Shown here in pieces: positions 1 through 27,633 of a DNA stretch of 27,633 nt. The stretch's first letter is position 1; each line of letters opens with the position of its first letter. Source of the DNA: a candidate division WOR-3 bacterium (lineage in GTDB: Bacteria; Hydrothermota; UBA3072; B12-G15); contig CBFGJG010000026.1 of NCBI GenBank assembly GCA_965649055.1, positions 1 to 27,633 of the forward strand. The letters run 5' to 3'. A program made the translations under genes and the position numbers. Below the pieces are notes generated by a model. That model searched no databases and was not told where the DNA came from. It was given only the letters and a program-made list of their open reading frames with translations.

Positions 1-3000
1 TTTCTTGAAAATGTATATGATGAATAGATAGATGATATAGGTTCACAACCCAATGGTTTGCAACCCTCAACCCATATAAATCTTGTGATAGAATTCTCTC
101 GTGTTGCATAAAGATATTTTACTTCACCATTTTCTGGGTATATATCTTTTATTATTGTATCTTTTCCTATCTTATAAAATCTTAAAAAATCACCCTTTCC
201 ATCCCATATTATATTTGTACTCCCTTTTCCATCATAAACAATTGATGGAGAGAGAAGGGTTGGAACTATTGAATCATAGAATACTAATTTAGGAACTTCA
301 ATTGTCTCCGGTTTTATCTCTATAAAATCTGTGTACAGTAAATCAAAATTAGATGGATTTGAAAGAGGGAATTTACCTACTATTAAAAGTTTACCAAACC
401 ATAATTTTATAATAGGTATATATTCTCCTGGTAGTGTATGATATGTTGGTCCGTATTTTGATTCAAATACAAAATATCCTGTATCAGACTCAGTGAATAA
501 AGATGGTGCACCTATTCCCCAGAAGTATGAACCTATATTTGTATGTGGAACAGCATAATTTGTCCAACCACCTCCTATCATGGATGAATATCTTATTTCT
601 TCAATTGCTGTTGTATCATTATAGGACCATATTGAATATAACTTATTTAAATATAAACATAATGCAGGATTTTTACCAAAACCTAAAAAATATAAAGTTG
701 AATCATTAAGATTATAATTATAAACAGAATCATTCCTTGAAAATACTAAATTCAAATTCCTAAGATTATCTAATGTTAATCTATCAGTATTATTGGGTGG
801 AATATCTTCTTCCTTAAAATTAAACGCAATTGGTTCCGGTGGTACTGTAGATGGATTTGGGATTTTTTCAATCTGGACAGCACATTTTGATGAATTTAAT
901 GTTGAAATAAAACAAACATCTAATGAATCAGAAATTGAAGTTGGGAGAATAAATCCTTGTATAAATTTATTCCCTAATGATGAAACTTTATAAGTATTAT
1001 ATTTTAAAGAATAACTTTCAAGGTTATATATTTGATGAACATATCCTTCACCATTATAATCACAATATATATAAAGACTTGTCCAATGTGAATAAAGATA
1101 AGGATTATCGCCAACTTCCCTATATATCCTCTCTTTCCATTCTGTCCCAGTAAATTCCTTTAATGTGATAGTAGGACCAGGTTTTACAAATGAAAGATAT
1201 AATTTGCTATTATGGGAAATTAAAGATGGATTTGACCCAACATCTGATAATATTCTCCCTTCCCAGTAATTATGTATAAATACTTGTTTGTAGCGGTGGT
1301 AAATTTTATCTTCCCACTGGAAAGCAATATGTGGCCCTGTATAATATGGTGTCCCTGTTGAATGATATACCAAAGATGGTGAAAGAGGGGGAAAAGATGG
1401 AGTCCCCTGTGAAGAATACGACCATACTATTTCGCTGTTTCCGTCAGCGTATATTGGATTATTAAAAACAAACGATGTGAAAAGAAGGGATATTGTATAC
1501 ACACCTCCTTTTTCCTTCCTTTCTCTCTTTTCAATTGCAAGATATACCCTGTTTCCTACCATCTGTATAGAAGGTCTATAATATTTAATATCTTCGTCTG
1601 TTGGGAATAAAATTGTTTCACCTGTTATTGTCTCATCATTTATCCTCACATATCTACATTCTTTATTCCCATCGGCAGTAAATATAACTATAACCTCACC
1701 ATTAGGGCAAAGACCGATTGTTGGTTCTTCGCACGAAGTTTCTTGAGCATCTGAATATGCACATATTTTCCTCCATGACTTCCCTTCATCTGATGATTTA
1801 ATAATGTATATCTTATTTCCTGTTGTATATGCCCCAAATATTTTCCCATCACCTCTTCTTATAAACTTTATTCCATTGTTATAAGCAGTTCCAACATCTG
1901 ATGAACTTGAAAGGAATGGAAAAGTCCCTACTTCTATCTCATTTGAAAAATTGCTGTATATTCTTCCTGATGCTGTTTCTTTATAACCTCTTACTTTAAA
2001 ATAGTAAATATTATATTTTGAAACATTATTGTCAATCCAAATTGTTGTATTTGAACCAGTTTCATATATCTTAACATTATTTCTCCATATCTCATATCCA
2101 TCTTCATAATTTGAATTATCTAACCAGGAGAGAGTGATAGAAGAGCAGGGATATATGAAAGATGCGGAAAGATTTGTAGGGGAGAAGAGAAACATTGGTG
2201 TTGTAAAGATATTACTCTCCACTGAAAAATATCCCCCTCCATTTGTTTTTACTATGTAATTGTAAGTTTTTCCCTCAGAAATATTTTCATCATAAAAGTT
2301 ATTTATATCTCTTTCAGTATTTCCAATTGTTACAGGACTATTATTACCTTCCCATCTTAAAACATTATAACCTATTTCAAAATTAGAATTGTCATTCCAT
2401 AGTAATTTTATTTTTTTACCTTCAATATTTCCGGTTAAATTAGTAGGTGGATTTAATACAACCCTAAATGAATCAATGAATGGAATAAAACTATGATTTT
2501 TTCCAAGATAATCATAATAATTAACGATACCAAAATAAAAATTTCCACCCCTTTGAGGTGATATTGAAATATTAAATACGATGAAATTTCCATTTTTTAT
2601 TTCTGCCTTCAAAAAATCAGAATAAGGGTTATAAAAAGTGCAATATGATGTTGAGAGTGGAGAATAAAGTCCAAAAAATTCTAAACTATAATTTTTAGTT
2701 GTATTTATGTCTTCAATTTCTGGTCTTTGATATATCATCCAATTTTTATAAGAAGATATTTGGGGAGAAGTCCATAATAGTGTTGCAGGGTCTCCAAGAA
2801 GATTATAAGATACATTCATAGATCGAGCATCATTAGAATCAGGGGGTGTTAAATGCATATAATAATCCCATAAAAGTTTTTTCCCGTATTGAATCATTTT
2901 ACCAATACTATAATTCTTATAATCCAGAAAACTTGATACTAATTTTAAAGCAAAAGAATCATTATAAATATCTGCTGTTCCAAACGTAGCACCTAAGAAT

Positions 3001-3870
3001 CCTATTGCACCCCCTCTTTTCTTTTTTAAGAATGTTTCACCTAAACAGTCATTTGGATAATGATAACTACCTGTGAAACAAGTAGTGCTTATAATGAAAA
3101 AAGGTCTGTTATTCGTTGGAAGGTTATTTATTTCCGAATTGCTAATATAACAATTGTCGCAAGGTTGACTATTTAAATCAAAGCTTTTCCAACGATCATA
3201 TAATCCATGACCTCTATACAAGAACATAAATCCACCTTCGCCTATGCTGTTTTAAAATTTCTGGAACATTTGCTGTATGCCAATTTAGTGTATCACAACG
3301 AATATAGCGAAGACTGTGATAAGTTGTATCCGATGTTTTAAATTTATAAAGATAAGTATTTATTGTGTTTTTTCTAATAATCTGTTGGTCATATCTATCT
3401 CCAATTTGACAGGTTGCTACACCTATTATTTTACTTGACCAACCATCAGTTAGTGGAGTAAATTCATAGTTCCATAATTTTTCTATGATGTTATCAAGGG
3501 TATTATATGCATTAAGATGTACAGAAAGCCTTCCAATACTTATATTTGTATCAGGTGCTGAGAATTCATCAGGTAATATATAAAATTGGTCAGAGTATCT
3601 ATACCCTAAAGTTTCACCAGGAATAATTTCAACATCTCCAATCAGTGTAATATAAATTGGTTTTGTCCATTCTGGTATATGATTAAATATATAACCTTTT
3701 ATCTCTTCAGGGGAATTAGAACCAATATCCGATAATTTGATTATCTTGACATCATAACCCTCAATTGTTCTCAGTACTTTCAATTTGTAAGTTCTATCAA
3801 AGTAAGCATCTGGCACAATAAACACTGATGTGCCTCTAAATCCCATAGAAAAAATTAAAAACAATATCAT
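1..3870 (-). pseudogene. Large secreted peptidase C25 (gingipain-like) multidomain protein (C25 domain, 2x fibronectin type III, Asp-box/beta-propeller regions); split by a 1-nt frameshift at 3250-3253; 3' end runs off the window
   Basis: The 5' part (track ORF 3214..3882; likely ATG 3870 after a GGAG SD) has the C25 N-terminal motifs PEEIKGYI, YITLIGDVEIIP, YSDQFY and ISIGRLSV. Removing one A from GAA ATT TTA AAA CAG C gives EILNSIGEGGFMFLYRGHG (catalytic His, 3207-3209), IISTTCFTG (Cys), CLGETFLKKKRGGAIGFLGAT and YNLLGDP. Next come FN3 repeats (PPTNLTG..LLWNDNSNFEIGYNVLR; SPTNLSA..LSWLDNSNYEDGYEIWR) and the Asp-box KSSDEGKSW. The segments I translated have no stop and the track lists no closed minus-strand ORF here, so the frame appears open to position 1. 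The break may be a real lesion or an assembly error. Confidence 0.85.
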
Positions 3871-3872
3871 TT

Positions 3873-4868
3873 TTATCTCCAATTTTCTACATTTATCTTA
3901 ATTATAATATTTGTATCAGGACGACCTATCCAACACCATTTTTCTGTAAAGAATATGCTGCTGGTATATAAGGGCTTATCAATCTCATGTATAGTCCATT
4001 CGGAGCCATTCCAGTGAAGAAGATCCAAAATATTCCCTTCTCCAATATATATCCATCCATTATTTTCAATCAAAAATTGAATACCAATCCCAGTATAATG
4101 GATAAAAAGATACGGTTCCCATTTTCCATTTATATATCTATAAATGTGTCCAGGATATGGATAATTCCCTCTCATCCCAACACCCCATCCTTCATCAGGC
4201 GTTGCAAATGCTATCTCCCAGAGAAATCTTGAATAAAAAAGCCCTATCGTATCACAGGGGATTGTATCAATATCAATTATTCCATTTTTATAATGTATAG
4301 CCACAGGTATTTGAATACACGTATCTCCTACACCATACCCTTCAGAATTTGATATCCAGACCTCGTCTTCCCTTACAGGTTCAATATAATATAGATAGCG
4401 ATATTGTGGTGGAAATACTGCTATTGTATCCCATTCATTATTCTTAAAATGAAGGAGCATATCACAATTTACAATGCACCAACCTTCATCATTATTATAA
4501 AACTTTAATATACAATCCTTGTTGCAACGATATGTCTTTCCCCATAAAGAATTCTGGTATAAATAAATATTTTTGTCATTATCCCAACAATAAAAAAGAC
4601 CAGTTTTAGTATTAATATCTATACCCACTATTGAGATAGAGGTGTCATTGAAAGGCTGGAATATATGCCAGTCAGAACCACCATTATTTGTCCAATAAAC
4701 TTTCTCATTGCATAAAATCCAACCTTCTTCATCATTTAAAAATTTTATTCTTGAAACCTTTTCAGGTGTAGAAATAATCTCTTTTTCATAATAAGGATGG
4801 AATAGTCCTTCTTTTTCTTTATTGCAAGATAAAATAAGCAAGATTAAAAATATTAAAATCCTTTTCAT
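3873..4868 (-). CDS. Lipoprotein with WD40/YVTN/BNR-like (YCF48-related) beta-propeller repeats
   Basis: N-terminus MKRILIFLILLILSC is a lipobox. Repeated F-x3-4-EGW units (FLNDEEGW, FYNNDEGW, FATPDEGW) and a TNNGGSDW Asp-box-like motif. Confidence 0.75.
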   Translation of the reverse strand: MKRILIFLILLILSCNKEKEGLFHPYYEKEIISTPEKVSRIKFLNDEEGWILCNEKVYWTNNGGSDWHIFQPFNDTSISIVGIDINTKTGLFYCWDNDKNIYLYQNSLWGKTYRCNKDCILKFYNNDEGWCIVNCDMLLHFKNNEWDTIAVFPPQYRYLYYIEPVREDEVWISNSEGYGVGDTCIQIPVAIHYKNGIIDIDTIPCDTIGLFYSRFLWEIAFATPDEGWGVGMRGNYPYPGHIYRYINGKWEPYLFIHYTGIGIQFLIENNGWIYIGEGNILDLLHWNGSEWTIHEIDKPLYTSSIFFTEKWCWIGRPDTNIIIKINVENWR

Positions 4869-5869
4869 CTTTTCTCTTCCCTTATTTCTCTTATTACCAT
4901 CTCCCTATCACTTTCACCTTTATATTTATACCAATCTCCTTCAAGTTCAACTGGTATCCCAAAAACCAATATCCCTGCCATTCCACAAAGCCATATATTA
5001 TTTATGTCCAACCAGGATATACCATAAAAAGTTGACTTAAAACGCACATCCCTCCAACCATCCCTATACTGGAAAATTCTATCACCAACTACAATCCCAT
5101 CGTGCTTTGAAATAAATTTTATGTTCCACAAAGGGGTATCAAGGCTATCTAAAAATTTCCATCCATCTTCAAATTTCATCACTACACCATCCCAATCGAC
5201 ACCCCATCCATTGTTTGGAGAAATAAAAGATGTGTTATATATACTGAAACCATAAGGAACAACAAATTTCTCCCATTTTCCTTTATAACATCTTATTGAA
5301 ACTGGGTTTGAATAAGTCCCACCAGTTATCCAGATACAATCTTTACTCACAAGATTTACACACCATAATCCATATCCTTCTCCTATGATCTCTACTTCGT
5401 TCCATTTACCATTTTCATATTTTAATATATATGGATTACACCACTGTTTAAACCAATACTTTCTTCCAACTGCCCAGCCATAGTCTTTTGAAATAAATTC
5501 CATATCTTCTATAACAAAGTCACCTTCAAAAATTTTTCTCCATATAATTCCATCGTAATTAATTAATAGTCCTGTTCCTCCTGCCCACACATCATTCGTG
5601 TCTAATGCCCATACGGTTGATAGATATGTTTCACTTGAACCTATTGGGAATAAAGATTCAACATCCATTTTCCATATACCATCCTTCATCTTTAATATAA
5701 CCCCGTCATCGCCTACTGCATATCCATTCAATGAATCTATAATTGATATGTCATATAAATCGTTTTGAGTAATCCCACCAATAAATGCCCATTCATACCA
5801 TAAAGGAAGGTGTTCTTTTGAACAAGAGATAATTGTTATAATCAAAAAAAACTTAAATAACAATTTCAT
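4865..5869 (-). CDS. Lipoprotein with WD40/YVTN/BNR-like beta-propeller repeats
   Basis: Likely start ATG 5869 (MKLLFKFFLIITIISC, lipobox). Repeats such as LYDISIIDSLNGYAVGDDGVILK, VWALDTNDVWAGG and FISKDYGWAVG. ATGA overlap with the next gene. Confidence 0.75.
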   Translation of the reverse strand: MKLLFKFFLIITIISCSKEHLPLWYEWAFIGGITQNDLYDISIIDSLNGYAVGDDGVILKMKDGIWKMDVESLFPIGSSETYLSTVWALDTNDVWAGGTGLLINYDGIIWRKIFEGDFVIEDMEFISKDYGWAVGRKYWFKQWCNPYILKYENGKWNEVEIIGEGYGLWCVNLVSKDCIWITGGTYSNPVSIRCYKGKWEKFVVPYGFSIYNTSFISPNNGWGVDWDGVVMKFEDGWKFLDSLDTPLWNIKFISKHDGIVVGDRIFQYRDGWRDVRFKSTFYGISWLDINNIWLCGMAGILVFGIPVELEGDWYKYKGESDREMVIREIREEKR

Positions 5870-5879
5870 TTTAATATAA

Positions 5880-7097
5880 TCAATATATAAATGTTGCTTT
5901 TTCTTCAAGCAATGAATCTTTAATGTTTTCAACGAATATCCTTTTTCTCAGGAACCTGTTTAAACCACTCACATTTACAATTCTTCCAATTATTGCTGCT
6001 CCTCTTATCCTTCCGTTCTCAATGATTATCCTCTGGTTTATACTTCTTTTTGGGTCCTTCTGTGAAACAACAACGAAACCTTTTTTCACAGTTTTTACAT
6101 CACCCATAACGATACAGGATACACCTTCAAAATCAAGTGAATTCATCCTGTGTGCACCAGGGTATGGCTTTTTAAATCCTGCCATATTCATACCTGCAAA
6201 ATGTCCCTGTTCAGAGGCCCTTGGCCAGACTGCGACAGTATTACTTCCACCTGTTAATATATCATAAGATTCAGCAATATCACCAGCAGCATATATGTTT
6301 GGAATAGATGTTTCAAGATACTGATTAACTATTATCCCGACATTAACCCTGATTTTTTTAGGGTCTATAAAATCAAGATTAGGTTCAACACCTTTACCAA
6401 TAATCACAAGTTCACAGGGTAGTTTTTCACCAGTGTTTAGATTTGCAAATCGAACTCTTCCGTCACCTTCAAATGAAACAACATCCGTTCTAAGCCTCAA
6501 TTCAACTGCTGATTTATAAAGTTTTTCTTCAAGGATTTTTGCTGAATCAGGGTCAACTACCTGGCTCATAACCTGTGCTGATGCAACGAGTAATTTTACA
6601 TTCAGACCACGATTGGCAAGTGAAAGGCATGCTTTAAGACCAAGTGGACCACCACCTAAAACAAGGGCATTCTTCACATTTGGTATATCTTCAGCAATTT
6701 TTTCAACATACGACAGGCTTGTAAGAAAATATATACCCTTTAAATCAGCACCTTCAACATCGTGTTTTCTTGGTTTTCCACCTGTTGCTATAAGCAATTT
6801 ATCATATGGAATCCTTCTCCCGCTTCTTAAGATTATAAGAGATTTTTCAGGTTCGATCTCAACCATACCATCACCGAGTATCGGAATAACATTATGAGAT
6901 GAATAAAAGTCTTTACTTCTAAAGAAAACCCCATCAAAAGGAATATGACCACCAATGTAATGAGGCATGACAGGCTTTGAATATGGCATATAATTTTCAT
7001 CAGTTACATTTATAATATCACCTGTCTGATCTATTTTTCTAATTGCCTCAATTGCATTAATTCCAGCAGGACCATTACCAACGATTACATATCTCAT
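5880..7097 (-). CDS. FAD-dependent pyridine nucleotide-disulfide oxidoreductase (NirB N-terminal / rubredoxin-reductase-like), paralog 2
   Basis: FAD motif VIVGNGPAG, plus YDKLLIATGG, second Rossmann motif VLGGGPLG and TSIPNIYAAGD. Confidence 0.9.
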   Translation of the reverse strand: MRYVIVGNGPAGINAIEAIRKIDQTGDIINVTDENYMPYSKPVMPHYIGGHIPFDGVFFRSKDFYSSHNVIPILGDGMVEIEPEKSLIILRSGRRIPYDKLLIATGGKPRKHDVEGADLKGIYFLTSLSYVEKIAEDIPNVKNALVLGGGPLGLKACLSLANRGLNVKLLVASAQVMSQVVDPDSAKILEEKLYKSAVELRLRTDVVSFEGDGRVRFANLNTGEKLPCELVIIGKGVEPNLDFIDPKKIRVNVGIIVNQYLETSIPNIYAAGDIAESYDILTGGSNTVAVWPRASEQGHFAGMNMAGFKKPYPGAHRMNSLDFEGVSCIVMGDVKTVKKGFVVVSQKDPKRSINQRIIIENGRIRGAAIIGRIVNVSGLNRFLRKRIFVENIKDSLLEEKATFIY

Positions 7098-7109
7098 TTT
7101 TCACCCCTT

Positions 7110-8333
7110 TTAAAGTGCAAAGATAAATTTTTCTTCAAGTAAATTTTCCCTGAAAACACCAACATCGACCCTTTTTCTCAATAACCTGTTTAGTGCACTC
7201 ACATTAACAAATCTCCCAACAGTTATCGCCCCTCTTATTTTATCATTCTCAAGGATTATCTTGGTATATTTGAAGTCTTCCGGGGTTTCCTTAACAAGTA
7301 TTTCAAAATTCGGTTTTTCAGTCTTCACATCACCCATAGATATGCAACTGACACCGAAGAATGAAACAGAATTCATTCCGTATCCACCAATGTATTCTTT
7401 CTCAAATCCTATCATATTCATACCGGCAGTGTATCCTTGCTCGGAAGCCCTTGGCCATACTGCGTGAACATTGCTTTGGCCAGTTATAGCATCCTTTGAT
7501 TCAGTAACATCACCTGCAGCAAAAACATCAGGAATAGTTGTTCTCATATAGTTATCAACAATAAGACCAATATTTACCCTTGCATCTGTTCCTTTCAAGA
7601 AATCAATATTTGGTGCAAGACCGACTGCTTCTATAACCATCTGACAGGGGATTAATTCATCATTGGATAATTTCACACCTATTATCTTTCCATTTTCATC
7701 CCTTATGACTTCCCTTGCAGAAGTTGATAATTTAAATCTTACACCATTTGATTCAAGTGCCATCTGTAATATCTCTGAAGCCCTTTTATCAGATGCAAAA
7801 GGCATAATATAATCAAGAAGTTCAACAACAGTTACCTCAAGGCCTCTTAACTTTAATGCTTCTGCAGCCTTAAGACCTATTAATCCAGAACCTATTATAC
7901 ATACGGATTTAACATCTTTCACATAATTAAGAATTTTCTTCGCATCGTCATAGGTTAGGAAATTGAACACGCCTTCACCATCAATACCAGGAATTGGAAG
8001 TTTTACGGGTTTCCTTCCGGTTGCTATAAGTAATTTATCATAGTTGAATCTCTTTCCATTCTCACAATAAACAATCTTCTTTTCTGGATCAACAAAGACA
8101 ACAGGACTGCCAAGATGCGCTTCAACATTATAGTCTTTATAAAATGTCTTGGGTCTTATTCCAAGTCTGTCTTCTGTTATTTTTCTTGCTACAAGGTATG
8201 ATAAGAGCGGTCTTGAATAAGGTTCGTATGGTTCTTCTGATATATTATAAAGCTGTGCATCGCTTCCTGCTCTTCGAATTGCTTCAATAGCATTTAAACC
8301 CGCAGTGCTATTACCTACTATTACTATTTTCAT
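7110..8333 (-). CDS. FAD-dependent pyridine nucleotide-disulfide oxidoreductase (NirB N-terminal / rubredoxin-reductase-like), paralog 1
   Basis: Motifs IVIVGNSTAG, YSRPLL, YDKLLIATG, NADH motif IIGSGLIG...VTVVE and TTIPDVFAAGD. AGGAGG SD upstream. Confidence 0.9.
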   Translation of the reverse strand: MKIVIVGNSTAGLNAIEAIRRAGSDAQLYNISEEPYEPYSRPLLSYLVARKITEDRLGIRPKTFYKDYNVEAHLGSPVVFVDPEKKIVYCENGKRFNYDKLLIATGRKPVKLPIPGIDGEGVFNFLTYDDAKKILNYVKDVKSVCIIGSGLIGLKAAEALKLRGLEVTVVELLDYIMPFASDKRASEILQMALESNGVRFKLSTSAREVIRDENGKIIGVKLSNDELIPCQMVIEAVGLAPNIDFLKGTDARVNIGLIVDNYMRTTIPDVFAAGDVTESKDAITGQSNVHAVWPRASEQGYTAGMNMIGFEKEYIGGYGMNSVSFFGVSCISMGDVKTEKPNFEILVKETPEDFKYTKIILENDKIRGAITVGRFVNVSALNRLLRKRVDVGVFRENLLEEKFIFAL

Positions 8334-8355
8334 AAAAGCCTCCTGATTTAAGTAT

Positions 8356-8383
8356 AAGATAAAAAATAGTAGATAAAAGTCAA
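8356..8383 (-). promoter_or_regulatory. Putative sigma70 promoter for the oxidoreductase/lipoprotein/protease operon
   Basis: Minus-strand TTGACT-N16-TATCTT just upstream of the AGGAGG SD of the ATG at 8333. Confidence 0.5.
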
Positions 8384-8770
8384 GTATAAAATGAAAAAAT
8401 TTTTATGTAAAAAGATTCTTAAATTATTGTTATAAGTGAATATCAAATAATGTATTAGAACATTGAAGACATATTAAGAGAATAAATTTTGTTATTGAAA
8501 ATTAAAAATATTGAAAAAATTACATCTTTGAAGATTTTACTTATTACAATTTCTGCTGGAATAATTTTATATAGAGATTAAGGATATTTGTTTGTTTATG
8601 ATTGATTTCTTGTTTTTTTACACATGAATGTTTTCCAATTCCAATATTCAAAGAAACAGAGCCTTCTATAATATGATTTATCAGGCTTTCATATGAATAT
8701 ATTTAAAAAGTTAAAAGAAATCAGGAAAGTAAAAAATCTTTAAAATTTTCAAAAACTATTCATTTTACTC

Positions 8771-8803
8771 TTGACAATTTTTAAAAAATTTTCAATATAT
8801 AAA
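8771..8803 (+). promoter_or_regulatory. Putative sigma70 promoter for the tRNA-pdaD-speB-rpsT unit
   Basis: Perfect TTGACA at 8771-8776, then an AT-rich -10 region (CAATATATAAA) just before the tRNA. The exact -10 register is uncertain. Confidence 0.5.
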
Positions 8804-8809
8804 CATTGA

Positions 8810-8884
8810 GGCGCCATCGTCTAGTCTGGTCCAGGACACCTGGTTCTCAGCCAGGAGACCGGGGTTCAAATCCCCGCGGCGCTA
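8810..8884 (+). tRNA. tRNA-Glu (anticodon CTC)
   Basis: Cloverleaf with acceptor GGCGCCA/CGGCGCT-A, anticodon arm CCTGG-TTCTCAG-CCAGG and T arm CGGGG-TTCAAAT-CCCCG. CCA is not encoded. Confidence 0.95.
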
Positions 8885-8893
8885 TTTATTAAC

Positions 8894-8965
8894 TGGGGAG
8901 TCGTCCAACTGGCAGGACATTGGACTCTGGATCCAAGAATTGGGGTTCGAATCCCTACTCCCCAG
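8894..8965 (+). tRNA. tRNA-Gln (anticodon CTG)
   Basis: Cloverleaf with acceptor TGGGGAG/CTCCCCA-G, anticodon arm TTGGA-CTCTGGA-TCCAA and T arm TGGGG-TTCGAAT-CCCTA. CCA is not encoded. Confidence 0.95.
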
Positions 8966-8986
8966 TTTTTTTAAAAGAAGGAGAAT

Positions 8987-9532
8987 ATGCTTGTACCGAG
9001 ATTTGTTTTTTTAACAAATGGTGTTGGTATACATAAAGAAAAACTTGCATCTTTAGAAGATGCATTAAGGGCGTGTGAGATAGCAGGTTTTAATCTTGTT
9101 AAGGTTTCAAGCATCTTCCCACCAAGATGTAAACTTATTTCTAAAGAAGAAGGGATAAAGATGCTACAGAAAGGACAGATTGTTTTTACAGTTATGTCGG
9201 AAAACTCAACAAACGAACCTGAGAGATTAATCACTGCATCTGTTGGTCTTGCAATACCAAATGACCCCGAACAGTATGGTTATCTTTCAGAACATCATGC
9301 ATTTGGTATGTCTGCTGAAAAAGCCGGTGAGTATGCAGAAGATTTAGCTGCAAGCATGCTTGCAACAACACTTGGGGTTGAATTCGATCCAAATGCAAAC
9401 TATGATGAAAAAAAAGAGATATGGAGGATAAGCGGTAAGATTTATTCCACAACGAATATAACAGCAGTTGCAAGAGGAAATCTTAATGGGTTCTGGACAA
9501 CTGTCGTTGCCGCTGCTGTGTTTATTCTATGA
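8987..9532 (+). CDS. pdaD: Pyruvoyl-dependent arginine decarboxylase
   Basis: IAGFNLVKVSSIFPP contains the Ser-Ser autocleavage/pyruvoyl site. Also GYLSEHH, AEDLAASMLATTLG and WTTVVAAAVF. AAGGAG SD. Confidence 0.93.
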   Translation: MLVPRFVFLTNGVGIHKEKLASLEDALRACEIAGFNLVKVSSIFPPRCKLISKEEGIKMLQKGQIVFTVMSENSTNEPERLITASVGLAIPNDPEQYGYLSEHHAFGMSAEKAGEYAEDLAASMLATTLGVEFDPNANYDEKKEIWRISGKIYSTTNITAVARGNLNGFWTTVVAAAVFIL

Positions 9533-10341
9533 AGACATTTTTAAATCTATTTCCGGAATACAATAAAGCTAAATATGTTTTAATCCCGGCTCCTTATGAT
9601 AGCACGACATCGTTAATACCTGGAACAAGATTTGGTCCTGAAGCAATAATTTCAATATCATCCGGTCTCGAAGAATATGATATTGATTATGGAATTTTTA
9701 TCCCAGATATTTTTACTGAAAGAGAGGAAGAACTGCCAGCTGACCCATATAAAATGATAGAGATAATAAAAGACAGGGTAAAAAAAGTATTACAGGATAA
9801 AAAGATACCAGTAGTTCTTGGTGGTGAACATACAGTAACCTTTGGTTCAATAATTTCATTCCTTGATTTTTACAAGGATATAACAGTTGTTTCATTTGAT
9901 GCACATTTTGATTTAAGGGATGAATATTGTGGTTATAAACTTTCGCATGCAACTGTTATGAGAAGGATTATTGAAAAAGTTCCTGTTGCTTTTATAGGTC
10001 AAAGGGTATGTTCAAAGGAAGAAAATGATTTTTTAAAAGTCTGTAATAACTATATTAAGAATTTTAGAGATATAAAGAATAAAAACATTTATATAAGTTT
10101 TGACCTTGATGCATTTGACCCATCTGTTTGTCCATCTGTTGGAAATCCAGAAATGGATGGACTTAAGTGGAAGGAGACAATAGAGATAATTGAGTTTTTG
10201 GCTAAAGAGAACAATATTATTGGTTTTGATGTTGTTGAGTTGCAGCCTGTAGGTAATCCATCTTATGGAACATACACTGCTGCATCACTTGTAAAGAAAA
10301 TAATTTTAAATATAGAGAGGAGGCTTAATGGCAAATATTAG
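9529..10341 (+). CDS. speB: Agmatinase (ureohydrolase family)
   Basis: Motifs PYDSTTS..PGTRFGP, GGEHTVT, DAHFDLRD, SHAT and FDLDAFDP. Translationally coupled to pdaD. Confidence 0.9.
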   Translation: MKTFLNLFPEYNKAKYVLIPAPYDSTTSLIPGTRFGPEAIISISSGLEEYDIDYGIFIPDIFTEREEELPADPYKMIEIIKDRVKKVLQDKKIPVVLGGEHTVTFGSIISFLDFYKDITVVSFDAHFDLRDEYCGYKLSHATVMRRIIEKVPVAFIGQRVCSKEENDFLKVCNNYIKNFRDIKNKNIYISFDLDAFDPSVCPSVGNPEMDGLKWKETIEIIEFLAKENNIIGFDVVELQPVGNPSYGTYTAASLVKKIILNIERRLNGKY

Positions 10342-10597
10342 AGCATCAAAGAAAAGCGCAAGGAAGGATTTAAAGAGAAGAGCACAGAATAAAGCCTTAA
10401 AGACAAGGATTAAAAATTTAACAAAAAAACTTCTTGAAGAAAAAGACCCGGAGAAGAAAAAAACAATATTAAGGTTGCTTTATTCTTACTATGACAAGGC
10501 AGTAAAACGTAATATAATTAAGAAAAATACCGCTGCAAGGAAGAAATCAAAGATTACAAAATTAGTTAACCAGCAACTGCAATTACAAGCGAAATAA
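10328..10597 (+). CDS. rpsT: 30S ribosomal protein S20
   Basis: MANIRASKKSARKDLKRRAQNKALKTRIK...DKAVKRNIIKKNTAARKKS. GAGGAGG SD. Confidence 0.95.
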   Translation: MANIRASKKSARKDLKRRAQNKALKTRIKNLTKKLLEEKDPEKKKTILRLLYSYYDKAVKRNIIKKNTAARKKSKITKLVNQQLQLQAK

Positions 10598-11213
10598 CTT
10601 TAGAAGCACCTGCTTCTTTTAAAGCCCTGGCACAATCATCAAGGGTATGTCCGCTTGTAAAGACATCGTCTATTAAAAGTATTGTGCCTTCAAATTCTAT
10701 ATTTGATTTGAATGCATCCTTGATATTCTTTTCCCTTTCTTTTTCACTCAGCAATGTCTGAGTCGTTGTATATCTTATTCTTTTAAGACCTTGAGAAATT
10801 GGAATATTAATTCTTTTTGAAAGTTCTAATCCTAAAATAAAAGATTGATTATAACCTCTTTCTCTCTTCCGTGTTGGATGAAGTGGAACAGGGACTATAT
10901 ATTTTATATCTTCCCTTGAATAATATGTTTTAAATGTTATTTCGAGAAGATTAACGAGTCTATCTTTTAAAGAAATTCTTCCATAGTATTTGAAAAGATG
11001 AATTATCTGGTCAGCTGGTGGGGAGAAGGAACAAAAACCTTTTACATCGTCAAGATATTTAAGATTTTTTAATAATTTTTTGTAATCTTTAAATACAGGT
11101 TTTACCTGGGAAAAACACCTTTCACAAACAACCTTTCCTTTTTCAATTCTTGTTCCGCATATATGACAGAAAGGAGGAAAAAAGAAATTTACGAATTGCT
11201 TAAAAATATTCAT
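10566..11213 (-). CDS. comF: ComF family protein (zinc ribbon plus phosphoribosyltransferase-like domain)
   Basis: Zinc-ribbon motifs FPPFCHICG..VCERC, plus VPVPLH..RERGYNQS and LLIDDVFTSGHTL. Confidence 0.92.
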   Translation of the reverse strand: MNIFKQFVNFFFPPFCHICGTRIEKGKVVCERCFSQVKPVFKDYKKLLKNLKYLDDVKGFCSFSPPADQIIHLFKYYGRISLKDRLVNLLEITFKTYYSREDIKYIVPVPLHPTRKRERGYNQSFILGLELSKRINIPISQGLKRIRYTTTQTLLSEKEREKNIKDAFKSNIEFEGTILLIDDVFTSGHTLDDCARALKEAGASKVISLVIAVAG

Positions 11214-12435
11214 AGAGATTTCTTTTTATGTTAAATGCAATACCTACAAGGATAGAAGAAATAAGAAGATTTGTTCCACCGAAGCTTATAAAAGGAAGAG
11301 GGATTCCTACCACTGGTAATATACCAAGACACATTCCCATATTTATAAATGAATGAAGAAAGAAATATGTGAATATACCGGAACTTACAATTCTTGAAAA
11401 CTGTCCTTTGCTTTTATAAATTAAACTCATCATTCTGTATAGAAGGATAAAAAATAAAGTAAGAGTGATGAATGTTCCTATAATACCAAATTCTTCACCA
11501 ATGACTGAAAATACAAAATCTGTATTTTTCATCGGTATGAATTTTAAAGATTTCAATGTCCCTTTCAAGAAACCTTTTCCCAATATACCACCTGAACCTA
11601 TACTTATTTTTGATTGAAGAATATGCCATCCTGAACCCGAAGGGTCTTTATAGGGGTTTAAAAAAATGAGTATTCTTGCCCTCTGGTAAGGCTTTAGTAA
11701 ATGAAGAACTATGGGAGTCATAGCACCAATAAAGATGTTCATAAATATTAAAAATAGACTTAGACCGAGGTTTATTCTTGATAGATAAAGTGCAAGAGAA
11801 AGCAATAAGAAAAATAGTATAGCTGAAACAACATGGAATGAAGCAATTAAACAAACAATAGGAGATATTAAAAGAAAGAAAATTGGTAATTCAATCTCTG
11901 TAGAAAATAAAATTCCTAAAAATATTCCAAGTATAATAACAGAAGTTCCAAGGTCTGGCTGGATTACAACAAGACCAGAAAGAATAAAAGTTAATATAAT
12001 CATAATTGTTATTTCTTTTTTTAAATCTTTCATAAACATTATCCTTCCAGCGATCAGAATAAGGGATAATTTTGCTAACTCAGATGGCTGGAACTGAAAA
12101 TTAGCAATTTGAAGCCATCTCTTTACACCCTGTGCCTTAATCAATAAGATGGAGAGTAGAATAATGCATACAGAATAAAATAGAGGTGAAACTGTGTAAA
12201 GAAGTTTAAGAGGAAGTATAGCAGATATTAAAAAAAAAGTAATTGCAATAAAAAGGTATATTAAATGTCTTGTGAAGACTTTTAGATTATCAGGATAGTT
12301 AGCAGTGAATTGAATAAGAATTCCAATTATAATTAAAGATAGAAAAGAAAAAAGGAGTAATTTATCAGATAATATTGTTTCCTTCAATCTTGAGAAGGAA
12401 TTCTTTCCATTTTTTATTACCGGCACTGAAACCAC
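11200..12435 (-). CDS. rodA: SEDS family peptidoglycan polymerase RodA (true start may be TTG 12387)
   Basis: Multi-TM protein with GVKRWL..FQPSELAK, QPDLGT, YQRARILIFLNP..GSGWHILQSKISIGSGG, TDFVFSVIGEEFG and GIPLPFISFGG. Confidence 0.9.
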   Translation of the reverse strand: MVSVPVIKNGKNSFSRLKETILSDKLLLFSFLSLIIIGILIQFTANYPDNLKVFTRHLIYLFIAITFFLISAILPLKLLYTVSPLFYSVCIILLSILLIKAQGVKRWLQIANFQFQPSELAKLSLILIAGRIMFMKDLKKEITIMIILTFILSGLVVIQPDLGTSVIILGIFLGILFSTEIELPIFFLLISPIVCLIASFHVVSAILFFLLLSLALYLSRINLGLSLFLIFMNIFIGAMTPIVLHLLKPYQRARILIFLNPYKDPSGSGWHILQSKISIGSGGILGKGFLKGTLKSLKFIPMKNTDFVFSVIGEEFGIIGTFITLTLFFILLYRMMSLIYKSKGQFSRIVSSGIFTYFFLHSFINMGMCLGILPVVGIPLPFISFGGTNLLISSILVGIAFNIKRNLYEYF

Positions 12436-12808
12436 CTAATTTACCATTTTTATAAATTACCCTGTGACAGGGTATTATTATTGGTATTTTGTTTTTTGAT
12501 AGTAAAATACCTACTTTTCTTGGATGCATATTAAAATACTCAGCAATATCACTATATGATAGGGTTTTCCCGTAAGGTATTTTTTTTATATATTCATAAA
12601 ATTTTTTGTTGCTGGTTCTGATTTTTATATTTTCAAAACTCACATTTTTTCCTTCAAAATATTTCTGGATTAAGATTCTGGTTTTTAAAAGTAATTCATC
12701 AGGATTATCATTAACTTTTTTATCAAATTCAATATTTGTTATTGATTCACCATCACTGAATATTGAAATGAATCCAATCTTTGTCTTTATACTAATCTGG
12801 TAATTCAT
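12365..12808 (-). CDS. ogt: Methylated-DNA--protein-cysteine methyltransferase
   Basis: IPYGKTLSYSDIA, active-site IIIPCHRV and LGGFSAG. Likely start ATG 12808 (track start is 12835). Confidence 0.92.
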   Translation of the reverse strand: MNYQISIKTKIGFISIFSDGESITNIEFDKKVNDNPDELLLKTRILIQKYFEGKNVSFENIKIRTSNKKFYEYIKKIPYGKTLSYSDIAEYFNMHPRKVGILLSKNKIPIIIPCHRVIYKNGKLGGFSAGNKKWKEFLLKIEGNNII

Positions 12809-14297
12809 ATCTTTTAACAAATGTATTTTCTCCATCTGTCTGGATGTATATGTTATAAATTCCTTCTTTAGTAAGGGTAGTTTCCCATCTTATATTTATT
12901 CCAGTATTTTCAACTATATTTTTTAATCCTTCTCTTTTCACAAATACATTCTTTATTAAAAACACAGGTTCTTCATTCCCTTTACCGAAAGGTCTCATAA
13001 GTTTTATCAAATCCAGGAAATTATTATTTAATTCTTCAAGTTTTATTTCTGCGTCATAATGTATTTTTGGTTTATATTCCTTCAGGATTTTATTCGCAAT
13101 GCTTAAAAAATAGGGTAGATATTCCGGGTTCTTCATTTTGAAACCACATGCGGGTTTGTGTCCGCCATAACTTGAAAGATAGTTTTTTGTTTTTTCAAAA
13201 ATAATTAAAAGATTAAAATCATCCGGGCCTCTTCCTTCACCTACAATCTCATTGTTGTTTTTGGTAAGAACAAAAACAGGCATACCTGTTAGTTCTTTTC
13301 CTAAATTTGCTGTGCTCCCGAGGAATTCAACCGGGTAGTTTTCAAGATATACTGCATAATTCCCTTTCATAAATTCATTTTTAGCCATGTTGAAGTTTGC
13401 CTCAAGCCTTGTCTGGTAACTCATTGCTTTCTCTTTCAGACTTGAATAGATATCTTCCGCTTCTATTTTATTTTCAGTAAGAAGAAACTTCAATGTTAAT
13501 TCTTCTCTTCCAGAGAGCAAAGGTCTTACAGAAGTTTCAATATCTTCTCGTGCAAGTATGCTAAAGGGTGTATCGGAGGATTTTTTTATTATTTTTTCAC
13601 CTTCAACTACTATAGTTCTGTTTTCGCTTATTCTTGGGACCCTATCAGAAATGGTTCCAAGCATTGTATAAATAAGGATTTCGGGAAGGACATTTACAAC
13701 TTCTTTTGGTGTAAGATTAAATATATTTTTCATAATTGTCAGGTAAAACTTGAAAGCAACACCGGCACCAGCAAGATACCTATATCCAATATCAGTTAAT
13801 TTTGGATTAATAATATAAGTATCAGGTAAAATATCTTTTGGTTCATGATGGTCTGTTATTATAACTTCAATTCCATTTTCTTTTGCATATTTTACCTCTT
13901 CTATTGAAGAAATTCCGCAGTCAACTGTTATAATCAGAGAAAATCCATTTTCTTTGATTTTTTTTATCCCTTCTAAATTTAAACCATATCCTTCTTTTCC
14001 CCTTTTAGGGATATAAAAATCAACATCTGCATTTATATTTTTTAGACCTTTAAATAAAACTAATGTTGAAGTGATTCCATCCACATCTTCGTCACCCCAG
14101 ATCATAATTCTTTTATTTGATTTTATATAATCGTAAGTTTTTATTGCTACTTCTGATGCATCTTTACCAATTCTGATATTATCAATTGATGGAAATAAAA
14201 ATTCATCGAGTGATTTCTGGTCAAAAATTTCTCTTTTACTCAGGTAATCCTTTATTCCTGGACTCAATTCATCATACTTTATCTTTTCTTCACCCAT
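12792..14297 (-). CDS. recJ: RecJ-like DHH/DHHA1 single-stranded DNA exonuclease
   Basis: Motifs GDEDVDGITS, PKRGKEGYGL, TVDCG, ITDHH, LAGAGVAFK, GTISD, GGHKPACG and PFGKGNEEPVF. Confidence 0.85.
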   Translation of the reverse strand: MGEEKIKYDELSPGIKDYLSKREIFDQKSLDEFLFPSIDNIRIGKDASEVAIKTYDYIKSNKRIMIWGDEDVDGITSTLVLFKGLKNINADVDFYIPKRGKEGYGLNLEGIKKIKENGFSLIITVDCGISSIEEVKYAKENGIEVIITDHHEPKDILPDTYIINPKLTDIGYRYLAGAGVAFKFYLTIMKNIFNLTPKEVVNVLPEILIYTMLGTISDRVPRISENRTIVVEGEKIIKKSSDTPFSILAREDIETSVRPLLSGREELTLKFLLTENKIEAEDIYSSLKEKAMSYQTRLEANFNMAKNEFMKGNYAVYLENYPVEFLGSTANLGKELTGMPVFVLTKNNNEIVGEGRGPDDFNLLIIFEKTKNYLSSYGGHKPACGFKMKNPEYLPYFLSIANKILKEYKPKIHYDAEIKLEELNNNFLDLIKLMRPFGKGNEEPVFLIKNVFVKREGLKNIVENTGINIRWETTLTKEGIYNIYIQTDGENTFVKRYELPD

Positions 14298-14941
14298 ATT
14301 TCTCCAAATCTTTCATTCTGTATTGCTCTTGCGAATCCTTCCCTTATAATTTCAAGTAATCCAAAAAAAGTTCCTACTTTTTCGGAATATGAAGCCCCTT
14401 TCATACTTTTCCATAATGGGAAGAAATTAAGTTTTTCTATCTTTAATTTTAACTTGTGAATAATTCTTTCAATATGCCAGATAATAGAAGTTGGAGGATT
14501 ATAATTTTCAACTTTCTTAATCATTTTTAATCCTTCAATAATTTCATTTATATTTGCATTTATTTTATAAAATTCTTCAAATTTAGGTCTTTTATACATT
14601 TGAGAACTTATCCTTTCTTTTTCTTTGAGAAAATCAGCCCTTTCAATATACTTTTTGTATAATAAAAGATTCTTTTTTAGTTCTTCAACAGATTCTATAT
14701 TTTCAGGTTCTCCATTCTTCATAATTGCCTTTGCCTTTATTTCAACAAGATATGATGCGTATTTAATGAAATCACCTGCTTCATTAAAGTCTATTATTTT
14801 AATCCCGTTTATAAAATTTAAATACTCCCTTGTTATTTTGGATATTGGAAAATCAACAATTTCCACTTCTTCTCTTCTTACAAGATAGAGCAGTAGTTCT
14901 ATCGGTCCTTCAAATTCTTCTAAGTTAGTGATAAATTCCAT
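14279..14941 (-). CDS. scpA: Segregation and condensation protein A (SMC kleisin)
   Basis: N-terminal FEGPIELLLYLV..ISKITREYL and C-terminal winged-helix motif VGTFFGLLEIIREG..QNERFGEIWV. Confidence 0.9.
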   Translation of the reverse strand: MEFITNLEEFEGPIELLLYLVRREEVEIVDFPISKITREYLNFINGIKIIDFNEAGDFIKYASYLVEIKAKAIMKNGEPENIESVEELKKNLLLYKKYIERADFLKEKERISSQMYKRPKFEEFYKINANINEIIEGLKMIKKVENYNPPTSIIWHIERIIHKLKLKIEKLNFFPLWKSMKGASYSEKVGTFFGLLEIIREGFARAIQNERFGEIWVKKR

Positions 14942-14943
14942 AG

Positions 14944-15519
14944 TTATTTTATCTTGAAATTAATGGTTACAATACCCTTCTGTTCTTTTATATTTTTTAC
15001 TGGCATAAATTTCCATTCACTAACAGCATCTATGGCACTTCTGTCAAAATTTAAACCACCGGTTTTTAAAATTTCTATCTTCACAATATTCCCTGATTCG
15101 TCAACCGTTATCTCAAGCTGAACCATCGAAGGCTCCTTCTCTTCCTTAGGGAATTCTGGTTTTATGAATTTTATAAGTTTTCTTGTAGATATCTCACCGG
15201 AAATAGAATATCCCTTATCTGTTTCATATCCGTATCCTTCTTTTTCTTCTTCAAATTGTTTCGTCTTTTCTTCAAAAAAACCCATCTTTTCGTCTTCAAC
15301 TTTTACGGGTACATCACCGTAAGATGGGATTTCAACATCCATTTTACCTTCGCCTGATTTCTGAACTTTAGGCATATCTGATGTGCCTTCTATGTCGGTA
15401 TAAATTCCGAGGTTTATGTAGTCAGAAAAACTTGTCTTTAAATTAAAATTTATAAAATACATTACTATAATTATTAATATGTATATTAATATTGAAAATA
15501 AAAAAGCCTTTTTTTCCAT
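14944..15519 (-). CDS. tonB: TonB family energy transducer
   Basis: N-terminal TM helix (likely start MEKKAFLF at 15519) and C-terminal TonB_C domain KPEFP..VQLEITVDESGNI..FDRSAIDAVSEWKFMP. Confidence 0.85.
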   Translation of the reverse strand: MEKKAFLFSILIYILIIIVMYFINFNLKTSFSDYINLGIYTDIEGTSDMPKVQKSGEGKMDVEIPSYGDVPVKVEDEKMGFFEEKTKQFEEEKEGYGYETDKGYSISGEISTRKLIKFIKPEFPKEEKEPSMVQLEITVDESGNIVKIEILKTGGLNFDRSAIDAVSEWKFMPVKNIKEQKGIVTINFKIK

Positions 15520-15520
15520 C

Positions 15521-15910
15521 TCAGTCTTCAAGTGTTGTTGCAATTACAAAGTTTGTAGCACCTACAGACTTTATTATATCAATAACCCTAACTACCATAG
15601 CAATACTTACATCCCTGTCAGAATTTATAAGCATTATCTTATCTTTAGAACCTTCAATAATAAAAGGTATTTCAGAGAGTGAAACTGGTTTTTCATCTAT
15701 AAAAATACTTCCTTCTTTGGAGATAGAAATTATTATCCTATCTTCAGAAACCGCTTCTTTTGTGGTTGACCTTGGGAGTCTCACTCTTATTCCTGGTTGA
15801 ATAACATAAGATGATGTAAGAAGGAAAAAAATAAGGAGGTTTAGAACTATATCAGCCATGGAGATAACCGCAAAAGATTTTTCTCTTTTATAATTTGGCT
15901 GAAGGTTCAT
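15521..15910 (-). CDS. exbD: ExbD/TolR biopolymer transport protein
   Basis: TM segment SMADIVLNLLIFFLLTS with the essential Asp, plus VRLP and INSDRDV..VVRVIDIIKSVG. Confidence 0.9.
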   Translation of the reverse strand: MNLQPNYKREKSFAVISMADIVLNLLIFFLLTSSYVIQPGIRVRLPRSTTKEAVSEDRIIISISKEGSIFIDEKPVSLSEIPFIIEGSKDKIMLINSDRDVSIAMVVRVIDIIKSVGATNFVIATTLED

Positions 15911-16503
15911 TTATTTCCTCCGATGTATGGTGAAACTTCATCAATAGCTGTATTCATCTCCTGAACAAAATAGTTAACCTTATCTGTAAATATATTATAA
16001 AAAATAACAAATATTATTGCAACTGCAAGTCCAACAGCAGTTGTAATGAGTGCTTCCCATATACCACCCGCAAGTTTTGAAGGGTTAACACTTCCGCCAA
16101 GAGATTCAATCTGCATAAATGCCCTTATCATACCTGTTACAGTTCCGAAGAATCCGAGCATTGGAGAAATAGCAATTACTGATGATAGTATACCAAGACC
16201 TTTTTCAAGATTCCTTATCTCTTCCCTTGCCTGAACTTCCATTGATGTTTTGTTATTACTCAAGAGTCCTTTTATTATTATCTTTGCCATTGGGGAGTTA
16301 TTTGCCCTTAAAAAATTTATTGCTGAGTTAAAATCACGTTCTTCGAGATAGGGTTTAAGAAGTCTTAAAATATCCTCAGATCTTCCCCTAACCTTTCTAT
16401 AATAGATAAATCTTTCAATTGTGATGTAAAGACCAACAAATCCCACTATACCTATTATTGCAACTATGTATCCACCTTTTGAAATAATTTCAAGTAGATT
16501 CAT
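15907..16503 (-). CDS. exbB: MotA/TolQ/ExbB proton channel protein
   Basis: SPMLGFFGTVTGMIRAF and LAGGIWEALITTAVGLAVAI. GGAGG SD. Confidence 0.92.
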   Translation of the reverse strand: MNLLEIISKGGYIVAIIGIVGFVGLYITIERFIYYRKVRGRSEDILRLLKPYLEERDFNSAINFLRANNSPMAKIIIKGLLSNNKTSMEVQAREEIRNLEKGLGILSSVIAISPMLGFFGTVTGMIRAFMQIESLGGSVNPSKLAGGIWEALITTAVGLAVAIIFVIFYNIFTDKVNYFVQEMNTAIDEVSPYIGGNK

Positions 16504-16522
16504 ATTACCTCCGTTTTATTTT

Positions 16523-18172
16523 TTACCATGCTCCTCCACCACCACCTCCACCACCACCGCCTGAAAATCCACCACCACCTGAGAAACCGCTTGAACTTCC
16601 TTTTGGTGGAGACATATAAGATGAAAAATTATTCATTGAGTTGTTAAATGAAGTGGCAAAGTGTTCAACAGGTAATCTTCCAGTGTAACCTGTTAAAATA
16701 AACCAATCGGGAGATTGCAGCTCTATTCCTTTAAATCTTTCAGCCCATTTATCAAGGACGCCAAGTGAAATTGCATACGGGATAAAGTCAAAGAAAAGAA
16801 AAGGTTTTTCTTCAAGCATCCTTAAAAGTCTGTCTTTTTCAACCCTTGAAAGGAATTCTCTGAAACCAAGTATTTCTGAAAGTTTCTTATTTCCCTGCGG
16901 TGTTCTTTTGGGCATTGCAGGTCCAAATATGAAGGTAATTATTCCGCTCAATAAGAGTGAAAGAGCAAGTTTAGGGTTTATTGCAAAAAAGAAAATCCCG
17001 AAAAAACAAAGGAGAAAACCGCTTACAAAATAGATTGCCCTTACATTTTCAGGGTTTGAATAAAAAAGTGATTTCTTTGTAACATCTGTGTAAATATGGG
17101 TTTTTACAATTGCCATCGTTGAATATATGGAACCTTTGAGTTCTGACATCATAAAGCTTTTTCCACCGACTGTTTCCAAACCTTTATAAAATTTCTGATA
17201 ATATGTAGGAAGTTCATTCCCAGGTTCTCTTAATAATGTTATCTTGTAATCCTTTGATTTGAAAAGAAGGAGCTTTGTGCTCTCAATCTCTTCTATTTTT
17301 ATATAGCCTTTCTGGGCAAGATCAAATAAAATTGAAATAATATCAACATTATCAACTTTCTGGTCAAGAAGTGTTCCTGCTTCTGCAGGTGTTATATCAG
17401 AAGGGGGCTCATATCTCACCATTACAGGACCTACAGGAAGGTCTTTCCCTTTTTTAATCCATCTGTTGAAGAGAAATATTAAAATAAAAATCGGTAAAAA
17501 CCAGGGTAAATTATTCCTGAGCCTTAAAAAAATCAGCATTGTAAAAGATGGTTTTTTAAGATAACCTTTAGGAAATTTTATAGCAACAGTTATACCTTCA
17601 CCTGCAAATAAGTCTTTATGAGTATAAGATAAGGAATTTGAACTTAAATAAAAATTTCCCGTAGTTTTTGTTGAACCATAAGTGCCACAGTATATCCTGA
17701 TATCATCTTTTGATAATTCCACTGGTTCAGGGAAGAAAACATTAAAATTAACAGAGTCCATCTTTGTTTCCCATCTATTCCCTGTTATATTCCAGTAAAG
17801 TTCATCGTGTTCGCTAAAATATCTTGCACCAAGAAGCACAGAATAGATAATGGTATATGTATGAAAACCTGTTATGGTTTTGTCAGGGTCTCCAATCCTT
17901 ATCCTTAAATGCTGCCATCCGGAATAACTCGTTATTGATTTTTTAACAGGTATTTTTTCACCATCCATAAGGACTTCTAATACTTTAAAACCAAGTGAAT
18001 AGTTTCCTATGTTTCCTTTTAGTTCAAGCGGAATCTCCCTGTATATACCATGGTAATAACCATCATCAAAATTCACTGTTATATTCTCTTCAATCCTTAT
18101 AGAACCATCTTTGTTCAGGAAGATATCAGAATTAAAAAAAGATATATACCATCCAAGATATAGAAATAACAT
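16523..18172 (-). CDS. DUF2207 family membrane protein
   Basis: HGIYREIP, ELYWNITG..W, EPPSDITPAEAG, GFREFL, PYAISLGV..WAERF and a Gly-rich C-terminus ending GGGGGGGGAW. Typical neighbour of lemA. Confidence 0.9.
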   Translation of the reverse strand: MLFLYLGWYISFFNSDIFLNKDGSIRIEENITVNFDDGYYHGIYREIPLELKGNIGNYSLGFKVLEVLMDGEKIPVKKSITSYSGWQHLRIRIGDPDKTITGFHTYTIIYSVLLGARYFSEHDELYWNITGNRWETKMDSVNFNVFFPEPVELSKDDIRIYCGTYGSTKTTGNFYLSSNSLSYTHKDLFAGEGITVAIKFPKGYLKKPSFTMLIFLRLRNNLPWFLPIFILIFLFNRWIKKGKDLPVGPVMVRYEPPSDITPAEAGTLLDQKVDNVDIISILFDLAQKGYIKIEEIESTKLLLFKSKDYKITLLREPGNELPTYYQKFYKGLETVGGKSFMMSELKGSIYSTMAIVKTHIYTDVTKKSLFYSNPENVRAIYFVSGFLLCFFGIFFFAINPKLALSLLLSGIITFIFGPAMPKRTPQGNKKLSEILGFREFLSRVEKDRLLRMLEEKPFLFFDFIPYAISLGVLDKWAERFKGIELQSPDWFILTGYTGRLPVEHFATSFNNSMNNFSSYMSPPKGSSSGFSGGGGFSGGGGGGGGGGAW

Positions 18173-18723
18173 CAGAATTCTACCTTTGGAACTGTCCTTT
18201 CACCTTCTTCAATCTCAAAGAATGCCTGCTTTGAGAAATTAAAAATCATAGCAACTATCTTTGCAGGGAATGTTTCTACCTTTATATTGTAATCCCTTAC
18301 AACAGCGTTGTAATATCTTCTTGCATTCTGTATTGCATCTTCAATCTCACCAAGACTTTTCTGTAATTCAAGGAAATTAACATTTGCCTTAAGTTCAGGA
18401 TAATTTTCAGCAACTGCAAAAAGCTGTCTTAAAGCACCGGTTAGTTGATTTTCTGCCTTTGCCTTGTCTTCAGGTGTGGTTGCAGCAGTCGCATTAGCCC
18501 TTGCCCTTGTAACATTTTCAAAGACTTCCTTCTCATGTTTAGCATAACCTTTTACTGTCTCAACAAGATTGGGAATTAAGTCATATCTTCTTTTAAGCTG
18601 GACATCAACATCACTCCATGCATTCTGGAACATATTCCTCAGCCTTATAAAACCATTGTATGTTCCGATAATCCATAAAATTACAAAAACGATTAAAACA
18701 ATAATAATTAAACCTATTAACAT
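18172..18723 (-). CDS. lemA: LemA family protein
   Basis: AWSDVDVQLKRRYDLIPNLVETVKGYAKHE, AVAENYPELKAN and ARRYYNAVVRDYN. Start ATG 18723 after an AAGGAG SD. Confidence 0.95.
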   Translation of the reverse strand: MLIGLIIIVLIVFVILWIIGTYNGFIRLRNMFQNAWSDVDVQLKRRYDLIPNLVETVKGYAKHEKEVFENVTRARANATAATTPEDKAKAENQLTGALRQLFAVAENYPELKANVNFLELQKSLGEIEDAIQNARRYYNAVVRDYNIKVETFPAKIVAMIFNFSKQAFFEIEEGERTVPKVEF

Positions 18724-18742
18724 GTTAACTCCTTTTTTAGGA

Positions 18743-18771
18743 ATAATAAATAAAATATTGAAATTTTGCAA
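18743..18771 (-). promoter_or_regulatory. Putative sigma70 promoter for the lemA...comF operon
   Basis: Minus-strand TTGCAA-N17-TATTAT upstream of the lemA SD. Confidence 0.55.
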
Positions 18772-18787
18772 GTATTTTTTTCTATCC

Positions 18788-18815
18788 TTGACATTTTTCT
18801 TTATATATATAAAAT
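18788..18815 (+). promoter_or_regulatory. Putative sigma70 promoter for smc-ugd (probably leaderless)
   Basis: TTGACA-N16-TAAAAT, with 7 nt between the -10 element and ATG 18823. No SD. Confidence 0.65.
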
Positions 18816-18822
18816 ATCAACT

Positions 18823-21800
18823 ATGAAACTTAAGAAGATAACCCTTATGGGTTTTAAGAGTTTTCCCCACAGGACTGTAATTGAATTCAACAATGGATTT
18901 AATGCTATTGTTGGACCAAACGGGATAGGTAAGAGTAATATAATAGATGCTATAAAATGGGTGGTGGGTGAAAAGTCGATAAGGGAACTTAGGGGTGAAA
19001 AACTTGAAGATGTTATATTCTTTGGTTCAGAGGGTAAAAATCAAATGAATCTTGCAGAGGTTGAAATAGTTTTTGAAAATAATGGTCTTATTCCGCTTGA
19101 TTTTGAAGATGTTGTTGTAAAAAGAAGATATTTCAGGAATGGAACAAGTGAGTTTTTTATAAACAATACTCCCTGTAGATTGAAAGATATTGTGGAAAAG
19201 TTTGCAAATACAGGTATATCTTATTGTATAGTTGATGATAACTCAATAAAGAGGATAATACTTTCTGATTCAAAATTGAGGAGGGAACTCTTTGAAAGTA
19301 TTGCAAACATTGGGAAATACAGGGAAGATAAGAAGGATGCACTGACAAGATTACAGAGGGTTGAGGAAGAACTTTCAAAGATAAATGCGGTAATAGAGGA
19401 AAAAGAAAAGAATGCAAGGACACTACAATATCAGGCAAGAAGGGCAGTCCAGTATAGGGAAATTATGACGCAACTAAAGGAAAAATTATATTTTTCTGGA
19501 TGTAACGATATATATTTGTTGGAAGAAAAGATAAAAGAACTTAAAGAGCAACATATTAACATCAAAAATAAAATAGAAGAAATAAATGCAGGAAAGGATA
19601 CACTTCTAAAGGAAAGAGAACGAACACAAGATAAGATAAATGAAAAGGAAAAATATCTTAACGAAATTAGAAAAGATATATCAGAAGCAGAGAATAAAAA
19701 CCTTTATTTGTTACAGGAAATAACAAGAATAGAAACAATAATAGATAGTATTGAAAGTTCAATTAAAAGTATCCCCGTAGAAGATGTAGAGATAGATGAA
19801 CAGGAAAATATTATAAGTTTTAAGAAAAATGAACTTGAGAATCTTGAAAAAGAGTTTTCTGAAAAGAAAGAAATTCAGAAAAATTTAAATTTAAGATTGA
19901 AGGAGATTGAGAATAAGATAAATAATATGATACTTGAAGAGGTCAGGAATAAAGATAAAATTTTAGACAGGAAGAATCTTATAATAAAGACGGAGCAGGA
20001 AATTAAAGATTTAGAAGAGAATCTAAATAGATTAGACTTTCAAAGAAAAGAATTAATATCAAAGTTAGAATCTCTTGATAAAGAAATAATAAAGAATTCA
20101 ACAGATATAAATGAAAAAACTAATGAAAGAGATAAAGTGTATGCTAAAAGAGCAAATCTTTTAAGGATTAAGGAAGAGACATTCCGTAATAAGATGAAAT
20201 TGGAAGATGAAATAACAAGGTTAAAATCAAGTTATGATGAACACAAGAAAGATTTCTGTGAAAGGTTTAATCTGAGGAGGTTGTCAGAAATAGTTAAGAT
20301 AAAAGAAGGTTTTAGTGAGGTATTTGAAGGTTCTCTTGATATTCTTCATGACGCGCTAATAGGGAAGAAAGAAGATGTTATTAATGCTTATTATTATGCG
20401 AAAGAAATGAATATTAAAGATATCGTATTCGTACTTGAAGAAAATCTGGGAGAAACAAGAGAAGATAATGAGCTCCTTAAGTATGTTGAAAAAGATGAAA
20501 CAAATATTTTATCAAAAATTTTGAACCCATATAAGATAGTTGAAAGATTCAACAGTGAGAATCTTTCATCAGAAAAAAGAATGGTAACAATGGATGGGGA
20601 TATATACTTTGATGGTATAATTAAAATTAAAAGGGGAAAGGGTGTTCTGGTTTTAAAAGAGAATATTGAAAGAATTGAAAGAGATATAGAAAGACTGAAT
20701 GTAGAAATTAATGAAAAAGAAAAGGAAATAGAACAAATATCAGTATTAGAAAGAAAACTAACGGAAGAATTAGAAGAGATGAAGAATATAAGAAATCGGT
20801 TAAGTTCAGAGAAATCAAATGTTGAATATGAAATATCAAGATTTGATATAAAGATAGAAAGTTATTCAGATGATTTAAGGAAAAAGAAAAGAAATATGGA
20901 GGAACTGAAAAAAGAAATTGAAAATATTGAAAATTCCTTTTCACAAATTGTTGAAAGTAAAAAGAATCTTGAGTCAGAGAAGGAAAATTTACAGAATCAA
21001 TTAGAATCAAATGAATATATAACAAATATACTGAATGAGAAAATCTCAGCTTTAAAAAATGAAATATCTTTAAATCAAAATAAACTTGAGAATGCAAGGA
21101 AAATTTTAGAATTAGAGAAGGAAAAAGAAGAAAAGATAAAATACTTATCTGAAAGAAGAGCGGAATTGTCAGAAGTTAAAAGAAAACTTGAAAATCTTAA
21201 GGGAAAATCAGGTGCCATTGAAGAAGATTTAAATGCATTAAGAAGCAGTCTTGATAGTTATTTTGAAAGGATTGAGGAAATAGAAAAAGAAAATGTAAGC
21301 CTTGTCAGTGAATACAAATTGAAGGAAAAGGAGATTGCAGATTCTGAGATAAAAATGGAAGAAATTAAACAGAAGATTTACAGGGAAACAGAGAGGATAC
21401 CAGAACCTGTGAAAATATCAGATATAGAGATTGTTGAAAATGATATAAGAAATCTTATGGAAAAGAAAGAAAAATTTGGAGATGTTAATCCACTTGCAGA
21501 AGAAGATTACAAAGTCGTAAAAGAAGAGATAGATATATTGAAAGAAAAGGTCCAGGACCTTGTGAATGCAAGGGAAGATATATTGAATGCAATAAAGAAA
21601 ATAGATCAGGATGCTGAAGGAATCTTTGTAAGGACTATTAACGAGATAAGAAGAAATTTCCAGATTGTATTCCAGAGATTCTTTGAAGATGGATATTGTG
21701 ATATCAGGCTTGTAGGAACAGACCCGCTATCTGCTGATATTGAGATAATTGCGAGGCCTCCTGGAAAGAAGATAAAGCAGCTTGAGTCATTATCAGAGGG

Positions 21801-22074
21801 AGAAAAGACAATAACAGCATTTTCACTCCTTCTTGGTGTGGTGTTAACAAAGAAATCTGGAATACTTATTCTTGATGAGATAGATGCACCGCTTGACGAA
21901 AAGAATATTGAAAGGTTTATTTCTGTTGTGAGGGGTCTTTTTGGTTCAGGACAAATAATAATAATAACACATAACAGAAGAACAATGGATGAGGCAGATT
22001 ATATCTTTGGAGTTACAATGGAAGAAAAAGGCGTATCAAAGATATTAACCCTGAGCAAGGAGGTATTCAGATGA
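18823..22074 (+). CDS. smc: Chromosome segregation ATPase SMC (divergent motifs)
   Basis: Start MKLKKITLMGFKSF, Walker A GPNGIGKSN, long coiled coils around a hinge-like centre, GDVNPLA, signature LSEGE, Walker B/D-loop LDEIDAPLD and H-loop ITHN. True start is ATG 18823 (track start is 18766). Confidence 0.92.
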   Translation: MKLKKITLMGFKSFPHRTVIEFNNGFNAIVGPNGIGKSNIIDAIKWVVGEKSIRELRGEKLEDVIFFGSEGKNQMNLAEVEIVFENNGLIPLDFEDVVVKRRYFRNGTSEFFINNTPCRLKDIVEKFANTGISYCIVDDNSIKRIILSDSKLRRELFESIANIGKYREDKKDALTRLQRVEEELSKINAVIEEKEKNARTLQYQARRAVQYREIMTQLKEKLYFSGCNDIYLLEEKIKELKEQHINIKNKIEEINAGKDTLLKERERTQDKINEKEKYLNEIRKDISEAENKNLYLLQEITRIETIIDSIESSIKSIPVEDVEIDEQENIISFKKNELENLEKEFSEKKEIQKNLNLRLKEIENKINNMILEEVRNKDKILDRKNLIIKTEQEIKDLEENLNRLDFQRKELISKLESLDKEIIKNSTDINEKTNERDKVYAKRANLLRIKEETFRNKMKLEDEITRLKSSYDEHKKDFCERFNLRRLSEIVKIKEGFSEVFEGSLDILHDALIGKKEDVINAYYYAKEMNIKDIVFVLEENLGETREDNELLKYVEKDETNILSKILNPYKIVERFNSENLSSEKRMVTMDGDIYFDGIIKIKRGKGVLVLKENIERIERDIERLNVEINEKEKEIEQISVLERKLTEELEEMKNIRNRLSSEKSNVEYEISRFDIKIESYSDDLRKKKRNMEELKKEIENIENSFSQIVESKKNLESEKENLQNQLESNEYITNILNEKISALKNEISLNQNKLENARKILELEKEKEEKIKYLSERRAELSEVKRKLENLKGKSGAIEEDLNALRSSLDSYFERIEEIEKENVSLVSEYKLKEKEIADSEIKMEEIKQKIYRETERIPEPVKISDIEIVENDIRNLMEKKEKFGDVNPLAEEDYKVVKEEIDILKEKVQDLVNAREDILNAIKKIDQDAEGIFVRTINEIRRNFQIVFQRFFEDGYCDIRLVGTDPLSADIEIIARPPGKKIKQLESLSEGEKTITAFSLLLGVVLTKKSGILILDEIDAPLDEKNIERFISVVRGLFGSGQIIIITHNRRTMDEADYIFGVTMEEKGVSKILTLSKEVFR

Positions 22075-23363
22075 ATATTTCAATAATTGGGGTTGGATAT
22101 GTTGGGCTTGTTACCGGTGCGTGTTTTGCCAAGATTGGTCATAAGGTTATTTGTATGGATGAGGAGGAAAGCAAGATAAAAGCATTGAAAAAGGGTTCTG
22201 TTCCTTTTTATGAACCAGGTCTTAAAGAATTAATATCTGAAGTTAAGAAAAAGAATCTAATTTCTTTTACAACAAGTATAAAGGAAGCCATTGACACTTC
22301 TGATGTTATCTTCATTTGCGTTGGAACACCAGCAACCGATGATGGTGGTGCGGACTTAAGTGCTGTTGAAAAAGTAGCATCCCAGATAGCAATAAACCTT
22401 AATAGTTATAAACTTATTGTAGAGAAAAGCACAGTTCCAGTTCAGACAGGGACAAAGATTAAAAGAACTATAGAATTATTAATTAAAAAAAATGTAGAAT
22501 TTGATGTAGCATCAAATCCGGAATTTTTAAGGGAAGGTTCTGCTATAAATGATTTTCTTTATCCGGACAGGATTATTATAGGTGTTGAGAATGAAAGGTC
22601 TGAAAAGATATTGAGAGAAATTTATAAAGACATAAATGCACCAATTTTAGTTACAAGTGTTCAGAGTGCAGAGATTATTAAGCATGCTTCAAATTCATTC
22701 CTTGCAACAAAGATTTCCTTCATAAATGCAGTTAGTGTTATATGTGAAAGGACAGGTGCTGATGTGAAAGAGGTTGCTTATGGTATGGGTCTTGATAAGA
22801 GGATAGGACCTGATTTTCTTGAAGCAGGTATAGGCTTTGGTGGTTCCTGTTTTCCGAAAGACTTGAAGGCATTTATTAAGATTGCGCAGTCCCTTGGTTA
22901 TGATTTTAAGATTTTAAAAGACGTCCTTGAGATAAATAACGAAGCAAGGGAAAATTTTGTAAAAAAGATTGAAGATATTTTGTGGAATTTGAAAGATAAA
23001 AAAGTTGTGGTTATGGGTTTGTCATTCAAACCAAATACGGATGATATAAGGGATGCACCTTCCATAGGAATTATTTCAAAACTTCTTGAGAAAGGAGCTA
23101 AGATTTATGCATACGACCCACAGGCTATGGATAGATTCAAAGGAATATTTCCGAATATATGTTATATAAAGGATATCTATAAAGACATTGCTGATGCAGA
23201 TGCAATTGTATTTCTGACAGAATGGGAAGAGTTTAAAAAACTTGACTATAAGAAGATAAAAAACCTCATGAAGACACCTATTCTTGTCGATGGTAGAAAT
23301 ATGTTTGAACCTGAAAAGATGAAAGAATTGGGTTTCATTTACAAAGGTATTGGAAGAGGATAG
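22071..23363 (+). CDS. ugd: UDP-glucose 6-dehydrogenase (UDP-glucose/GDP-mannose dehydrogenase family)
   Basis: GVGYVG, ICVGTP, EKSTVPV, SNPEFLREG, GFGGSCFPKD (catalytic Cys) and FKPNTDDIRDAP. Confidence 0.93.
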   Translation: MNISIIGVGYVGLVTGACFAKIGHKVICMDEEESKIKALKKGSVPFYEPGLKELISEVKKKNLISFTTSIKEAIDTSDVIFICVGTPATDDGGADLSAVEKVASQIAINLNSYKLIVEKSTVPVQTGTKIKRTIELLIKKNVEFDVASNPEFLREGSAINDFLYPDRIIIGVENERSEKILREIYKDINAPILVTSVQSAEIIKHASNSFLATKISFINAVSVICERTGADVKEVAYGMGLDKRIGPDFLEAGIGFGGSCFPKDLKAFIKIAQSLGYDFKILKDVLEINNEARENFVKKIEDILWNLKDKKVVVMGLSFKPNTDDIRDAPSIGIISKLLEKGAKIYAYDPQAMDRFKGIFPNICYIKDIYKDIADADAIVFLTEWEEFKKLDYKKIKNLMKTPILVDGRNMFEPEKMKELGFIYKGIGRG

Positions 23364-23497
23364 GGTCAGTCTTCTCATTTCTCAAATATAGAAAAAGTAA
23401 TTTCAATGTTTCCCAAAAGTTATCCTGAAAAAACAAATTATATTTCATAACTTACCACCATGTGCATGAACTTTTCCACGTCTACATTATAATACAC

Positions 23498-23526
23498 TTG
23501 ACATTTTAGGAAAAATTTATTAAATT
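23498..23526 (+). promoter_or_regulatory. Putative sigma70 promoter for the right-hand protease cassette
   Basis: TTGACA-N17-TAAATT, followed by an AGGAGG SD and ATG 23544. Confidence 0.65.
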
Positions 23527-23543
23527 GTAAAAAAGGAGGTTTA

Positions 23544-23651
23544 ATGGGTTTAAAAAATCGAATAGTTAGGTTATCCATCAAATATCTTGAGGACAAAATT
23601 TTCTATATGGAATTGCAATATTTAAAAATTTTAACCTTTGAAAGGAGGTGA
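23544..23651 (+). CDS. Small 35-aa hypothetical protein or leader ORF
   Basis: Strong AAGGAGGT SD. Encodes MGLKNRIVRLSIKYLEDKIFYMELQYLKILTFERR. Its last codons form the SD of the next gene. Below the ORF-track size cutoff. Confidence 0.5.
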   Translation: MGLKNRIVRLSIKYLEDKIFYMELQYLKILTFERR

Positions 23652-23652
23652 T

Positions 23653-24789
23653 ATGATAATCCTTTTATTCAGCATATCAGGTCATTGGGAACTTTTACAT
23701 GAGAGTTATTACTGTTCATTCTGGGGAGTTGATTTTGTTGACACATTGAATGGATGGGTATGTGGGGATTTTGGTATGGTATGGAGGACGAGGGATGGAG
23801 GCGAATCATGGGAGACATTGTATGTTACAAGGAATGTGACCTTGAGAGACATCTGTTTTCTTGATACACTTACAGGATGGGTATGTGGAGATTATGGATA
23901 CATAGCAAAGACAACAGATGGTGGATACACATGGGAAGAGCAGAATTCAGGGGTATTGTGGGGACTTAAATCAATAAAGTTTGTTGATGAAAGGCATGGA
24001 TGGTGTGGAATTGATACAGTAGCATGGATTATATTGAAGACCACTGATGGAGGGAGGAATTGGGAAAAAATTAGCGTTCCACCTACTTGGTTCACATGGT
24101 TGAGTAATATTGTTATTTCCCCTGTAAATAAGAATTTAATCTGGCTTTCGATGGAAAGACTTTATGTTTCTTATGATGGTGGATACAACTGGATTGTAAA
24201 AGAAGAAAGCACAACGACATCATGTTTTGCACTTGATTCTCTCCATATTTTTTATTCAACTATTTCCTCCTTTTATAGAAGTTCAGATGGAGGTAATACA
24301 TTTGAAAGTTCCTCGGATTGTTATAGTTTGTATTCCATCTCATTTGTTGATACCCTTTTTGGCTGGGGAGGACGCGGCTTTTCTCTTTATCTTACAGAAG
24401 ATGGTGGTAAAACATTTACGGAATATCTTTCTCCCGGTGATGATTGGGTTTCAGATATAGACTGTGTTGATAGGAATCATTGTTGGGCTTCAAAATGGTA
24501 TCCTCAGGTCCACCAATATGAAAGATGCGGTGAAATAGTAAGATGGGTTTCTGATGCTGTTTCTGTTGTTAAGGAAGAAAAAGAGATTAGGACATTTTTC
24601 CTGAACGGAAAGATTACACTTGAAGAAGGATTTAAGATTTACAACATTTCAGGAGAACTTGTGAAAGAATTAAAGAATGAAATCTGGGATGGAAGAGATG
24701 AGAAAGGTAATGTTGTAAAACAAGGGATTTATTTTGGTTTAAAAAACAACAAAAAAATAAAAATTATAAAATTAGGAGGAAAATTATGA
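23653..24789 (+). CDS. Secreted YCF48/BNR (Asp-box) beta-propeller protein with a C-terminal FlgD-Ig/T9SS-like sorting domain
   Basis: ATG 23653 after AGGAGGTG. Repeats F-x-D-x2-GW...T-x-DGG-x2-W (RTRDGGESW, KTTDGGYTW, KTTDGGRNW). C-terminus KIYNISGELVKEL..WDGRDEKGNVVKQGIYF..KIKIIKL. Confidence 0.85.
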   Translation: MIILLFSISGHWELLHESYYCSFWGVDFVDTLNGWVCGDFGMVWRTRDGGESWETLYVTRNVTLRDICFLDTLTGWVCGDYGYIAKTTDGGYTWEEQNSGVLWGLKSIKFVDERHGWCGIDTVAWIILKTTDGGRNWEKISVPPTWFTWLSNIVISPVNKNLIWLSMERLYVSYDGGYNWIVKEESTTTSCFALDSLHIFYSTISSFYRSSDGGNTFESSSDCYSLYSISFVDTLFGWGGRGFSLYLTEDGGKTFTEYLSPGDDWVSDIDCVDRNHCWASKWYPQVHQYERCGEIVRWVSDAVSVVKEEKEIRTFFLNGKITLEEGFKIYNISGELVKELKNEIWDGRDEKGNVVKQGIYFGLKNNKKIKIIKLGGKL

Positions 24790-27633
24790 AAAAATTATTT
24801 AATTCTATTCTATTCTATTCTATTCTATTCTATTCTATTCTATCTTTACACCTTTAATTGTTTTTCCAAAGCATCTTTATATCATTGTTGATGATTCAAT
24901 TTACAATTACATAGAGCAATCTCTTAATCAGTATATCAGTGATATTTCTTTTGAAGGATATTCATCAACAGTATTCAGAGTTCAAAATGAGACACCAGAA
25001 GAAATAAGGGAATTGTTAAGGAATGGGTATAATAATCACCATATAGAAGGGGCGATACTTATAGGTGATATAACTTCTAAACCATCATATATAGGGACAG
25101 GTTCAGAGGAAGGTGCATATCCCTGTGAGTTATATTATATGGATATAGATGGTGAATGGATTGATACCTTCGAATTTAATTATAAGATTTTAGTTGACCA
25201 TCTTGATGGTTCTGGTGATGTTGCACCTGAGATTTATACTGCAAGGATATTCCCTAAAAGAGGCTCTATTCAGACTGATGCACAACTTATAAATGATTAT
25301 TTTTATAGGGTTCATAATCTGAGAATTGGTAATTTTACAATTGAAAGATATTATAAGGGCTTAGAGTTTCTTGACCTTGCTCATTACAATTTTTTAATTG
25401 ATGCTTATTCACACAGGGATGTTTGGGAGTCTGGAACACCTGATACTGTGATAAAATGGTATTATGTTCAAAAGAGCTGTTCCGTGATATATAAGCAATA
25501 CGAATTTGTAATTCAAGAATCACATGGCGACGTTGATCGTGTAATCTTACATAATAACAATACTGGATTAGACGAAAATGTATTTGGTTCCGACATCACT
25601 AGTCCTTATGCTAATAAAAGTATGTTCTATCTTTTAGCATCCTGTTTTAATGGGAATTTTGCTATGTACGATTGGAGGCTTGAACCTCAAAATGAATGTT
25701 ATATTGCGTCTTATTTTCTTTTCTGCGATAAGACCTTAGGGGTTATTGCTTCATCAAAAGCAATTGCATCCATACCTCAAGCATTATATATAAAATTCTT
25801 AGGTAGAGGGTTTTCTCTTGGAGAAGCAATTTATGAACTTCTTTTTTCTGTGTTGGAAGATGGCGTTAGTGGTATCGGGGCGAAATCAAATTTTTATGGC
25901 TTGATTGTTTTTGGTGACCCAACACTCCATCCATATAATTATATTTACGGAATACAGGAATATTCAGGATTTCCAAAGGATATTGATAATAATACAATTC
26001 TTGTCAATTCAATCAGTTCAGTTGATTTCAACTCTGGTTCTTACTTTATTGATATTGACCTTGATGGAATGGATGAATTCCTTTTCTGGAGTAATTCTGG
26101 TCTATCCTGCTATAAATTAGATGGAACATTAAAATGGAATTTTCCAATACAGAATACAAAGATCTTAAAACCTGCAGTTGAGGATATTGATGATGATGGA
26201 AGAATAGAGATAATTTTTGTTGCAGAAATAGGATTGGAAGAAGGGGAACTTTTCTGTCTTGATGAAAATGGGAATATTAAATTCAAAGCACCAATAAATT
26301 CACCTAATTCTTCACCTATTATCTTTGATTTTGATAATGACTATAAAAAGGAGATAGTTGTTTCAGCTAATTATTTTTCTTATGACACAATGAAAACTTG
26401 GGCTTCAGAAGAACGATTAAAAGTCTTTAATTGTAATGGTTCTTTAATCTGGGAATATGATGAGACGAGTGTTGATTTCCCAACAATTGGTGATCTTAAT
26501 GGTGATGGGAATTATGAAATAGTATTTTATGGAACTTCTTCTTCTGGACCAGAATATGGGACTAAAAAGATTCTTGTTTACACCTATTCAAATGGGAGTT
26601 TTTCAAAATTGTGGGAGAAAAATTCCCCTTATGTTTTATCTTTATCTCTTGGAAATGCAAGGAATCTTGGGAGGGATGATATAATTTTAGGAACTACTGA
26701 TAAATTATATCTTCTTGATGGAATGCAGGGGGATATTGTTAGTTTCTATGATTCTGTTTCAGCCAATGCACCAATACTTTCAAATATTGATGATGACCCA
26801 TATCTTGAACCTATGTCAATAACAAAGGATGGATATTTTAAGATATTACCTGATTTTGTTACAGGTTCTGGAATAACACTTAATAGGTTCCTACCGCTTG
26901 ATGGAGTAGCAAATCCTACAATAGCAGATATAACAGGTGATAATATTCCTGATATTATACTTCCAACATATAGGGGATTGTTTATTCTCAATCTTGATGG
27001 GACATCAATACTTTCGGGTGGTGAATATTTTGGTAGAGGAACAGATGGTGGGATATTAACAGATGCTGATAATGATGGTGATTATGAATTTGGATTTGGT
27101 GATTATTTTGGGACTGTTCATCTTTACCCATTTAATAAAACCATATCAAGATATTCCTGGCTTGAAGATAATTCAGATAGATGGAATACAAATAATACAA
27201 CCGACAGGGTTCCACCTTTACCTCCTTCAAATTTACAAGCAAGACCAATAAGGATTGATTCAGTTAATTGGAGGGTTAATCTTACCTGGAGAAGAAACAA
27301 TAAGGAGATTGATTTCTCACATTATAATATTTATGGAAATTCTGCATTTATTGATACCACTTATGTGAATTCTTATGATACAGATTTACCTTATGCCCCA
27401 AGAAACTTGTTTTACTTCTATACAAGAGGAGTTGATAATAATGATAATATCTCTTCCCGTTCAAATATTGTGAATCTTCATCATCCAATTGGTTCATCAG
27501 ATATTTCTTATGCAACAGGGACAAATAATCAGAGGAAGATTGGTTATTACGAGGAGAATGTTTATCTTGTTTATCAGGCAGATAATAAGATTTATCTTTT
27601 AAGTTCCAATGATAATGGTGAATCATGGGAGAT
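24786..27633 (+). CDS. Large secreted peptidase C25-like protein (C25 domain, FG-GAP repeats, FN3, Asp-box propeller); out of frame at an (ATTCT)8 tract, putatively phase-variable; 3' end runs off the window
   Basis: ATG 24786 follows an AGGAGG SD and overlaps the upstream stop (ATGA); this frame hits TAA at 24855. The long frame reads KHLYIIVDDSIY..TPEEIRELL..GAILIGD..YPCELYYMDIDGEW..PEIYTARI..ESHG (His 25523)..LLASCFNGNF (Cys 25643)..YGLIVFGDPTL. Then come FG-GAP repeats (EDIDDDGRIEIIF, GDLNGDGNYEIVF, ADITGDNIPDIIL), FN3 (PPLPPSNLQA..VNLTW..HYNIY) and SSNDNGESW. Confidence 0.85.
24802..24841 (+). repeat. Pentanucleotide simple sequence repeat (ATTCT)8
   Basis: Eight perfect ATTCT copies (plus AT), starting 16 nt after the A of ATG 24786. 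Confidence 0.97.

Follow-up and report, generated by a model that had tools for sequence, protein, structure and literature searches.

Does the perfect pentanucleotide repeat in the leader of an out-of-frame protease gene act as an ON/OFF switch, or does it mark a dead gene, a sizing error of the assembly or an unusual mode of decoding? The question was raised by an earlier note on a window of 27,633 nucleotides (the whole stretch of DNA analysed), which described eight ATTCT units in the signal peptide of a secreted protease and proposed an opa-type contingency locus caught OFF. TRF returned the same tract on the forward strand, with period 5, 8.4 copies and 100% matches over 24802-24843. The features at the start of the gene are as follows.

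23638..24789, + strand: upstream ORF of 383 aa encoding a BNR/Ycf48-like beta-propeller
24773..24778, + strand: ribosome-binding site AGGAGG, 7 nt 5' of the ATG, read from the sequence
24786..24788, + strand: leader start codon ATG (MKKLFN...), read from the sequence
24800..24802, + strand: TAA closing the long frame upstream, by frame reading
24802..24843, + strand: perfect (ATTCT)8.4 tract, encoding cyclic S-I-L-F-Y, the predicted hydrophobic core of the leader
24803..27631, + strand: long open frame of 943 codons, without a stop and running off the contig end, the body of the predicted secreted protein
24855..24857, + strand: TAA ending the 23-codon product of the 8-copy (OFF) allele, by frame reading

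The tract begins 16 nt 3' of ATG 24786, and its unit length is not a multiple of 3. Translation from this ATG gives MKKLFNSILFYSILFYSILSLHL and ends after 23 codons at TAA 24855-24857, the long frame lying one repeat unit out of register with the ATG; frame reading agreed with the earlier note on both this short product and the closure of the long frame by TAA 24800-24802. The internal starts of the long frame are TTG 25013, ATG 25139, GTG 25448 and GTG 25484, and a start scan of that frame found no start codon upstream of 25013. ATG 25139 is thus the first ATG of the long frame, as had been claimed, but not its earliest start, since TTG 25013 precedes it. By frame arithmetic, the ATG joins the long frame when one unit is lost or two are gained, that is, at 7 or 10 copies, which confirms the earlier prediction, and the leader is then fused to a 929-codon body. 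The other two registers terminate 3 and 15 codons past the tract, and the 8-unit register meets its stop about 3-4 codons past it. On frame arithmetic, unit number therefore decides whether the product is full-length or truncated, as in translational phase variation. The repeat does read SILFY whatever the frame, but this is not special to this tract; because 5 and 3 are coprime, the same holds for any pentamer. No obvious Ala-X-Ala cleavage site was seen in the ON-form leader. The stop codon of the upstream ORF (TGA, 24787-24789) and the start codon of the protease gene overlap as ATGA, so the two genes are probably co-transcribed.

Recoding might nevertheless allow expression of the 8-unit allele, by programmed frameshifting of the ribosome or by slippage of RNA polymerase at the repeat, which is slippery in principle. 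Nothing more specific favours such recoding, and inspection of the sequence showed no known slippery heptamer, no homopolymer run and no stimulatory structure. RNA polymerase slips on homopolymers but is not known to do so on 5-nt units, and we regard this explanation as highly improbable.

The body of the gene carries four further features.

24845..26101, + strand: gingipain-like (C25) domain, by Pfam, AlphaFold2/Foldseek and alignment
25523-25525, + strand: invariant His within the C25 domain, by alignment
25643-25645, + strand: invariant Cys within the C25 domain, by alignment
26051..26215, + strand: best FG-GAP-like repeat match, by Pfam; the beta-propeller region goes on downstream

Pfam on the whole 943-aa frame returned FG-GAP only and missed C25; the PF01364 match emerged only when the N-terminal 419 aa were scanned alone, at 27.3 bits against a cut-off of 23 (E 2.7e-6), and it covered only positions 3-130 of the 374 in the profile. 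NCBIfam profiles gave no meaningful match to the protein, and a PDB sequence search gave 0 matches. An AlphaFold2 model of the N-terminal domain had a mean pLDDT of 72.9 and a pTM of 0.80, and its top five Foldseek matches were Kgp and RgpB chains (E 3.3e-12 to 1.2e-9, TM 0.56-0.59), with CHAT proteases next. His227 (QESHGD) and Cys267 (LASCFNG) were invariant in an 18-sequence alignment, and their order and motifs suggest that they are the gingipain catalytic dyad. From profile, model and alignment, the N-terminal domain is predicted to be gingipain-like, of peptidase family C25 (clan CD). The protease half of the proposed "C25 protease/adhesin" was thus supported by the Pfam match, the gingipain fold and the invariant His and Cys, and the adhesin half was not.

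The closest homologue, P0002, which at 39% identity was the best match in the protein database search, combines C25, FG-GAP and Por_Secre_tail domains; both P0002 and P0003 carry PF18962 (Por_Secre_tail), a profile with 52 matches in the metagenome-assembled genome (MAG), 38 of them above the cut-off. A hydrophobic leader, judged by eye, was present at the N-terminus of all 10 relatives' homologues examined. The description of the protein as "giant" was not supported: its visible part comprises at least 943 aa, and the proteins of the nearest relatives have 1040 and 1333 aa. The gene is cut at 27631, and contig-end overlap comparison found no overlapping contig carrying its 3' end.

The earlier note had called for a genome scan for other pentamer repeats in signal peptides, and the scan yielded three more at the same leader position. 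The genome searched was the 2.08-Mb MAG (31.6% G+C) of an uncultured, WOR-3-like hot-spring bacterium. Only four pentamer tracts of at least 4 copies were present in the whole MAG, each perfect and with at least 7 copies, compared with none in any of 10 third-order Markov genomes of equal size. The next-lower class, of 3 copies, was at chance level (5-11 per simulated genome). All four tracts begin 11-23 nt after ATG AAA AAR TT, behind a GGAGG-type ribosome site; all lie on the coding strand, in the orientation that keeps the unit free of stop codons; and all sit in leader-coding regions of secretion-cargo-type genes, encoding either C25-type proteins or proteins with Metallophos and T9SS sorting domains. 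Three of the four are out of frame, and both OFF registers end within 3-15 codons. Contig C72 contains two tandem paralogues, C72a and C72b, with ATCTT x10 and x8, respectively, both OFF, and contig C81 contains a third paralogue with ATTCT about x7, in frame; these proteins have Metallophos and Por_Secre_tail domains. Either C72 gene would be ON at 9 units. The tracts fall in the regions C72:230-330, C72:6860-6940 and C81:4300-4400. C72a and C72b are identical over 74 nt upstream of the tract and differ by 2 mismatches in 48 nt downstream, and their tract lengths are exactly two units apart. The tracts do not amount to four separate events; three belong to paralogues. A CTAT-repeat remnant also occupies a leader position in the MAG. 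Two imperfect TRF arrays, C10:24677 and C5:17150, were rejected as leader repeats and proved to be ordinary low-complexity sequence.

The out-of-frame tract in the window, together with three more at the same leader position in the genome, makes a slippage-driven switch very probable. A plain pseudogene would require a chance repeat expansion and one slip, leaving the gene dead and without adaptive switching. Breaks without a repeat do occur among secreted-protein genes of the MAG: a frameshift splits a second C25 gene within the window, and an in-frame TGA interrupts the C81 gene. Plain decay is therefore at work in this genome. The MAG also has at least 14 C25-type genes, so that one loss would be affordable, and three of the four repeat genes are OFF. 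However, the body of the gene in the window has not decayed, running for 943 codons without a stop in a genome of 31.6% G+C, and that of C72a stays open over 1282 codons. The sole lesion lies within the hypermutable tract, and all tracts are perfect (100% matches), whereas abandoned tracts gather interruptions. That one leader position is reused by several units (ATTCT, ATCTT and the CTAT remnant) argues for selection of the device, and gene death is an unlikely account of the locus.

The copy number of 8 comes from one short-read-type assembly, and a miscount is possible: the 42-nt repeat may have been mis-sized, with a true tract of 7 (or 10) units and a gene that is simply ON. Short-read metagenome assemblies are prone to errors in repeat copy number, and contig C72, which terminates 48 nt past one of its tracts, shows assembly trouble there. 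A miscount would, however, have to mis-size three of the four tracts, each into an OFF register, and 42 nt is below the usual read length. We consider it quite unlikely, and even if it had occurred, a perfect 7-unit tract in the leader would remain a slippage-prone switch.

Length variants of the tract were sought among metagenomes and relatives. The organism was found in one run, X1 (a hot springs metagenome; share 0.16, a weak signal), and two further runs of the same study were also examined. No contig in the three runs crossed 24791-24851, the contigs being short and their depth 2-7. Away from the repeat, four X1 pieces matched the window exactly. Exact-sequence cluster look-up of six candidate products found two, neither with informative variants. 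A protein-based scan of metagenome contigs gave no close relative, and none was found in 40 relatives' genomes, where the best match had 33% identity. Among the 272 genomes of the phylum, (ATTCT)5 was present in one, G000. A DNA pattern scan (MKKL followed by (ATYYT)5) returned one stretch from genome contigs, in Streptococcus orisratti, and six from metagenome contigs, five of which were degenerate non-repeats. The sixth, an (ATTCT)10 stretch, was rejected as a similar switch, there being no ORF behind the repeat. The C81 gene has an orthologue in a same-family relative, G001, with the same synteny, the same mature N-terminus (NVKVKYPF) and an ordinary repeat-free signal peptide. Comparison of these sequences suggests that the repeat in the leader is a lineage-specific gain.

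The anatomy of the locus, the four-tract genome pattern, the C72a/C72b difference and the repeat-free relative together support the proposal of an opa-type contingency locus caught OFF. The (ATTCT)n tract is likely to be a slipped-strand contingency locus of this type, one of a small set in the genome, and the predicted targets are secreted proteins, namely, a C25 cysteine peptidase with an FG-GAP propeller and T9SS-tagged metallophosphoesterases. Read from the sequence, translation starts at ATG 24786 behind the strong AGGAGG site, and the tract supplies the leader's hydrophobic core. The 8-unit allele meets an early stop past the tract and so yields no protein for export; 7 or 10 units fuse the leader to the body. 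Replication slippage would add or drop 5-nt units at high frequency, so that ON and OFF cells would always coexist in a mixed population, of which the assembled 8-unit allele would represent the OFF majority. A possible benefit would be to hedge bets over secreted and surface proteins that are costly or exposed, for example, where phages use such proteins or extracellular enzymes are shared.

The Neisseria opa genes switch through CTCTT units in the region coding for the leader peptide (PMC6803597). The opa pentamer likewise forms part of the signal-peptide coding sequence and specifies the hydrophobic core, unit gain or loss brings a gene whose transcription is constitutive into or out of frame, and several loci per genome switch independently (PMC6803597); a like frame shift is predicted here, and four tracts occur in one genome. 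The systems differ in the unit (ATTCT or ATCTT here, CTCTT in opa), in the host (an uncultured hot-spring WOR-3-like bacterium here, a host-adapted pathogen there) and in the targets, which here are a predicted C25-type peptidase and T9SS-tagged metallophosphoesterases and there are beta-barrel adhesins. The earlier description of the lineage as probably non-pathogenic fits this host. In Helicobacter pylori, Hop-family outer-membrane protein genes carry CT dinucleotide repeats in their 5' signal region; there, too, a 5' repeat in the leader-coding region turns translation of surface proteins ON or OFF, but the unit is a dinucleotide and the bacterium is host adapted.

The gingipains Kgp and RgpB of Porphyromonas gingivalis, C25 peptidases that are T9SS cargo, matched the N-terminal fold with Foldseek E values of 3e-12 to 6e-11 and TM scores of 0.57-0.59. 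The likeness extends to the Pfam C25 match, the conserved His/Cys pair and the T9SS sorting domain of the nearest homologue, although sequence identity is just 13-14%. Unlike in gingipains, the mature domain here follows directly after the leader, without a long pro-domain, and is succeeded by the FG-GAP propeller. Titles and abstract openings on phase variation and type IX secretion gave no sign of repeat-switched gingipains or cargo. Nothing relevant was found among listed literature on slipped-strand mispairing in hot springs, and no literature linking WOR-3 with gingipain was found. The listed literature on simple sequence repeats and phase variation in metagenome-assembled genomes concerns methyltransferases.

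In textbooks, contingency loci driven by repeats belong to pathogens and commensals adapted to a host. For environmental bacteria, surveys have predicted restriction-modification genes that carry repeats, the tracts being very short in most cases (PMC7383803). What is different here is a thermophilic candidate-phylum bacterium with long perfect tracts in several secreted-hydrolase leaders, most of them caught OFF. A broader reading, for and against which we see about equal weight, is that these loci form an opa-like "phasome" on the type IX secretion cargo of a free-living hot-spring WOR-3 bacterium, in which hypermutable 4-5-nt leader repeats (ATTCT, ATCTT and, in the remnant, CTAT) arose more than once and independently switch a gingipain-like peptidase and secreted metallophosphoesterases. 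If the tracts vary in the population, then stochastic switching would shape which extracellular enzymes a hot-spring population deploys; some frameshifted "pseudogenes" in MAG annotations would be switches, and functional secreted proteins would be under-counted by automatic annotation. Tract-length spectra in metagenome reads would then offer a simple read-out of phage or public-goods pressure in an uncultured lineage. If the phasome reading is true, stochastic ON/OFF control of extracellular enzymes would be a form of bet-hedging outside host-associated bacteria, and the switching would serve phage-receptor avoidance or the management of shared extracellular enzymes.

The assembled genome G000 (85 contigs, 2.08 Mb, 31.6% G+C, completeness 93.8%) contains the window as its contig C26 in its entirety (27,633 bp). 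Near the end of this contig, Tandem Repeats Finder delimited a repeat of ATTCT at 24802-24843 (period 5, 8.4 copies, 100% matches), which lies shortly after a start codon. The features of the locus and of the three further pentamer tracts of the genome are as follows.

Features of the window locus and pentamer tracts of G000 (ON, tract length that fuses the start codon to the long frame; OFF, truncated peptide)
Window 23638-24789, + strand: upstream ORF, its TGA overlapped by ATG 24786
Window 24773-24778, + strand: ribosome site AGGAGG, 7 nt ahead of ATG 24786
C26:24802, + strand: (ATTCT)8 of the window locus; OFF
C72:260: (ATCTT)10 of C72a (gene C72:237-4159); OFF, ON at 9 or 12 units
C72:6886: (ATCTT)8 of C72b (C72:6863-6976); OFF, ON at 6 or 9 units
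C81:4323-4357, - strand: ATTCT, 35 nt (gene C81:477-4367, locus L037); in frame

The frame opened by ATG 24786 reads MKKLFNSILFYSILFYSILSLHL and ends at TAA 24855-24857. The long frame is closed upstream by TAA 24800-24802 and from there to the contig end contains 943 codons and no stop; its earliest ATG, GTG, or TTG is TTG 25013, and its first ATG is 25139. Scripted frame arithmetic joined ATG 24786 to the long frame when the tract had 7 or 10 units and placed stops 3 and 15 codons past the tract in the two OFF registers. Since Tandem Repeats Finder, translation, and frame arithmetic agreed, the tract, start, stops, and frames described in the earlier note were all correct; its statement that all frames of the tract give SILFY also holds, yet any 5-nt unit would behave alike. 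Recoding on the repeat, as another route into the long frame, is highly improbable.

With the whole long frame, Pfam returned FG-GAP repeats only, and NCBIfam and PDB sequence searches gave nothing useful. The first 419 residues scanned alone matched Peptidase_C25 (27.3 bits against a curated cut-off of 23; E = 2.7e-6) over profile positions 3 to 130 of 374. A database search recovered 21 relatives at E <= 0.001, the best of which, P0002 (1040 aa), was 39% identical; C25, FG-GAP, and Por_Secre_tail domains are precomputed for this protein and for a second homolog, P0003 (1333 aa). An alignment of 18 sequences showed no variation at His227 or Cys267 of the domain. An AlphaFold2 model of the domain (mean pLDDT, 72.9; pTM, 0.80) had gingipains K and R as its best five Foldseek matches (E = 3.3e-12 to 1.2e-9; TM, 0.56 to 0.59), with CHAT proteases ranking after them. 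The Pfam match, the invariant His and Cys, and the gingipain matches thus support the earlier prediction of a gingipain-like C25 peptidase. The epithet "giant" was not borne out: at least 943 aa are visible and the 3' end falls outside the contig, with no overlapping contig found. A short hydrophobic leader was seen by eye at the start of all 10 homologous loci of relatives inspected, a set that left out L014, which begins at a contig end, and L006, which stands for the window. The window gene should therefore have a leader too, and the stretch from ATG 24786 to the end of the tract offers the only candidate.

Across G000, the T9SS sorting domain had 52 matches (38 over the cut-off) and Peptidase_C25 had 15 matches in 14 genes, a very rich secretome for 2.08 Mb. 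A weak SprA-like match and a MutS gene were also present. The RecJ of the window had its best named relative in "candidate division WOR-3 bacterium" (72% identity), and the only run containing the window DNA was a hot-springs metagenome.

When all 85 contigs were scanned for perfect repeats, only four pentamer tracts reached four or more copies, each having at least seven, and the remaining eight pentamer loci had three copies each; Tandem Repeats Finder over the whole genome agreed. In 10 third-order Markov simulations of a genome of this size, there were 5 to 11 pentamer loci with at least three copies and, in every run, none with at least four. The genome scan for further pentamer repeats in signal peptides that the earlier note had proposed thus yielded three besides the window locus, all in leaders. 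All four tracts start 11 to 23 nt past ATG AAA AAR TT, with a GGAGG-type ribosome site ahead. In all four, the unit as read on the coding strand is free of stop codons; on the opposite strand, both units contain TAG.

The C72 and C81 genes are paralogs (30% identity over 1346 alignment columns), each preceded by a small membrane-protein gene and encoding a calcineurin-like phosphoesterase (Metallophos) with a T9SS C-terminal sorting domain. C72a and C72b are tandem paralogs of a 1300-aa Metallophos protein, both out of frame; at 9 units, both would be ON. Their flanks are identical over 74 nt upstream of the tract, with 2 mismatches in 48 nt downstream, and their tracts differ by exactly two units; the C72a body has 1282 open codons past its tract, and the contig ends 48 nt past the second tract. 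In G001, a member of the same family of bacteria, the C81 ortholog shares the upstream membrane-protein gene and the mature N terminus NVKVKYPF, and its leader, MKKINFLCFFLPFISFA, has no repeat. Among 272 genomes of the phylum, (ATTCT)5 was present in G000 only. One more perfect tract, shorter than these four, is (CTAT)5 at C18:36523-36544 (- strand); it forms part of the leader in a 61-codon remnant of the C72/C81 gene family, behind a like small membrane-protein gene, indicating that the leader position in this family carries differing units. These comparisons are evidence that the tracts may change length and form a lineage-specific device.

Pentamer tracts were also seen in other genomes. 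(TCTTA)6-7 occurs at five loci, L024 to L028 (G144, G145, G147, G149, and G153; family f36 of the phylum of G000), immediately downstream of a conserved promoter-like CCTTGAC...TATAAT; at four of these loci it also follows the ATG that opens a short frame, MSYLILSYLIL..., an ATG that G149 lacks. Hairpin-forming sequence, and no long ORF, follows the repeat in the loci shown, a context that differs from that of the signal-peptide tracts; by count only, the repeat is present in G151 and G154 too. Two scans of public collections for the start-plus-pentamer pattern returned nothing from the lineage of G000; the sole match in the genome_contigs collection was L038 of Streptococcus orisratti DSM 15617 (NZ_KB904485.1:931-2176), with (ATCTT)7 at 601-646 (- strand) in the leader of a gene whose translation, judged by eye, is D-alanyl-D-alanine carboxypeptidase-like; as assembled, this gene and its ATG are in different frames. 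In addition, perfect (GA)8-9, or (CT)8-9 on the other strand, was found in G000 at C33:21820-21838, C20:2534-2550, and C32:6847-6863, in three near-identical noncoding elements, each with a TTGACA-type promoter-like site adjoining a palindromic repeat. These elements look like CRISPR leaders, whose function a variable dinucleotide tract could tune.

The tract copy numbers come from one assembly, and a miscount of the tract by the assembler is quite unlikely. In the hot-springs run, where the organism had a depth of 2 to 7 and short contigs, four pieces matched the window exactly outside the repeat and none spanned 24791-24851; no close relatives of the window gene were found in the collections searched. 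A frameshift near 3214-3245, shortly ahead of the YRGHG motif, breaks a second, canonical Peptidase_C25 gene (window 3-3882, - strand) into ORFs 3214-3882 and 3-3227; the break has no repeat and is either a pseudogene lesion or a consensus error. In the C81 gene, one in-frame TGA, at codon 758, parts the Metallophos half from the sorting-domain half. Together, these two cases imply that ordinary decay or consensus errors occur in G000. A plain pseudogene created by one slip is unlikely at the window locus, because the long frames are intact, every tract is perfect, and the tracts recur at one position.

The window locus is probably an opa-type translational phase-variation switch, and the slipped-strand interpretation of the earlier note is supported, as a prediction, by tract anatomy, the four-tract set, and the two-unit difference between paralogs. 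Slippage at the tract would alter the count of 5-nt units, at a rate and with a reversibility that we infer. As the sequence itself shows, the leader is fused to the peptidase body only at lengths congruent with 7, and the product of the assembled 8-unit allele is a truncated peptide of 23 residues, with no enzyme exported. Any benefit of switching is presumptive. CT-repeat leaders occur in H. pylori. In Neisseria opa, CTCTT units are gained or lost in the leader-peptide coding region at ~10^-3 per generation (PMC6803597); the leader of the window locus is predicted to work alike, but the two are unrelated in sequence, target, and organism. Excerpts of a 2025 review of phase variation concern host-associated bacteria (PMC11868660), and a Type I restriction-modification survey describes environmental bacteria whose repeat-bearing genes have tetra- and pentanucleotide tracts of just three units (PMC7383803). 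Literature listings contained no paper about WOR-3 or about repeat-switched T9SS cargo. A four-locus set in a free-living thermophile makes the putative switch more interesting.
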